A stretch of 64,000 nt of DNA from Alphaproteobacteria bacterium (GCA_009779135.1 WREW01000001.1:784-64783); one strand, 5' to 3'; positions 1 to 64,000 are shown, counted from the stretch's first letter. The notes: generated by a model from the letters alone, not told the origin. A program made the numbers and translations.

Positions 1-1860
1 GCCGCCGGACGCTCGCCTGTCGTCCCCGTCGGCGCAATCATGCTGTTGGTCGCCGCCGACATATCAAACACGGAGCCCGTCGTTATGCTTGTCGAACCCA
101 GCGCCGCCGCTGAACCAAAAATATTCCCGCTTGTCCGGCTGTCGCCCGTAACATAAAGCCCTGTCCCTGTCACCCGCAAACGCTCAGTCCCCGCGATAGA
201 CACCTGCACCTGCGAGGCCGCATCCGAATACAACCCTGTCGTCACATCATCCGCGCGGCTCAAATAAGTCTGCGTTGCGCTCGTCCCCAAATAGAACTCC
301 GCATCATTCGGACTTAGCGTATCCCAGTTCGGCGGTGATCCCTGATACACCTCAAGCCGGTTAAGTGTCGTATTATAGCGCAGCATGCCTTCAACAGGCG
401 CCGCCGGACGCTGCCCTGTCGTACCAAGCGGCGCAATCATGCTGTTGGTCGCCGCCGACATATCAAATACGGAGCCTACAGTTACGCTTGTCGAACCCAA
501 AGCAGCATTCGAGGCAAACATGCTTCCCGTTGCCTGACTATTGCCTATAATATACGCCCCCGTAGCGCTCACCCGCAGCCGCTCCGTCCCCGCAATCGCC
601 ACCTGCACCTGCGAGGCCGCATCAGAGTACAAACCCGTCGTCTCATCATCTTCACGACTTAAATAAGTCTGTGTCGCGCTTGTCCCAAGATAAAACTCCG
701 CGTCATTCGGGCTTAGCGTATCCCATTCCGGCGGATCCCCTTGATAAACCTCGAGCCGGTTAAGAGTCGTATTATACCGCAGCATACCCTCAACAGGCGC
801 CGCAGGCCTCTCGCCCGTCGTCCCTGTCGGCGCAATCATGCTGTTGGTCGCCGCCGACATATCAAACACAGAACCCGCTGTCACACTTGTCGAACCCAGA
901 GCCGCCGCCGAACCAAAAATATTCCCCGTAACGTAAGCGCCTGTCCCCGTCACGCGCAGCCGCTCGGTTCCCGCAATCGCCACCTGCACCCGTTCCGCCG
1001 CGTCCGAGTACAAACCTGTCGTTTCATCATCCTGACGGCTCAGATAAGTTTGCGTCGCGCTTGTGCCGAGATAAAACTCCGCATCATTCGGGCTTAGCGT
1101 ATCCCATTCCGGCGGAAATCCTTGATACACTTCAAGTCTATTGAGTGTTGTGTTATACCGCAGCATACCCGCAACAGGCGCCGCAGGCCTCTCACCCGTC
1201 GTCCCTGTCGGCGCAATCATGGAGTTTGTCGCCGCAGACATATCAAATACAGAGCCAACCGTTATGCTTGTCGAGCCCAAAGCTGCCGCCGCGCCGAAGA
1301 TATTCCCGCCGACATACGCACCAGCCCCCGTCACCCGCAGCCGCTCCGTCCCCGCAATCGCCACCTGCACCTGCGAGGCCGCATCTGAATAAAGGCCCGT
1401 TGTTACATCATCTTCACGGCTCAAATAAGTCTGTGTCGCGCTTGTGCCAAGATAAAATGTTGCGTCATTCGGGCTTAGAGTCTCCCAGCTCGGCGGGAAT
1501 CCTTGATAGGCTTCAAGCCGGTTAAGTGTCGTATTATAGCGCAGCATGCCTTCAACAGGCGCCGCAGGGCGCTGCCCTGTTGTACCAAGCGGCGCAATCA
1601 TGCTGTTGGTCGCCGCCGACATATCAAATACGGAACCGGTCGTTATGCTTGTCGAGCCCAAAGCCGCCGCTGCGCCAAAGATACTGCCGCTTGTCAGGCT
1701 GTCACCATCAACATAAAGGCCGTCTGCGCTCACCCGCAGCCGCTCAACACCAGCGGAAGCAACACTCACCTGTCCCGAGGCGGCAGAGAACAAACCTGTC
1801 GTAGATTCACCCTTGCGGTACGGATTAGGCACGGTCGCGCTTTCGCCTAAGAAAACATTG
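1..1860 (-). repeat. Coding tandem repeat, about 5 units of 381-399 bp (127-133 aa)
   Basis: The anchor GGCGCAATCATG recurs with its final T at 41, 440, 839, 1220 and 1601 (spacings 399, 399, 381, 381). Confidence 0.9.
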
Positions 1861-3971
1861 GCATCAATATCGCCGATAAAGCTGCCGTCAAATGTTCCTG
1901 TGAAATAGCCGGAAAAACCGCCTGCCGCCGTGACGCCGCCCTCAAAAGCGGCATTGCCTGTGGCACGGTCAATAATCAAAGCCGTATGGGCGCTGCCATC
2001 ATCAAGGTAGCGCGTAAGTCTGTAATTCGATCCGGTATCGCTGCCGCCTTCCGGCGTTTCATCCGCGCCCGCAGCCCAGCGCATCTGATCCGTCCCCGTT
2101 GCATATTGCAAATCACGATAAGTCGCGGCAGGCCCCGAAATGCGCAGAGACCCGTCATGAACCTGCAATTTTGCCCCGGGCGTGGCTGTCCCGATTCCGA
2201 CATCACCGGCCTTGTTGATAATCATGCGCAAAAGGCTGGCCGTATAGAATAAGAGACCGCCATCAGGGTCGTTTGATGTTCCGATGGCCTGCCCTTCACC
2301 ATCCGAGATAAAATCAGGCGGATTCGCGCTCCCGCCCGTCACAAGGCCTGTGGTATCAACATCGACACTGTAATAACGTCCGGCTGTTACAATGTTCTGA
2401 AGTTTTTGCGGCGCAATCGAACGGTCGGCAATGCGACCCATATTAAGATAGGACGAACCGCCCGTATCGCCGGAGAACAAAGTATTCAAAGCGCCTGTTT
2501 CCGTATCCGCGCCCGTTCCGCCCTTGACCACAGGAACAATGCCGATAATGTTGCCGGCTTTAACGCTTCCGGCTTCACCTGTGATGTTTACATCAATCGT
2601 GCCGTCACCGGTCAGGCCCAGAAGACTCCATGCCGTCGTTTGATCGCTTGCGAGGAAAAGCTGCTCACCCAAAGCACCGGCGCCAAGGTCCTGACGAACC
2701 GTAGGCGCATCATTGGCGTAAAAAACATTGCGCCCGAACGAACCCGCGCCCAGAGAATTAAGCGCGCTGTCCGTATCCGTAGATGTGAAAACGCCCTTCC
2801 CGATATTACCGGCCCCCAGAGCGCCCAAAGCCTCATCCGTCGAACCGGCGACAAAAACTGAATCACCGATCGAACCGGAACCCAAAGTCTGCCTTCCATC
2901 AGAAGCGGTCGGCGCTGTAAATAACGCTTTACCCACAGCGCTTGCGCCCAAAGCATCCTGCGCGGTGTCGGTCGTGTTCGAAAAGAAAACATTTTTCCCG
3001 ACAGAGCCCGCGCCCAAAGCATCCACAGCCTGACTTGTCGAACCTGATGTAAAGACGGCATCACCGACAGAGCCTGCGCCCAGATTAACGCGCGCGCCGA
3101 CGCTGTTGCTCGCACCCGTGCCGCCGCTTCCAACGCCAAGCGGAGTAGAAAGATTTATGTTACCAAATGACGCTATGCCGGAAACATTGATGCCTTGCGC
3201 TGAAATCGTGCCGTCATCGCCGATCAAAACTTTAGAGCCTGTCTGGCCATATTCGATAAAAGTACCCTGATCCTGCCAGATCGCAGCCCGTTGAATAGCC
3301 GCGCCGACCGACAAGGATTGCATCTGATCGTCACCGCGCGCCGTTTCATCATTACAGCTTGTTTCAAGCCGTCCGTTGGCGCCGGCGGTAATAATACGGA
3401 AAGCGGGCGAATCCGGCGCAGCGCGTGCATTCTCCCAGCGACAATATATATAAAACCGTCCCCACGGATCTAAAACCTTCATGCTGGCCGCAGCTACAAA
3501 AACACCGGCTTCAAACGCATCGCTGCCGCTCAACGCCAGACCGTAATCAACGGGAAGCCGCGCGATATCATCCTCCGTCACGGATTCAAAAGATTGAAGT
3601 TTGATAGGTGCCGCTTCACAATCTTCACTTCGCTCAGCACTTCCGGGAGGGCAGAAAGTCCTTTGATCCTGACTTAAAACAGAAGTGGCCGCCAGCGTCG
3701 TCATGCTGGCCGCCATATCGGTTTTAGCCATGCTGGTGTTGGAAACATTAATGCCGCTGCGTAAAACCTGGCTGTAGCCACTGAATAAAACACCGGCGAC
3801 AACACCGGCCAAAACCAAAAGATACAAAACCGGAGCAACAGCAAAACCGGCTTGTTTATTGTTTATTTCACCCGAAAAAACGCGCGCGGAAATACAAGAG
3901 TTTTTACGATGTTCTTTTTCAAAACACCAAACTCTTGTCTTGCGACAGAAAAGTTTTAAGAGGTCATGCAT
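1..3971 (-). CDS. Giant putative fibre adhesin with prepilin/pseudopilin-like N-terminus, at least 1323 aa, 3' end beyond the window (absent from ORF track)
   Basis: Manual translation from ATG at 3971 (RBS GAGGGAG) stays in frame to position 3. Contains KQAG|FAVAPVLYLLVLAGVVAGVLF, LDPWGRFYIY, IITAGANGRLET, PLGVGSGGTGA..ARVNLG, GDVGIGTATPGAKLQV and tandem PxGTTGxRPAAPVxGMLRYNTTLNRLExYQG units. Confidence 0.85.
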   Translation of the reverse strand, partial: MHDLLKLFCRKTRVWCFEKEHRKNSCISARVFSGEINNKQAGFAVAPVLYLLVLAGVVAGVLFSGYSQVLRSGINVSNTSMAKTDMAASMTTLAATSVLSQDQRTFCPPGSAERSEDCEAAPIKLQSFESVTEDDIARLPVDYGLALSGSDAFEAGVFVAAASMKVLDPWGRFYIYCRWENARAAPDSPAFRIITAGANGRLETSCNDETARGDDQMQSLSVGAAIQRAAIWQDQGTFIEYGQTGSKVLIGDDGTISAQGINVSGIASFGNINLSTPLGVGSGGTGASNSVGARVNLGAGSVGDAVFTSGSTSQAVDALGAGSVGKNVFFSNTTDTAQDALGASAVGKALFTAPTASDGRQTLGSGSIGDSVFVAGSTDEALGALGAGNIGKGVFTSTDTDSALNSLGAGSFGRNVFYANDAPTVRQDLGAGALGEQLFLASDQTTAWSLLGLTGDGTIDVNITGEAGSVKAGNIIGIVPVVKGGTGADTETGALNTLFSGDTGGSSYLNMGRIADRSIAPQKLQNIVTAGRYYSVDVDTTGLVTGGSANPPDFISDGEGQAIGTSNDPDGGLLFYTASLLRMIINKAGDVGIGTATPGAKLQVHDGSLRISGPAATYRDLQYATGTDQMRWAAGADETPEGGSDTGSNYRLTRYLDDGSAHTALIIDRATGNAAFEGGVTAAGGFSGYFTGTFDGSFIGDIDANVFLGESATVPNPYRKGESTTGLFSAASGQVSVASAGVERLRVSADGLYVDGDSLTSGSIFGAAAALGSTSITTGSVFDMSAATNSMIAPLGTTGQRPAAPVEGMLRYNTTLNRLEAYQGFPPSWETLSPNDATFYLGTSATQTYLSREDDVTTGLYSDAASQVQVAIAGTERLRVTGAGAYVGGNIFGAAAALGSTSITVGSVFDMSAATNSMIAPTGTTGERPAAPVAGMLRYNTTLNRLEVYQGFPPEWDTLSPNDAEFYLGTSATQTYLSRQDDETTGLYSDAAERVQVAIAGTERLRVTGTGAYVTGNIFGSAAALGSTSVTAGSVFDMSAATNSMIAPTGTTGERPAAPVEGMLRYNTTLNRLEVYQGDPPEWDTLSPNDAEFYLGTSATQTYLSREDDETTGLYSDAASQVQVAIAGTERLRVSATGAYIIGNSQATGSMFASNAALGSTSVTVGSVFDMSAATNSMIAPLGTTGQRPAAPVEGMLRYNTTLNRLEVYQGSPPNWDTLSPNDAEFYLGTSATQTYLSRADDVTTGLYSDAASQVQVSIAGTERLRVTGTGLYVTGDSRTSGNIFGSAAALGSTSITTGSVFDMSAATNSMIAPTGTTGERPA
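2622..3083 (-). repeat. Seven 22-aa (66-bp) coding repeats, consensus LGAGSxGxxxF
   Basis: Units include LGAGSVGDAVFTSGSTSQAVDA, LGAGSVGKNVFFSNTTDTAQDA, LGASAVGKALFTAPTASDGRQT and LGAGALGEQLFLASDQTTAWSL; 462 bp = 7 x 66. Confidence 0.85.
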
Positions 3972-4088
3972 GTCTCCCTCTTAAACTTCCTGCATGTTCC
4001 ATGCGAGGCACGCTCATCGAAAAAAACCCTCGCGTCTTTTTTTTCAGACGGAAATCAAACGACACGCGGAAATAGTGCGAGGGAAATC

Positions 4089-4104
4089 GTTAACATTTAG
4101 TTCA
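4089..4104 (-). promoter_or_regulatory. Possible CtrA box upstream of the giant fibre gene
   Basis: Minus strand reads TGAA-CTAAATG-TTAAC, one mismatch from TTAA-N7-TTAAC, in an AT-rich spacer. Confidence 0.3.
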
Positions 4105-4129
4105 ATTTTATTGACGAAATATTTTGAAT

Positions 4130-5395
4130 CTACATTGTGTGTTCATCTTGCGGTGTAAATTGAATCGGTGCGGGATTAATAACAATGTTTTCCGGTTTGC
4201 TTATTTCCATCACAGCAAGCCCGCGTTCTATTGCACCGTTTTGCTGCAAACGAAACAGGCCGTCAACACCTGCAAAACCTGTCTGCATTGTCAAAGTTGA
4301 TTGCGTCAACGCAAGTCCGTGATGCGTCAAAACAGCCGCGAGCGCCGTCGCATCATAAGCCAATGTTGCAAGCCTGAGCGGTGCAGCACCGTAAGTTTCT
4401 TCAAACGCTTTTAAAAATGCTGCACGCGAAGAAAGCTCCGCCGCAGGAAACCATGCACCTGAAAGTGCTGGCATTTCCTGCACAATATGCGGTTCATCCC
4501 AAAGGCCTGTGCCAAGAAGTTTCACGCGCTGAACGTCAAGACCCGCCTGCACAAGATTGGTCAGAATACTTTTTAATTGTGCACCTCCGACCGGAAGGAA
4601 TAGCGCATCAATCTCATCTTGCGCTGCAACAATCGGGCCTGTGTCACCGACCGGACGCTCGATGACAATCTGTCCGCCGAGATGCCTCACCGCGCGGCGG
4701 AATGTATCGGAAACAATCTGGCCGTAAGGCCCCATCGGCACAATCATCGCAAAACGTGTTTTGCCGCGCTCAAAAGCATAAGACACAATCCGTTCAACCT
4801 GTGGCGCCGGAGCAAAGCCCAAAACATAAATACCGGATTGAGCTAAGGAAACATCCGTTGAAAGCGCAAGCATGCTTACGCCTGCTTTTTGCGCAACCGG
4901 CTTTGCTGCGGACACTTCTGCTGCAAAAACAGGCCCGATCAAAAGCCGTGCGCCTGAAGCCAGAGCCTCACGCGCAGCCGCAGCCGCGCCTTGGGGCGTG
5001 CCTTGCGTATCACGCGGCAGCAATTCAAAATTATTGACGCCAATATCAAACACCGCCATTTGTGCAGCCTTGACCATCGCCTCGCCAAGCGGCGCGCTGT
5101 TGCCTGTTAAAGGCACAAGTAAAGCGACTTTGACATTTTGCGCCTTAGGCGGCAAGCTGGGCGTTGAAAGCTTAGGCCTTTGCCGCGTGTCCGCCTGCCA
5201 TTGAGGATATTGCGTGACATAAGCAATGCGTCTTTGTGCAGCATCGTCTCTGGCCTGCTCTGCCGTTGCAGACGGCGCTGGCCGCATGACAGGCGTCGTT
5301 AATCCGGATGCACGGTTGGACTCGCCACATCCCGCAACACAAACCAAAGCCAAAGCAAGAGCAAGATATGAAAAACATGGACGAGAAAAAGACAT
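4130..5395 (-). CDS. Penicillin-binding protein activator-like lipoprotein (LpoA/LppC, periplasmic binding protein fold)
   Basis: Lipobox VAGC, KVALLVPLTG, LIGPVFA, LAYDATALA and GFAGVDGLFR; divergent from rsmI as is usual. Start trimmed to MSFSRP. Confidence 0.8.
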   Translation of the reverse strand: MSFSRPCFSYLALALALVCVAGCGESNRASGLTTPVMRPAPSATAEQARDDAAQRRIAYVTQYPQWQADTRQRPKLSTPSLPPKAQNVKVALLVPLTGNSAPLGEAMVKAAQMAVFDIGVNNFELLPRDTQGTPQGAAAAAREALASGARLLIGPVFAAEVSAAKPVAQKAGVSMLALSTDVSLAQSGIYVLGFAPAPQVERIVSYAFERGKTRFAMIVPMGPYGQIVSDTFRRAVRHLGGQIVIERPVGDTGPIVAAQDEIDALFLPVGGAQLKSILTNLVQAGLDVQRVKLLGTGLWDEPHIVQEMPALSGAWFPAAELSSRAAFLKAFEETYGAAPLRLATLAYDATALAAVLTHHGLALTQSTLTMQTGFAGVDGLFRLQQNGAIERGLAVMEISKPENIVINPAPIQFTPQDEHTM

Positions 5396-5457
5396 CGCAA
5401 CAACCTCAAGGCAAGAGAGAAAAAGGACAGCCGGATTTTGCACAATGGGCGCACTCC

Positions 5458-6342
5458 ATGCTGCAGACTAACCTCTCGACCCGTACAAGTAAACAAACGA
5501 ACCTCGCCGGCACGCTAAGCATCGTGGCCACCCCCATCGGCAACAAGGGGGACATAAGCTTGCGCAGTCTTTGGGTTTTATCCTGCGTGGACGCCGTTTT
5601 GTGCGAAGACACGCGGGTGACGGGAGCTTTGCTGCGGGGCTACGGACTGCAAAAAAAGCTCATCTCCTGTCACGCGCATAATGAGGCAAGCCGCATCCCT
5701 CCCATCCTTGCGCGGCTTAAAGAAGGACAGGCCTTGGCCTATGTCAGCGACGCGGGAACCCCGCTTGTTTCAGACCCGGGCTTTCGTCTTGTGCAGGCCT
5801 GTCGGCAGGAAGGCATTCCGGTCTATCCCTGCCCGGGCGCAAATGCTGCGCTTGCCGCCCTGATGGCTGCGGGATTGCAAACGGATCATTTTTTCTTCTA
5901 TGGCTTTCTGCCCGCAAAAACTGTGGCGCGCGAAAAGGCCCTCAAAGACCTCGCGCCCATCAAAGCCACTCTTATTTTCTATGAAGCGCCGCAACGGGTT
6001 CTTGCGACACTCAAAGCCATGCGCAAAATCTTCGGCCCCACCCGCACGGCCGCCTGCGCGCGCGAGCTGACCAAGCTCTACGAAACTTTCCTCGCCGCCC
6101 CCCTCGATGACCTTGTGAAGCATTTCGAGCAAACCCCGCCCAAGGGCGAGTTCGTCCTTTTGGTGGAGGCCGACGAGGAAAAACCGGCCCAAGACGAGGC
6201 CTCTTTAGACCAGCATCTCAGCCAAGCCCTTGAAATTATGAGCCTTAGAGATGCCAGCGCCCTGTTGGCCCAAACCCTCAAATGCGGTAAAAAGGAAATC
6301 TACGCCCGCGCCCTGCGTCTAAAAAAGAAGCAAACCCCTTGA
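5458..6342 (+). CDS. rsmI: 16S rRNA C1402 2'-O-methyltransferase
   Basis: IVATPIGN, CEDTRVT, VSDAGTPLVSDPG, FYEAPQR and RELTKLYE motifs; start uncertain. Confidence 0.95.
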   Translation: MLQTNLSTRTSKQTNLAGTLSIVATPIGNKGDISLRSLWVLSCVDAVLCEDTRVTGALLRGYGLQKKLISCHAHNEASRIPPILARLKEGQALAYVSDAGTPLVSDPGFRLVQACRQEGIPVYPCPGANAALAALMAAGLQTDHFFFYGFLPAKTVAREKALKDLAPIKATLIFYEAPQRVLATLKAMRKIFGPTRTAACARELTKLYETFLAAPLDDLVKHFEQTPPKGEFVLLVEADEEKPAQDEASLDQHLSQALEIMSLRDASALLAQTLKCGKKEIYARALRLKKKQTP

Positions 6343-6486
6343 CAGAGAAAGATAAAAATGGCACTGACGCCTCATTCCTGAGAATGAGGGCAAGCCCTTA
6401 GGCCCCCCGTCTTGTACATATACATATGTGTAAGAACTATCAGGACAACCAAAGCGCTTTCAGCGCCATCATAAAAAGGACGACCT

Positions 6487-7101
6487 ATGACTAAACGTCT
6501 TGAATCTAAACACAAAATTGACCGACGCCTTGGTGTCAACCTCTGGGGACGGGCCAAAAGCCCGCTGAACCGGCGCGACTACCGCCCGGGCCAGCACGGC
6601 CAGAGGCGGGCCAAGCCTTCGGATTACGGCACACAGCTCCTGGCCAAGCAGCGCCTGCGCGGCTATTACGGCAATGTGGGCGAGCGCCAGTTCCACCGCT
6701 ATTACGAAGAAGCCATCCGCCGCAAAGGCGACAGCAGTGAAAACATGGTTCAGCTGCTCGAGCGCCGCCTTGACGCCGTGATCTATCGCATGAAGTTCGC
6801 CATCACGGTTTTTGCCGCGCGCCAGCTGGTCAATCACGGCCATGTGCTGGTCAACGGCAAGCGCGTGAATATCCCTTCCTATCAGGTGCGTGAAAATGAC
6901 GTTATCGAGCTGCGCGAACGCGCCAGAAAAATGACAGTGATTCTTCTGGCCGCCGAACTTGGCGAGCGCGATGTTCCCGACTATATGAATGTGGATCACA
7001 AAGCCATGAAAGGCACCTTCCTGCGCACACCCAAGCTTGAGGAAGTCCCCTATCCGGTTCAGATGGAACCCAATCTCGTGATCGAATATTACTCACGCTA
7101 A
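6487..7101 (+). CDS. rpsD: 30S ribosomal protein S4
   Basis: [38 protein letters not shown]. Confidence 0.98.
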
Positions 7102-7116
7102 AGGAGTCTTACGTCT

Positions 7117-7539
7117 ATGGCGATCGAACATACTTTTTCTATCATCAAGCCGGACGCCACGCGGCGCAACCTGACCGGAAAAATCAACGCGATGTTTGAA
7201 GAGGCCGGTTTGCGTATTATCGCGCAAAAACGCGCCTTTTTGACGCGCACGCAGGCCGAAGGCTTTTACGCCGTGCACAAGGAGCGCCCCTTCTTCAATG
7301 ATCTCTGTACGTTTATGTCCTCAGGGCCGGTCGTGCTGCAAGTTCTTGAAGGCGAAAACGCCATCGCCCGCAACCGCGAGATCATGGGCGCCACCAACCC
7401 CGCGCAAGCGGCGGAAGGCACCATCCGCAAATACTTCGCCGAAAGCATCGAAGCCAACTCCGTCCACGGCTCCGACGCCCCCGAAACCGCCGCGATGGAA
7501 ATCGCGTACTTTTTCAGCCAAGTGGAACTTGTAGGCTAG
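7117..7539 (+). CDS. ndk: Nucleoside diphosphate kinase
   Basis: [21 protein letters not shown]. Confidence 0.98.
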
Positions 7540-7554
7540 TAATTCGTGAAAAAC

Positions 7555-7658
7555 TGTCATTGCGAGGAGGGCCTTTAGGCCCGACGCGGCAATCTCTATA
7601 CCAACATCGCCGAGATTGCCACGTCAATCCGCCTGCGGCGGCTCTCCTCGCAATGACA
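7555..7658. repeat. Palindromic repeat family A (TGTCATTGCGAGG...CCTCGCAATGACA), full copy
   Basis: 13-bp terminal inverted repeats, inner GGCAATCTC/GAGATTGCC stem and side hairpins; lies between convergent ndk and icmO; homologous to 39718-39818. Confidence 0.9.
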
Positions 7659-7708
7659 TGTTTTTCTTGCCTAGCGGGCCCATCAATCCCGTTTTGGGCC
7701 GTAGTTTA

Positions 7709-10087
7709 CTACGTCTCTTTCCCGCCCAGCCCCTTATTGATTTTCTCGGCCATATTTTCGAGATAAGCCGACAAATCCTCAGGAAGCTTGAGTTTGCTGA
7801 CATCCTCGCCTTCATCCTCAAGCTCCACTTGCGGCACGATGGCTGTGTCAATATCATGCGGCACATAGCCGCGCGGAATCTCAACATCGCCAAGCGAACT
7901 GCCCTCGGCGCTTTCTTGGGCTTTGGCCGCTTGAGCCGGAGGCTCAACAACAGCTTCTTCCGTAAACTCTTCATCCTGCCATGATGCTGTCACAGGGCGC
8001 GCGCTTTTGGGTTTTTCTGTTTTGACCTGATCTTGCTCTTCCTCCACATCAATTATTTTTTGCGGCGTTTCGCCGATAACTTGAGGAAGCCCGCCGACAC
8101 TTATCATACCGGCCTGCGTCATATCCAGCCCCTCCTGCTGGCACGCCGCCATGGTGCGCGCGACAAAAGCAACCTCCTGCGGCGTTTTTGCCGCCGGTGC
8201 CGCAGAAAGCGCCCGCCAGTCGGGATCATTCAAGCGGGCCGCAACTTCCGTGATGGCCCGCTCACGCCGCAAAGTCAAAGGCGTTGTCGGCGGCACAGGC
8301 AAAAGCTTGTGAACGCGCAAAGCGCCGACCTTCTCCGCCACGGCATAAAACATGCGCGCGCGCGCAAGCCATTCGGAGAAATAAAGATGCACCTCGCCCT
8401 CGCGCTGGTTGCGCAGATGGTCATAATCCGCGCGCACGCGAGGCGTGGCCAAAGAGGCCCCAAGATTGTCAACAAACGGATTGGTCAGGAACATGCCCGC
8501 CATTGACTCGGGCTTGGCGGCAAAGCTTGTGGATTCCATCACAAAGTTTGTCCCCGTATGATCCATAAAGAACTTTTTCGTATCGCCCGGATCTTCAAGC
8601 TTGCCGAAGATTTTAAGGTTACAGTTGGCCAGAATGGAATCCGCTTCCTGCTTGATGCGCTTTTGCATCGAAGGAAGATCTTGCGCGGCAAAAATCAAAG
8701 AAAAGCCCAAAGACCGCGCCTGCGCCGCCATCACAGCCATGCCGGGCGCGGTGTAATAACCGACCTCGTCAAACACGGCCATAAAGGAAGATTGTGAACG
8801 GGTCTGCTTGCTTCCAATCGCGTTTTCCCAGCTTCCCTCAACCGTGTTGCCAAGCGTGGCGCCCATCATGCCTTTAAGGCTGGCCACAACAATCTTGCCG
8901 AGATTTGCCGCTTCATCGCCTGATTTTTCCAAAGCAGGAATAAGACAGACAAGAATGCGGCGGTTGAGCACAATATCCAAAACATCCACATCCGCAAGCT
9001 GCGCCTTGAAGATATAGCCATATTCATCCGCCAGCGATTGCAAGGAGCGCGTAAACTGCATGGACAGATAACCATGCTGCTGGCGCGCAACCTGAAGATC
9101 ATACATGGGCTGGTCGGCTGTCGGCGGACGCTCATTGCCTTCATCATCAAACGCCGCGTCAATATAGCCCGGCAGCGTGCGCAAATAGCCCTCAAGCGCC
9201 TTGACGATACGCTCAGGCAAAGAAGGATCGCGCGAAAGGCGGATAATGGCGGGAAGCTCGATATAATCACGCAAAGTGCCGACATCCAGAAGGAGTCCTG
9301 TCTTGTCGCGCTTCCATGTCAGCGCCGGCATTAAAGCGCCCATCAGCGCCACAGCGCGCTCTTTCCACATGGCGTTGTCGCCGCCGGCATCAGGCATCAA
9401 AGAAACGACCATATTGGTCAGATAAGATGCCGAACCATTGGAAAACGGGTTCATCGTATTGGACGCCGCGCCGCTGTCCGAGTTTGCCGTCATATAGTTC
9501 AAAACAAGAAGGTCATCATCCCGCCCGAACCGCCGCGCAAGCGCAAAAAGCGACGCCCATAAATCCGTATCCGCCTTGCCGTCAATATAAACAAAGCCAG
9601 ATCCCCAAGTCAGCGCATTCACAACAAGAGATTTCAACCCTTCCGTTTTGCCCGAGCCTGTTGTGCCCAGAAAAAGAATATGGGTGCGCGCATCCGTGTT
9701 GGTCAGCCAAAGCTCCCGCCCGTGATCGGGGTGACCGGCTTCATCCACATTGCCGATATATAAAATACCGTCCGACTTTCCCGCGCCCGGACTGCCTGGT
9801 TTGGGATTATGCGGATCAGTCAAAGGCGCTGCGGCCCGAGGCATTTTAAACGGCAAAACAACCGGCGTTTTCAAAACCCATTTGGCATAAAGATAATAAA
9901 AAAGCATCACGATATCCGAGGCAACATGAACCTCCGGCATCGTGAACAACAACATGATCCAGATAAGCGAAACCGTTACCAGTGTCGTGGGGTCATTCCA
10001 ATATTCGGCAATGCGAACGGACGCAGGCCGGATATCACGCAAAATCTGGCTGCGGTAATTGACGGTGTGTTTGCTAAGAAGAACCAT
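7709..10087 (-). CDS. icmO: Type IVB secretion coupling protein IcmO/DotL (TrbC-like)
   Basis: N-terminal TM segments, Walker A GTTGSGKT, YIDGKAD, MWKERA, Walker B FDEVGYY, AQARSLGFS, and an acidic C-terminal tail. Confidence 0.88.
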   Translation of the reverse strand: MVLLSKHTVNYRSQILRDIRPASVRIAEYWNDPTTLVTVSLIWIMLLFTMPEVHVASDIVMLFYYLYAKWVLKTPVVLPFKMPRAAAPLTDPHNPKPGSPGAGKSDGILYIGNVDEAGHPDHGRELWLTNTDARTHILFLGTTGSGKTEGLKSLVVNALTWGSGFVYIDGKADTDLWASLFALARRFGRDDDLLVLNYMTANSDSGAASNTMNPFSNGSASYLTNMVVSLMPDAGGDNAMWKERAVALMGALMPALTWKRDKTGLLLDVGTLRDYIELPAIIRLSRDPSLPERIVKALEGYLRTLPGYIDAAFDDEGNERPPTADQPMYDLQVARQQHGYLSMQFTRSLQSLADEYGYIFKAQLADVDVLDIVLNRRILVCLIPALEKSGDEAANLGKIVVASLKGMMGATLGNTVEGSWENAIGSKQTRSQSSFMAVFDEVGYYTAPGMAVMAAQARSLGFSLIFAAQDLPSMQKRIKQEADSILANCNLKIFGKLEDPGDTKKFFMDHTGTNFVMESTSFAAKPESMAGMFLTNPFVDNLGASLATPRVRADYDHLRNQREGEVHLYFSEWLARARMFYAVAEKVGALRVHKLLPVPPTTPLTLRRERAITEVAARLNDPDWRALSAAPAAKTPQEVAFVARTMAACQQEGLDMTQAGMISVGGLPQVIGETPQKIIDVEEEQDQVKTEKPKSARPVTASWQDEEFTEEAVVEPPAQAAKAQESAEGSSLGDVEIPRGYVPHDIDTAIVPQVELEDEGEDVSKLKLPEDLSAYLENMAEKINKGLGGKET

Positions 10088-10107
10088 ACGCCGCTATCCC
10101 TCTGCCG

Positions 10108-10620
10108 TCACGGTCTTGACGGCGCCAAAAAATCATCCGCAGACACCGGCTGCCCCGTCGGAAGCCCAAGCGCCCGCTGAACCGTTGCTTTTGCGGGCTT
10201 CACAGACTCGTTTTTGCTCCCGATCATCACCGCGCCCGTAAAGACAAAAAACACCAGCAAACCGCTTAACAAAAGCAACAAAAAAGAAGACAGGGCGCGA
10301 TGGATTCTTCTGCCCCACCGCTTGCCGCTTGTCGAACCCCTCAGCAACGCCCTTTGTATGGCGCGCAAAGCCTCTTCAGCTTCAAACTTTTCATCAAAAT
10401 AAGCGCGGGCGACAAAATGGTTTTTTTCATCCGCATAGCCAAGGGCCCATCCCTCGCCTTGCGGCGCAAGCATCAAAGTCAGATGCTGAACTTCACCCAG
10501 ATTGACAAACCAGCTTTGTGCCATTTTGGGGCCGCGCGTCATCACAAGGAGACCGGCATGGCGCCCCCAACAACGGACTTTTGCTTTAAAAGAGACTGTT
10601 TTCTCCGTGTGCGTCAGCAT
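10108..10620 (-). CDS. Hypothetical single-pass membrane protein between icmP and icmO
   Basis: 170 aa, RBS GGGAGA, hydrophobic helix near the C-terminus, ends GLPTGQPVSADDFL; tight operon spacing. Confidence 0.7.
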   Translation of the reverse strand: MLTHTEKTVSFKAKVRCWGRHAGLLVMTRGPKMAQSWFVNLGEVQHLTLMLAPQGEGWALGYADEKNHFVARAYFDEKFEAEEALRAIQRALLRGSTSGKRWGRRIHRALSSFLLLLLSGLLVFFVFTGAVMIGSKNESVKPAKATVQRALGLPTGQPVSADDFLAPSRP

Positions 10621-10644
10621 GTTGTCTTCTCCCTTCTCCTCATT

Positions 10645-11880
10645 TTACGTCCGCTTGGCACCTTGGCGCGGCGGCACGACAACCGGTTCATCGCCGCTCA
10701 TATACACATTAAGCGTGATAATGGCTGTATCAAGTCGCGGCGTCGGCAAGGCTTTTTCAGCAGCCGTCTCAGCCATAAAATGCGCCACGGCACCCGCCCC
10801 TTCCGTATGAAAAGAGCGGCGACCGAGATTGTTCAAAGAATACCAAAGTTCACGATCCACGCCGCGCAGCCATAAAAACTGCGCCGAAGCCAGAACGCCG
10901 CCCATAAACCGCGCCCATTTAAGAAGCCCTAAAAGTGCCGTGGTGCGATAAGCATGGCGTGCCACAACCTCAAGCGCCTTGCCGCCCACTTCGGGATCTT
11001 TCAGAATCGCGCGCGCTTTGGATACAATCTCAGCCGAAGGCTTAAACCCCGTTTTGTCCGTCCAGAATGTGGAGATCTGGCCTAAAAACTCATCACTTTC
11101 ATCACGTTTCTGCACGCCTTTAAGAGCAAAAGCCGCTGCCAGCAACTGCATGTGAACAGGCAACCCCGCAAACCCGTTCCAGCGCGGGCCAAGCTGCGCA
11201 AGAAAGGCCCGCCGCGCCGCTTCGCGGTCAGGCACGCCATTCACAACCGCGATGCGATGATAGGACAGCCATTCTTCCGGCGCAAACGCCTCAGCAAAAA
11301 GAGGCGTCTTCTCCGGCATGGGCGACCCAAGAATGCGCGCGCTGGCTTTGGCCGGATTAAAGTTCGCAACCGGCGAAATGACCGGCCATATTTTGGCCTG
11401 CGCGCGGATAAAGGTCTCAAGATTAAAGCGCGTTTTAAACAAATTGCGTGGCGACATGAATGTGCCATAGACCGCAACAAGCAAACAAACAGGCGCAATA
11501 AGCCAGCGCGTATATTGTCCGATATAAAGACTAATAACCTTCATACTGGAGCCCGTTATATTGTAAAAATCGTAAGCCATGCCCTGCCGCGCAAATACCA
11601 CAAAACTTTCCGTGCCAAAGCACCGATAAGCCGCCTGCGCCACTTCCTCGCTGACCCTGTTCTCATTTCCTATCTGGGCGATGTAAAGCCAATGCGCGCA
11701 GTCTTTGGCGCGCGTGTCAACGGGCGCCAGCATCCAAAGCTCAATCAAACGCAGCCAGCGCAAGGCTTCAAGGATTTCGACATTCCAATAATGCCAGATT
11801 GCCCATCCTATCCCGAACAGGAATGCCAGCATGATGAAAAAAAGGGCTGAAGCATCTTCTTGTTGAGGGCTGTTCGCCAT
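10645..11880 (-). CDS. icmP: Type IVB secretion protein IcmP/DotM (TrbA-like)
   Basis: N-terminal TM helices, WPVISPV, PEEW, FLAQLGPRW, GVLASAQFLWLRGVDRELWYSLNNLGR and EGAGAVAHF. Start trimmed to MANSP. Confidence 0.88.
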   Translation of the reverse strand: MANSPQQEDASALFFIMLAFLFGIGWAIWHYWNVEILEALRWLRLIELWMLAPVDTRAKDCAHWLYIAQIGNENRVSEEVAQAAYRCFGTESFVVFARQGMAYDFYNITGSSMKVISLYIGQYTRWLIAPVCLLVAVYGTFMSPRNLFKTRFNLETFIRAQAKIWPVISPVANFNPAKASARILGSPMPEKTPLFAEAFAPEEWLSYHRIAVVNGVPDREAARRAFLAQLGPRWNGFAGLPVHMQLLAAAFALKGVQKRDESDEFLGQISTFWTDKTGFKPSAEIVSKARAILKDPEVGGKALEVVARHAYRTTALLGLLKWARFMGGVLASAQFLWLRGVDRELWYSLNNLGRRSFHTEGAGAVAHFMAETAAEKALPTPRLDTAIITLNVYMSGDEPVVVPPRQGAKRT

Positions 11881-12047
11881 AGATCTATATCCTGCCGTTG
11901 CAAGCCTCATAGCAGAGCCTACCCAAGCCTTGCCATGAAAAGCCTTCAAAAAAGGTTAAAAGAGAATGCCCCCGCCAAATACTTGCAGCAATCTTTTTAT
12001 CACAAAAGACCCTTGGAAAAAAGCGCCGGATTAACCATGAAAAGCCC

Positions 12048-15032
12048 TTATTTTTCCGAAAAATAGAGTCTATGGGCATTATTGACCAGCTCCTGCGCCA
12101 ATTCCTTGATAATAAAGCTTGTGGAGGCGGTTTCAATTTCCCCCTTCGCGGTACGGTCCGAAATGCGGCTTTTGATTTCATTCCGCACCGAGCCGGTCGG
12201 GTAAAACTGGGCCAAAATCCGTCTGGCCATAGGCGCACCCAAAGCCTCATAAAGGCGTGAGCGTAGAGCCACATCCTCCCCCGAGGTGGAAAGCGCCCAA
12301 AGCTCAACAGGCCCTAAAGTGTTGACCAGCCACTGCTCATAGCGGCCTTCCGTTGTGTTGAACACCAGCAAAAACGGCGCGCCATAACTGCGAGGCCCCA
12401 TCAACTGATACCGCATCGCCCATTGCGCCTTTTCGGAAAGGCTGAACAGTTCCGCCGTGGTCGTGATCGCGCGGTCTGAAGCCGCCGAGCCGCAAATCCA
12501 GATGCCTGTGGCCAGATCGATCATGTCGTTGCTGAAATCCTCCAAAAGCTGCGAAGCAAGAACAATCTCCACTTTCCATTTACGGCCTTCGCGCACGTCA
12601 CGCATGACCTGCGCGCGCACGCCCGGGGTTTTGCTGGTGCGGTGAAACTCATCATAACAAAGTTTTTTGGGGCTTTCTTGCATATCACGCAAACGATTCT
12701 CGTGATAGGGGCGGTATTTTTCAGGCATCATGCGCAAAGAGTCCTGCCCAAGCCACCACGCGCGAACCAGCACATGGCGCGCAAGCATATACATCACCGC
12801 CGTCTGGCGATCCGCGCTGTCATCGCCTTGGGGCGCAACATCCTGCAAATCAACCGCCGCGATGCGTGTCGCGCCAAGGTCAAAACGTGTGATTGAGGCC
12901 AAAATAGGAAACTCCCGCACAGCCGAGGCGATCATACGGTCAAAGGCGTGAATGATGGACTCGGCTGAAGTGCCGATAGAGGTTTCCTCCAAAAGCGCGC
13001 GAATCTGCGGACGACGCGCCGCCGTGACGGCATCCGCCAAAGTCGGCACAGCATGGCGCTGGGCAAGGGTGCAGGCATGAAAATCCCCGATTTCATACAA
13101 AGCATCCACAACATCCCACCAGTAAGGATCGACAGGAAGATGAACATTATATTGTTTGAGAACCTCATCCACCTCAAGCTCGACATTGATGAGGTAGGGC
13201 CGAGGCTCGGCATTGGCGCCGGCATCATCGCGCCAGCGATACATCTCATCCACGCAAAGCCCTACCAGCTGCGCCATGCCGTCATAAGGCATTTTTTGTC
13301 CGGGCGAGGTACAAATCAGCGTTAAAAGCTCAATCAGATAGGCGCGCTCTTCAGGCAGCGGGAAGCGGCATCCGAGCTGTGTATCAAAAGGATTGATGGC
13401 ATATTCAGGCGTCATTTTAAGCTTGAAATGCGTGACCTCATGCCGCCTGTTGACCGGAAGGGCGTCCTTAATCAGAGAAATCAACCCCGACGAAGAGGGG
13501 CCGATATCCAAAATCGCTATATAAGGCAGGCCGCCACGTCCTGTTGACAACACAGTGCCAAGGTTCAGGGTATTAAGCAAAACGGACTTACCCATGCCCG
13601 GCTGCGCAAAAATCAAATCAAACCAAGATGTCGTCAAGCCGCTCCCCGGCTGATAGGGCCAGACGCGCCCATCCGGCGTACGAAAAGTAACAGAGCCTTC
13701 ACGGAAGGGCGAAGATCCTCTCTGCCACGGCAAAAGCTTGATAACCTCCCTAAGCGGCGCCACCGCCGCCGGCGCAGTCGAAGCACAAGCAATGCCCAGC
13801 GCCGAGGAAAGCACCATCTCAAGCGGATCACCTCCCGCTGAAGAAGCCTGACAATAGCCCCAAGCCTCCAAAGCTTGCGTCAAAGTCGCCAAACGCGATT
13901 CCACAAGCTTGCGTTCACGAACAGGCGCGGAGGTGGCAAGTGAAACGCGCAGCCGCACAACAGGCTCGCTCTGCGCCATCTGTTGCAGAACCTTGAACGA
14001 CTCACGAATATCGCGGTTAATCGCGTTCGTCCATGCCAGAATACCGGCGGCAAAAGCCTGAAATGATGTGCTCTGCGCCCCGCCGCTTTCAATCAAAAAA
14101 GAAATACGGAACGGTATCTTCGCGTCACTAATAAGACGCTCAAGAAGCAGGTCAAATGACGAAGGCTCCGCCGGCCCCAAAGTCATATCAAGGCCAGCCC
14201 AGAGCAGCTCGCCGATCTGCACAACCGTGGGCGAAAGCACGGCGGCATCGCTTATGCAAAGCTGGCGGCGCAAAGATGGCCAGAGAATATCCGAAAGATC
14301 ATCTTTATCCTGCGGCGCGCGTGGCCGCAAAGGATCCCCCGGTACACAGGCGCGCCAAGTTTCATTGGACTGCACCGGATACATGCTGCGCCGGCAGGCG
14401 TTAAGCGACTCATGCACATCTAAAAGAGACACCCTCATCTGGAGTTCCCCAAGTGACGCAAGCATGGCCGTGACATAGCTTTTATGCTTTATGCGCAAAG
14501 GATCGAACACAGAGGTAGGATTTTGTGAATCCGTGGCGCGCGGCCATTTTTGACTTTTCTGCGAACGCGCAGCTTCCTTCAGATCGCTCTTGGTCACCGC
14601 GCCCGGGCGCGTCCAAAGCACAAAATAGATTTCTTCATGCGCCAGCCAATTAAGATAATGCTTCTGCCGGTTCGACAAAAGATCATCAAGATCAAGATCC
14701 ATGGCTTCGGCGGCGCTTGCGGTATTGCGCATGGCACGTTGCAGATCAAGCGCAGCCATCCCAGGATCGCGCATGAAATAAACCTGCAAGGCATAGCCCG
14801 GCCGGTCAAACCGCGCGCCGAGTTTAGTGGTAGCCATATCAACAAGCTGGACATAGTCCCGAGGGCCGATAATAAGCCTGTTGCCATGCACCTGAACAAA
14901 AGAAATCAAAGAGCCGTCACGCGCAACAAGCGTGTAATTATCATCCGCCGTTTCAAGCTGAACAAAAGATTCGATAGGCTGCTTGCCGAGCATCAGGATT
15001 GAAGCCAGAACACTATCGATAATATTGAGCAT
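12048..15032 (-). CDS. icmB: Type IVB secretion ATPase IcmB/DotO (VirB4/TraU-like)
   Basis: VLWTRP, Walker A AQPGMGKS, ILDIGPSSSGLI, INPFDTQLGCR, Walker B CYDEFHR, REGRKW, LGPVELWALST. Start trimmed to MLNII. Confidence 0.9.
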   Translation of the reverse strand: MLNIIDSVLASILMLGKQPIESFVQLETADDNYTLVARDGSLISFVQVHGNRLIIGPRDYVQLVDMATTKLGARFDRPGYALQVYFMRDPGMAALDLQRAMRNTASAAEAMDLDLDDLLSNRQKHYLNWLAHEEIYFVLWTRPGAVTKSDLKEAARSQKSQKWPRATDSQNPTSVFDPLRIKHKSYVTAMLASLGELQMRVSLLDVHESLNACRRSMYPVQSNETWRACVPGDPLRPRAPQDKDDLSDILWPSLRRQLCISDAAVLSPTVVQIGELLWAGLDMTLGPAEPSSFDLLLERLISDAKIPFRISFLIESGGAQSTSFQAFAAGILAWTNAINRDIRESFKVLQQMAQSEPVVRLRVSLATSAPVRERKLVESRLATLTQALEAWGYCQASSAGGDPLEMVLSSALGIACASTAPAAVAPLREVIKLLPWQRGSSPFREGSVTFRTPDGRVWPYQPGSGLTTSWFDLIFAQPGMGKSVLLNTLNLGTVLSTGRGGLPYIAILDIGPSSSGLISLIKDALPVNRRHEVTHFKLKMTPEYAINPFDTQLGCRFPLPEERAYLIELLTLICTSPGQKMPYDGMAQLVGLCVDEMYRWRDDAGANAEPRPYLINVELEVDEVLKQYNVHLPVDPYWWDVVDALYEIGDFHACTLAQRHAVPTLADAVTAARRPQIRALLEETSIGTSAESIIHAFDRMIASAVREFPILASITRFDLGATRIAAVDLQDVAPQGDDSADRQTAVMYMLARHVLVRAWWLGQDSLRMMPEKYRPYHENRLRDMQESPKKLCYDEFHRTSKTPGVRAQVMRDVREGRKWKVEIVLASQLLEDFSNDMIDLATGIWICGSAASDRAITTTAELFSLSEKAQWAMRYQLMGPRSYGAPFLLVFNTTEGRYEQWLVNTLGPVELWALSTSGEDVALRSRLYEALGAPMARRILAQFYPTGSVRNEIKSRISDRTAKGEIETASTSFIIKELAQELVNNAHRLYFSEK

Positions 15033-15195
15033 AGGAAGATTCCTGACAAGCGGCTCAAAGGGTAGCGAAGAAAACAAAACTGCACCTTCAAGAAGGCGCA
15101 GGGCAAAGATAGCCTCAAAAGCCTCACAAACGCAAGCCTTGGAACCCCTCTTTTCGGGCAAGGTTGCCCTTTTTCATGCGTGGCCGTTACGAAGC

Positions 15196-15232
15196 AAAAA
15201 CAAAAAGGCCGCAATGTCTGCACATTGCGGCC
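15196..15232 (-). terminator. Intrinsic terminator after pal
   Basis: GGCCGCAATGT-N4-ACATTGCGGCC 11-bp stem followed by a T-rich run on the minus strand. Confidence 0.8.
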
Positions 15233-15260
15233 CTTTTGAACTTAAAAAGCTTGAAACGGC

Positions 15261-15773
15261 TTATTCAACAATCACCGAAACAGCGCGGCGATTTTGCGCC
15301 CAGGCAGCCTCATTGCTGCCGGGAACGGCCGGAACTTCCTTGCCGTAGCTTACGGTGCGCAGACGCCCGCCATCAACACCGGCTGCAACCAGATAGTTGC
15401 GCGCCGCTGTGGCACGGCGTTCACCTAAAGCAAGGTTGTATTCGCGTGTGCCGCGTTCGTCCGTGTGGCCTTCAACTGTGACATTGACGGACGGATATTT
15501 GTTAAGCCAAGCCGCCTGACGATCCAGCGTGGCGCGAGCTTCCGCTGAAAGGTCATAACGATCAAACCCAAAGAAAACGCGATCGCCGACATTAACAACC
15601 AGATCATCTTGGCTGCCGGGACGAGCTGTCCCCAAACGCTGCGCATCCATACCGGCTGCGCCATCATAAGCGGACGCGCCTGAGCTTCCTGCTGTACCCT
15701 GATCTTCGCTGGATGTACCGCAAGCTGAAACCAAAACGAGCGCCGCCATAAGGCATAGATATTTTTTAAACAT
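15261..15773 (-). CDS. pal: Peptidoglycan-associated lipoprotein Pal
   Basis: Lipobox VSAC, GDRVFFGFD, EGHTDERGTREYNLALGERRA, SYGKE, QNRRA. Confidence 0.95.
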   Translation of the reverse strand: MFKKYLCLMAALVLVSACGTSSEDQGTAGSSGASAYDGAAGMDAQRLGTARPGSQDDLVVNVGDRVFFGFDRYDLSAEARATLDRQAAWLNKYPSVNVTVEGHTDERGTREYNLALGERRATAARNYLVAAGVDGGRLRTVSYGKEVPAVPGSNEAAWAQNRRAVSVIVE

Positions 15774-16084
15774 GACTTCCCCCTCGTGTGAACCTTTGGC
15801 GGTTAAATCAACTTTCTGTTTGTCAGAAGGTTGCTCTTGGCCAAGTTGATGAACAAAACTTATCAGCCGCGTCCAACCTGAACGCGACAAACCCCTATTG
15901 TCCTGAAAACAAACCGCTTTTACCGCGAATCGATTCGCCTTCAAAAACAACTTCATTTTCAAACTAGCCATTCTATCTTGATGAATCAAGATGGCTTACC
16001 GCCCGCGCCCCACCTTTTTCAACGAACAGCTGGGCCGTGGCGCGGGCGCAACAGGTCTGAAAACACACATGAAAATGTCTTATT

Positions 16085-18499
16085 TCAAGCGCCGCGCAAA
16101 ACAGCGCCCGCGGCCTTTTCGACCGCGCTGACAATCTGGCGCGAAAGCGCCTCAAGCTCCCCTTCCGTCAAGCTGTGATCGAGCGGCTGGAACTGCACGG
16201 TTAGCGCAAGGGATTTTTTGCCATCTTCAATGCCCTGCCCTTCATAAACATCAAAGATTTCAATCGCGCGTATATATTTTTTCTCGGCCTTTTTGATGGC
16301 GTCAAGAACCTCTGCGGCCTCAATCTTCCGATCAAGCACAAAAGCAAAATCGCGTGAAAGCGGCTGAAGGCTTTCAAGTTTGAGCAAACTCCGTGCCGTC
16401 TTGCCCTTGCGCGCGACAGGCAAGGACGACAAAAAGATCTCACACCCCGCATGCGCGCCCTTGGCATCACAAGCCTCAAGAATGGCAGGATGAATCGCGC
16501 CGAAATAGCCGAGCAAAACCGGCCCCTGCTTTAAGGCGCCGCTGCGCGCAGGATGATACCAGCTTGGAGCCTGACCCGCGATGATCTGAACGGCATGCGC
16601 CGTGATACCGACAGACGCAAGCACAGCTAAAGCATCCGCCTTGGCATCATAAACATCAGCATTCCTTCTTTTTTCTGCCCAGTGCCGAGGCGTGCCGCCC
16701 GCGCGCAAAGCGCTTGCAGTTAAAATCTGACCCTCCGGCGTCTGATCCCGATAAGTCGGCCCAACTTCAAACAAAGCCACATCCGCATAGCCGCGCGAGG
16801 CGTTGCGCTGCGCCGCCTGAATAAGGTTGCCGAGGATCGAGCTGCGCATCACATCAAGATCGCTGCTGATGGGATTAAGCAAGCGAAGATCATCGCGCAC
16901 GGGCCCGAAAGCCTGCGCAACTTTGGAAGACATAAACGACCATGTCACGACTTCCATCATCCCACGCGCCGCTAAGGCGCGTTTGCTTTTTTCCGCGCGG
17001 CGATCAAGATCATTAAGCCCGCTGCGATTGACCGCCTCCAGACGCGGCATGGAAACAGCCGGAATGCTGTCATAGCCCTTGATGCGCATAATTTCTTCAA
17101 CAAGATCCGCCGCCCCATCAATATCGCCCCGCCAAGATGGCGCTGTGACGCGCCATTCATCCGCGCCCCGTTTCTCAATGTCAAACCCTAGCGTTGTTAA
17201 AATCTGTTCTTGTTCTGCAAGCGCCACATCCACACCTACAAAAGCCTTAACTTTCGAAGGATGATAATCCACAGCCCGCCTAAGATCCGGCGGCGCGCCC
17301 ACAATTTGCCGTTCACTGACAATGGTCTGTTCTGTGCCGCAAATCTCAACAATCATCTGCGCGGCAAGATCCGCACCAGAGATCACAAAATCCGGATCCA
17401 CGCCGCGCTCAAAACGATAACGCGCATCGGACGTCACATCTAAGGCGCGCCCCGTCTGCGCCGTGCGCACAGGATCAAAATAAGCGGACTCCAAAAACAC
17501 AGCTGCTGTCTGTGGCCCGCAGCCCGAGCTTTCGCCGCCGATCACACCCGCCAAAGACAAAAACCCGCTTTCATCACCAATGGCCGTCATGCCCGCTTCA
17601 AGTGTATAGCTTTTATCATTAAGCGCCTTAAACACCTCGCCCCCCTTGGCAGGCGCTACCCACAAATCCCCCTTCAAAAGGGCGCAGTCAAAAACATGCA
17701 AAGGACGATTACAATCAAAAGTCAGATAATTGGTGATGTCCACCAACGCCGAGATCGGACGAAGCCCAATCGCGCGCAGCCGCGCCTGCATCCAAGCCGG
17801 ACTTTCACAGTTGCGTATATGGCGCAGCGTATAGCCCACAAAAAGCGGACAATTTTGTTTTTGATCTTCCGGAAAGTTCAAACGCACCTTAACGCCGCAA
17901 GGCTCCTGCCCCTTGGGCGGAGCAATCCGCAAGGGCTTGAGCGTCCCCATCCCCGCCGCCGCAAGATCCCGCGCAATCCCGCGCACGCCTGCGCAATCAG
18001 CGCGGTTGGGCGTTAAGTTGATCGTGATAACAGGATCTGCAACATCAACCACATCTATAAACCGCGCGCCGACAGATGTATCCGAAGGAAGCTCCATAAT
18101 CCCCGCATGATCCTCATCAATCCCAAGCTCCGCTGTCGAGCACATCATGCCTTGCGACATTTGCCCGCGAATATTTCCCTCTTTAAGCGGCTGCCCTGTT
18201 GAAGGAATCACATCCCCCGCCCGCGCCAAAACCACTTTAAGTCCGGTTCGCGCATTGGGCGCGCCGCAAACGATCTGTAAAGTTTCTTTTCCCGTTGTCA
18301 CCTTGCAAAGCTTCAACCGGTCCGCATCAGGATGCGGCCCAGTCTCAACAATCTGCGCCACAATAAACGGCGCAAGAGAGGCGCCGCGATCTTGCACTTC
18401 TTCAACCTCAAGCCCGATCGCTGTAAGTTTCTCGCAAAGCTCATCCAAAGAAGCGTTCGTTTCCAAATGATCTTTGAGCCAAGAAAGTGTGAGTTTCAT
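16085..18499 (-). CDS. pheT: Phenylalanine--tRNA ligase beta subunit
   Basis: HPDADRL, VCGAPN, TPNRADC, RFERGVD, RDFAF, GKKSLA. Confidence 0.97.
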   Translation of the reverse strand: MKLTLSWLKDHLETNASLDELCEKLTAIGLEVEEVQDRGASLAPFIVAQIVETGPHPDADRLKLCKVTTGKETLQIVCGAPNARTGLKVVLARAGDVIPSTGQPLKEGNIRGQMSQGMMCSTAELGIDEDHAGIMELPSDTSVGARFIDVVDVADPVITINLTPNRADCAGVRGIARDLAAAGMGTLKPLRIAPPKGQEPCGVKVRLNFPEDQKQNCPLFVGYTLRHIRNCESPAWMQARLRAIGLRPISALVDITNYLTFDCNRPLHVFDCALLKGDLWVAPAKGGEVFKALNDKSYTLEAGMTAIGDESGFLSLAGVIGGESSGCGPQTAAVFLESAYFDPVRTAQTGRALDVTSDARYRFERGVDPDFVISGADLAAQMIVEICGTEQTIVSERQIVGAPPDLRRAVDYHPSKVKAFVGVDVALAEQEQILTTLGFDIEKRGADEWRVTAPSWRGDIDGAADLVEEIMRIKGYDSIPAVSMPRLEAVNRSGLNDLDRRAEKSKRALAARGMMEVVTWSFMSSKVAQAFGPVRDDLRLLNPISSDLDVMRSSILGNLIQAAQRNASRGYADVALFEVGPTYRDQTPEGQILTASALRAGGTPRHWAEKRRNADVYDAKADALAVLASVGITAHAVQIIAGQAPSWYHPARSGALKQGPVLLGYFGAIHPAILEACDAKGAHAGCEIFLSSLPVARKGKTARSLLKLESLQPLSRDFAFVLDRKIEAAEVLDAIKKAEKKYIRAIEIFDVYEGQGIEDGKKSLALTVQFQPLDHSLTEGELEALSRQIVSAVEKAAGAVLRGA

Positions 18500-18513
18500 C
18501 GTTTAAATCCTCT

Positions 18514-19590
18514 TTACACAAGGCCCATGGCCAGATTGGGAATATCCAAAGACGAAAAGCCGTAATGTTTAAGCCAACGCACATCCCCTTCAAAAAATGT
18601 GCGCAGATCGGGAATGCCGTATTTAAGCATCGCAAGCCGCTCGATCCCCGTTCCAAAAGCAAAGCCTTGGTATTTTTCAGGATCAATCCCGCAATTTTCC
18701 AAAACCCGAGGATGCACCATGCCGCAGCCGCCAATCTCAAGCCAGTCCCCGTAATTGCCCAAAACCAACGCCCCGTCTTTGCGCGAGCATCCAATATCCA
18801 CCTCCGCACTCGGCTCCGTAAAAGGAAAGTGGGAAGGACGAAACCGCAGCGGCAAATCCTCAATCCCGAAAAAGGCCCGCAGAAAATCTTCAAAGCAGCC
18901 TTTCAGATGTCCCATATGCGTGCTTTCATCAATGACGAGGCCCTCGAACTGATGAAACATGGGCGTGTGCGTCATATCATAATCGCAGCGAAAAGTGCGC
19001 CCGGGCGCAATGATGCGGATAGGTGGGTTCTGGCCCAGCATCGTGCGGATCTGCACGGGCGAGGTATGCGTGCGCAAAACCATCGGCATCTCGCCTTGCG
19101 CAGGCATGTAAAATGTATCATGCATCTGCCGCGCAGGATGTGTGGGCGGCAGATTAAGCGCCGTAAAATTATTCCAGTCCGTTTCAATATCCGGCCCCCG
19201 CGCCACAGTAAAATCCATCGCGGAAAAAATAGCGATGATTTCATCCAAAGTCTGCGTAATGGGATGAATAGTGCCTTCTTGTTGAGGCCTCACAGAAAGC
19301 GTGATGTCTTGCGTTTCCGTTTGCAGCCTTTGCGCCAGCGCCGCTTGCGATAAAATCTGCGCGCGCGTATCAAACGCATCCATCAAAGATGCTTTCGCCT
19401 CATTCAGAGCCGAGCCGAAACTCACCCGCAAAGCCGCATCCATCTGCCCGAGCGTTTTAGCAAGAAGCGTCAAGCGCCCCTTTTTGCCGAATGTCCGCGT
19501 CCGCGCCTCTTCAAGCGCTGCCGGATCTTGCGCCTGATTAAGCGCAACCAGCGCCTCATCAACCAGTTGCCTAAGATCATCCTGTGCCAT
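18514..19590 (-). CDS. pheS: Phenylalanine--tRNA ligase alpha subunit
   Basis: HPARQMHDTF, LRTHTSPVQ, FRPSHFPFTEPS, GFAFG. Confidence 0.98.
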   Translation of the reverse strand: MAQDDLRQLVDEALVALNQAQDPAALEEARTRTFGKKGRLTLLAKTLGQMDAALRVSFGSALNEAKASLMDAFDTRAQILSQAALAQRLQTETQDITLSVRPQQEGTIHPITQTLDEIIAIFSAMDFTVARGPDIETDWNNFTALNLPPTHPARQMHDTFYMPAQGEMPMVLRTHTSPVQIRTMLGQNPPIRIIAPGRTFRCDYDMTHTPMFHQFEGLVIDESTHMGHLKGCFEDFLRAFFGIEDLPLRFRPSHFPFTEPSAEVDIGCSRKDGALVLGNYGDWLEIGGCGMVHPRVLENCGIDPEKYQGFAFGTGIERLAMLKYGIPDLRTFFEGDVRWLKHYGFSSLDIPNLAMGLV

Positions 19591-19604
19591 GTTGTCCTAT
19601 CCTT

Positions 19605-19644
19605 AAAACAAAACGGGAATCCTGCGCCTTGCACCGGATTCCCG
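19605..19644 (-). terminator. Terminator-like hairpin between rplT and pheS
   Basis: CGGGAATCC...GGATTCCCG stem followed by TTTTGTTTT on the minus strand. Confidence 0.65.
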
Positions 19645-19680
19645 CAAGTGTGTCAGCTGCCTGACGAATTGTGAAGCTTC

Positions 19681-20037
19681 TTATTTCTGCGCAGCCTTGG
19701 CTTTTTCAACGAGCGCCTTGAAAGCTGCAGGCTCCAAAGCGGCAAGATCAGAGAGCTGCTTGCGGTCCAGCTCAATACCAAGCCGCTTGAGCCCGCTTAT
19801 AAATCGGGAATAAGTCATGCCATGCGCCCGCGCACCTGCGTTGATGCGCATGATCCAAAGCGCGCGCATATCGCGCTTTCTGTTGCGCCGGTCGCGGTAG
19901 GCATAGCGAAGAGCCTTTTCGACCTTTTCAATCGCCACGCGAAAGCAGGTGCTTGCGCGCCCGCGATAGCCCTTGGCCAATTTCATGATGTTTTTATGCT
20001 TGGCGTGCGCTGTTACGCCTCTTTTTACATGTGCCAT
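19681..20037 (-). CDS. rplT: 50S ribosomal protein L20
   Basis: [29 protein letters not shown]. Confidence 0.98.
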
Positions 20038-20047
20038 AACGTCCCCC

Positions 20048-20245
20048 TTACTGTCTTAAAAAATGCTGACGGATATTTTCGCCATCGGCCTTGAAAAGTA
20101 TCAGGCCCTGCCGCGATTCACGTTTCATTTTCTGGGGACGTTTGCGCATACCATGCCGCTTGCCGGTTGCGCCAGCCTTCACCTTCCCGCTTGCAGTCAG
20201 GCGAAAGCGCTTCTTGGACCCGCTATGGGTCTTGAGCTTAGACAT
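20048..20245 (-). CDS. rpmI: 50S ribosomal protein L35
   Basis: [21 protein letters not shown], directly upstream of rplT. Confidence 0.96.
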
Positions 20246-20421
20246 TTTGTTTTTCCTTATCTTCTTGATATCAAAACAAGCGGTGGCCGGCATGTCTAAA
20301 GCACGGAAAACGCACCACGAACAACCAGCCTTCTACCCCACCCCCCCAAAGAAAGCAAGGCAGAAAGCGCAAAAAACCCGCCCCGAAAAAGCCTTCACAT
20401 CTTAGGGTTATAGACGCTTGC

Positions 20422-20754
20422 TTACGCCGCCGCGTGCTGCTCCAGCCAAGCAATCAAGGCTTGCTTAGGCAAAGCCCCGACCTTGGTTTCCACAGGCTTG
20501 CCGTCCTTAAAGAGAACCAAAGTCGGGATCGAGCGCACCCCGAACTTGCCAGGCGTGCCCGGATTTTGATCCACATTCATCTTGGCGACCACAACCTTGC
20601 CCGCCATCTCACCGGCCACTTCTTCTAAAGTCGGCCCCAAAGCGCGGCATGGCCCACACCATTCCGCCCAGAAATCAACCAAAACCAGCCCCGAGGTTTT
20701 CTCGACATCTGTCTCAAAGGAAGCATCAGAAATCTGCTTGCTGTTTTCGCCCAT
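20422..20754 (-). CDS. trxA: Thioredoxin
   Basis: VDFWAEWCGPC and SIPTL. Confidence 0.97.
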   Translation of the reverse strand: MGENSKQISDASFETDVEKTSGLVLVDFWAEWCGPCRALGPTLEEVAGEMAGKVVVAKMNVDQNPGTPGKFGVRSIPTLVLFKDGKPVETKVGALPKQALIAWLEQHAAA

Positions 20755-20839
20755 GATTTTTTCTCCTTGTTGTCATGAATAAAAGCGCTAAAACTCTAGC
20801 GCGTTCTTGAGCTCCAGTCCAAAAGAAAGAACACGCGCC

Positions 20840-21703
20840 ATGCAAGCAACCGCCCACGCCAAAATCAACCTCTATCTCCACGTCACAGGACAACGGGCGG
20901 ATGGGTATCATACGCTTGATTCTCTGGCTGTTTTCGCGCAGGTCGGCGACCGGCTCCAGCTTGATAAAGCCCCGGGCTTTTCTCTGGCGCTTGAAGGCCC
21001 CTTTGCAAAAGATCTTGGCGTCTTTGACAGAGAAGACAATCTGGTCGTCCGCGCCGTGCGTCTGCTTGCAAGGGAAACCAGCCTGCCTTTGGACTTCCGT
21101 CTTACCTTGACCAAAAATCTGCCTTTGGCATCAGGAATCGGCGGCGGCTCTTCAGACGCAGCCGTCGCATTGAAACTTATGGCCCGCCATCACGGCCTTG
21201 AAGAAACAGGCCCCCTTTTGGATTCCATAGCAAAGCGTCTGGGGCAGGATATTCCGGCCTGCCTTGCCGCGCAAAGCTGCTATTTCCGCGACGTAGGCCA
21301 GATCACTGCGCCTGCGCCTGCGCTGCCGCGCACCCCCATTCTTCTTATTAATCCACGCCAGCCGCTTTCAACAGCCGCCGTGTTCAAAGCCCGCCAAGGC
21401 CCTTTCGACCCTCCGGCTCCCTTTGAAGCGGACACATCGCCCCTTGAAACCGTCCATGACCTCGTGCGCCGCCTTACCCCCTGCCGCAATGGCCTGACCC
21501 AAGCCGCCAGCAGCTTGTGCCCTGGCATTATTGATGTGCTAACCGAAACGACCCGCCAAAAAGGCTGTCTTTTAGCACGCATGTCAGGAAGCGGCGCTAC
21601 ATGCTATTGTATTTTCGCCACAGATAAAGAAGCGAACGAAGCCGCAGAGGCCATTAAAAAAGAACGCCCTTGGTGGGTAACGGCCAGTTTTTTTCCGAAA
21701 TAG
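20840..21703 (+). CDS. ispE: 4-diphosphocytidyl-2-C-methyl-D-erythritol kinase
   Basis: AKINLYLHV, DGYHTLDSL, PLASGIGGGSSDAA, RMSGSGAT. Confidence 0.95.
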   Translation: MQATAHAKINLYLHVTGQRADGYHTLDSLAVFAQVGDRLQLDKAPGFSLALEGPFAKDLGVFDREDNLVVRAVRLLARETSLPLDFRLTLTKNLPLASGIGGGSSDAAVALKLMARHHGLEETGPLLDSIAKRLGQDIPACLAAQSCYFRDVGQITAPAPALPRTPILLINPRQPLSTAAVFKARQGPFDPPAPFEADTSPLETVHDLVRRLTPCRNGLTQAASSLCPGIIDVLTETTRQKGCLLARMSGSGATCYCIFATDKEANEAAEAIKKERPWWVTASFFPK

Positions 21704-21853
21704 AAAAGAAACTGTTTACCAACACCATGATATGCTGGACGGCAGTCAGGCGGTTACAAAAAGACGTCAAGGCCTCTTGACAGTTTGGGGGTCAAAGGAT
21801 CATGCTCCCCCCCACGTGGTTGTAGACGAAAGAAACAACGATAAGGATATCTA

Positions 21854-23296
21854 TTGGCTCATCATCGTCTCGGCGCGGTACAGGCACCCACCATCAGGGT
21901 CGATAAAGCCTCGCCGCTGGTTCTCATAGGGCTTTTCATCTTAGCCGTTGGCACAACAGGCCATCATGTTTCCCCGCATTTTACAGATGCGGCGGACAGC
22001 GTGTTGCGTGTGGCTGAGCCGGCTTTGCAGGAGCTTGTCGAAAACGCCGCGATGCAAACCGTAGCCCAAGCCGCCGCCAATGTGCAGGAGCTTGCTTCAT
22101 CCGTTGTGACTGCCGAACCCGAACATGTCACCCGCATTGTGGAGCTGGGCGCGGGGCGCACCTTTGCGCGCATGCTGATTGATGCGGCCATTTCAGGTGA
22201 AGATGCCTTTGCCGTATCCTCGGCGCTGGGCAAAGTGTTCGACCACCGCAAACTCAAAGCCGGACAGGAAGTGGCGCTATCCATCACGCGCCAAGGCAAC
22301 AGCGAAACCCTTACGGCCCTTACTTTTGAGCCTGAGGCCACCAAGGAAATCTCCATCCAGCGCCAAAAAGACGGCTCTTATCTGGCCACGCTGCATGCCA
22401 TGCCGATTGAACGCAAGCGCCTTGCGGCGCAGGGCGAAATTCGCGGCTCACTTTACGGCGCGGGCGAAAAAGCGGGTGTGCCGAGGGCCATTATGGCCGC
22501 CATGCTCCGCGCTTACGCGCATGAAATTGACTTCCAGCGCGACATCCGCGCAGGCGATCGCTTTGAAGTTCTCTACGACCAACCCTCGGCGCGTAACGGC
22601 ACGCCTGTGGGTCAGGGCGTTATTATTTACGCCGCCCTTATTCTGCGCGGCAAAGTGATCCCTCTTTACCGCGTGACCTTCGGGGACGGATCTGTGGATT
22701 ACTTTGATGAAAAAGGCCGCAGCATCAAGCGCTCCCTTTTGCGCACGCCTGTTGAAGGGGCGCGCGTATCCTCAAGCTTCGGCGTTCGCCGCCATCCCAT
22801 TTTAGGCTACTCCAAAATGCATCAAGGCACGGATTTTGCGGCGCCCATGGGCACGCCGATCTTTGCCGCCGGCTCAGGCACTGTCGAGGCAGCCAAGTTC
22901 AACGGCAGCTATGGCCGCTATGTCAAAATCCGCCATAACAGCCGCACGGCCACGGCCTACGCCCACATGTCCCGCTTTGCCAGCGACATCAAGCCCGGCG
23001 CGCGCGTCAATCAGGGCGATGTGATCGGCTATGTCGGCACATCAGGCCGCTCAACAGGCCCGCATCTTCATTATGAGGTTCTTATTGATGGGCGGCAGGC
23101 CAATCCCATGACCATCAGCATGCCCGTAGGCCGCGTTCTGGACGGCGCCACGTTTAAGCAGTTCAAGCAGGGGCAGGAAAAAATTAAAAAAGAGTTCGCC
23201 GCGCTTTTGCAGAAAAACGATGACACAGCCAAAGAAAAGCTTGCCGCGCCCACGCTTGAGGAGCCGCCGGCTTCCATCAAAGTCGTTTCCAGATAA
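21854..23296 (+). CDS. M23-family peptidoglycan endopeptidase (MepM-like)
   Basis: N-terminal TM, RRHPILGYSKMHQGTD (HxxxD), YAHMS, STGPHLHYE (HxH); TTG start with AAGGA RBS. Confidence 0.9.
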   Translation: MAHHRLGAVQAPTIRVDKASPLVLIGLFILAVGTTGHHVSPHFTDAADSVLRVAEPALQELVENAAMQTVAQAAANVQELASSVVTAEPEHVTRIVELGAGRTFARMLIDAAISGEDAFAVSSALGKVFDHRKLKAGQEVALSITRQGNSETLTALTFEPEATKEISIQRQKDGSYLATLHAMPIERKRLAAQGEIRGSLYGAGEKAGVPRAIMAAMLRAYAHEIDFQRDIRAGDRFEVLYDQPSARNGTPVGQGVIIYAALILRGKVIPLYRVTFGDGSVDYFDEKGRSIKRSLLRTPVEGARVSSSFGVRRHPILGYSKMHQGTDFAAPMGTPIFAAGSGTVEAAKFNGSYGRYVKIRHNSRTATAYAHMSRFASDIKPGARVNQGDVIGYVGTSGRSTGPHLHYEVLIDGRQANPMTISMPVGRVLDGATFKQFKQGQEKIKKEFAALLQKNDDTAKEKLAAPTLEEPPASIKVVSR

Positions 23297-23369
23297 CAGG
23301 CCTGTTTGATCCCGTTTCTTTTTGGTCTATAGTCAGCGGCGTTTTCAACAAACAAGATTGGGCTGTCTT

Positions 23370-24467
23370 TTGAGCCGCAGGATTGACGTCTATATTGCCA
23401 AACAAGTCCTTATGGCGCTGCTTTTCACCAGTGTCGCCGTGTGTTTCGTTGTGCTTTTCGCGCAATTCTTCCGCATGCTGACTTTCGTGATTGATAATGC
23501 GGGCGGCGTGTGGGTCTTTTTTAAATTGATGGCGCTTTTGGTTCCCACTTTTCTGCCGCTGGTTCTTCCCATCAGCCTTGGGATTGCGGTTTTATTTGTT
23601 TATCATAAACTTGCCATGGACAGCGAGCTTGTGGTACTGGGGGCCGCCGGTCTAAGCCCAAAACAGCTGGCGCGCCCTGCGCTGGGCGTGGCCTTGGCTT
23701 CCTTGCTTTTGGGACTTCTGTTGTCGCTTTGGCTGACGCCCGCCGCAAGCAGAGCGCTCGTTACGCTTCAATATGCCGTGCGCGATGATTTTTCGGCCTT
23801 CATCCTCCGCCCGGGCGCCTTTAATGACATCGGCAAAGGCTTGACTGTTTTCGCCCGCCGCCGAAGCTCTGAAGGCGGGCTTGAGGACATTTTAGTTCAT
23901 GATGTCCGCCAAGCACGCAAGCCCGTCACCATAATGGCCGAAAAGGGCCGCCTTTCCTTTGAGAGCCGCGCTCCCAAAATCATCGTCTTTGAAGGACGGC
24001 GTCAGGAAATGAATCTTGAAACAGGCCATCTTCAAGAGCTTGTTTTCGACAGCTATGTGCTGGATCTCCAGATGATTAAAAGCGCGCGTAAAGACCGCAT
24101 GCCGGATGCGCGGGAAATGTCGCTGCCGCGCCTTTTGCGCGAGCAAGCTAGCCCGCAGCACACAGCCAGATTTATCACCCGTCTGCGCACGGAAATCCAT
24201 CAGCGCCTTGCGGGGCCGCTTTTGTCGCTGACTTTTACATATGTGGCCGTGACCGTCATTCTGGTAGGCTCTTTCAACCGCCGTGGCATGACGCGCCGCG
24301 TTTTAATGGCCGCGCTGGCCATGGTTGTCGTGCAGGCCGTGATGTTCGGGCTTGTATCTTTGGCAGGAAAAACCCCGTGGGCCGCCCTGCTGCTTTATAT
24401 GGCGGTTTTAAGCCCTCTTCTTCCCTGCTTTTACTGGCTAAGCAATAAGCAAAGAGGTCGCGCATGA
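23370..24467 (+). CDS. lptF: LPS export permease LptF
   Basis: Multi-TM protein with DSELVVLGAAGLS, PGAFN and EIHQRL; overlaps lptG. Confidence 0.88.
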   Translation: MSRRIDVYIAKQVLMALLFTSVAVCFVVLFAQFFRMLTFVIDNAGGVWVFFKLMALLVPTFLPLVLPISLGIAVLFVYHKLAMDSELVVLGAAGLSPKQLARPALGVALASLLLGLLLSLWLTPAASRALVTLQYAVRDDFSAFILRPGAFNDIGKGLTVFARRRSSEGGLEDILVHDVRQARKPVTIMAEKGRLSFESRAPKIIVFEGRRQEMNLETGHLQELVFDSYVLDLQMIKSARKDRMPDAREMSLPRLLREQASPQHTARFITRLRTEIHQRLAGPLLSLTFTYVAVTVILVGSFNRRGMTRRVLMAALAMVVVQAVMFGLVSLAGKTPWAALLLYMAVLSPLLPCFYWLSNKQRGRA

Positions 24468-25561
24468 TCTCGGGCTTTACACTGGCGCGCTATCTGGCAA
24501 GGCAATATCTGTTTTGGTTTCTGGCCTTTTTAGCTGTTCTGGGCGGCATTATCTATCTCTTTGAAGTCGCCGAACTGACCCGCCGCACAACAGACCTTGT
24601 GGATGTCCGTCTCGGCACCATCCTGCGCATGGGGCTTTATAAGTTTCCCAATACGGTTGAAACCATTTTGCCTTTCGCTGTTCTCTTCTCAAGTATGTTT
24701 TCCTTCTGGCGTCTGACGCGCAGTCAAGAGCTTATCATCGCGCGCGCCTGCGGCATCTCGGCTTGGCAGTTTTTAGCGCCGGCCCTTATGGTGACGCTGT
24801 TTTTCGGCCTTTTGCATATAACGCTGCTCAATCCTCTAAGCACAATCATGGCCGTGCGCTATCAGGAGATGGAAACCAAATATCTGCGCAAAGGGCTTTC
24901 CTTGGAGCTCACAGAAGCCGGTCTCTGGCTTAGGCAGGAAGAAGGGGGCCGCAATTATCTGATCCATGCCGATCAGGTCAGTCTGGCGCCGCTGACGCTT
25001 CATCCTGTTTTGGTTTTTATTTACGACCGCAGCAACACCTATCTGGGTCGCATGGACGGACAAAGCGCCGTTTTGGATGACAAGAAAAAAGCTTGGATCT
25101 TTTCAAATGTCTGGTTCAACTGGGACAGGCAGGAGCCTTTTTTCAAAGACAGCGCTAAAATCCAAACCGGCCTCACGCTGGAGCAAATCCAAGACAGCAT
25201 GGCCTCCCCCAACACCATCTCCATCTGGATGCTGCCGCATTTCATCCGCGCCCTTAACAGCATCGGCCTGCCCGCCACGCGGCATGAATTGAAATTACAC
25301 GCCCTTCTGGCCGAGCCGGTTTTGCTGTGCGCCATGATCTTTTTCGCCGCCGCCTTTTCTCTGAGGCTTTCAAGACGCGGCGGCGTTCTGCGCGCCATGG
25401 CCGCAGGCCTTGTGACGGGAGGCCTTGTTTTTGCCGCCAACAATGTCGTCGGCGCATTGGCAAGTGCCGGCACCTTGCCGGTTTTTCTGGCCGCTTGGGC
25501 CATTCCCATCACGGCGCTGATCGCTGGGCAAACTACTTTACTTTATCTTGAGGATGGCTAA
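24464..25561 (+). CDS. lptG: LPS export permease LptG
   Basis: TLARYLAR, SQELIIARACGISAWQ, GLWLRQ, LLYLEDG C-terminus. Confidence 0.88.
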   Translation: MISGFTLARYLARQYLFWFLAFLAVLGGIIYLFEVAELTRRTTDLVDVRLGTILRMGLYKFPNTVETILPFAVLFSSMFSFWRLTRSQELIIARACGISAWQFLAPALMVTLFFGLLHITLLNPLSTIMAVRYQEMETKYLRKGLSLELTEAGLWLRQEEGGRNYLIHADQVSLAPLTLHPVLVFIYDRSNTYLGRMDGQSAVLDDKKKAWIFSNVWFNWDRQEPFFKDSAKIQTGLTLEQIQDSMASPNTISIWMLPHFIRALNSIGLPATRHELKLHALLAEPVLLCAMIFFAAAFSLRLSRRGGVLRAMAAGLVTGGLVFAANNVVGALASAGTLPVFLAAWAIPITALIAGQTTLLYLEDG

Positions 25562-25583
25562 GCTGCCTTATCAGGAGTCCGCT

Positions 25584-26840
25584 ATGACCAAAAAAACCCT
25601 TCTTTTGACGCTTGCCCTTTTGCTTATAAGCTTTTCGCCCGCGCAAAGTGCATCCACGCACATAGCGGCTGTGGTTAATGACAGCATCATCTCAGACAGC
25701 GATGTGGCCGCACGGCTGCGCCTGATTTTGCTGTCCGCCGGTCTTGAAGACAGGGCCGAGATGCGCGCGCATTTTCTTCCCCAAGCCCTGCGAACTTTGA
25801 TTGAAGAGCAGCTCCAGCTGCAAGAAGGCAAAAAACTGAACATCGCCGTCACCGAGGAAGAAATCAACGACGCCATGACGCGCCTTGCGCAGGAAAACCG
25901 TATCCCCGGCGGCGACATGCGCGCCTTTTTGCGCGCGCATAACATCAAGCCATCGACCCTGCTCGACCAAATCCGCGCCACCTTGACATGGAACAAGGTC
26001 GTCATGCAGCAGATCCGCCCGCGCATTGATGTCGGCGAAGATGAAATCAACGCTGTGATCGAGCGCATACGCGCAAGCGCAGGCAAGCAAGAATATCTTT
26101 TAAGTGAGATCTTCATCCCCGCCGAAAGCGACGCCGACGAGGCCCGCGCGGCAGCGCTTGCGGAAAATATCGCAAGACAATTGCGTCAGGGCGCTGTTTT
26201 CGGCGCGATGGCGCGGCAATTTTCGCAAGGCTTGGGCGCCAGCAATGGCGGCGATCTGGGCTGGATTCAACGCGGCCAGCTGGATCCCGCGCTGGATCAG
26301 ATTCTTCCCACGATGGGGGCGGATTCCATCGCTGGGCCCATCCGCACCGCCAAAGGCTTTCATATTCTGGGCCTGCGCGACAAGCGCACCATCGCCGTGG
26401 GAGGGGGGCAAGCGCTTACAGCCCGCCTGCAGCAGCTCTTCCGCCCTTTCAGCAAAAGCATCTCCAAACAGGATCTTCTTAAAGAGGCTGAATCCATCCG
26501 CGCCGCCGCAAATGGCTGTCAGGCTCTTGATGCTCTGGCCAAACGCTTTTCCCATTGGGAGCTACAGGATCTGGGCGAGGTCGGCCTGCAAGGCGCACCG
26601 TCTTGGCTGGTTCAGCTGGTGGCCGAAACGCCGGATGATGCGGCCAGCTCCGTTATGGCAACGGAAAAAGGCGCGCTGATCGTCTTTGTCTGCAGCCGCA
26701 CAGCAGGGCAAGGGGAGATCAACCGTGACGCTGTCTTAAACGCGCTCGGCACAGAAAAGCTGGAGCTGATGGCCCAGCGCCTTCTGCGCGATCTACGCAA
26801 GGACGCGTATATTGAAATACGTCTGGAAGACAGGCCTTGA
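25584..26840 (+). CDS. surA: SurA-like periplasmic chaperone/PPIase
   Basis: Signal peptide, IAAVVND, YLLSEI, FSQ..GGDLGW, LRDLRKDAYIE; located upstream of rsmA. Confidence 0.88.
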   Translation: MTKKTLLLTLALLLISFSPAQSASTHIAAVVNDSIISDSDVAARLRLILLSAGLEDRAEMRAHFLPQALRTLIEEQLQLQEGKKLNIAVTEEEINDAMTRLAQENRIPGGDMRAFLRAHNIKPSTLLDQIRATLTWNKVVMQQIRPRIDVGEDEINAVIERIRASAGKQEYLLSEIFIPAESDADEARAAALAENIARQLRQGAVFGAMARQFSQGLGASNGGDLGWIQRGQLDPALDQILPTMGADSIAGPIRTAKGFHILGLRDKRTIAVGGGQALTARLQQLFRPFSKSISKQDLLKEAESIRAAANGCQALDALAKRFSHWELQDLGEVGLQGAPSWLVQLVAETPDDAASSVMATEKGALIVFVCSRTAGQGEINRDAVLNALGTEKLELMAQRLLRDLRKDAYIEIRLEDRP

Positions 26841-27661
26841 TCCCCGAAGCTCTACCCCCTTTGCGCGCGGTGATTGACGCGCATAAGCTTGCAACGCGCA
26901 AAGCTCTTGGGCAGCATTTTCTTTTGGATATGAATATCACGCGCGCCATCGTCGCCCGCGCCGCTTTGACGCCCCAGACCCATGTGATCGAAATCGGCCC
27001 AGGCCCGGGCGGCCTGACGCGCGCGCTGCTCGAAAGCCCTATCGCCTCCTGCACCGCGATCGAGCGCGACAAACGCTGCATAGAAGCCCTTGCCCCTCTG
27101 GTAAAAGCCGCCGGTGGGCGCCTGACTTTAATCGAAGAAGACGCGCTGAAAACTTCCCCGCAAACTTTGGTGCCCGCCCCGCGCGCTATTGTGGCCAATC
27201 TTCCCTACAATATCGGCACGCAACTGCTTCTCCAGTGGCTCCCACATGCGGCCATGTTTGAAAGCATGACGCTGATGTTTCAAAAAGAAGTCGCCGACCG
27301 CCTTTTGGCCGCGCCCCATAGCAAAGATTATGGGCGGCTGACTTTGGCCGCGCAGTTTTTTTGTAACATGCAGCGCGTGATGAAATTGCGCGCCGCCGCC
27401 TTCTGGCCGCCGCCCAAAATTGATTCAGCCATGCTTCGCTTCACGCCACGCGCGGATCGCCCTTCGGATGTTGATTTTGAAACGTTCGAGGCCCTGACCA
27501 AAGCCGCTTTCGGCCAGCGGCGCAAAATGCTGCGCGCCGCGCTTAAGTCTTTTGGTGGTGAGGCCTTGCTTGAGCGCGCGCAGATCCCCGCAAGCCGCCG
27601 TGCTGAGGATTTAAGCCTAAAAGATTTTGAAACGCTCACGCGCCTTTTTGCAAATCCTTGA
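26837..27661 (+). CDS. rsmA: 16S rRNA A1518/A1519 dimethyltransferase
   Basis: LGQHFL, EIGPGPGGLT, ANLPYNI, MFQKEVA, AFGQRRKML. Confidence 0.97.
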   Translation: MIPEALPPLRAVIDAHKLATRKALGQHFLLDMNITRAIVARAALTPQTHVIEIGPGPGGLTRALLESPIASCTAIERDKRCIEALAPLVKAAGGRLTLIEEDALKTSPQTLVPAPRAIVANLPYNIGTQLLLQWLPHAAMFESMTLMFQKEVADRLLAAPHSKDYGRLTLAAQFFCNMQRVMKLRAAAFWPPPKIDSAMLRFTPRADRPSDVDFETFEALTKAAFGQRRKMLRAALKSFGGEALLERAQIPASRRAEDLSLKDFETLTRLFANP

Positions 27662-28289
27662 CGAAATGCGCAAGCCCGACCTGACGGCTGCGTTTGAGGC
27701 GCTCGCTCTGCAAAATAGCATGTACAGCCGCGATCGAGGCCTCAAGATCATGGTTGATAATGATATAATCATATTCGGCCCAGTGACTCATTTCATCCGC
27801 AGCCTTGGCCATGCGTCGATTGATCTCTGCCGGCGCATCTTGGGCGCGGGTATGAAGGCGGCGCTCAAGCACCTGCCAGCTGGGAGGAAGAACAAAAATA
27901 CTGACAAGATCATCACGCGCTTTTTCAGCTATCTGCTGCGTTCCCTGCCAGTCAATATCAAACAAAACATCACGCCCTGCGCTTAGTGTTTTCTGAACCT
28001 GATGGAGGGGCGTCCCATAATAATGCCCAAACACTCTGGCATGTTCGAGAAAATCACCGCGATGCGCCATCAAATCAAATGTCTCAGGATCTATAAAATG
28101 ATAATCCCTGCCTTCTTCTTCCCCCGGGCGAGGGCGGCGCGTTGTCATGGAGATGGAAAGGTTGATTTCATCATCAAGATCTAAAAGCCGCCGCGAAATC
28201 GTTGTCTTCCCCGCCCCCGAAGGCGAAGACAGCACAAGCATCAAGCCGCGCCGCTGTATTTTTTCTAAGGCAGGTGAATGTGCCGTCAT
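27636..28289 (-). CDS. gmk: Guanylate kinase
   Basis: SSPSGAGKTT, TTRRPRPGE, YYGT, DIDWQG. Confidence 0.97.
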   Translation of the reverse strand: MTAHSPALEKIQRRGLMLVLSSPSGAGKTTISRRLLDLDDEINLSISMTTRRPRPGEEEGRDYHFIDPETFDLMAHRGDFLEHARVFGHYYGTPLHQVQKTLSAGRDVLFDIDWQGTQQIAEKARDDLVSIFVLPPSWQVLERRLHTRAQDAPAEINRRMAKAADEMSHWAEYDYIIINHDLEASIAAVHAILQSERLKRSRQVGLAHFVKDLQKGA

Positions 28290-28386
28290 TTTTTTCCTTC
28301 AAAAAAAGTGGTAAGGACTTTACATTGTCCGCGCACAAAACGCAATGCCGGCTTGTGCGGCCCCCTCAAACCGCGTAAGGAAAAAG

Positions 28387-29154
28387 ATGAAAAATCCGAA
28401 AAACATCCTGATTACCGGTGCCTCAAGCGGCCTTGGCGCCGCGATGGCTTTGGCCTATGCCGCGCCCGGACAGACCTTGTTTCTGGGCGGACGCAACCAA
28501 ACCCGTCTGGCGGACATCGCGTTGCAAGCGCAGGCGCAGGGTGCGCAGGTCATCACCAAAATTATTGATGTCGCCGATGCGGACGCCATGAAGCTTTGGA
28601 TTGAGGAATCCGATGATTTCTTCGCGCTCGATCTGGTAATTGCCAATGCCGGCATCTCCGGCCTTACGGACGGCCAATCTCAGGACGAGCCTCTTTTAGC
28701 CACCAATGTGCAAGGCGTTCTCAACACGCTGCACCCCGCGCTTGCGCGCATGAAACAAAGGCAAAAAGGCCAGATCGCGCTGATGTCATCGCTGGCTGGC
28801 TTTCGCGGCTTTGCCGGCGCGGCAGGCTATTGCGCAAGCAAGGCCTTTGTGCGCGTTTACAGTGAAGCCCTGCGGCTTGACTGCCGCCCCTATAACGTCG
28901 CCATCAACGTCATTTGCCCGGGCTTTGTCCGCACACCCATGACGGACGTCAATGATTTTACGATGCCCTTTTTGATGGAGCCGACCCGCGCCGCCGCCTT
29001 GATAAAAACCGGCCTTGGAAAAAATAAGGGCCGAATCAGCTTTCCATGGCCGCTTGCCGCCGTGGTAAAGCTCGTCACAATCTGCCCCTCTTCATGGCTT
29101 GATCTTTTTCTGGCCCGCCTGCCGCAAAAGGGGCCAAAGAGCATAAAAAAATAG
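28387..29154 (+). CDS. Short-chain dehydrogenase/reductase
   Basis: ITGASSGLG, ANAG, YCASK (YxxxK), PGFVRTPMT. Confidence 0.92.
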   Translation: MKNPKNILITGASSGLGAAMALAYAAPGQTLFLGGRNQTRLADIALQAQAQGAQVITKIIDVADADAMKLWIEESDDFFALDLVIANAGISGLTDGQSQDEPLLATNVQGVLNTLHPALARMKQRQKGQIALMSSLAGFRGFAGAAGYCASKAFVRVYSEALRLDCRPYNVAINVICPGFVRTPMTDVNDFTMPFLMEPTRAAALIKTGLGKNKGRISFPWPLAAVVKLVTICPSSWLDLFLARLPQKGPKSIKK

Positions 29155-29348
29155 TTTATTTTTCCTTAAAAAAGCCAAAAAAAGAAAGGCGCAGCCATTT
29201 AATGCCCTGAAAAACAATTTTATTATATAATTTTTAAGAAATTATTTTTTTGGTCATTTTCCCCCTTTTTATTGCTTTCGTACTGGAAAATATGGTATAA
29301 TTAAGTAGAATATTTCGAGCAGCCAAATGGTTTTTGGGAGATCGAAAG

Positions 29349-29513
29349 ATGCCGCATTTGAATAAAAAAGCCGTGGAAAAGACCTTTGCTTCCTTCCTTG
29401 ACAAGGATGGCGGCCGCTTTATTGCCTGCATGATCCAGCATAAAAATCCGGAGCCCTCGCGTCCGCTGTGCCACAAATCAGCGTTTAAGGCCCTTTTCGG
29501 CCTTGATCTCTAA
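29349..29513 (+). CDS. Putative 54-aa small protein (below ORF-track cutoff)
   Basis: MPHLNKKAVEKTFASFLDKDGGRFIACMIQHKNPEPSRPLCHKSAFKALFGLDL; GGGAGA RBS; higher GC than its AT-rich flanks. Confidence 0.45.
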   Translation: MPHLNKKAVEKTFASFLDKDGGRFIACMIQHKNPEPSRPLCHKSAFKALFGLDL

Positions 29514-29649
29514 CGACTTGCGGGCATTATCTCGCATTTAATTAAAATCCAACCTATTGATAAAAAAAGAAAAATCGCAATTTCTTTGCGAGATCTTAAT
29601 CTTTTTGCGCTTTAATAAAGCCAGTGCTTCTTTTTTTATGAGGTTTCCT

Positions 29650-29835
29650 ATGAACAAAATGCCTTATGCCGAAACCATGGCGCCTATGACAGCTTTTGAC
29701 ATTACAGCATCGGAAATAGCCTGTGGGCGTTTGGGGCAGCGTGCCCTTCTGTTAGAAGGCACAATGGAGCTTCCGGGCCCCGCCAATGTGGCGCGCGTTG
29801 CGCCCCGTTCTTCCTTTTCGACTCTGGAGCGTTAG
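29650..29835 (+). CDS. Putative 61-aa small protein
   Basis: MNKMPYAETMAP...FSTLER; GAGGT RBS; converges on rho. Confidence 0.45.
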   Translation: MNKMPYAETMAPMTAFDITASEIACGRLGQRALLLEGTMELPGPANVARVAPRSSFSTLER

Positions 29836-29845
29836 CCTCCCGCGC

Positions 29846-31144
29846 TTATTCCCCGCTTCCACGGCGCGGCTTGGCGATGTCGCTTGTGTTCTGACTCATG
29901 GATTCAAAGAAATCCTTGTTGGTCTTGCTGTATTTCAGCTTGTCCAAAAGGAACTCCATCGCTTCCGTGGTGCCCATCGGCATCAACACGCGGCGCAGCA
30001 CCCACATCTTGGACATGGTGCCCTTATCGACCAAAAGCTCTTCCTTGCGCGTGCCTGATTTTGTGATGTCAATCGCAGGGAAGGTGCGGCGATCCGAAAG
30101 CTTGCGATCCAAAATCACCTCAGAGTTGCCGGTGCCCTTGAACTCTTCAAAAATAACCTCATCCATGCGGCTGCCCGTATCGACAAGCGCTGTAGCAATG
30201 ATGGTGAGTGAGCCGCCTTCCTCAATATTGCGCGCCGCGCCGAAGAAGCGCTTGGGCCGCTGCAGAGCATTGGCATCCACGCCGCCCGTCAAAACCTTGC
30301 CCGAAGACGGAACCACCGTATTATAGGCGCGCGCAAGGCGCGTGATACTGTCAAGCAAGATCACCACATCGCGTTTATGCTCGACGAGGCGCTTGGCTTT
30401 TTCAATCACCATCTCGGCCACTTGAACATGGCGCGAGGCGGGCTCATCAAAGGTCGAGCTTATCACTTCACCCTGAACCGAACGCGCCATATCCGTGACT
30501 TCTTCAGGCCGCTCATCAACCAAAAGAACGATCAAAAACACGTCAGGATTGTTCTTAACGATCGCATGCGCGATATTCTGCAGCATCACGGTCTTGCCGG
30601 TACGCGGCGGCGCCACGATCAAAGCGCGCTGCCCCATGCCCAAAGGCGAGATCAGATCAATCACGCGCGTTGTATAATTTTTCTTAGACGGATCTTCAAG
30701 TTCAAGATGAAGGCGGCGATTGGGGAAAAGCGGGGTTAAGTTGTCAAACGCAATGCGGTGGCGCGTTTTTTCCGGCTCTTCAAAATTAATGCGGCCTACT
30801 TTAAGTAGGGCAAAATACCGTTCATTGTCTTTGGGCGCGCGGATCTCGCCTTCAACCGTATCGCCCGTGCGCAGATTGAACTTGCGCACCTGACTGGGCG
30901 AGACATAAATGTCGTCGGGCCCCGCAAGATAATTGGATTCCATCGAGCGCAAAAAGCCAAAGCCGTCCGGCAAGACTTCAAGGACGCCTTCGCCATGGAT
31001 GGCAATATTATTGTCCGCCTGCGCTTTTAAAATCGCAAACATCATTTCCTGCTTGCGCATCGCGCCGGCATTTTCAATCTGATGCTCCTCCGCCAGCGCC
31101 AAAAGGGCGGCAGGGGTCTTTGCTTTTAATTCCCGTAGATTCAT
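29846..31144 (-). CDS. rho: Transcription termination factor Rho
   Basis: [44 protein letters not shown]. Confidence 0.98.
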
Positions 31145-31346
31145 GATGACCTTGATTGTGTAAGTTTGGAAAACCTGGGCCCTATTCAGGAGGGGCGAAG
31201 TGTCTTTTTGAGCTGAAGAGAGAAAACCGTGAAAGCGGGCAGATCCATCTAAAAACATCCCACACGGCTGAGGGCTGTTCTAGCGGGTTTCCCTGCCCAA
31301 GTCAAAAACAATCTATGGTTAACACCCGAAAAAGGGGCCTTTTTTC

Positions 31347-32279
31347 TTACTTTTCGGTTAAGATTCGCGCTAAATCCTCAAGAAAACAAGGCGCGCAGGC
31401 CGCTGTCGGCACGACCTTATAGGACGGAACCCCCATGCTTTGGGCCAAAACGCGCCCCTCAAGCGCCAGATCACAAAGCGTTTCAACATTTTCACAAGCA
31501 AAGGATAAGGGCACGACCAAAATCGCCCGCCGATCCCGCGCGGCCCGCTCTAAGGCCTCATAAAAAGAAGGGCCAAGCCAGCGCCCCGGGCCTGTGCGGC
31601 TTTGATAGCAAAGCTCCTGCTCCAAAGAGGGCTCAGCCAGCGCCTCGAAGACCGCCTCCTGACTCTGTACACACTGCAAAGGATAAAGCTCGCTCTTCAA
31701 AACATGCCGCACGGGAAGACTATGCGCCGAAAACAAAAGCCGTGTTTTGACGCCTTCCTCCAGCAACGGCCTGATATTCATCGCTATGGCCTGCGCAAAA
31801 CCGGCGCTTTGCGCAAAAGACTCCACCACCTCAACCGGACAGTATGGCAGCAGCCGATCAAGGGCTTTGCGCGCCCGCGCAAGAAAAGCACCTGACGTCG
31901 CAGCGGCATATTGCGGATAAAAAGGCAAAAGAATAACGCGATCAGGCTTATAGGAAACAAGCGCGGCGACAACATCCTCAACAAAGGGCGGCGCATAAAG
32001 CGCGGCCACTTGAACGCGCCAATCTTCCCCCAATAGGCCCTCAAGCCCTTGCGCCTGCGCCTGCATTTCAGGCACCAAGGGCGAACCGCCCCCGATGGCC
32101 ATATACCGCGCGCGCGATTTCGGCGCACGAAGCTGGGCGATGACGGCAGCCAGCAGCTGACGAAACGGCGCGGGCACAGACAAAAGCGCCGGATCGGAAA
32201 ACAAACGAAATAAAAAGCCCTTAACATCTTTTTCCTGCTGCGGCCCGCCCATCGTGCCAAGCAAAACAGCTGTTTTCAT
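31347..32279 (-). CDS. hemH: Ferrochelatase
   Basis: MGGP, YMAIGGGSP, PFYPQY, FSAHSLP, YQSR..WLGP, ETL; coupled to hemE. Confidence 0.9.
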   Translation of the reverse strand: MKTAVLLGTMGGPQQEKDVKGFLFRLFSDPALLSVPAPFRQLLAAVIAQLRAPKSRARYMAIGGGSPLVPEMQAQAQGLEGLLGEDWRVQVAALYAPPFVEDVVAALVSYKPDRVILLPFYPQYAAATSGAFLARARKALDRLLPYCPVEVVESFAQSAGFAQAIAMNIRPLLEEGVKTRLLFSAHSLPVRHVLKSELYPLQCVQSQEAVFEALAEPSLEQELCYQSRTGPGRWLGPSFYEALERAARDRRAILVVPLSFACENVETLCDLALEGRVLAQSMGVPSYKVVPTAACAPCFLEDLARILTEK

Positions 32280-33289
32280 GCGTACCGCCTAACCAGCCCC
32301 ACCAGCTGCTCGACATGCGCGGGCGGCGTTTCCTTGTTGATCCCGTGCCCAAGATTAACGATATGCCGCGCCGGATCAAGCGCCGCCAGAAGATCTCGAA
32401 CCCCGCGCTCCAGCGCCGCCCCGCCTTGCACCAAAAGCGCCGGATCCAAAAGCCCCTGAATCGGACAAAGCGGCTGTAAAACATCGCGCACAAAAAAAAG
32501 CTCCATCTCCTGACCAAGCGACACAGCCGAAAGCCCGCAGTCCCGCGCATAAATCACGCTGTCCTGCGCCCTTGCCCCTCGCGCAAAGCCGATCACCGGC
32601 ACATCAACAAAACGCTGCCTTAACGCCGCCACCAGCCTTTGGGTCGGCTCCACCACAAACTGCGCAAAATCCTGCCCCTCAACAAGTCCGGCATGGCTGT
32701 CAAAAATCTGGATCACCTCAGCGCCGGCCTCAATCTGCGCGGATAAATAATCAACGCTCGCCTCAAGCAAAAGATCCATCAAGGACACAAGCCTGTCTCT
32801 TTCATCCCTTAAAACCCTCATCATCGCGGGAAAACCGGCCCGCGCTGCGCCTTCCACCATATAACAAGCCAGCGTAAACAGCCCGCCTCCGAAACCGATC
32901 AAGGCCACGGCATCATCAAGCTTGCTCCTAAGCGCGGCGATCGTTTCATACACAGGCGCAACGCGCCCTCTATCCCAAGAAAGCCTTTCCCTCTCCCCCA
33001 GCTGCGGCCCACCTTGCGAAGAAAACCCAAGCTTCTGGCCAAGCCCATAGGGCACCAGCAAAATATCAGCAAACATAATGGCGGCATCCAGATCATACCT
33101 TTTCAAAGGCAATAAACTCGCCTGAACGGCCAAAGCGGGATTTAAACAAAAGCGCAGAAAATCCGGCTCCTCGGCGCGCAAATCCATGTAATCCGGCAAA
33201 TAGCGTCCGGCCTGACGCATCAACCATAAAGGCCTGCGCCCCTCAACAAGCCCCTGCCCTGCTAAAAGTTTCAAGAGCGGCTTTTCCAT
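32276..33289 (-). CDS. hemE: Uroporphyrinogen decarboxylase
   Basis: WLMRQAGRYLP, FADIL, QIFDS, NLGHGI. Confidence 0.95.
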   Translation of the reverse strand: MEKPLLKLLAGQGLVEGRRPLWLMRQAGRYLPDYMDLRAEEPDFLRFCLNPALAVQASLLPLKRYDLDAAIMFADILLVPYGLGQKLGFSSQGGPQLGERERLSWDRGRVAPVYETIAALRSKLDDAVALIGFGGGLFTLACYMVEGAARAGFPAMMRVLRDERDRLVSLMDLLLEASVDYLSAQIEAGAEVIQIFDSHAGLVEGQDFAQFVVEPTQRLVAALRQRFVDVPVIGFARGARAQDSVIYARDCGLSAVSLGQEMELFFVRDVLQPLCPIQGLLDPALLVQGGAALERGVRDLLAALDPARHIVNLGHGINKETPPAHVEQLVGLVRRYA

Positions 33290-33662
33290 CTATCCCCACG
33301 AAGATCCCTTCTTAAAAAAATAAAATAAGATTGTAGTAGTAGGTTGGTTGTAGGACAATCGGGGATAGTTTTTATCAAGATTTTACCAACAAACTTACCC
33401 GAAAACACCACCCCGTACGATGTGGTCGCGCACAAAAATGTTAATAAAAGATTTATAACATGGCAAATCAAAGAGGGACAAAACTGTGGATAACGTGAAT
33501 AAAACTGCCCCACGCCCCTTATCCCCATTTCTCACAGAAGGCGGACAAAAAAGCCCACCGACACATAGTGATGTGGACAAAAATCGTATAAGGGGCATTG
33601 AAAGATATCGCCTGCTCAGGCACATTAACTTGTCCACACAATATACCGATTGGTAAAAATCC
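33290..33662. other. Chromosomal replication origin (oriC), predicted
   Basis: Occupies the hemE-DUF299 interval, the usual alphaproteobacterial oriC position. Perfect DnaA box TGTGGATAA at 33485-33493; near-boxes at 33494, 33519, 33572 and 33630; AT-rich tract at 33312-33332 followed by TAGTAGTAG (DnaA-trio-like) at 33334-33342. Confidence 0.8.
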
Positions 33663-34520
33663 GTGAATGAATCCGAAAAAGACGTTTTTCATGTTCACTT
33701 GGTTTCTGACGCAACAGGCGAAACAATCAACAGCATCGCCCGCGCCTGTCTGGCGCAGTTCGAGAATGTTGAAGTCCAACAACATTTTTGGAGTCTTATA
33801 CGCACCCGCCGGCAACTTGATCTTGTCAGCGAAGGCCTACGCCAATGGCCTGGGCTTGTTTTATACACCTTTGTCGATGACACGCTAAGCAAGGCGCTGA
33901 GCGATCTTTGCAATAAAATGGCCCTGCCCTCGCACGCGGTGCTTAATCCCATTCTTAGTTTAATGACAAGCTTTTTCGGTATGCCCTCCTCCAAAGACCC
34001 GGGCCGCCAGCATGTTTTGGATGATGAATATTTCGCCCGCATGGACGCCATGCACTATGCCTTGTCCTTTGATGACGGCAACAAAATGGACAAACTCGGC
34101 AGCGCGGATGTCATTGTGCTGGGCGTTTCGCGCACATCCAAAACGCCGACCTGCATCTATCTGTCCCATCGCGGCATCAAGGCCGCCAATATTCCGATCA
34201 TCCCGGGCCTGCCGCTGAAAATTGACTTTGAGAAACTGAAAAAGCCCCTCATTGTCGGCCTGACGCGCGATCCTGAAAGCCTGATTGAAACGCGCCACGC
34301 CCGCGTGCGTTTTCTTAATCAGACCGAGAAAACCCACTACACCGACCCCGAAAAAGTCCGACAGGAAGTTTTGGACGCCCGCCGCCTTTTTGCAAGGCTC
34401 CGCTGTCCCGTGATTGACGTCACGCGCCGCTCGATCGAGGAAACAGCGGCAGAAATCACCATGCTTTTAACCAAGCGCCGCATGACGGAAGCCATGAGCC
34501 AGAAAGACGCGCCATCATGA
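33663..34520 (+). CDS. Pyruvate,phosphate dikinase/PEP synthase regulatory kinase-pyrophosphorylase (DUF299)
   Basis: HLVSDATGET, DDG, GVSRTSKTP, DVTRRSIEETA. Confidence 0.93.
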   Translation: MNESEKDVFHVHLVSDATGETINSIARACLAQFENVEVQQHFWSLIRTRRQLDLVSEGLRQWPGLVLYTFVDDTLSKALSDLCNKMALPSHAVLNPILSLMTSFFGMPSSKDPGRQHVLDDEYFARMDAMHYALSFDDGNKMDKLGSADVIVLGVSRTSKTPTCIYLSHRGIKAANIPIIPGLPLKIDFEKLKKPLIVGLTRDPESLIETRHARVRFLNQTEKTHYTDPEKVRQEVLDARRLFARLRCPVIDVTRRSIEETAAEITMLLTKRRMTEAMSQKDAPS

Positions 34521-35377
34521 AAGGCCTAACGGGCAAAGCGCGTCTTGCCGGTGTGATGGGGTGGCCTGTTGCGCATTCGCGTTCGCCCTTGATTCATGGC
34601 TATTGGCTAAAGCTCTACAACATAGACGGCGCCTATCTCCCCCTTGCGGTCGAGCCGCGCCATCTTCAAGAGGCCCTCAAAGCCCTGCCGCATCTGGGCT
34701 TTCGCGGCGTGAACCTCACGGTGCCGCATAAAGTCATGGCGCTTGACGTTCTGGATCATGTGGATCCTCTTGCAAAACGCATGGGCGCGGCCAACACAAT
34801 CATTGTCCGCGAAGACGGCACGCTGGAGGGCCGCAACACAGACGGCTTTGGCTTTGTCGAAAACCTCAACGCCGCAGGCTTTTCCTTTTCGGCGCAAAAC
34901 AACAGGGCCGTAATCCTTGGCGCCGGCGGCGCAGCCCGCGCCATCGCCGTGGCCCTGCAAGACAAAGGATTCAAAGATTTTTGCATCATCAACCGCGACC
35001 CCGAACGCGCAAAAAGCTTGGCAAGCGCCCTTGGAGTCCCCGCGCAGATTTTTTCATGGGATCAAACAAAAGAAGCCCTCGAAAACGCCACGCTCCTTGT
35101 CAACACAACATCTTTAGGCATGACAGGCCAGCCTCCGCTGACGCTGGATCTTGCGCCCCTGCCGCCATCGGCCTTTGTCGCGGATGTTGTCTATGCCCCC
35201 CTTGAAACAGAGCTTTTAAAACAAGCCCGCCGCCGAGGCCTTCCAACAGCTGACGGCCTTGGCATGCTGCTGTATCAAGCGCGCGGCGGGTTTGAGGCAT
35301 GGTTTGGGCAGGCGCCAGTTGTCACGCAGGAACTTTACGACCTTGTCGTCCACGATCTTTCCAAGGCGGAGATATGA
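34517..35377 (+). CDS. aroE: Shikimate dehydrogenase
   Basis: HSRSPLIH, NLTVPHK, NTDG, GAGGAARA, GLGMLLYQA. Confidence 0.96.
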   Translation: MKGLTGKARLAGVMGWPVAHSRSPLIHGYWLKLYNIDGAYLPLAVEPRHLQEALKALPHLGFRGVNLTVPHKVMALDVLDHVDPLAKRMGAANTIIVREDGTLEGRNTDGFGFVENLNAAGFSFSAQNNRAVILGAGGAARAIAVALQDKGFKDFCIINRDPERAKSLASALGVPAQIFSWDQTKEALENATLLVNTTSLGMTGQPPLTLDLAPLPPSAFVADVVYAPLETELLKQARRRGLPTADGLGMLLYQARGGFEAWFGQAPVVTQELYDLVVHDLSKAEI

Positions 35378-35982
35378 AAAAAAGAAAAACCATCATTCTT
35401 GGCCTGACCGGCACCATCGGCATGGGAAAAAGTACGGTCATGCGCATGTTTGAAAAGCTCAGCGCGCCATGCCTTGATGCGGATCTTGTGGCGCATGACG
35501 TCATAAAAAACAACCGCACGGCCGCGCGCCAGCTGGCCAAACTTTTCCCCCAAGCGCTGGAAAAGGGCACAATCAACCGCAAAAAACTAGCCGCCGCCAT
35601 TTCAAAAAACCCCGCAGGGCTTTTAAAGCTTGAGGCCATCATCCACCCCCTCGTCATCAAAGCTTGCCGCGCCTTTATCAAACAACACAAAGCAAAACTA
35701 ATCGTCCTTGAAGTTCCGCTTCTTTTTGAAGCGGGCTTTGATCGGCTGTGCGATGTGACGCTGACCGTAAGCGCCAAAGCTGCCACGCAAAAAGAGCGCG
35801 TGATGAAACGCAAACATATGACACCGGCCAAGTTCCGCGCCCTCAATAGCCGCCAGTTTTCCGACAAGGAAAAAAGACAGCGCGCTGATTTCATCATCCG
35901 CACCGACATCAGCCTGCCGGATACGCGCAGGCAAGTGAAAGCGCTTTGGAAAACTTTAGTTGAGGAATCCCCCCATGCGTGA
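35374..35982 (+). CDS. coaE: Dephospho-CoA kinase
   Basis: GLTGTIGMGKST, IIHPLV, VPLLFE. Confidence 0.95.
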   Translation: MKKRKTIILGLTGTIGMGKSTVMRMFEKLSAPCLDADLVAHDVIKNNRTAARQLAKLFPQALEKGTINRKKLAAAISKNPAGLLKLEAIIHPLVIKACRAFIKQHKAKLIVLEVPLLFEAGFDRLCDVTLTVSAKAATQKERVMKRKHMTPAKFRALNSRQFSDKEKRQRADFIIRTDISLPDTRRQVKALWKTLVEESPHA

Positions 35983-36667
35983 AATCGTCCTTGATACGGA
36001 AACCACCGGCTTTGATCCTCTTAAAGATGATCGCATTGTCGAGATCGGCGCGGTGGAGCTGTCGGGCCGCCTCCCCACGGGGCGGCATTTTCACATCTAT
36101 CTCAACCCCGAGCGGGACGTCCCCGAGGATGCCGAGCGCGTCCACGGCCTCAGCACATCCTTTTTAGCGGACAAGCCCGTTTTCGCGCAGGAGGTGGATC
36201 GCTTTTTGGAGTTTATCGGCGATGCGCCGCTTGTCATTCACAACGCATCATTTGATATGAGTTTTATCAACGCCGAGCTTACCCGTTGCGGCTTTCCGGC
36301 GCTGGCGCAAAATCGCGCTATCGACACACTCGCCATGGCGCGCCAAAAGTTCCCCGGGGCGCCCGCCTCGCTGGATGCGCTTTGCAAAAGATTTGATATT
36401 GATCTAAGCGCCCGCACATTCCACGGCGCGCTTTTGGACGCGCAGCTTTTGGCCGGTGTTTATCTGGAGTTATGCGGTGGCCGCCAGCCCGATCTTGATA
36501 TGTCAACGCAGGAAAAAACCGAACAAACAGCGGAAGACGCAGCCCATCAAAACCGCCCCTTCCACCCCCCAAGACCACACGCGCCGACAGAAGAAGAGCT
36601 GGCCGCCCACACGGCCTTCCTAGAAACCCTAAAAACCCCCCTATGGAAACGCAAAGAGGGCGCTTAA
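35975..36667 (+). CDS. dnaQ: DNA polymerase III epsilon subunit
   Basis: LDTETTG, HNASFD, SLDALC, HGALLDA. Confidence 0.96.
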   Translation: MREIVLDTETTGFDPLKDDRIVEIGAVELSGRLPTGRHFHIYLNPERDVPEDAERVHGLSTSFLADKPVFAQEVDRFLEFIGDAPLVIHNASFDMSFINAELTRCGFPALAQNRAIDTLAMARQKFPGAPASLDALCKRFDIDLSARTFHGALLDAQLLAGVYLELCGGRQPDLDMSTQEKTEQTAEDAAHQNRPFHPPRPHAPTEEELAAHTAFLETLKTPLWKRKEGA

Positions 36668-36678
36668 CGCCCCCCCCC

Positions 36679-36734
36679 GCCCCCCTGTCATTGCGAGGAA
36701 GGCCTAAAGGCCTTCCTCGCAATGACAGGGGGGC
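36679..36734. repeat. Family A repeat, internally collapsed to a perfect 27-bp-arm palindrome
   Basis: GCCCCCCTGTCATTGCGAGGAAGGCCT-AA-AGGCCTTCCTCGCAATGACAGGGGGGC between convergent genes. Confidence 0.9.
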
Positions 36735-37433
36735 CTAAGCCATAAGATTCTGCCGCAGAAAACTTTCCGTCCGCCCGCGCGCCAGCAGCGCGACCTCAGC
36801 ATTATAGGTCGGGCCGGAGGTTTCCGCAAAACCATGCTCGACCCCTTCATAAATATAAAGAGAAATCTTTTCATGCCGCGAGAGCGCCCTCACCACACGC
36901 ACCCGCGCCGCATCTGATAAAAGCTGGTCATTTTGCGCCATATGGATAAGGTAGGGCATGCGGATATCCGGCGCTTCATCAAGCCTTGCGTCAAGCCCCG
37001 CGCCGTCATAACCCACCACACAATCCACATCGCTGCGCGCGGCCATCAAAAAAGCAAGAGAGCTGCCCAGACCATAACCCAAAACGCCGATTTTCCCGCC
37101 GCATTCAGGACGCCTGCGCGCATAGGCCGCAGCAGCCAAAAGATCACGCGCCGCCGCCTGCCCGTCAAAGTTTCTATAAAATTGCTCAAGCTGCTGCCAG
37201 TCAAGAGCGCCGTCTTTATAAGGAATCTCAATTTTATTTTTCCCGCGATAAAGATCCGGACAAAGAACCAAATATCCCATATTGGCAAGATGCGTCAGAA
37301 TCCGCGTGACTTCTGTCTCATTGGAAAAAAGTCCGCGCGCAAGCAGCATCGCAGGCCCCATATCGCCATGAGGCAAAGCGACAAGGGATTCAAAAGAAGA
37401 CCCCCCCAGACCTTCAATCATGATTTTTTCCAT
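36735..37433 (-). CDS. Dienelactone hydrolase family protein, nucleophile Cys apparently lost
   Basis: GYLVLCPDLY, GKIGVLGYGLGS, YEGVEHGF. Confidence 0.8.
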   Translation of the reverse strand: MEKIMIEGLGGSSFESLVALPHGDMGPAMLLARGLFSNETEVTRILTHLANMGYLVLCPDLYRGKNKIEIPYKDGALDWQQLEQFYRNFDGQAAARDLLAAAAYARRRPECGGKIGVLGYGLGSSLAFLMAARSDVDCVVGYDGAGLDARLDEAPDIRMPYLIHMAQNDQLLSDAARVRVVRALSRHEKISLYIYEGVEHGFAETSGPTYNAEVALLARGRTESFLRQNLMA

Positions 37434-37540
37434 GCGCCTGAAATTAACGATTTAGTGCCTGTTTAGCAAGGTTGAAGTTTTCGCATAGTTTTTTTATAGT
37501 CAGCCGCAGACAAACCCGAAAAGGAAAGGAACCGCTTCTT

Positions 37541-37831
37541 ATGAAAGTCACCGTTAATGTTGATTGCACGCCAGAGGAAGCGCGTACATTTTTGGGTTTG
37601 CCGGATGTGCAGCCGATGCAACAAGCCGTTATGGAAGAGCTTGAGCGGCAAATGCTCGCCAATGTCAAAGCCATGACACCTGAATCCATGATGCAAACTT
37701 GGCTCCCCGCCGGCATACAGGGCGCCGAAAACATCCAAAAAATGTTTTTCAATCAAGTCCAAAAAATGATGGCGGGCGTCGTTGACACAACAAATGTCAT
37801 GCTCAGCCAAAGCAGCAAAAAAGCCTCTTAA
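37541..37831 (+). CDS. Conserved alphaproteobacterial small protein (DUF6489-like)
   Basis: MKVTVNVDCTPEEARTFLGLPDVQPMQ; AAGGA RBS. Confidence 0.8.
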   Translation: MKVTVNVDCTPEEARTFLGLPDVQPMQQAVMEELERQMLANVKAMTPESMMQTWLPAGIQGAENIQKMFFNQVQKMMAGVVDTTNVMLSQSSKKAS

Positions 37832-37840
37832 ATCCTCTAG

Positions 37841-37875
37841 CCCTCCCCCCTTGCGGGGGAGGGTTGGGTGGGGGG
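37841..37875 (+). repeat. REP-like CCCTCCCCC/GGGGGAGGG hairpin with G-rich tail
   Basis: CCCTCCCCC-CTTGC-GGGGGAGGG-TTGGGTGGGGGG; single copy seen in this window. Confidence 0.55.
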
Positions 37876-37885
37876 TCTAAACAAA

Positions 37886-39220
37886 ATGCCCATTCAAGAC
37901 GACAAAACCATCTACACCCTAGCCTCCGCCGCAGGCCGCGCGGGCGTAGCCGTCGTCCGCCTCTCCGGCCCATCCTGCGCGCAAGCCTGTGAAGCCCTGA
38001 CGGGCGCCCCCCCGCCCCCACCACGTCAAGCCGTCCTGAAAACCCTGCGCGATCCGCATACAAAAGAACATCTCGATCACGCCCTTGTCCTTTTTTTTGA
38101 AGCCCCCCACAGCTTCACAGGCGAAGATGTTCTGGAGCTCCACATCCATGGCAGCCGCGCGGTTTTACAGGCCTTGTTTGAAAGCCTTGCGCAAAATCCG
38201 TCCTTGCGTCCCGCGCAAGCGGGCGAGTTTGCCCGCCGTGCCTTTGAAAACGACAAAATGGATCTGACGCAGGCCGAAGGCCTTGCCGATCTGATTGACG
38301 CCGAAACCGCCGCGCAAAGACGCCAAGCCCTGCGCCAGATGGAAGGCGATCTGGGCGCCCTCTATAAAAACTGGGCCGCAGATTTAACGCAGCTTTTGGC
38401 CATGAGCGAAGCCGCGCTGGATTTTGCCGATGAAGATATTCCGCAAGACCTCACAAAAGGACACAACAAAACCATTTCGGTACTGATTGAGGCGATCACG
38501 CAGCATCTTTGCGACAATCATCGTGGCGAAAGACTGCGCCACGGCTTTGTCGTCGCCCTTTTGGGCGCGCCCAATGTGGGAAAATCAAGCCTGCTGAATG
38601 CCCTTGTCAAACGAAACGCCGCCATTGTCTCCCCCATCCCGGGCACCACGCGCGATATTATTGAAGTGAGCCTTGATCTCGGCGGCTACCCCGTCACGCT
38701 GGCCGATACGGCAGGCCTGCGCGAAACAGCAGATCAGATCGAACATGAAGGCGTCCGCCGCGCCCTTGAACGCGCAACGCACGCAGATCTTAAACTTGTT
38801 ATTATGGACGCAAGCCAAAGCGCAAAGCCCGATCCGACCATAAGCGCGCTGCTTGATAAAGACGCGCTTCTTGTCGTCAACAAAATCGATCTTGTAAAAA
38901 ATCAAAGCGCCTTTCCGCAAAACGCTCTTTTAATCGCCGCAAAAACCGGCGAGGGTCTTGAGCATTTAACGCAAACCATCATCAATAAAATCGAAACCGC
39001 CTACGCGCCAACCCAAAACCCAACCCTCACCCGCGCGCGCCACCGCTACGCGCTTGAAAAAACGCTCGCATATTTAAAAGCCGCACAAACCGCAACGCAG
39101 GACGAACTCACCGCCGAAGAACTGCGCCTTGCTTTGCGCAGCCTCAGCCAAATCACCGGCCATGTAGATGTCGAAGATCTTTTGGATATTATATTTGGTT
39201 CGTTTTGTATTGGGAAATAG
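37886..39220 (+). CDS. mnmE: tRNA modification GTPase MnmE
   Basis: SFTGEDVLE, GEFARRAF, GAPNVGKSS, GTTRD, DTAG, NKID, FCIGK. Confidence 0.98.
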   Translation: MPIQDDKTIYTLASAAGRAGVAVVRLSGPSCAQACEALTGAPPPPPRQAVLKTLRDPHTKEHLDHALVLFFEAPHSFTGEDVLELHIHGSRAVLQALFESLAQNPSLRPAQAGEFARRAFENDKMDLTQAEGLADLIDAETAAQRRQALRQMEGDLGALYKNWAADLTQLLAMSEAALDFADEDIPQDLTKGHNKTISVLIEAITQHLCDNHRGERLRHGFVVALLGAPNVGKSSLLNALVKRNAAIVSPIPGTTRDIIEVSLDLGGYPVTLADTAGLRETADQIEHEGVRRALERATHADLKLVIMDASQSAKPDPTISALLDKDALLVVNKIDLVKNQSAFPQNALLIAAKTGEGLEHLTQTIINKIETAYAPTQNPTLTRARHRYALEKTLAYLKAAQTATQDELTAEELRLALRSLSQITGHVDVEDLLDIIFGSFCIGK

Positions 39221-39644
39221 AGCTGTCCGACCTAGGCTTGCTTGGCTTCGGCTTTTTTTTGCAAATCTCAGAGAATTGCTTAGACAACCAATATACCAGA
39301 AAGGGATGATGATTTTTATCAGCTATAACAGAAGGATTACACGCAGCGATACGATTAAGATTTTGGAATACGACAGATTTAAAACTATCGACAGCGACGG
39401 ATGGTTCAGATTTATAAGACTTGGTCACGCACCACACCATTTCGCTAACCAAACTGGACGTAATAAGATTTTTTGTGTCCTCAGTTCTTTCATCAAGAAG
39501 CTTGCCCAACAGCAAAGCCGCATTCCAGTGCTTGAACATATCGCCTGACGCGGCAGTCTGCTCAATCTGCTCCATAAGCAAAGGCGTAATAACAACATCT
39601 TTCACCGAAGGCTGAAACAATGTAGGGCTAGACGGTCTGCTCAT
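39189..39644 (-). CDS. Hypothetical 151-aa protein between mnmE and mnmG
   Basis: ATG with GAAAGGA RBS, lower GC than neighbours, 3' end overlaps mnmE; no motif recognised. Confidence 0.55.
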   Translation of the reverse strand: MSRPSSPTLFQPSVKDVVITPLLMEQIEQTAASGDMFKHWNAALLLGKLLDERTEDTKNLITSSLVSEMVWCVTKSYKSEPSVAVDSFKSVVFQNLNRIAACNPSVIADKNHHPFLVYWLSKQFSEICKKKPKPSKPRSDSSISQYKTNQI

Positions 39645-39717
39645 ATGAGATCCTTTCTATATAGAAACGATCTCTTGCTAACATAAAAAAATCGAAAGTA
39701 AAACCCCCTCCCTCAAT

Positions 39718-39818
39718 TGTCATTGCGAGGAAAGCCGGCGAAGCCGGCTTGACGCGGCAATCTCTACAACATCGCCGAGATTGCCACGTCAGGCCTAAAG
39801 GCCCTCCTCGCAATGACA
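39718..39818. repeat. Palindromic repeat family A, full copy
   Basis: Same termini and inner stem as 7555-7658. Confidence 0.9.
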
Positions 39819-39866
39819 GACCCCCCATTATTGCTTTCCCCCCACGCCTAGCGTATAGAACCCAAC

Positions 39867-41732
39867 ATGACCAACCCCTATGACATTATCGTAATTGGCG
39901 GCGGCCATGCCGGTGCCGAGGCCGCCGCGGCCGCCGCGCGTATGGGCGCGCAGACCCTGCTGGCCACGCACCGGATCGACACGCTGGGCGAAATGTCATG
40001 CAACCCCGCCATCGGCGGACTCGGTAAAGGCCAGATGGTGCGGGAGATTGACGCGCTGGATGGCCTCATGGGTCGCGTAGCGGACGCCGCAGGCATCCAG
40101 TTTCGAATCCTGAACCGTAGCAAAGGCGCAGCTGTCCGCGGCCCGCGCTGTCAAGCCGACCGCGCCCTTTACCGCGCGGCGATGAAAGAAGCCCTTTTCG
40201 CGCAGGAAAACCTCACCATCATGGCCATGAGCGTTGAAGACCTCACCAAAGACCAAAACGGCCTTTTCACCATAACAAACGCCCAAGGGCAGACCTATCA
40301 AGCCCGTGCGGTCATCGTCACAGTCGGCACCTTCCTAAACGGGCTAATGCACACAGGCGAAGAAAAAACCATCGGGGGCCGCGTGGGTGAGCCGCCCTCT
40401 ATCGGCCTAGCCACAGCCCTGCGCCGTCTGGGCTTTGAGCTAGGCCGCCTGAAAACAGGCACCCCCGCGCGGCTTGATGGGCGCACGATTGATTGGGATT
40501 CCCTCGAAAAACAAGAAGGCGACAACCCGCCGGAGCCTTTTTCCACCCTCACCAATTCCATCACCAACCCGCAAATTACCTGCGCCATCACCCACACCAC
40601 AGCGGCAATGCATGAGCTGATGCGCGCCAACTTCCATCGCGCCCCCCTTTATTCCGGCCAAATCGCCGGCATAGGCCCGCGCTATTGCCCTTCCATCGAG
40701 GACAAAATCGTCCGTTTCGCCTCCCGCGACTCCCATCAGGTCTTTTTAGAGCCGGAAGGGCTGGACGATCCCACAGTCTATCCCAATGGAATCTCGACCT
40801 CTTTGCCCAAAGACGTCCAAAGCGCCATGATTCCCATGATGAAGGGCCTCGAAAAGGTGAAAATCCTGCGCTTCGGCTACGCCGTTGAGTACGACTATTG
40901 CGATCCGCGCGGTCTAAGGGCCACGCTTGAGACCAAACTTGTCCCAAACCTTTACTTTGCCGGCCAGATCAACGCCACCACAGGCTATGAAGAGGCCGCA
41001 GCTCAGGGCCTGATGGCGGGCCTGAACGCCGCTTTGGCCCTTTCAGGCCGTCCCCCGCTGGTTTTGGGCCGTGATGAGGCCCTTATAGGGGTCATGATTG
41101 ACGACCTCATCACCAAAGGCACCAACGAACCCTACCGCATGTTCACCTCCCGCGCCGAATATCGCCTGTCTCTGCGCGCCGACAATGCAGACCAGCGCCT
41201 AACCCCCCAAGGCCTGATCCTCGGCTGCGTAGGCCTGCCCCGCCGCGCCGCGTTCGAGGCCAAAATAAAGCGCCTTCAAGAAGGCCGCGCCATGCTCCAA
41301 AACCTATCCGCCACCCCGCAGGAACTGCGCACAGCAGGCTTTCAAATCAACCAAGACGGCGCAAGACGCACGGCAGCGCAGCTTTTAGCCTACACGGCCA
41401 TCTCTTTTGACGATCTGACGGGCCTCTGGCCGCAAATCAGCGCCCTTGACCCCCAAACCAAAGCCCAATTAGCCATAGAATGCACCTATGCGGGCTATAT
41501 GCAGCGTCAGGAGGCCGATATAAGGGCCTATCGCCGCGATGAGAACCTTATCCTGCCCCTCAACCTCGATTATGACTCCATAGGAAGCCTTTCAAACGAG
41601 ATCCGCCAGAAACTCAAGCAAGTCCGCCCAGAAACCCTCGGCGCAGCGGGCCGAATCTCAGGCGTAACCCCCGCCGCCCTTATTGCCCTTTTACGGTATG
41701 CCCGCCGTCACCCCGTAAGTGGTGCCGTATGA
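39867..41732 (+). CDS. mnmG: tRNA uridine-5-carboxymethylaminomethyl synthesis enzyme MnmG (GidA)
   Basis: [44 protein letters not shown]. Confidence 0.98.
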
Positions 41733-42373
41733 AGGATTTTTTGGCCCGCGCGGGGATTTACCCCCAGACTTATCCACATGAACCGCTAGAAAGGCTCAAA
41801 GCCTACGAATCCCTGCTTAAAGACTGGTCTGCAAAGATAAATCTGGTTTCCGCCAACAGCTTGCCGGAGCTTTGGACACGCCATTTCCTCGATTCGGCGC
41901 AACTTTTTCCACTTTTGCCTGAAAACACGAAAAGTCTCATAGATATGGGCAGCGGCGCGGGCTTCCCCGGGATGATTTTGGCCATTTTGGGCGTCCCCCA
42001 AGTCCATTTGATCGAAAGCATCGGCAAAAAGGCCCGTTTTCTCGAGGTCGTGGCCCAAACCTTGGATCTTCCCGTCAAGATCCACCATGCGCGAATCGAA
42101 TCCCTTAAAGGCCTGAAAGCCGACGTCATCACCGCCCGCGCCCTTAAACCGCTGCCCGAGCTTTTATCTCTGGCCCATCCTTTGATGAAAAAAAACAGCC
42201 AAGCCCTCTTTTTAAAGGGAAGGCAAGTCCCTGCGGAATTGACAGAGGCCCGCAAATATTGGACATTCGTTTGCAATGAGATTCCAAGCCGCAGCGATTC
42301 CTCCGGCCATATTCTCAAAATCAGCGATTTAAGGGCTACCCCAAGGCATGACTCAAGAAAACGCCGCTTTTAA
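41729..42373 (+). CDS. rsmG: 16S rRNA m7G527 methyltransferase (GidB)
   Basis: [27 protein letters not shown]. Confidence 0.95.
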
Positions 42374-43175
42374 CCGCCATCCTTCCTGCCGCGTGATTGC
42401 GATTGTCAATCAAAAGGGCGGCGTAGGCAAAACCACCACCGCCGTCAATCTGGCCACCGCTCTGGCCGCCGTGGGAAAAAGAGTTTTGATCGTTGATGCC
42501 GACCCGCAAGGCAACGCCTCAACCGGCTTTGGTTTTTCCCGCGCCGCGCGCGGCGCAGGCAGCTATGAGCTGATGTTTGACGAGCTGTCCGTCGAGGATG
42601 TCGCAAACCCAACCATGATCCCCAATCTGTCGATTATAACAGCCTCGGCCGATCTGGCGGGCGCTGAAATCCAGCTGGTGACGGTCGAGCGGCGAGAATC
42701 GAGGATGAAAGAAGCGCTTGATCGCAGCTCCAAAAACTATGATTACATTTTGATTGACTGTCCCCCTTCCCTCAATCTGATGACGCTGAACGCGCTTGTG
42801 GCCGCCGATGCGCTTTTGGTGCCGCTGCAGGTTGAGTTTTACGCGCTTGAAGGCATGAGCTCCCTTCTTCAAACCATTGACGCTGTCCAGACGCGCTTTA
42901 ACCCGTCTCTTGAGATCCAAGGCGTGATCCTGACCATGTTTGACCGCCGCAACGCGCTTTCCGAGGCGGTGGCCAAAGATGTCCGCGCCTTTTTCGGCAC
43001 GCAGGTTTATGAAACCGTGATTCCCCGCAATGTCCGCGTTTCCGAAGCGCCCTCGCACGGCAAGCCGGTGTTGCTTTATGATTTGAAATGCGCGGGCGCG
43101 GATGCCTATATGCATCTGGCCAGCGAGTTTCTGCGGCGGGAAAATGACCGACCCCACAAAGAACAAGCCGCCTGA
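42348..43175 (+). CDS. parA: Chromosome partitioning ATPase ParA
   Basis: NQKGGVGKTT, DPQGNAS, IDCPPSL, IPRNVRVSEAPSHG. Confidence 0.97.
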   Translation: MTQENAAFNRHPSCRVIAIVNQKGGVGKTTTAVNLATALAAVGKRVLIVDADPQGNASTGFGFSRAARGAGSYELMFDELSVEDVANPTMIPNLSIITASADLAGAEIQLVTVERRESRMKEALDRSSKNYDYILIDCPPSLNLMTLNALVAADALLVPLQVEFYALEGMSSLLQTIDAVQTRFNPSLEIQGVILTMFDRRNALSEAVAKDVRAFFGTQVYETVIPRNVRVSEAPSHGKPVLLYDLKCAGADAYMHLASEFLRRENDRPHKEQAA

Positions 43176-43190
43176 CAAAAGGAGCCCTTT

Positions 43191-44093
43191 ATGACTGCCA
43201 ATTCTCAAACCAAACCGGCCCCTTTGGGCCGAGGCCTTTCCGCTCTTTTCGGCGATGCGGATGCTTCTTACAAGCCGCGCACGATAGCAGACGTGCCGCC
43301 GGCAACAGATCAAGGCGTCAGAAAAATGCCAACCACATGGCTTATGCCCGGCGCGTTTCAGCCCAGAAGGCATTTTGATGAGGAATCCCTCAATGAACTC
43401 GCCTCCTCCATCCGCGAGCGCGGCATTTTTCAGCCGCTTATTGTAAGGCCTCTGCCGGACGCCAAGGATTCGTTTGAAATTGTCTGCGGTGAACGCCGCT
43501 GGCGCGCCGCGCAGCTTGCGGAGCTGCATGATGTCCCCGTGATCGTCCGCACGCTAAGTGATATTGAGGCAATGGAAGTCGGCCTCGTTGAAAATATCCA
43601 ACGCCAAGATCTAAGCCCCATTGAAGAAGCCGAGGGCTATCATCGTTTGTCGGAAGAGTTCAACTACACACTGGCCGAGCTTTCCCGCATTGTCGGCAAA
43701 AGTGCCCCGCATATCGGCAACACGATCCGCCTGCTCAAACTGCCCGAGGCCGTAAAGCAGATGGTCAATGAAGGCCAGCTCAGCATGGGCCACGCCCGCT
43801 GCCTGATCGTCACCAAAAATCCCGAGCAGCTGGCCCGCGAAATCATCAAGCGCGGCATGACCGTCCGTCAGGCCGAAGAATATGCGAATAAGGAGTCCGG
43901 CGTCCAAACCTCAACAAAAACCAACCGCCTTGCTAAGGTTCTCGACCCCAACATCATCGCCCTTGAAAACGAACTCAGCCGCCAACTCGGCCTAAAAACC
44001 CGCATCAACGCCCGAGGCGGTGTCGGGACAATCACCGTCCATTTCACAGATCTGGATCAGTTGGATACGGTGATCCAGAAATTGCGCGGGTGA
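43191..44093 (+). CDS. parB: Chromosome partitioning protein ParB
   Basis: LGRGLSAL, QPRRHF, GERRWRA, ENIQRQDL, GHAR. Confidence 0.97.
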   Translation: MTANSQTKPAPLGRGLSALFGDADASYKPRTIADVPPATDQGVRKMPTTWLMPGAFQPRRHFDEESLNELASSIRERGIFQPLIVRPLPDAKDSFEIVCGERRWRAAQLAELHDVPVIVRTLSDIEAMEVGLVENIQRQDLSPIEEAEGYHRLSEEFNYTLAELSRIVGKSAPHIGNTIRLLKLPEAVKQMVNEGQLSMGHARCLIVTKNPEQLAREIIKRGMTVRQAEEYANKESGVQTSTKTNRLAKVLDPNIIALENELSRQLGLKTRINARGGVGTITVHFTDLDQLDTVIQKLRG

Positions 44094-44096
44094 TAC

Positions 44097-44464
44097 ATGA
44101 GAGGGGACAAGATTTATAAATTGATCCAAAATATTTCAACAAATATGAGCTTTAATAATCCTGGCGGTGGAACATCCATTATTACGAGCATAACCAATGA
44201 TAAGATCAGCTATATTCGCGGAAAATCCCGCTTCGCCCTGCCAATACAAGAGCTTGTAAGTGTATATACAATGGCAAAACATGTTCGTCATCTGATTTGA
44301 AAAAATACAATGCAAAAATATTTGATTCCAAGGAAAAAGGACATAGTTGTAATTGCACATTTTTGTTTTGTATAGCGAAGTATTTAGGATTGATAAACGG
44401 AGATATATCAGGGAAAGGTGTTAGGGGCTCTCCATTTCATGTGACTTTTAAGCGTGTTGATTAA
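44097..44464 (+). pseudogene. AT-rich gene interrupted by one frameshift near 44262-44270
   Basis: Frame 1 reads MRGDK...NPGGGTS...ELVSVY. A second frame continues NGKTCSSSDLKKY...GHSCNCTFLF...GVRGSPFHVTFKRVD to TAA at 44462-44464, filling the gap up to holA. Confidence 0.6.
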
Positions 44465-45480
44465 CCCCGCGCAACCAACATCAGCACCACATGCGCGCAT
44501 AGGCTAACATCCGGTGCGCCGGTTTTTTTGACGTCCGCTTCGGCTTTGTAAAGCACCGCAAGGGCCGTGGTGAGTTTTTCCATAGTCCAGCGCTCAAGTT
44601 GGCGCGTCATGGGCGTGGTGTGTTTCCAGAAAACAGGCGGCGCGAGTTTTTTTAGCGCCATGCCCGCATCAAGCCCGCCATCCACAAAAGCGCGAGCTTG
44701 CTGCAAACGTAAAAAATGTCGCTGCAACGCGCGCAGAATGGAAACCGGCGCGGTCTGCTGTTCCAAAAGCGAGTCCAAAAGCCGCATAGCCCGCGCCTTC
44801 TGGCCCGAGGCTGTCATCATCGCCAAATCATCAAGCGCTGCGTCCGCCGTGTAGGCGATCACGGCCCGCACATCCTCAAGCGAGATTTCTTTTTGTCCCT
44901 GCGCATAAAGGATCAGCTTTTCAAGCTCCCGCTGCAAAGCCAAATGCCCTGCGGGCAGGCAGCTTTCAAGAAAGGCCACAACATCCTGCCTTGCGGAAAA
45001 TCCCGCTTCTTTCAGTCCCTGCGCAAGCTGACGCATCCGCGCTTGCGCATCTTCAAAATAACAAGGAATGGCGGCCACGACACTTTCCGCCCCTTCACAA
45101 AGCGCGCGCAATTTCGAGCGTTTATCAAGATCCCCGCCTTCGATCAAAACAACGCTGTCATTCTGTGGAGGCTCCTGCAAAAAAGAAGAAAGCGGCTGCG
45201 CCACAGCCTCCACAGCTTGGCGCACACGCACAAGCCGCGTTCCCCCTATCAGGGACAAGGAAGAAGCCTCATCAAAAAGCAAGCTCGGCTGCGCCGCAAT
45301 CTGTGCCCCCGTCAGCGAGGAAACAGAAAAAGGATCGTTCGGATCCGCCGCAAACTTCACGGCCAGTTTTTCCAAAGTGGCGCTGACAAGAGAGCTGTCA
45401 GGCCCATAAACAAGAACAACCCGCACAGTCTTAGGCGGGCTTTCAAGAAAACGAGCGATGTCACGCGCGGCAAGTTTCAT
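44461..45480 (-). CDS. holA: DNA polymerase III delta subunit
   Basis: LVYGPD, ELEKLILY, PPVFWK; leuS-lptE-holA order. Confidence 0.92.
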   Translation of the reverse strand: MKLAARDIARFLESPPKTVRVVLVYGPDSSLVSATLEKLAVKFAADPNDPFSVSSLTGAQIAAQPSLLFDEASSLSLIGGTRLVRVRQAVEAVAQPLSSFLQEPPQNDSVVLIEGGDLDKRSKLRALCEGAESVVAAIPCYFEDAQARMRQLAQGLKEAGFSARQDVVAFLESCLPAGHLALQRELEKLILYAQGQKEISLEDVRAVIAYTADAALDDLAMMTASGQKARAMRLLDSLLEQQTAPVSILRALQRHFLRLQQARAFVDGGLDAGMALKKLAPPVFWKHTTPMTRQLERWTMEKLTTALAVLYKAEADVKKTGAPDVSLCAHVVLMLVARG

Positions 45481-45496
45481 AAAGCACCCCCTCCCC

Positions 45497-45612
45497 TGTC
45501 ATCCTCGTGGCTTGTCTGCCGGTAGGCAGGCAAGAGCACGGGGATCTGACGGTGGAACGATGCTCTGGCGTCAGATCCCCGAGCGCTTGCTGCGCAAGCC
45601 TCGAGGATGACA
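45497..45612. repeat. Palindromic repeat family B (TGTCATCCTCG...CGAGGATGACA), 116 bp
   Basis: Terminal IR, inner GGGGATCTG/CAGATCCCC stem and two side hairpins; lies inside the lptE-holA operon spacer. Confidence 0.92.
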
Positions 45613-45639
45613 AGGAAGGCGGACGCGGCGCTCATCCCC

Positions 45640-46128
45640 CTAATCCTTCTGCGCATAATAAAGACTTAACGCCATCACAATGCGTTCTGCCACTTCGTTC
45701 AACACACGTTCAGTCGCATCACGCTGGCCCACGACAAGGCCATATTGCGCATCAATACGGCTATAGGCCGTGATGGCTTGCGCATTGCGCGACAAAAGAA
45801 CCTGCCCATTTTTATCTTTAAGCTTATAGGATGCCAAAGCGCGCATCTGGCTGCGTGAAGCCGTGGCGTCTTTTTGAATGGCAAGATCTGTTTCCTTGAT
45901 CTCAATCTTGACGGACAGAATGGCATCAGGCGCAGTGGGACGGCCTTCAAAATAAAGACTATCCATCAACTTGTTGCGCAAATATTGTCCGGCGCGGTCG
46001 GGAATATTGTCGATATAAATCTGATTAAGGGCCTTGGCCGTCAGCACGCCTTGGTCATGGCTTGCATAAATAGGCGAAAACCCGCACCCCGCAAGCATCA
46101 CAAGCAAGAGGATAGAGACTCTCCTCAT
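45640..46128 (-). CDS. lptE: LPS assembly lipoprotein LptE
   Basis: Lipobox LAGC followed by GFSPIY; located between leuS and holA. Confidence 0.88.
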
Positions 46129-48698
46129 CCGCGCACCACGATATTGACGATTTTTTCCGGCACCACAATCACGCGGGCGATCTCTTTACCTTCAAGCGTG
46201 CGCTTGACGTTGGGCTCATCCATCGCCGCCTGCTCCACAAGCTGCGAGGCCGCGCCCTTCTCCACCACAATCGTCCCGCGCAGCTTGCCGTTGATCTGCA
46301 CAGCCAGCGTGATTGTGTTGCGCACAAGATAGATAGGATCAGCCGCAGGCCAGTCCGTGTTGGTAAGAAAAGTCTGACCGCCCAAAATCTGCCAGAGCTC
46401 CTCAGTAATATGCGGCAGCATGGGGTTCAGCAGCCGCACCAAAACCTCAAGCCCCTCGCGCAGCACAACATCCGCGCCCGCTTGAGAAGCTTCAAGCGTG
46501 TCAAGCGTGTTAGACAACTCCCGCGCCCGCGCTACGGCGCGGTTGAAATGGAAGCGCTCAAGATCCTGCGTGAAAGATTCAATCGTGCGGTGGATTTCTT
46601 GGCGCACCGCCAAAGCCTCCGGCGACAACGCGTCGGCCCTGGCCCCCTTGGGCGCAAGAGGAATCTTAGGCGCCGTCACCTGCCGCCAAAGACGGCTGAC
46701 ATAGCGCCAAGCTCCTTCAACGCCGGCCGTTGACCATTCAATATCCCGCTCCGGCGGGCTGTCCGAAAGCATAAACAGCCGCGCCGTATCCGCGCCATAG
46801 GCCTGAATGATGGAGCTTGGATCCACAACATTCTTTTTGGACTTGCTCATCACCTCAATGCGCCCCACTTGGACAGGGCGGCCCGTGCTGATCTGCGTGG
46901 CGGTGCCATCGGGGTTTTTCTGAACATCTTCGGGATAAAGCCACTTGCCTTGATCGTCCTTATAGGATTCATGGCAAACCATCCCTTGGGTGAACAGACC
47001 CGTAAAAGGCTCGTCAATTTTAAGGTAGCCCGTCAGCTTCATGGCCCGCGTAAAAAACCGAGCATAGAGAAGATGCAAAATCGCATGCTCCACCCCGCCC
47101 ACATATTGATCGACAGGAAGCCAGTAATCGACATCCTTTTTGTCAACGGGGAGCTCCGTATTGTGCGGCGAACAATAGCGGACGAAATACCAGCTTGAAT
47201 CCACAAAAGTGTCACAAGTGTCCGTCTCGCGTTCGGCCTTACCGCCGCATTGCGGGCAGCTGACATGCTTCCATGTGGGATGATGATCCAAAGGATTCCC
47301 GGGCTTGCTGATGTCAATATCCTCGGGCAACACGACAGGCAGATCCCTGTCCGGCACCGGCACGATTCCGCATTGCGGACATTTAATCATCGGGATAGGA
47401 CAGCCCCAGTAGCGCTGGCGGCTGATGCACCAGTCGCGCAAACGATATTGCACCGTGCCCTTGCCCGCGCCCAAGGATTCAATCTTGGCAATGGCCGCGC
47501 CGATGGCTTGCTCTGTCTCCATGCCATCAAGGAAGCGCGAATTAAAAGCAGTGCCCGGGCCCGTATAGGCCTCAAGCATCGTTTTGAAAGTCGCAAGATC
47601 TTCGCCGGAAGGAAGCACAACGGGCGTGATGGGCAGCTTATATTTTTGCGCAAAAGCAAAGTCGCGTTCGTCATGAGCCGGACAGCCGAAGATCGCGCCG
47701 GTGCCATATTCGATCAAAACAAAATTGGCCACAAAAACCGGAAGAGCCCATGAAGGATCAAAAGGATGCACCGCCTTCACGCCCGTGTCATAGCCGAGCT
47801 TTTCGGCCTTTTCGACCTCAACAAGGCTGGTGCCCATGCGGTTGCAGTCTTCGCAGAAGGCGGCGAGCCGCTCGTCTTTCTTCGCAAGTTTTTGCGCCAA
47901 AGGATGATTGGCCGAAATCGCAAGAAACGAAGCGCCGAACAAAGTGTCAGGACGTGTGGTGAAAACCTCAAGACTTTCGCCTTGGCCCTCGACAGCAAAA
48001 TGAACGTAAGCGCCTTCGGATTTTCCGATCCAGTTTTCCTGCATCAGCCGCACTTTTTCGGGCCACTGGTCAAGAGAGGGCAGCGCGCTCAAAAGATCTT
48101 CAGAGTAAGCGGTGATCTTGAGGAACCACTGCGCCAAAAGTCGCTTTTCAACCAAAGCACCCGAGCGCCAGCCGCGCCCGTCAATCACTTGTTCATTGGC
48201 AAGGACGGTGTGATCCACAGGATCCCAATTCGCCCAAGCCTCATTCCGATAAACAAGACCGGCCTTGAGGAAATCTAAAAAGAGCTTTTGCTGATGCTTA
48301 TAATAAGCAGGATCGCAGGTGGCGACTTCACGCTCCCAGTCAAGGGACAGGCCCATGCTTTGAAGCTCGCGCTTCATCACCTTTATATTATTGTACGTCC
48401 ATGCTGCGGGATGAGTGTGGCTGTCCCGCGCAGCATTTTCTGCGGGCAGACCGAAAGCATCCCAGCCCATGGGGTGGAGAACATTGAAGCCCTTCGCCCG
48501 CTGATACCGCGCCACCACATCGCCGAGCGTGTAGTTGCGCACATGCCCCATATGGATACGTCCCGAAGGATAAGGCAGCATCGAAAGCGCGTAATATTTA
48601 GGCCGCGCCGGATCGGTCACGGCGCGAAAACAATGATTTTCTTCCCAGATTTTCTGCCACTTACTTTCCGTTGCAGCCACATTATAACGCTCAGCCAT
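46125..48698 (-). CDS. leuS: Leucine--tRNA ligase
   Basis: [43 protein letters not shown]. Confidence 0.98.
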
Positions 48699-48825
48699 CT
48701 ACGCCCCTTTTAAAAAACTGTTAAGGACGCAACAATATCGCGCAGATGCCGGTAATGCAAGCCAGCCCGTTTTTTCCTCGCTTATGTCATCCCTACAGCA
48801 TGCCTGCCACAACGAGCTCCCCTCT

Positions 48826-48941
48826 TGTCATCCTTGAGGCTTGCGGAGCAAGCGCTCGGAGATCTGACGGTGGAGCGATGTTCTGGTGGCAGATCCCCGT
48901 GCTCTTGTCTGCCGACAGGCAGACAAGCCACGAGGATGACA
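48826..48941. repeat. Palindromic repeat family B, 116 bp
   Basis: Reverse complement of 50975-51090 with 2 mismatches. Confidence 0.92.
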
Positions 48942-48959
48942 AGAGGGGGTAGGGGGGGA

Positions 48960-49508
48960 TTACTTCCCTTCCTTCTGCGCCAACCGCATCTGCCTTGCCC
49001 GAGTCAAAATCGACTCCTCAAGCCTTGTCGCGGACTCCGCTGCGACGGGAGCGTCTTTCCAAGACCCCTGCGGCGTGTGGATCTGGCGGAAGATCGACAC
49101 CCTCACCCCATCCGCCCGCAGATCGCGGTCAAGAATAAAGATGTTCACCTTGGCGCGTTCTTCCGGAGCCTCCGGCGCGGAGTACCAGTCTGTAATAATC
49201 ACCCCGCCAAAAGGATCAGCCGAGGCGATGGGCATAAAGGAAACCGTATCAAGACTCGCCCGCCACAGATAGGCATTGACGCCAAGCCCGCCGCCGCCGC
49301 TGTCTTTCTTGTCTTCCTTATTGAAGAAGGAGAACCCCCCCTCATCGCTGACCATGGAGCCGTATTTATAACGATCCTCCTTCGCGCGGTCGGGATAGCT
49401 CGGGTCGGTTTTGATGGCGCTGTCAGCGCAGCCGGCCAGCAGCGAAAGGGCCAGCGGCAGGGCAAGGAAAGAAAGGCTTTTCAAGAAGGAAGCACGAAAA
49501 AGAAGCAT
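48960..49508 (-). CDS. DUF3576-type lipoprotein
   Basis: Lipobox LAGC, VNAYLWRASLDTVSFMP, DPFGGVIITDWY, ILTRARQ. Confidence 0.88.
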   Translation of the reverse strand: MLLFRASFLKSLSFLALPLALSLLAGCADSAIKTDPSYPDRAKEDRYKYGSMVSDEGGFSFFNKEDKKDSGGGGLGVNAYLWRASLDTVSFMPIASADPFGGVIITDWYSAPEAPEERAKVNIFILDRDLRADGVRVSIFRQIHTPQGSWKDAPVAAESATRLEESILTRARQMRLAQKEGK

Positions 49509-49759
49509 GATTATTCACCGGAAAAGTTAAGGGGTTAAGTTTGGCGAAGCGCTTGATTATGGCAGGGAAAACAAACCGTTGCAAGCATCTCCCCCGCCAT
49601 ACAGCTGTGTTTTTTATATCACAGATCTATACACTGTTATGGGAAAGCCTATTTCATACTTGTCTGTGCAAAGCTGTTGTTTCAGATTGGCTTGGACGGG
49701 GCGTGTCCGCCCTCCAAAGTCAATCGTTAACTAAAGTCCATCCACGAGGGGGGATACAC

Positions 49760-50884
49760 ATGCGTAAAATACTTTTAGCGACGACAGCGATCGTCGGTTT
49801 TGCCGGAATAGCACAAGCAGCCGAAGCACCTATTCAGGTGACCTTGGGCGGCGAAGTTAATTTCCGCGCAGCTATGTTCCACGAGTCACAGAAGCTTGCT
49901 GGCCCTGACAAGCGTGCCAATGGCGACATCCAGACCGAATATGCTTTCACCATTGCGGCTGAAGGCAAAGCGGCTGGTGGCATCAACTATGGTGCGTTGG
50001 TTGAAATCAACAACGACCAGAATCAGGGCAGCTCAAATCGCCAGATCGGTCTTGAGCAGGCCTATCTCTGGATGTCCGGCGCGTTCGGCAAGGTTGTCCT
50101 TGGTGACCATCAAGGCGCTTCCGATCTGTTCGTGTTTGCTCCGACAGTTGGCGAAGGCCAAATTGCGGGCAAGTACACAAACTTCACGGATGACTACACA
50201 CTGGCACGCTTCCAGCCTGCTTTCATCGATCTGACGGAAACCGCAACCAAGGTGACCTACTTCACACCTAAGGTTGATCTGGGCGACAGGAACCACAGCG
50301 TTCAGCTCGGCGTTTCCTTTGCGCCGGATGAAGACGGAAAAGGTACGCGGACCAACCTTTACAAGAATGACATTCGTGGCGCCAAGAACGTCATCGAAGT
50401 TGCAGCACAGTATAGCGGAACCTTCGACCAAGTTGGTGTGACAGTTACGCCGATGCTGGTTTCGACAGAGTCCAACAACGCCAGCTGGAAATGGGGTGGT
50501 GGTGAACGCGGCGGAACCCTCTGGGGCATTGGCGCGCAAGCAACCTATGCCGGCTTCACGCTCGGTGGTTCCTATGTTGATGCTGGCAAAGTTCACGCCC
50601 CAACAGGTGGTGACGACAAGCAGCGCGTCTGGACAATCGGTCTTGGCTATGAAATGGACAAGGTCGCTTTGGCAGCCAACTACATGCGCGGCAAAGGCTA
50701 TGATGAAAACGTCTGGGGCGGTGACTATGTCAATCGCTTCGCAGCCCTTGGCTTCGGTGCGTCCTACACATGGTTCCCCGGCCTGACAACGGCAGCGGAT
50801 GCGGTGATCTTCAGCCAGAAGATTGACGGTTGGGACAAGAACGCCGGTCATGTGCTGATGCTCTCGCAAAAGATGGCGTTCTAA
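49760..50884 (+). CDS. Outer-membrane porin, paralog 1
   Basis: MRKILLATTA signal peptide, amphipathic beta pattern, C-terminal Phe, strong RBS. Confidence 0.88.
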   Translation: MRKILLATTAIVGFAGIAQAAEAPIQVTLGGEVNFRAAMFHESQKLAGPDKRANGDIQTEYAFTIAAEGKAAGGINYGALVEINNDQNQGSSNRQIGLEQAYLWMSGAFGKVVLGDHQGASDLFVFAPTVGEGQIAGKYTNFTDDYTLARFQPAFIDLTETATKVTYFTPKVDLGDRNHSVQLGVSFAPDEDGKGTRTNLYKNDIRGAKNVIEVAAQYSGTFDQVGVTVTPMLVSTESNNASWKWGGGERGGTLWGIGAQATYAGFTLGGSYVDAGKVHAPTGGDDKQRVWTIGLGYEMDKVALAANYMRGKGYDENVWGGDYVNRFAALGFGASYTWFPGLTTAADAVIFSQKIDGWDKNAGHVLMLSQKMAF

Positions 50885-50915
50885 GCGCAATCCAAGCGAA
50901 AGCTTAAAAGAAAAG

Positions 50916-50946
50916 AACAGCCTCTCGAAAGAGAGGCTGTTTTTTT
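50916..50946 (+). terminator. Intrinsic terminator of porin 1
   Basis: AACAGCCTCTC-GAAA-GAGAGGCTGTT followed by a T run. Confidence 0.9.
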
Positions 50947-50974
50947 ATGGCCCGCCCCGCGCCCCTCTCCCTCT

Positions 50975-51090
50975 TGTCATCCTCGTGGCTTGTCTGCCTG
51001 TCGGCAGACAAGAGCACGGGGATCTGCCACCAGAACATCGCTCCACCGTCAGATCCCCGAGCGCTTGCTCCGCAAGCCTCGAGGATGACA
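50975..51090. repeat. Palindromic repeat family B, 116 bp, followed by a family A half-site at about 51102-51120
   Basis: Inverted near-identical partner of 48826-48941; TGTCATTGCGAGGAGGGCC follows 11 bp later. Confidence 0.92.
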
Positions 51091-51255
51091 AAGGGAAAAA
51101 ATGTCATTGCGAGGAGGGCCGCGCCTTCCCCCGTATGATGCCGTTCATGTCACAACCTTCCCCATAAACACGCCCCCAAAAAGATTCAATCTTGCAAGCC
51201 CTCCGCTCCCCCGTCACACTCGCGGGAAAAATAAGAACGCGGGGAGGAACTCGTC

Positions 51256-52359
51256 ATGCGCAAAATCTTGCTTACCTCAACAGCCCTTTTAGCTCTGCCC
51301 ACATCAGCCCATGCTTTCGACGTCATGCTTGGAGGCTCGGTTGATTTCCGCGCCGCACTTTTCCATGAGTCAGAAAAATCAAGACCCGCAGGCGAAGGCC
51401 CGCGCAGAAGCCGTGACATCCAAAGCGAATACGACTTTGTCATCACGGCGCAGAAAGAAGCCCCGCGCGGCATCACCTATGGCGCGCTGATTGAAATCAA
51501 CAACAGCCAAAGCCATGACGCCCCCGCCGGACTTGAGCAAGCCTATGTCTGGCTGGAAAGCCCCGCGCTCGGCAAAGCCATGTTCGGCGATACTTACGGC
51601 GCGCGAACCCTCTTTGTTATCGCGCCGACCGTGGGCGAGGATCAGATGGCGGGTTCCTACACCAACTTTACAGACCCGCGTTCCTTAGGCCGCCTTCAAC
51701 CGGCCTTTGTTGACCAAACATTGGGCGCAACAAAACTGGTCTGGTACTCGCCAAAAACCGCAATGTTCGGCGAAGATCACACGCTCCAGCTTGGTGTGTC
51801 CTTCACCCCGCGCGAGGACATGGCCGGCTCCGAAGTCGCTCTCTATGACAATGCGACGGAGCCCAAAAATGTAATCGAGATTGCAGCGCAATATACCGGC
51901 ATTATGGGCCCCGCCAATATCGTCGTCTCGCCCATGGTCGTGATGGCGCAATCGTCAGCCACGCAGCGAAGCGCCACCTTGTGGGGCCTTGGCGCGCAGG
52001 CGGAATATGCGGGGGTGACAATCGGCGGCTCCTATGTCGATGGCAGCCATTACGGCATGCAAACCGGCCAGACCCTGCCGCAGCGCGTCTGGACAGCAGG
52101 CCTGAAATATGAGCTGGGCAGCATGGAGTTCGCCGCGAGCACCATGCGCGGCAGGGGCTATATGGGCTACGGCTTTATAGGCAGTGCCGCAAAAGGAAAT
52201 TATGTGGATCGCCTCAGCATGTGGGGCCTCGGCGCCAGCTATAACTGGTTTGCAGGATTCACCACAACAGCAGACGCCGTGTTCTTCGACCAAAAGATCA
52301 CCGCCGGCGAACCCAACACCGGCCATGTGCTGATGCTCTCCCAAAAACTGAGCTTTTGA
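51256..52359 (+). CDS. Outer-membrane porin, paralog 2
   Basis: Shares FRAALFHES, APTVGE, YTNFTD and GHVLMLSQKxxF with paralogs 1 and 3. Confidence 0.88.
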   Translation: MRKILLTSTALLALPTSAHAFDVMLGGSVDFRAALFHESEKSRPAGEGPRRSRDIQSEYDFVITAQKEAPRGITYGALIEINNSQSHDAPAGLEQAYVWLESPALGKAMFGDTYGARTLFVIAPTVGEDQMAGSYTNFTDPRSLGRLQPAFVDQTLGATKLVWYSPKTAMFGEDHTLQLGVSFTPREDMAGSEVALYDNATEPKNVIEIAAQYTGIMGPANIVVSPMVVMAQSSATQRSATLWGLGAQAEYAGVTIGGSYVDGSHYGMQTGQTLPQRVWTAGLKYELGSMEFAASTMRGRGYMGYGFIGSAAKGNYVDRLSMWGLGASYNWFAGFTTTADAVFFDQKITAGEPNTGHVLMLSQKLSF

Positions 52360-52399
52360 TCCCCCCTTCTTGTCATCCTCGGACAAGTGCCCCCCCCAT

Positions 52400-52505
52400 T
52401 GTCATCCTCGGGCAAGCGCAAAGCGCTTGAACCGGGGATCTGACGCCAAAGCGCTGCCCACCGTCAGATCCCCGGGCGCTTGCTGCGCAAGCCCCGAGGA
52501 TGACA
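52400..52505. repeat. Palindromic repeat family B variant (106 bp), preceded by a stub at 52371-52381
   Basis: Same termini and inner stem; the left side hairpin is a third variant, CAAGCGC-AAA-GCGCTTG. Confidence 0.88.
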
Positions 52506-52804
52506 AGAGAGGAGCAAAAACGCCACAACCAAAAGACGCGAAACTTTTTAACCCCCCTTACACCCCCCCTCCCCATACCCCCGTCTTCACCCCGCGCTCC
52601 CCTCACCCCTTCTCCAAACACAAATAGTTGTTTTTGCATACATAAATAGGCAAAACCGCAGCTTTTGAGCCACAGCAGAGACCTAAGTGAGAGCAAGGTT
52701 CATTTACAGCTTGTTTGCGCGGAATGGTTGTATCAGATTATTTCAGACAGGGCGATCCGCCCTCAAACACAATAACAAAACCGTCGAATCCATGAGGGGG
52801 ATAC

Positions 52805-53974
52805 ATGCGTAAAATACTATTGGCAACTACGGCTCTCGTCGCAATCTCCGGCGCAGCCTATGCGGCTCCAGCATCCAAGATGTCTGACCACCGCGCAACG
52901 AAACAATCACCCATCCAGGTGACTTTGGGCGGTTATGCCGACTTCCGCGCCGCGCTCTTCCACGAATCGCAAAAATCGGCTGACGCCCTCGGCCTTGGCA
53001 AGCGTCGCTATAGCGATCTCCAAACCGAATACGGCGTCATCATCGCGGCAGAAGGCAAGGCCGCGCAGGGCGTCACTTATGGCGGTGTGATCGGCATCAA
53101 CAACGATCAGAAATACGACCAGCAAGTGGCGCTTGATGAAGCCTATGTCTGGGGCGCTTCGGCCATGGGCGAAATCGTCCTTGGTGACGCACGCGGCCCT
53201 GCCGACATGTTCGTCTATGCGCCGACTGTCGGTGAAGGCCAGATTGCGGGCAAATACACCAACTTCACCGATCCGCAGTCTTTCGGGCGCTTTCATCCGA
53301 CTTTTATCGACCCTACGGACACAAGCACCAAGGCCGCCTATTATACGCCTAAGTTTGAGCTTGGCTCAGCCCAAAGCACACTGCGTGCTGGCGTAAGCTT
53401 CGCGCCGAGCAAGCAGAAGAAAGGAACAGAGGCGTATCTTTACGAACCTCTGGTCGGTGCGCCTGCCGAAAATGTTGTTGAAGTTGCCGCAGAATATAAA
53501 GGCACCTTTGACCGCTTCGGCCTGAAGTTCACGCCTATGATGGTGATGACGCAAAGCAAGGGCGACCATGTAACCAGTGAGCGCAGCGCGTTCATCTGGG
53601 GCCTTGGCGGACAAGTGAGCTTTGACACCCTTACGCTCGGCGCATCCTATGTTGATGGCGGCCATTATGGCGCTTGGTCGGGTGATACCAACCGGCAATA
53701 TGTATGGACGATCGGCGCAGGCTATGACTATAACGAGCAGATTGAGCTGGCCGTCAACTACATGCAGGGCAAGGGCTATGTGAATCGGGGCTATGTCAGC
53801 GGCGTGACCGGTTTTTATGTCAACCGGTTTGCGGCTCTGGGTGCGGGCGCCAGCTATCAATGGTTCCCGGGCTTTGCCACAGCGGCTGATGCGGTCTTCT
53901 TCAACCAGAAAAGCCCCACAGTTCCCAAAAACATCGGCCGCGTGCTGATGCTCTCGCAGAAAATAGCATTCTAA
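52805..53974 (+). CDS. Outer-membrane porin, paralog 3
   Basis: Same motifs and C-terminal Phe; leader and terminator resemble those of paralog 1. Confidence 0.88.
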   Translation: MRKILLATTALVAISGAAYAAPASKMSDHRATKQSPIQVTLGGYADFRAALFHESQKSADALGLGKRRYSDLQTEYGVIIAAEGKAAQGVTYGGVIGINNDQKYDQQVALDEAYVWGASAMGEIVLGDARGPADMFVYAPTVGEGQIAGKYTNFTDPQSFGRFHPTFIDPTDTSTKAAYYTPKFELGSAQSTLRAGVSFAPSKQKKGTEAYLYEPLVGAPAENVVEVAAEYKGTFDRFGLKFTPMMVMTQSKGDHVTSERSAFIWGLGGQVSFDTLTLGASYVDGGHYGAWSGDTNRQYVWTIGAGYDYNEQIELAVNYMQGKGYVNRGYVSGVTGFYVNRFAALGAGASYQWFPGFATAADAVFFNQKSPTVPKNIGRVLMLSQKIAF

Positions 53975-53988
53975 GGCGAAAGCTGAAG

Positions 53989-54024
53989 AAAAAAGCAGCC
54001 TCTCGAAAGAGAGGCTGCTTTTTT
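53989..54024. terminator. Bidirectional terminator between porin 3 and purA
   Basis: A6-GCAGCCTCTC-GAAA-GAGAGGCTGC-T6. Confidence 0.9.
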
Positions 54025-55315
54025 AATCCCCAAAAGGATCCCTCACCAAAATCGTATCCTCACGCTCAGGGCTGGTGGAAACAAGTGTGACAGGAACTTC
54101 CGCAAGCTCCTCAATCAAACGTATATATTTGATCGCCGCTGCGGGCAGATCAGCCCAGTGCCGCGCGCCACGGGTACTCTCTTTCCATCCCGGACAGGAA
54201 ACATAAAGCGGCTCAACAGCCGCCTGCTGCGCAGGGTTTGCGGGAAGATGATCGATCTCTTTGCCGTTAAGTCTGTAAGCGCGGCAGATTTTCAGCTCCT
54301 CCATCCCGTCAAGCACATCAAGTTTTGTCAAGGCAAGCCCGTCAATCCCACCGACCTTGACCGCCTGCCGCACAAGAACCGCATCAAGCCAGCCGCAGCG
54401 CCGTTTGCGGCCCGTATTGGTGCCGAACTCGAATCCCCTTTGGCCAAGGCCTTCGCCGATGGGGCCGGTTTCCTCGGTCGGAAAGGGCCCTGCGCCCACG
54501 CGCGTGGTATAGGCTTTACAAATACCCAGCACGCGCCCCAGACTTTTTGCGCCGATTCCGCAGCCTGCGGCGACCGCGCCCGCAACGATATTGCTTGAAG
54601 TCACAAAAGGATAAGTTCCATGGTCAATATCAAGCATGGTTCCTTGCGCCCCCTCAAAAAGAATAAGGCTGCCATTCTTGCGTGCCTCCTCAAGTCTTTG
54701 CCAGACAACGGCCGAGAAAGGCAAAAGTCGTGGCGCAAGCGCCAAAAGCTGCGCCACAAGATCATCCGTTTTCAGCTCCGCCGCGCCATAGCCGCGCAGC
54801 AAGGCGTTGTGGTGAACCAAAAGTTCTTCGACTCGTTCGCGCAAAAGATCGGGGGTTCTCAGATCGCAAAGCCGCACGGCACGGCGCGCGACCTTGTCTT
54901 CATAAGCGGGGCCGATGCCTCGGCCTGTCGTGCCGATTTTGCGCGCGCCCTTGGCCGCTTCACGCGCGCGATCCACAAGCCCGTGCACAGGAAGAATAAG
55001 GCAGACATTTTCCGCAATGATCAGATTATCCGGCGTGACGACAACATCCTGCTTTGCGATTTTGTCGATCTCGTCCAAAAGCGCCCAAGGATCCACCACA
55101 ACGCCATTGCCGATGATAGAAAGCTTGTTTTTGCGCACAATGCCGGAAGGCAACAAATTAAGCTTGAACGTCACGCCGTCAATCACAAGCGTATGGCCCG
55201 CATTATGCCCGCCCTGAAACCGCACCACGACATCGGCGCGCGCGGAAAGCCAGTCCACGATTTTTCCTTTGCCTTCATCGCCCCACTGAGCGCCTACGAC
55301 CACAACATTTTTCAT
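54023..55315 (-). CDS. purA: Adenylosuccinate synthetase
   Basis: [39 protein letters not shown]. Confidence 0.98.
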
Positions 55316-55328
55316 AGTGAAACCCCTT

Positions 55329-55919
55329 TTAATTTGGCCATAAGGCATAAACAAGGCCGCCCAAAACCATAAGCACGACACAGGCCCAGCCTATGCGGTC
55401 AATGTAAAGCCTGAGCTTTTCTTCCATCCTGCTGCCGCCATAAGCGGTCGCCCCCGCAACAAGAAAAAACCGCCCCCCGCGACTGATAAAAGACACAGCC
55501 AGAAAAGGAAGCAAAGGCGATCCCATCGCCCCCGCCGCGATGGTGAGAATCTTAAAAGGAACAGGCGTAAATCCCGCCAAAAGAAAAACCGCCAGCAAAC
55601 CAAAGCGCTTGTCCCACGCCACAGCTTGTTCATAAGCGGCCCAATAAGCGCTTTCGCGCAAAAAAGGCTCGATCAGCCCAAAAGCAAAATACCCGATCGC
55701 ATAGCCCAAAAGAGCGCCCGCGATCGAGGCCGCCGTGGTCAGAAAAGCAAACCAAAACGCGCGTTTTGGCTGGGCCAGCGACATCGGCGCCAGCATCACA
55801 TCCGGCGGAATGGGAAAAAAGGAGGATTCGGCAAAGCTCAGCGCACTGAGATAAAAAGGCGCGTGACGATGCCGCGCCCATACAAGCATTTTGTCATAAA
55901 GATAAGAGAAGATTTTCAT
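55329..55919 (-). CDS. YqaA/DedA family membrane protein
   Basis: [26 protein letters not shown]. Confidence 0.92.
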
Positions 55920-56599
55920 AAACCACCCGTCAGGAACTTTTGCGCAAAGGGAATAGTGATTTTTTTGCCCGCGCGCAACGCTTCCTCATCCAAAAGCTGG
56001 ACAAGTTTTTGCACGGCGGTGCCTGTGCGCGTGGCGCGCTTGACAAGATATTCGACAACATCATTTTCAACGCGCAGCTGGCGATCCGCAAAAAGCTTGA
56101 GAAAAAGCCCGTGAATCAAGTCATCATCCGGCTCCTCGATCGCCACGCTTTGGCAGCTTTTAAGGCGCGTTTCAATATCCTTGAGCATCAAGCCCCAAAC
56201 CGCCACCGGTTTTTGCGCGGCAAGAACAACGGGGACGTGAAGCGCTTTTGTCGCATTGTAAAAATGGACAAGCCATTCCTGCTGCGCCGGAAAAGCGGCG
56301 ATCTTGTCGGCATCATCAAAAGCAAAGGCAGGCGCTGCGGCCTCGCCACGCGCAAGGGATTCCAAAACAGAACTTTCCGGACAAACTGCCATCGCGCCGA
56401 CATGCTGGCACCAGCTTTGCAGCAGATGACTTTTGCCGCAGCCTGCGGGGCCGTGCAGAATAAGCATATGCGAAGGCCAAGCCGTCGGCGGCGTTTCAAA
56501 AAGCCAGCGCACCGCTTGGGCATTGCTGGATGTGAGGAGAAAATCATCCAAAGACATGGCTATGTGATGCGGCCAAGACAGCTTATATTGCTGGCTCAT
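55916..56599 (-). CDS. hdaA: DnaA regulatory inactivator Hda/HdaA
   Basis: N-terminal clamp-binding-like QYKL, SSNAQA, GPAGCGKSHL, KLFADRQL; located beside the AI-2E gene and purM. Confidence 0.85.
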   Translation of the reverse strand: MSQQYKLSWPHHIAMSLDDFLLTSSNAQAVRWLFETPPTAWPSHMLILHGPAGCGKSHLLQSWCQHVGAMAVCPESSVLESLARGEAAAPAFAFDDADKIAAFPAQQEWLVHFYNATKALHVPVVLAAQKPVAVWGLMLKDIETRLKSCQSVAIEEPDDDLIHGLFLKLFADRQLRVENDVVEYLVKRATRTGTAVQKLVQLLDEEALRAGKKITIPFAQKFLTGGL

Positions 56600-57681
56600 G
56601 ATATTTTGTCCTTAGAGCCCGCGCGGTAAAGAGGGCTTGCGCGATAATGCCGCACGGCAAGGCGGATCAGAACGCCCAAAACAGCGGCCACAGGCACAGC
56701 AATCAAAATGCCGACAAAGCCGAGCAAAGCGCCCCCCGCAAACACGGCAAACAAAACCCAAACCGGATGAAGCCCGACGCGGCCACCGACGAGTCTGGGC
56801 GTCAAAACGTAGCTTTCAAGCGTCTGCCCGATAAGAACAACAAGAAATGTCGCAAGAATAGGTCCCCATGTGTCGAACTGGATAAAGGCAAGAGTCATGC
56901 TTACCACCAGACAGAAGATGGTTCCCACATAGGGAATAAAAGCCACAGCGCCTGAAAGAATGCCGACAATCACGCCATATTTAAGGCCGACCAAAGTAAG
57001 GCTGATACTGAAAAACAGCCCCAAAGACAAACACACAAGCGCCTGCCCGCGCAGAAAGCCGGACAGCGTGGTGTTGATCTCGCGGAAAGCGCGGGAGAAA
57101 AGAGGATATTGTTTGCGCGGCACGAGATCTTCAATCGTTTTTGTTACAGAAGGCCAATCACGCAGCAGATAAAAAGCAACAATAGGCGTGATAACAAGCA
57201 AAGTCAGAATATCGAACAGCGCGACACTGCGCAAGACAAGCCCTTTAAGAACGCCACCGGCCCAGCCTATAACGTCACCGGCATAAGCCGAAACGGCATC
57301 ACGCAGCCTGTCAACATCGTGCGGCGAAAGCTTGTGTACCCATTCATAAACCAAAGGCATCAGGCGCTCGCGCACATAGCCGACGCCATCAGGTATAGAG
57401 GCAATCAAGGTCAGGATCTGGCTTTGGATCAGCGGAAAAAGAAGCAAAACAAGCGAAAGCGCCGCCACAACAAAACTTAACAACACCAAAGATGTGCTAA
57501 GCCAGCGCGGCCAGCCCGCGCGCGATAGCCGATCCACAACCGGATCCAGAAAATAGGCGATCACCATACCAGCGACAAAAGGCAGCAAAATTGGCCGCAA
57601 AAGCCAGATAAAAAGGCAAAGCAGCGCGGCCATGACAAGCCAGAAACGCACGGCAAACTGGGATGAGACTTCACGAGGCAT
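56596..57681 (-). CDS. AI-2E (PerM) family transporter
   Basis: AYFLDP, FYLLRDW, FLRGQ, FIPYVG, GLHPVW. Confidence 0.92.
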   Translation of the reverse strand: MPREVSSQFAVRFWLVMAALLCLFIWLLRPILLPFVAGMVIAYFLDPVVDRLSRAGWPRWLSTSLVLLSFVVAALSLVLLLFPLIQSQILTLIASIPDGVGYVRERLMPLVYEWVHKLSPHDVDRLRDAVSAYAGDVIGWAGGVLKGLVLRSVALFDILTLLVITPIVAFYLLRDWPSVTKTIEDLVPRKQYPLFSRAFREINTTLSGFLRGQALVCLSLGLFFSISLTLVGLKYGVIVGILSGAVAFIPYVGTIFCLVVSMTLAFIQFDTWGPILATFLVVLIGQTLESYVLTPRLVGGRVGLHPVWVLFAVFAGGALLGFVGILIAVPVAAVLGVLIRLAVRHYRASPLYRAGSKDKIS

Positions 57682-57708
57682 GATCGTTTTCCTCTTCTGT
57701 TATTTTAG

Positions 57709-58800
57709 TTATTCCGCCGCATCATAAGAAAGCTCCCAGCCGCGCCCATAGCCATGCACAAGAGCAAGGCCCTGAACGGCCAAGGCTGCCTGCAAATCCT
57801 GAAGATCGCCACGGAAAACAAGCTCGATATGCACAAGGCCGCGCGTCATGGTCACCACATTGACATCTATAAGATCCTGCACAAGATCCAGTTTTTTACG
57901 CAAGGCCGTCCAGACCGCCAAAGTCGGCACCAAAACGCGCACCGGAAGATAAGATGGAGGTTGAGTCAAAGAAGGATGATCTTCCCGCCAGCTGCTTTCA
58001 ATTTGCGCCATCACCTGCTGCGTGGCGTTATGAAGGACGGCCTCGATCATATTTTTGCTTTTGATGGTTTCAAGCGCGATGCGGAAAGGCGATAAAGGGC
58101 GGCCTCTATTGTCATAGCGGTAAACGGTGACAAGCGCCTCAAGCGCGCCGGTCTGGTCAAGATCAGCTTCCAAAACAGGAACAATAACGCCCTCGGCCTT
58201 GTGGTGCTTCATGATATTTTGAAGAACATCTTCCGATCCTTTAAGCGCTTCCTGCGCAGAGATAAGCGCAATATCGTCAAGATCGCCCTGCGGGATAATC
58301 ACCGGCGCAAGCCCCGCTTGGCGCGGCATGGCCGACCAAGCCTGCGCCCATGGTGTTGTTTGCTCCCACAAAATCGCGCGCTCGCCTATTTTAAAGACAG
58401 GCAGCACCACAACAGGCTTGGCGCGCATTTCAAAATAAGAAACCCCCTGCCCGCTTAGATATTGCCGCACGCGCTCGGACTTGAAAGCAACGGTGAATAC
58501 GCCCGTATAGCGCGGCCCCGCAATATGTTCTTTTTGAACTTCCAGAGAGGAAACAAGCGCGGCAATCACCTTGTCATCAGGCGGGTCACTCGGCATTTTG
58601 CTGCCGAGCCGATCCAGAAGTCTGAGGAAAGCCGTATTTTGCGCCTCTAACATAGCTTGATCGCGGGCGGCAGAGGCCGAGGCGGCGCTTACATCCACGG
58701 CCACATTAGCCACAGTATAAACAGGGTCGGCCCCCTGCCCCCATGCAGGCAGCGCAAAAATAAGAAAAATCAGGCCACATAAAAAAGTGATAAGGCGCAT
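57709..58800 (-). CDS. DUF2066-like periplasmic protein
   Basis: Signal peptide, V.VDVSA.SA..ARDQA; divergent from purM. Confidence 0.7.
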   Translation of the reverse strand: MRLITFLCGLIFLIFALPAWGQGADPVYTVANVAVDVSAASASAARDQAMLEAQNTAFLRLLDRLGSKMPSDPPDDKVIAALVSSLEVQKEHIAGPRYTGVFTVAFKSERVRQYLSGQGVSYFEMRAKPVVVLPVFKIGERAILWEQTTPWAQAWSAMPRQAGLAPVIIPQGDLDDIALISAQEALKGSEDVLQNIMKHHKAEGVIVPVLEADLDQTGALEALVTVYRYDNRGRPLSPFRIALETIKSKNMIEAVLHNATQQVMAQIESSWREDHPSLTQPPSYLPVRVLVPTLAVWTALRKKLDLVQDLIDVNVVTMTRGLVHIELVFRGDLQDLQAALAVQGLALVHGYGRGWELSYDAAE

Positions 58801-58887
58801 TTGCAAACTCGCTTATTTTCGCTAGGATCTACCCTCAAGCAGGGTTTATCGTATTTTTCCTCGATCAGCAACGATGACGGTCAAAGT

Positions 58888-59967
58888 ATGACAGAGATGG
58901 AAGAAAAAAAACAAGACGCTTATGCGCGCGCGGGCGTTGATATTGAGGCCGGCAACCAGCTGGTCGAGGCCATCAAGCCCCTTGCCCGCGCCACGGCACG
59001 GGCGGGCGCGGACGGCGCTCTGGGCGGCTTTGGCGGCCTTTTTGACCTCAAGGCGGCAGGTTTTCGGGATCCCATTTTAGTCAGTGCTACGGACGGGGTA
59101 GGCACCAAAATCAAGCTGGCGCTGCAGATGGACAAGCATGACGGCATCGGCATTGATCTTGTGGCCATGGTTGTGAATGATCTGATCGCAGTCGGGGCTG
59201 AGCCATTGTTTTTCCTTGATTATTATGCAACAGGTCAGCTGAATACCGAAACCGCCCGCACGGTGGTTGCCGGTATAGCCGAAGGCTGCAAAGTCGCGCA
59301 TTGCGCGCTGATCGGCGGCGAAACGGCGGAAATGCCCGGCATGTACGCGCAGGAGGATTACGATCTTGCGGGCTTTGCCGTGGGCGCGGTCGAGCGTGGC
59401 CAGACCCTGCCTCGTCAGGACATCAAGGAAGGCGATATTGTTCTGGGGCTGGCCTCAAACGGCCTTCACAGCAACGGTTTTTCTCTGGTGCGCAAGATTA
59501 TTGAGCAAATGGGTATGGATCTTAATACCCCTGCCCCCTTTGATGGCTCGCGCTCTTTGGGCCAAGCTCTTTTGGAGCCGACACGCATCTATGTGCAGCC
59601 TGTGTTAGGCGCTGTTAAAACAGGCAAGGTTAAGGCTCTGGCGCATATCACCGGCGGCGGGCTTCTTGAAAATATCCCGCGCATATTGCCCAAAGGCCTT
59701 GGCGTCTGGCTTTCCACAAAAAGCTGGCCGGTGCCGGCTGTGTTTAAATGGCTTGCCAAAGAAGCTTCAATCAGCGCGAAGGACATGGCCCGCACTTTTA
59801 ATTGCGGCCTTGGCATGATCGTGATTACAGCGGCAGAAGATGCGGAAGAGCTTATGCGCTTTTTCACCGATGTGGGTGAGACCATTTACCGCGTGGGCGA
59901 GGTTGAAAAAAACCTCGGTGACAACCGCATTTCCTTGCAAGGCATGGAAAGCAGCTGGCCATGCTGA
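58888..59967 (+). CDS. purM: Phosphoribosylaminoimidazole synthetase
   Basis: YARAGVDI, TDGVGTK, GGETAEMPG, HSNGFSL, HITGGG. Confidence 0.97.
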   Translation: MTEMEEKKQDAYARAGVDIEAGNQLVEAIKPLARATARAGADGALGGFGGLFDLKAAGFRDPILVSATDGVGTKIKLALQMDKHDGIGIDLVAMVVNDLIAVGAEPLFFLDYYATGQLNTETARTVVAGIAEGCKVAHCALIGGETAEMPGMYAQEDYDLAGFAVGAVERGQTLPRQDIKEGDIVLGLASNGLHSNGFSLVRKIIEQMGMDLNTPAPFDGSRSLGQALLEPTRIYVQPVLGAVKTGKVKALAHITGGGLLENIPRILPKGLGVWLSTKSWPVPAVFKWLAKEASISAKDMARTFNCGLGMIVITAAEDAEELMRFFTDVGETIYRVGEVEKNLGDNRISLQGMESSWPC

Positions 59968-60608
59968 ATGTGGCCATTTTAATCTCAGGGCGCGGCAGCA
60001 ATATGCAGGCCTTAGTCCGCGAATCTCAAAAAGAAAACGCGCCTTTTCGCGTGGTTTGCGTTCTTTCCAACAAAGCGGATGCCGCAGGGCTTGCATGGGC
60101 GCAGGAACAAGGGATTCACACGGTCGTTGTGCCGCATAAAGATTTCAACAAAGACCGTCAGGCTTTCGAGCAAGTAATCAATGAAAAACTGCAGGAATGC
60201 GGCGCGCAGCTTGTTTGTCTGGCTGGCTTTATGCGTCTGTTGACACCGTGGTTTGTGCAGCAATGGCGCGATCGCTTTATCAATATCCATCCGTCTTTGC
60301 TCCCCGCCTTCCCGGGCCTTGATGTGCAGCAAAAAGCGATTGATTACGGTGCCAAACTCTCCGGCTGCACGGTGCATTTTGTGCGCGAAGAAATGGATCA
60401 CGGCCCCATCATCGCCCAAGCCGCAGTCCCCGTCCTACCCGAAGACACCGCCGAAACCCTCGCCGCGCGTATTTTGAAATGCGAGCACCAGATTTATCCC
60501 CAAGCCGTAAACTGGATCGCCCAGAATCGTGTCAGCATAATAAATGAAAAAGTCTTTATCGCAGACGCCAAAGCCCCCCAAAGCCTAACCAATCCCTGCG
60601 CAGAATAA
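59961..60608 (+). CDS. purN: Phosphoribosylglycinamide formyltransferase
   Basis: ISGRGSN, LAGFMR, NIHPSLLP, GCTVHFV, DHGPII. Confidence 0.97.
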   Translation: MLNVAILISGRGSNMQALVRESQKENAPFRVVCVLSNKADAAGLAWAQEQGIHTVVVPHKDFNKDRQAFEQVINEKLQECGAQLVCLAGFMRLLTPWFVQQWRDRFINIHPSLLPAFPGLDVQQKAIDYGAKLSGCTVHFVREEMDHGPIIAQAAVPVLPEDTAETLAARILKCEHQIYPQAVNWIAQNRVSIINEKVFIADAKAPQSLTNPCAE

Positions 60609-60664
60609 CGCCCCCCTCCTGCCAATGACAAGAGGGGAGGCGACACGGCTATGGGTTCTTCCAC

Positions 60665-61513
60665 CTAATTCAGCCGCCACCGCAATTCGCGCAGCATGCT
60701 GTCTTCCTGTGGCACGGCTATGGCTTGGGGGGCCAGATCGCGCACGACTTCAAGGGCGTTGATGGCGGCGCGTAAATGGCCGCGTTCGGCTTGCAAATAG
60801 CCAAGCTCGCGCCACAAATCCTGCTGGCGCGGGGCAAAAAGAATCATGCTTTGCAGCGCGCCGATCGCGCCTTCGATCCGATCCTGCATCAAAAGACGGC
60901 GTTTGACGCTGTGCTGCAGCCGCAAAAGCACCGCGCGGCGGGAAAGGGGGCGCAAAAGTTCAGACGAAAGATCAAGAAGGGCAGGGGGATCCGGTTCGTC
61001 AAACAGCAGATTTTCCAGATCATCAAGCGGCGCTTCTTCAATCAGGCAGGTTTGGCCTGCGCGGAAAGGATCAATCACGACCTGCCCGTCTTGGGCGGAA
61101 AGCCGCAAAAGAAAATGGCCCGAAAGGTCAAGCCCCGTCATCGCCCAGCCCATCTTTCCGGCGATATGAAGATAAAGAATCCCCAAAGCCACGGGCGAGC
61201 CGCGCCGCCGCTCAAGCACATCCGCAAGATTGGTGGCACGCGCATCATCATGATGATTTTCATCGCCTGTGTATTTGTTTTGCACAACGAGCACATGCCG
61301 CAAAATCGCAAGCTGATCGTCAAGAGCTTTAGGGCATCCCGCGCTGCGCGCCTGCGCAAGCAGCAGATCCAGCGCCTCCCGCGCGCTTTCAAGCCTGTCA
61401 TGAGGCCGGTCAATCACAGCCAGAGCCAAAGCCGTCTGCGCGATATCAAGAGAATCATCCTCCTGTTCGCCGGCATGCCGTAAAAGACGTATAGATTCGG
61501 GATTGTTTTGCAT
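60665..61513 (-). CDS. SirB1-like transglutaminase-core/TPR protein
   Basis: VLERRRGSPVALGILY, GHFLLR, IDPF, C-terminal TPR-like helices. Confidence 0.85.
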   Translation of the reverse strand: MQNNPESIRLLRHAGEQEDDSLDIAQTALALAVIDRPHDRLESAREALDLLLAQARSAGCPKALDDQLAILRHVLVVQNKYTGDENHHDDARATNLADVLERRRGSPVALGILYLHIAGKMGWAMTGLDLSGHFLLRLSAQDGQVVIDPFRAGQTCLIEEAPLDDLENLLFDEPDPPALLDLSSELLRPLSRRAVLLRLQHSVKRRLLMQDRIEGAIGALQSMILFAPRQQDLWRELGYLQAERGHLRAAINALEVVRDLAPQAIAVPQEDSMLRELRWRLN

Positions 61514-61613
61514 CGAATCAGTGTAGCGCAAAAGCCCGCCCAAGTGAATCCAGCCCAAGGAAAAAGAACTGGGGATAAGTCAAACTTTTTGTCTGCTGTG
61601 GCTTTCTTCCTCT

Positions 61614-61718
61614 TGTCATCCTCGAGGCTTGCGTAGCAAGCGCTCGGGGATCGGCCACCAGAGCGTAAGATCCCCGTGCTCTTGTCCGCCAGCAGGCGGA
61701 CAAGCCACGAGAATGACA
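61614..61718. repeat. Palindromic repeat family B, short-core copy (105 bp)
   Basis: TGTCATCCTCGAGG...CCACGAGAATGACA with both side hairpins. Confidence 0.9.
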
Positions 61719-61736
61719 AAGAGGGAATAGATAACT

Positions 61737-62744
61737 TTACCGCGCGTTCATCATGGCCACAGCCGTGTCCAGCATGCGGCAGGAAAAACCCCATTCATTG
61801 TCGTACCAGCTCATCACGCGGACAAAACGGTTATTGATAACGCGGGTTTCTTTTAAGGAAAAAATGCTCGAGCGTGAATCATGGTTAAAATCAACAGAGA
61901 CCAAAGGCTCATCATAAACGCCGAGAATGCCTTTAAGACGCCCTTGCGAAGCTGCGGTCATGGCATGCGCAATTTCCTCGGCGCTTGTATCCCGCTTGGC
62001 GGTAAAACACAAATCAACCAGAGAAACATTTTGCGTCGGCACGCGGATTGAAGTGCCGCCGAGCTTGCCTTCAAGCGCAGGCAAAACCTTGCCCACAGCC
62101 TTGGCCGCACCCGTGGTTGTGGGAATCATGTTGACCGCCGCCGTGCGCGCGCGGTGCAGATCCTTATGCGCGGTATCCACAACACATTGATCGCCCGTAT
62201 AAGAGTGAATCGTTGTCATAAAACCGCTTTCAATGCCGACCGTATTTTCCAAAACCATCGCCACCGGCGCCAGAGCATTGGTCGTGCAGGAAGCGTTAGA
62301 CACAATCACGTCCGAGGGTTTGAGCTTGTCTTCATTAACGCCGAAAACAACCGTAAGATCCTCATCCTCGGCAGGCGCGGAAATCAGGACTTTTTTGGCA
62401 CCGGCCTCAAGATGTTTCATGGCCTGCGCGCGCTTTCTGAAAACGCCTGAACATTCCAAAACAACATCAACGCCAAGCGCCTGCCAAGGCGCCTGCGCGG
62501 GATCAAGAAACATAGATCCCTTGATGGTGCGGCCATTGACAATCAAATCCGCGCCGGAAACCTCAACTTGGCCCGAAAAACGGCCATGCGCGGAATCATA
62601 TTTAAAAAGATGCGCATTCATGTCCATATCGGAAGGCGTATTGATGGCGACAATTTCAATATCCTGACGCCCGGACTCTGCCAAAGCGCGCAAGGTTAAA
62701 CGTCCAATGCGGCCAAATCCGTTGATGGCAGCGCGTAGGGTCAT
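61737..62744 (-). CDS. gap: Glyceraldehyde-3-phosphate dehydrogenase, type I
   Basis: INGFGRIGR, SNASCTTN, TTGAAKAV, WYDNEWGFS. Confidence 0.97.
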   Translation of the reverse strand: MTLRAAINGFGRIGRLTLRALAESGRQDIEIVAINTPSDMDMNAHLFKYDSAHGRFSGQVEVSGADLIVNGRTIKGSMFLDPAQAPWQALGVDVVLECSGVFRKRAQAMKHLEAGAKKVLISAPAEDEDLTVVFGVNEDKLKPSDVIVSNASCTTNALAPVAMVLENTVGIESGFMTTIHSYTGDQCVVDTAHKDLHRARTAAVNMIPTTTGAAKAVGKVLPALEGKLGGTSIRVPTQNVSLVDLCFTAKRDTSAEEIAHAMTAASQGRLKGILGVYDEPLVSVDFNHDSRSSIFSLKETRVINNRFVRVMSWYDNEWGFSCRMLDTAVAMMNAR

Positions 62745-62773
62745 GATGTTTTCTCCTGAAGTAAAAAAGTTTT

Positions 62774-64000
62774 TTAGGATTTGCGTTTTTTACGCGCCGC
62801 AATCGCGCTTTTGGCTGCTTCTTCCACAGCCTGTGCCGTAAGGCCGAAATGCTCATAAAGAACGCCGGCAGGGGCCGAAGCGCCGAAATCGCCAAGCCCT
62901 ACAAAACGCCCATCACATCCCAGATACAGATCCCAGCCCATGCGCATGCCCGCTTCAATCGCCACGCGCGGCGCGGCGCCGAGAACGCTTTCCTTATAAG
63001 CCTCATCCTGCGCATCAAAAAGCGCAAAACAAGGCATGGACACCACGGCGGCCTTGATGCCTTGGGACAGCAAAAGCCCCTGCGTCTGAATGGCAATCGC
63101 AACTTCCGAGCCGGTTGCTAAAAGCGTCACATCGCGCGGCCCTTGTGTTTCTTTGAGGATATAAGCGCCTTTGGCCGTCAGATTCTTTTTGGAAAAATTG
63201 CGGATGGTCGGCAAGGCTTGGCGCGAAAGCGACAGGATAGAGGGGCTGTTTTCCGCCCGCAAAGCAAGCTCCCAGCTTTCGGCGGTTTCAATGCCATCAC
63301 AAGGGCGGAAGACCAGAAGATTGGGAATCACGCGAAGACTTGCCAGATGCTCCACAGGCTGATGCGTGGGCCCGTCTTCGCCAAGACCTATACTGTCATG
63401 AGTCATCACAAAAATTGAACGCACCCGCATCAGCGCCGCAAGACGCACAGCCGGACGGCAGTAATCCACAAACTGCATAAACGTCCCGCCATAGGGAATA
63501 ATGCCGCCATGCAGCGCCATGCCGTTCATCAGGGCCGCCATGCCGTGCTCGCGTACGCCGTAATGAATATAGCGCCCCTTGAAGTTTTGAGCCTGCACGG
63601 CTTCATAGCCCTTGACCTGCGTGTTGTTGGAGGGCGAAAGATCAGCAGATCCGCCCACCAGAGAATCCAAAAGCGGCATCAAAGCGCCAAGAACTTTTCC
63701 TGAAGACTGCCTTGTCGCATCAAGCGGCTTGTCGGTTGCGATACGCTCTTTCAGCTGCGCAAGAACATCCTGAAACCGCGCGCCCAAAGTCCCTTGCATG
63801 GCGTTGGTAAAAGCATCCTTATGCGCGGATTCTTCAAGCCGTTTTTCCCAAGCCTGCCGCGCATGCCGATGACGCGCGCCGGTTTCGCGCCAAGCGTCAA
63901 GCAAGGCTGCGGGAATGTCAAAAGGCTCAGACTCAAGGCCCAGCGCGCAGCGCGCGGCGGCCACTTCCTCACGCCCCAAGGGCGAGCCGTGACAGCCGGA
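62774..64000 (-). CDS. tkt: Transketolase, 5' part outside the window
   Basis: GGSADL, YGVREHGM, THDSIGLGEDGPTHQPVE, ATGSEV, FGASAP. Confidence 0.97.
   Translation of the reverse strand, partial: SGCHGSPLGREEVAAARCALGLESEPFDIPAALLDAWRETGARHRHARQAWEKRLEESAHKDAFTNAMQGTLGARFQDVLAQLKERIATDKPLDATRQSSGKVLGALMPLLDSLVGGSADLSPSNNTQVKGYEAVQAQNFKGRYIHYGVREHGMAALMNGMALHGGIIPYGGTFMQFVDYCRPAVRLAALMRVRSIFVMTHDSIGLGEDGPTHQPVEHLASLRVIPNLLVFRPCDGIETAESWELALRAENSPSILSLSRQALPTIRNFSKKNLTAKGAYILKETQGPRDVTLLATGSEVAIAIQTQGLLLSQGIKAAVVSMPCFALFDAQDEAYKESVLGAAPRVAIEAGMRMGWDLYLGCDGRFVGLGDFGASAPAGVLYEHFGLTAQAVEEAAKSAIAARKKRKS

Follow-up and report, generated by a model that had tools for sequence, protein, structure and literature searches.

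A gene at the edge of the stretch studied here encodes a giant modular protein, which we read as a homotrimeric tip pilin of the CofB/TcpB kind that displays a phage-derived fibre. We put the probability of this reading at about one in two. It draws on the protein's architecture, the pilin fold of its head, its trimeric stalk, a Peptidase_S74 domain, the presence of pilus machinery in the genome and a phyletic association with one small pilin, each established computationally. Together these suggest that these bacteria bear a phage-style receptor-binding fibre at the end of a filament resembling a pilus. The stretch, hereafter the window, comprises 64,000 nucleotides of an Alphaproteobacteria bacterium and corresponds to C1:784-64783, where C1 is a contig of the assembly.

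The giant gene is read on the minus strand from an ATG at window position 3971 to base 3 without interruption (1323 codons, 3'-open), and runs on for 261 codons past the window to the first base of C1, giving a stop-free frame of 1584 codons. This ATG is the sole in-frame ATG, GTG or TTG upstream of the codon for Gly42, and AAGAGG sits 5 nt upstream of it. The frame is far above chance, since its N-terminal 270 aa alone match 177 protein clusters at E<=0.001, of which 97 match at E<=1e-30. The uninterrupted minus-strand frame of at least 1323 codons described in the first-pass annotation is therefore confirmed, and all of the motifs listed there occur in the translation: the 42-aa leader ending in KQAG|F, Pro at +5, DPWG, IITAGANG..GDD, and the GGTGA-type and other motifs. 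KQAG| is followed by FAVAPVLYLLVLAGVVAGVLFSGY. A repeat script finds exactly seven 22-aa units, the number first described. The larger units noted earlier are also present, with GTTGxRPA at aa 796, 923, 1050, 1183, 1316, 1449 and 1576 (the first five in the window), but they are 127 or 133 aa long rather than a flat 130. The features are collected in Table 1.

Table 1. Features of the giant fibre gene within the window.
Feature	Window position	Strand	Basis or remark
Giant fibre gene, in-window part (codons 1-1323)	3..3971	-	continues to contig end
Hydrophilic basic leader, aa 1-42, ends Gly42; putative prepilin-peptidase site G|F	3846..3971	-	sequence, homologue alignment
Alpha-1 helix, aa 43-96; first ~23 residues hydrophobic (FAVAPVLYLLVLAGVVAGVLFSG); Pro at +5	3684..3845	-	AF2 model
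Head globular beta domain, aa 97-229; DPWGRFYIYCRWEN, IITAGANG..CND..GDD	3285..3683	-	AF2 model, VIA-align
DPWG, aa 168-171	3459-3470	-	translation
Neck, aa 230-297, predicted start of three-chain intertwining; contains GGTGASNSVGARVNLG	3081..3284	-	three-copy prediction
Seven tandem 22-aa repeats, aa 298-451; predicted trimeric stalk	2619..3080	-	repeat script, three-copy prediction
Middle stalk, aa 452-795; GGTGADTETGALNTL, GDVGIGTATPGAKLQV, first phage-like segments	1587..2618	-	translation, PHROG
Tandem 127/133-aa units from aa 796: GTTGxRPA..GMLRYN..FYLGTSATQTYLSR..TTGLYSDAAS; phage virion/tail-fibre-like	3..1586	-	repeat script, PHROG

A PHROG search with the giant returned 24 families at E<=0.1, headed by phrog_2803 (4.5e-34), and the majority of them hit four stretches of the protein. 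Four of the matches are annotated, three as tail-fibre families and one as a virion structural protein. Matches begin in the middle stalk, where phrog_2415 aligns with aa 775-827. Such strong matches in the repeat units, and the contig break inside the repeats, would suit an assembly artefact, or a tail-fibre gene from a prophage or of phage origin, in which the N-terminus is hydrophobic by chance. That explanation is largely refuted by the gene's neighbours, by the position of the head and by conservation across the order, and we give it only a very slight probability. The neighbours in the window (an LppC-like gene, rsmI, rpsD and ndk among them) are housekeeping and Dot/Icm genes rather than phage genes, and synteny with LppC and RsmI is kept in two related loci. 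In all 177 clusters the head family occupies the N-terminus, and the head-plus-fibre architecture is present in 57 of the 71 genomes surveyed in the order, representing 26 of its 28 genera.

The head (aa 43-229) was modelled with AF2 at a pLDDT of 84.1 and a pTM of 0.73. The model has a helix of 52 residues (aa 45-96, pLDDT mostly >90) followed by a beta domain, and the head models confidently as the lollipop fold of type IV pilins. In a wide VIA-align search the top 21 rows of 21, at Z 4.0-5.6, all belong to type IV pilins or pseudopilins and are headed by EpsG (4lw9; Z 5.6, rmsd 2.9, 85 aligned residues, 22% identity), with even the best Z values (5-5.6) under VIA-align's own safe level of 8. 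Foldseek with the head model gave no match at E<=0.001. The pilin-type head proposed in the first-pass annotation thus stands as a predicted structure, but with modest Z values and with no pilin or GspG sequence model behind it: the Pfam and NCBIfam pilin models (N_methyl PF07963/TIGR02532 and T2SSG PF08334) do not match the giant at E<=1, and a PF07963 scan of its own genome found five other proteins, the giant not among them. T2SSG matches one of 18 head-family members (E 0.3), and the alpha-1 segment gives a weak profile match to Geobacter PilA-N (E 0.095). The head motifs DPWG..Y.Y and ..G.DG....GDD are, we presume, GspG-like, and the best structural match is to the same family. This is a likeness only, as the head differs from GspG in lacking a T2SSG match, in having Pro for Glu at +5, in its larger size and in its fusion to a fibre.

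Conservation around the N-terminus was assessed by aligning 102 homologues on the helix that follows. All 102 have Gly(-1), 100 have Phe(+1) and 93 have Pro(+5), while the columns upstream of Gly(-1) are variable (3.3-3.9 bits), so that conservation sets in sharply at the glycine. From this pattern we infer cleavage of the leader after Gly42. The giant has Pro in place of the usual Glu at +5; Glu5 is normally required for pilin assembly, and tip pseudopilins such as GspK likewise do without it.

The giant might instead be a membrane-anchored fibre and no filament subunit, with an uncleaved signal-anchor and a degenerate, relic pilin domain. Three helices would then hold the trimer in the inner membrane, and the fibre would either span the envelope via some channel or act in the periplasm. 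The missing Glu5, the lack of any matching pilin sequence model and the length of the leader (42 aa, long for a prepilin) speak for this, as does gene linkage: a pilus-machinery homologue lies near the giant in 0 of 45 related loci (flanks up to 10 kb, often less). All of these, with the modest Z values, are also counted against the tip-pilin reading. The positive-inside topology at both ends would suit a plain bitopic anchor. We nevertheless judge a simple anchor unlikely. A near-invariant Gly(-1)|Phe(+1) preceded directly by variable columns is characteristic of a processing site rather than of a plain anchor, the model is that of a complete pilin with its 52-residue alpha-1 helix, and an adhesin of the phage receptor-binding type has no obvious target in the periplasm. 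The small pilin encoded with a secretin, an ATPase and a platform protein in one operon moreover has the same N-terminal signature and co-occurs with the giant.

Three copies of aa 43-370 were predicted together. The score, which may owe something to phage fibres memorised by the model, is 0.85 (median of 0.79, 0.85 and 0.85) against 0.00 for the best of three controls. In a calibration made with two copies rather than three, the 0.85 mark was reached by 20 of 30 proteins whose solved structure is a pair of identical chains and by 1 of 23 whose solved structure is a single chain. The three-copy runs have at least 93% of their contacts in common and a pLDDT of at least 84, and the confident inter-chain interface is limited to aa ~230-365, with the lowest-error contacts at aa 293-341. 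The stalk accordingly models as an intertwined homotrimer from aa ~230, in its proximal part (aa 230-365), as expected of the fibre proposed at first pass, and one fibre would therefore bear three pilin heads.

The C-terminus of the giant is probably encoded at the end of another contig, C5. The fragment there is 713 aa long and 5'-open, and comprises repeat units and a coiled coil, closing with a hydrophobic stretch and then RGRKRAA. It scores 47.8 bits with PF13884 (Peptidase_S74; cut-off 22), and has the Ser-Lys motif SDxxxK in the form SDERVK. We assign it to the giant gene because it aligns with the last ~630 aa of P0004 (E 1e-89), a 2452-aa orthologue from the same genus that has both ends and the same head, and because the genome (G000) holds one head gene only. 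The join itself is not seen in the assembly, as the ends of C1 and C5 do not overlap. Full-length orthologues of the giant also carry a C-terminal Peptidase_S74, so the C-terminal S74 chaperone looked for since the first pass is found both on the C5 fragment and in complete relatives. A modular protein of at least ~2300 aa per chain is the best explanation of what the gene encodes.

The prepilin peptidase and secretion or pilus genes looked for alongside the giant are present in its genome. The peptidase is encoded on contig C26 (Peptidase_A24, 45.4 bits, plus A24_N_bact), and there are six T2SSE ATPases, two secretins and T2SSF platform proteins, with PilT-sized ATPases also present. Pilus-type machines number three. 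One is an operon on contig C4 that runs secretin, ASH-domain protein, GspE- or PilB-like ATPase, platform protein, two unknown proteins and a small pilin, an order kept in 3/3 other genomes examined. The N-terminus of this last product, the Pro+5 pilin, reads G|IAIGP.LF and is invariant in 22/22 aligned sequences. Its model is pilin-like, with Z 6.4 to C. difficile PilA1 and, across 149 residues, Z 6.2 to the ETEC type IVb pilus. Compared by hhalign, its N-terminus and that of the giant family match with an E of 5.6e-5 and a probability of 66%. The two have a G|xAxxP N-terminus in common (G|FAxAP in the giant), while the pilins of the other systems have G|FTL.E.

An R64-like cluster beside the Dot/Icm genes encodes a TcpQ-like protein, a secretin, PilO, an ATPase, a platform protein and two PilS-like pilins. 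On C26, a 441-aa protein is a canonical prepilin with an S74 domain of its own, and pilin-S74 fibres with Glu5 therefore also exist in this genome. Pilins with the canonical Glu5 and two pilus systems beyond the C4 operon are present as well, and another machine may therefore serve the giant. A pilin-headed fibre could be built by the R64-type type IVb thin-pilus cluster, or a T2SS-like pseudopilus could export it by piston action, as substrate or cap, before its release. The R64-like cluster and the C26 prepilin are in keeping with a machine other than the Pro+5 operon, as are the giant head's top structural match, the T2SS pseudopilin EpsG, and the C4 ATPase, whose top NCBIfam match is GspE, below its cut-off. 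We think such a machine improbable, however, given that G|FAxAP agrees with the N-terminus of the Pro+5 pilin but differs from G|FTL.E in the pilins of the other systems, and that co-occurrence at the class level, surveyed for the Pro+5 pilin, is with that pilin.

The host is a small-genome relative of predatory Micavibrio-like bacteria. Across its order, 56 of the 57 head-bearing genomes have the Pro+5 pilin, and the exception, G070, is 62% complete. The head is missing from 14 of the 71 genomes, and 13 of these retain the Pro+5 pilin, so the machine does not depend on the fibre, a point against the tip-pilin reading. The only >90%-complete genome without the Pro+5 pilin, G017 (99% complete), has no head either. 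In a class sample of 301 genomes, the pilin occurs in 6/6 with the head and, with weaker matches, in 5 of the other 295. Among the genomes sampled, the giant is found almost only together with the Pro+5 pilin.

Tip incorporation, the machine used, export, surface display and the binding of prey or another target are steps that we infer, and for a tip pilin they could run as follows. The newly made giant would have a basic leader in the cytoplasm, the alpha-1N membrane helix of a pilin, a fibre of great length in the periplasm, the S74 chaperone and a final membrane helix. With membrane helices at both termini, the protein would thus be held at each end by the inner membrane during folding of the fibre in the periplasm. 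The S74 domain would drive trimerisation from the C-terminus and, by self-cleavage at SDxxxK, would then release the distal tip that binds the receptor; the leader would be cut off after Gly42 by the prepilin peptidase of this genome. A type IV filament, most likely the product of the conserved C4-type Pro+5 operon, would start from the three pilin heads at the stalk base, which would serve as its tip subunits. Pushed out through the secretin, the fibre would be shown on the end of this filament, and its mosaic, phage-like tip may bind the surface of another cell, which the Micavibrio-like lineage suggests would be prey.

CofB and TcpB, minor pilins of type IVb systems (ETEC CFA/III and Vibrio cholerae TCP), have an N-terminal pilin domain followed by homotrimerising beta-rich domains, as described in PMC6048534 and mentioned in PMC8179133. 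Their trimer sits at the pilus tip, starts assembly and carries the binding function (PMC6048534). The giant resembles them in architecture, with a pilin domain, a predicted trimerising region and three free heads. It differs from CofB, a protein of ~500 aa encoded in the pilus operon, in its size of at least ~2300 aa and its location away from machinery genes, and in having a phage-tail-fibre-like stalk, an S74 chaperone, a C-terminal membrane helix and Pro at +5.

Modular pilins, in which a module is grafted on a pilin carrier for display on the filament, are described by Raynaud et al. 2021 (PMC8179133). That paper catalogues an IPR012902-IPR030392 (pilin-S74) architecture, exactly that of the 441-aa C26 protein, and quotes 860 residues for its largest modular pilin. 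It takes S74 as a 'predicted peptidase' and does not assign it a chaperone role for a phage-like trimeric fibre. The giant is without the IPR012902/N_methyl signature and would therefore be missed by such a survey. Because trimeric tip pilins of the CofB type and pilin-S74 architectures are already published, the 'undescribed system' of the first-pass annotation is too strong. Novelty appears to lie in the giant phage-fibre stalk, in the Pro+5 class of pilin and in its distribution among lineages.

The mosaic adhesive trimer (MAT) fibres of Bdellovibrio bacteriovorus are long, trimeric and phage-related, with mosaic tips (Caulton et al. 2024, PMC10769870). According to that paper, 13/21 end in S74 with SDxxxK, VG..P...L-type capping-loop motifs are described, and the N-terminus is an ordinary signal peptide with a conserved ~130-aa beta-rich domain that has no PDB homologue, the surface anchor being unknown. 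By eye, GDVGIGTATPGAKLQV of the giant resembles the capping-loop motif as given there. The giant belongs to Alphaproteobacteria rather than Bdellovibrio, and its N-terminal module, a pilin-like head, is set apart from that of MAT fibres by the published description; it proposes a concrete anchor where that of MAT, in the same text, is unknown. A broader and more doubtful idea, offered tentatively, is that Micavibrio-like Alphaproteobacteria possess an unrecognised class of type IV filament with Pro+5 subunits, tipped by a homotrimer of giant pilins, each joined to a phage-derived, receptor-binding fibre of thousands of residues that is folded in the periplasm by a membrane-tethered S74 domain and extruded through the secretin, possibly as a retractable prey harpoon. 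If true, a filament with PilT-sized ATPases could recognise prey and reel it in, predators would gain a phage-like, swappable determinant of host range, and the anchoring of MAT-like fibres would be explained for this lineage.

With S74 phage tail fibres and tailspikes the giant shares PF13884 above its cut-off, SDxxxK, phage-family repeats and a predicted trimer. Unlike them it is a cellular, conserved, chromosomal gene product in which a pilin head replaces the tail-attachment domain and a membrane helix follows the chaperone. Relatives of the giant have open frames of up to 9801 aa.

We examined the extent of the giant gene, a minus-strand frame whose product (P0002) begins with a pilin-like head and continues as a long phage-fibre-like stalk. 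The frame runs from an ATG at 3971 to base 3 of the window (1323 codons, no stop) and remains open to the first base of its contig, C1, giving 1584 codons; the window corresponds to C1:784-64783. Codon 1 is the sole canonical start before Gly42 and is preceded by AAGAGG 5 nt upstream. All of the sequence motifs named in the first-pass annotation are present in the translation and appear in the table, with the other loci considered here. PF26696.1 is listed in the precomputed annotation of P0002 (3..3971, minus strand) and of several relatives, and is not returned by a Pfam scan of P0002 at E ≤ 1.

Features of the giant gene, its neighbours and the pilus loci of the genome (base positions refer to the window unless a contig or locus is given; aa positions refer to the giant protein)
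Feature	Position	Strand	Description
Leader		minus	42 aa, ending KQAG|F, then FAVAPVLY... with Pro at +5 (translation)
DPWG	aa 168-171; 3459-3470	minus	Motif (translation)
Further motifs			IITAGANG..GDD, GGTGASNSVGARVNLG, GDVGIGTATPGAKLQV (translation)
22-aa repeats	aa 298-451		Seven, exact period
Long units	aa 796 onward		127 or 133 aa
DotL-like coupling protein	7709-10087	minus	Dot/Icm-type group
170-aa ORF		minus	Listed between the DotL-like and DotM genes
DotM	10645-11949	minus	Dot/Icm-type group
1037-aa ORF	12048-15161	minus	Without family match
OmpA-family protein	within 7709-15989	minus	Last of the group
C4 operon	L015:5013-13825	minus	Outside the window; secretin, ASH-domain protein, 588-aa GspE/PilB-like ATPase, platform, 362-aa, 171-aa and 237-aa proteins
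R64-like type IVb thin-pilus cluster	C1:138000-154000 (L016)		Outside the window; TcpQ-like, secretin, PilO, 647-aa ATPase, platform, two PilS-like pilins
441-aa pilin-S74 protein	C26, L012:3050-4375	plus	Outside the window; canonical prepilin N-terminus (RLG|FTLVE), N_methyl 28.1 bits

The break of contig C1 falls within the repeats of the stalk. With the giant protein as tblastn query, the genome yields two places besides the gene itself, the end of contig C5 and the start of contig C23. The C5 end holds a 5'-open frame of 713 aa with two additional repeat units, NxAxG-type beta-helix repeats and a Peptidase_S74 intramolecular chaperone domain (47.8 bits, cut-off 22) with SDERVK, along with a coiled coil and, at the C-terminus, a hydrophobic segment ahead of RGRKRAA. 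The assembly (1.545 Mb in 40 contigs, scored 100% complete with 0.96% contamination) has no contig-end overlaps of 21-127 nt that join C1 to C5 or C23. An intact orthologue of 2452 aa with the same head (P0004) is present in a genome of the same genus, G067, and the C5 fragment aligns with its C-terminal ~630 aa (E 1e-89), near-continuously over the S74 region and the terminal helix. Only one head-encoding gene is found in the genome under study. Because of the orthology with P0004, and not because of the assembly, we infer that the C1 start and the C5 end form a single gene of at least ~2300 codons. On C23 (3-137, minus strand, locus L014), a 45-aa frame opens directly behind an in-frame stop, remains open at the start of the contig and adjoins a rhodanese-like gene. 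Its product corresponds to the end of a fibre repeat unit (..GWTSLD..FLGTSATQTKLSRGDDETTGLYS); the start of a second fibre gene, a silent cassette and an assembly chimera are candidate explanations.

The head comprises aa 43-229, downstream of the leader and a putative prepilin-peptidase site at G42|F43. Residues 1-270 used as a query match 177 clusters at E ≤ 0.001, of which 97 reach E ≤ 1e-30; the matching proteins range from <200 aa (fragments) to 5301 aa, and the match lies at or near the protein N-terminus in nearly all of the best 150 of the 177 clusters. When 102 homologues are anchored on the downstream helix instead of the cleavage site, all 102 have Gly(-1), 100 have Phe(+1) and 93 have Pro(+5). 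Column entropy is 3.3-3.9 bits across the leader and falls to 0 on reaching the Gly. A looser pattern that requires the Gly places the site in 134 of 167 proteins, behind leaders of 6-199 residues (median 25).

The AF2 model of the head (52-sequence alignment, pLDDT 84.1, pTM 0.73) places a beta domain after a helix that spans 45-96. When this model is compared with 48,161 chains by VIA-align, the top 21 rows are all pilins or pseudopilins. EpsG ranks first (4lw9; Z 5.6, rmsd 2.9, 85 aligned residues, 22% identity), and other matches include the ETEC type IVb pilus (Z 5.5), XcpV/W (5.2) and PulG (5.0). None of these reaches the Z of 8 with which the tool is comfortable, and it is therefore the uniformity of the list that carries evidential weight. 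Foldseek against the PDB gives no match at E ≤ 0.001, with EpsG first appearing at rank 31, and the pilin models of Pfam and NCBIfam do not match the head. The family profile has a weak match to Geobacter PilA-N among PDB sequences (E 0.095), aligned exactly at RGF...FSGY; phmmer and profile searches of the same sequences with the head otherwise return one unrelated match only. A Tad-type (TadE/Flp) N-terminus was also considered and dropped, since PF07811 is absent at E ≤ 1 and the C4 operon has a GspE/PilB-like ATPase and a PilC/GspF-like platform.

The repeat units of the giant protein match 24 PHROG families at E ≤ 0.1 (best 4.5e-34), mostly in four stretches. Annotation exists for four of these families: three are tail-fibre families and one is a virion structural protein. 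A prophage origin of the gene was rejected on gene context and conservation. Three-copy predictions of aa 43-370, made with an in-house alignment, score 0.85 (runs of 0.79, 0.85 and 0.85), and the best of 3 controls scores 0.00. The score was calibrated with two copies instead of three, and phage fibres memorised by the model may contribute to it. The 0.85 mark is reached by 20/30 proteins solved as same-chain pairs and by 1/23 solved as single chains. The runs have at least 93% of contacts in common and a pLDDT of at least 84. The confident part of the predicted interface is restricted to aa ~230-365, so the stalk would intertwine straight after the head, with the three heads outside the confident interface. 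A trimeric autotransporter was dropped as an alternative because only the long helix aligns to the Hia/AtaA anchors (Z 3.5-3.8) and there is no C-terminal barrel. An xSDxxxK motif lies near the C-terminus in 21 of 166 family proteins, 2 of them apparently spurious; a C-terminal hydrophobic helix is also present in 7 of the 21, so a membrane-tethered chaperone is a feature of one subgroup only.

We surveyed the genome for pilus machinery. It encodes a prepilin peptidase of 259 aa (Peptidase_A24 at 45.4 bits, plus A24_N_bact), and a second A24-like protein is small and below cut-off. Six T2SSE-family ATPases, two secretins and five N_methyl proteins are present; the ATPases besides those of the C4 operon and the R64-type cluster are DotB and three PilT-sized proteins. 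The ATPase of the C4 operon has GspE as its best NCBIfam match (262 bits, below its cut-off). The gene order of this operon recurs unchanged in 3/3 further genomes examined, and these represent each of the order's three families. Its last gene encodes a 237-aa pilin whose leader varies; after the leader, G|IAIGP.LF is invariant (22/22 aligned sequences), and a pair of Cys residues is conserved. The AF2 model of this Pro+5 pilin (pLDDT 79.5, helix 21-77) is closest in structure to C. difficile PilA1 (Z 6.4) and, with 149 residues aligned, to the ETEC type IVb pilus (Z 6.2). Its N-terminus aligns with the family of the giant protein in hhalign over 37 columns (E 5.6e-5, probability 66%); BLASTP of the head against it is not significant, the N-terminal helix being aligned by profile comparison only. 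The C4 operon may represent an undescribed type of type IV filament.

Further pilin-like proteins are encoded elsewhere in the genome. A second small Pro+5 pilin-like protein on contig C7 (L075:1877-2506, minus strand; 209 aa, with a 13-aa leader, MADGIKRFSAQAG|IAIGPILF) is encoded outside any pilus operon. The 441-aa protein of contig C26 is a compact Glu5-type pilin-S74 fibre, and its C-terminus carries Peptidase_S74 (49 bits) with SDERLK and a coiled coil. Its gene is preceded by that of a PilS/bundlin-like pilin (L012:713-1393) and by genes for two small proteins that have a membrane anchor and no family assignment.

Across the order, the head is found in 57/71 genomes and 26/28 genera, the Pro+5 pilin in 69/71 genomes and the 362-aa operon protein in 65/71, tallies that include the unpublished genome G052 and become 56/70, 68/70 and 64/70 without it. 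Thirteen genomes of the order have the pilin and lack the head, and G017 (99% complete) lacks the head, the pilin and the 362-aa protein. Of 301 genomes sampled evenly from the class, 6 carry the head (E ≤ 1e-10), each together with strong Pro+5 pilin matches, and 5 of the 295 head-less genomes have weaker ones; the genomes behind these co-occurrence counts are related and not independent, perhaps four lineages. Outside the family of the genome under study, only 3/298 sampled class genomes have the head. Mosaic fibres and this lineage restriction together give the pattern expected of a host-range determinant. The largest head frame seen, in the two-contig genome G006 (C1:607504-608568 onward), is open for 9801 aa, and the open frames or proteins of other head-bearing relatives reach 3300-5300 aa.

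We propose that the basic leader and the RGRKRAA tail would be cytoplasmic and both hydrophobic helices would lie in the inner membrane, so that the entire fibre would fold in the periplasm. The S74 domain would trimerise the fibre and then cleave itself off, and the prepilin peptidase would cut after Gly42. Self-cleavage and an SDS-resistant trimer have been shown for Bd3182. By analogy with CofB, the three heads could seed a filament as its tip, and the filament would carry the fibre outward through the secretin. At the tip, the absence of Glu5 would also be tolerable, as in GspK. The pilin of the C4 operon also lacks Glu5, which suggests a distinct filament chemistry.

Full-text literature searches, judged at search-result level only, found no description of a pilin-headed phage-fibre protein. 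Raynaud et al. 2021 (PMC8179133) describe modular pilins in 264 architectures, among them IPR012902-IPR030392, in which a pilin is joined to a 'predicted peptidase' (family S74); the 441-aa C26 protein is of this kind. CofB is a homotrimeric tip minor pilin (PMC6048534). For the mosaic adhesive trimer (MAT) fibres of Bdellovibrio, Caulton et al. 2024 (PMC10769870) describe the surface anchor as unknown and bring up an interplay with type IV pili as a possibility; as described there, the N-terminal module of MAT differs from the pilin-like head. According to the 2011 Micavibrio genome paper, the type II system of that genome lacks annotated GspC, G, H and K, a gap that would fit a putative unrecognised Pro+5 pilin.

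The architecture proposed in the first-pass annotation, a phage-type fibre behind a pilin head, survives every computational test that could be run. The giant protein is best filed under a modular, trimeric tip-pilin theme, with putative cleavage, display and target. What is remarkable in it is its size, its phage-derived stalk and S74 chaperone, its restriction to Micavibrio-like lineages, and the Pro+5 signature common to it and a conserved filament operon. To our knowledge, prey recognition by epibiotic and invasive bacterial predators is a largely open question. Because the N-terminus of the fibre is itself a pilin, this family offers a direct, testable link between fibre and type IV pilus. 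If true, the cargo of type IV filaments would extend from tip pilins of ~500 aa to trimeric fibres of thousands of residues. The family also points to a Glu5-less pilin class in a conserved secretin/ATPase/platform operon, which bears on the role of Glu5 that is accepted for filament assembly.

Pilus machinery is next to the giant gene in 0/45 related loci, many of them short, and LppC-like/RsmI neighbours as in the window occur in 2/45. In the window, the giant gene has type IVB secretion genes of the Dot/Icm type nearby (7709-15989, minus strand). The R64-like cluster is located directly upstream of a GcrA-like gene, two copies of DotI/IcmL, DotH/IcmK and a TrbI-like gene, and we take this layout of pilus cluster and Dot/Icm genes on C1 to be reminiscent of IncI plasmids.
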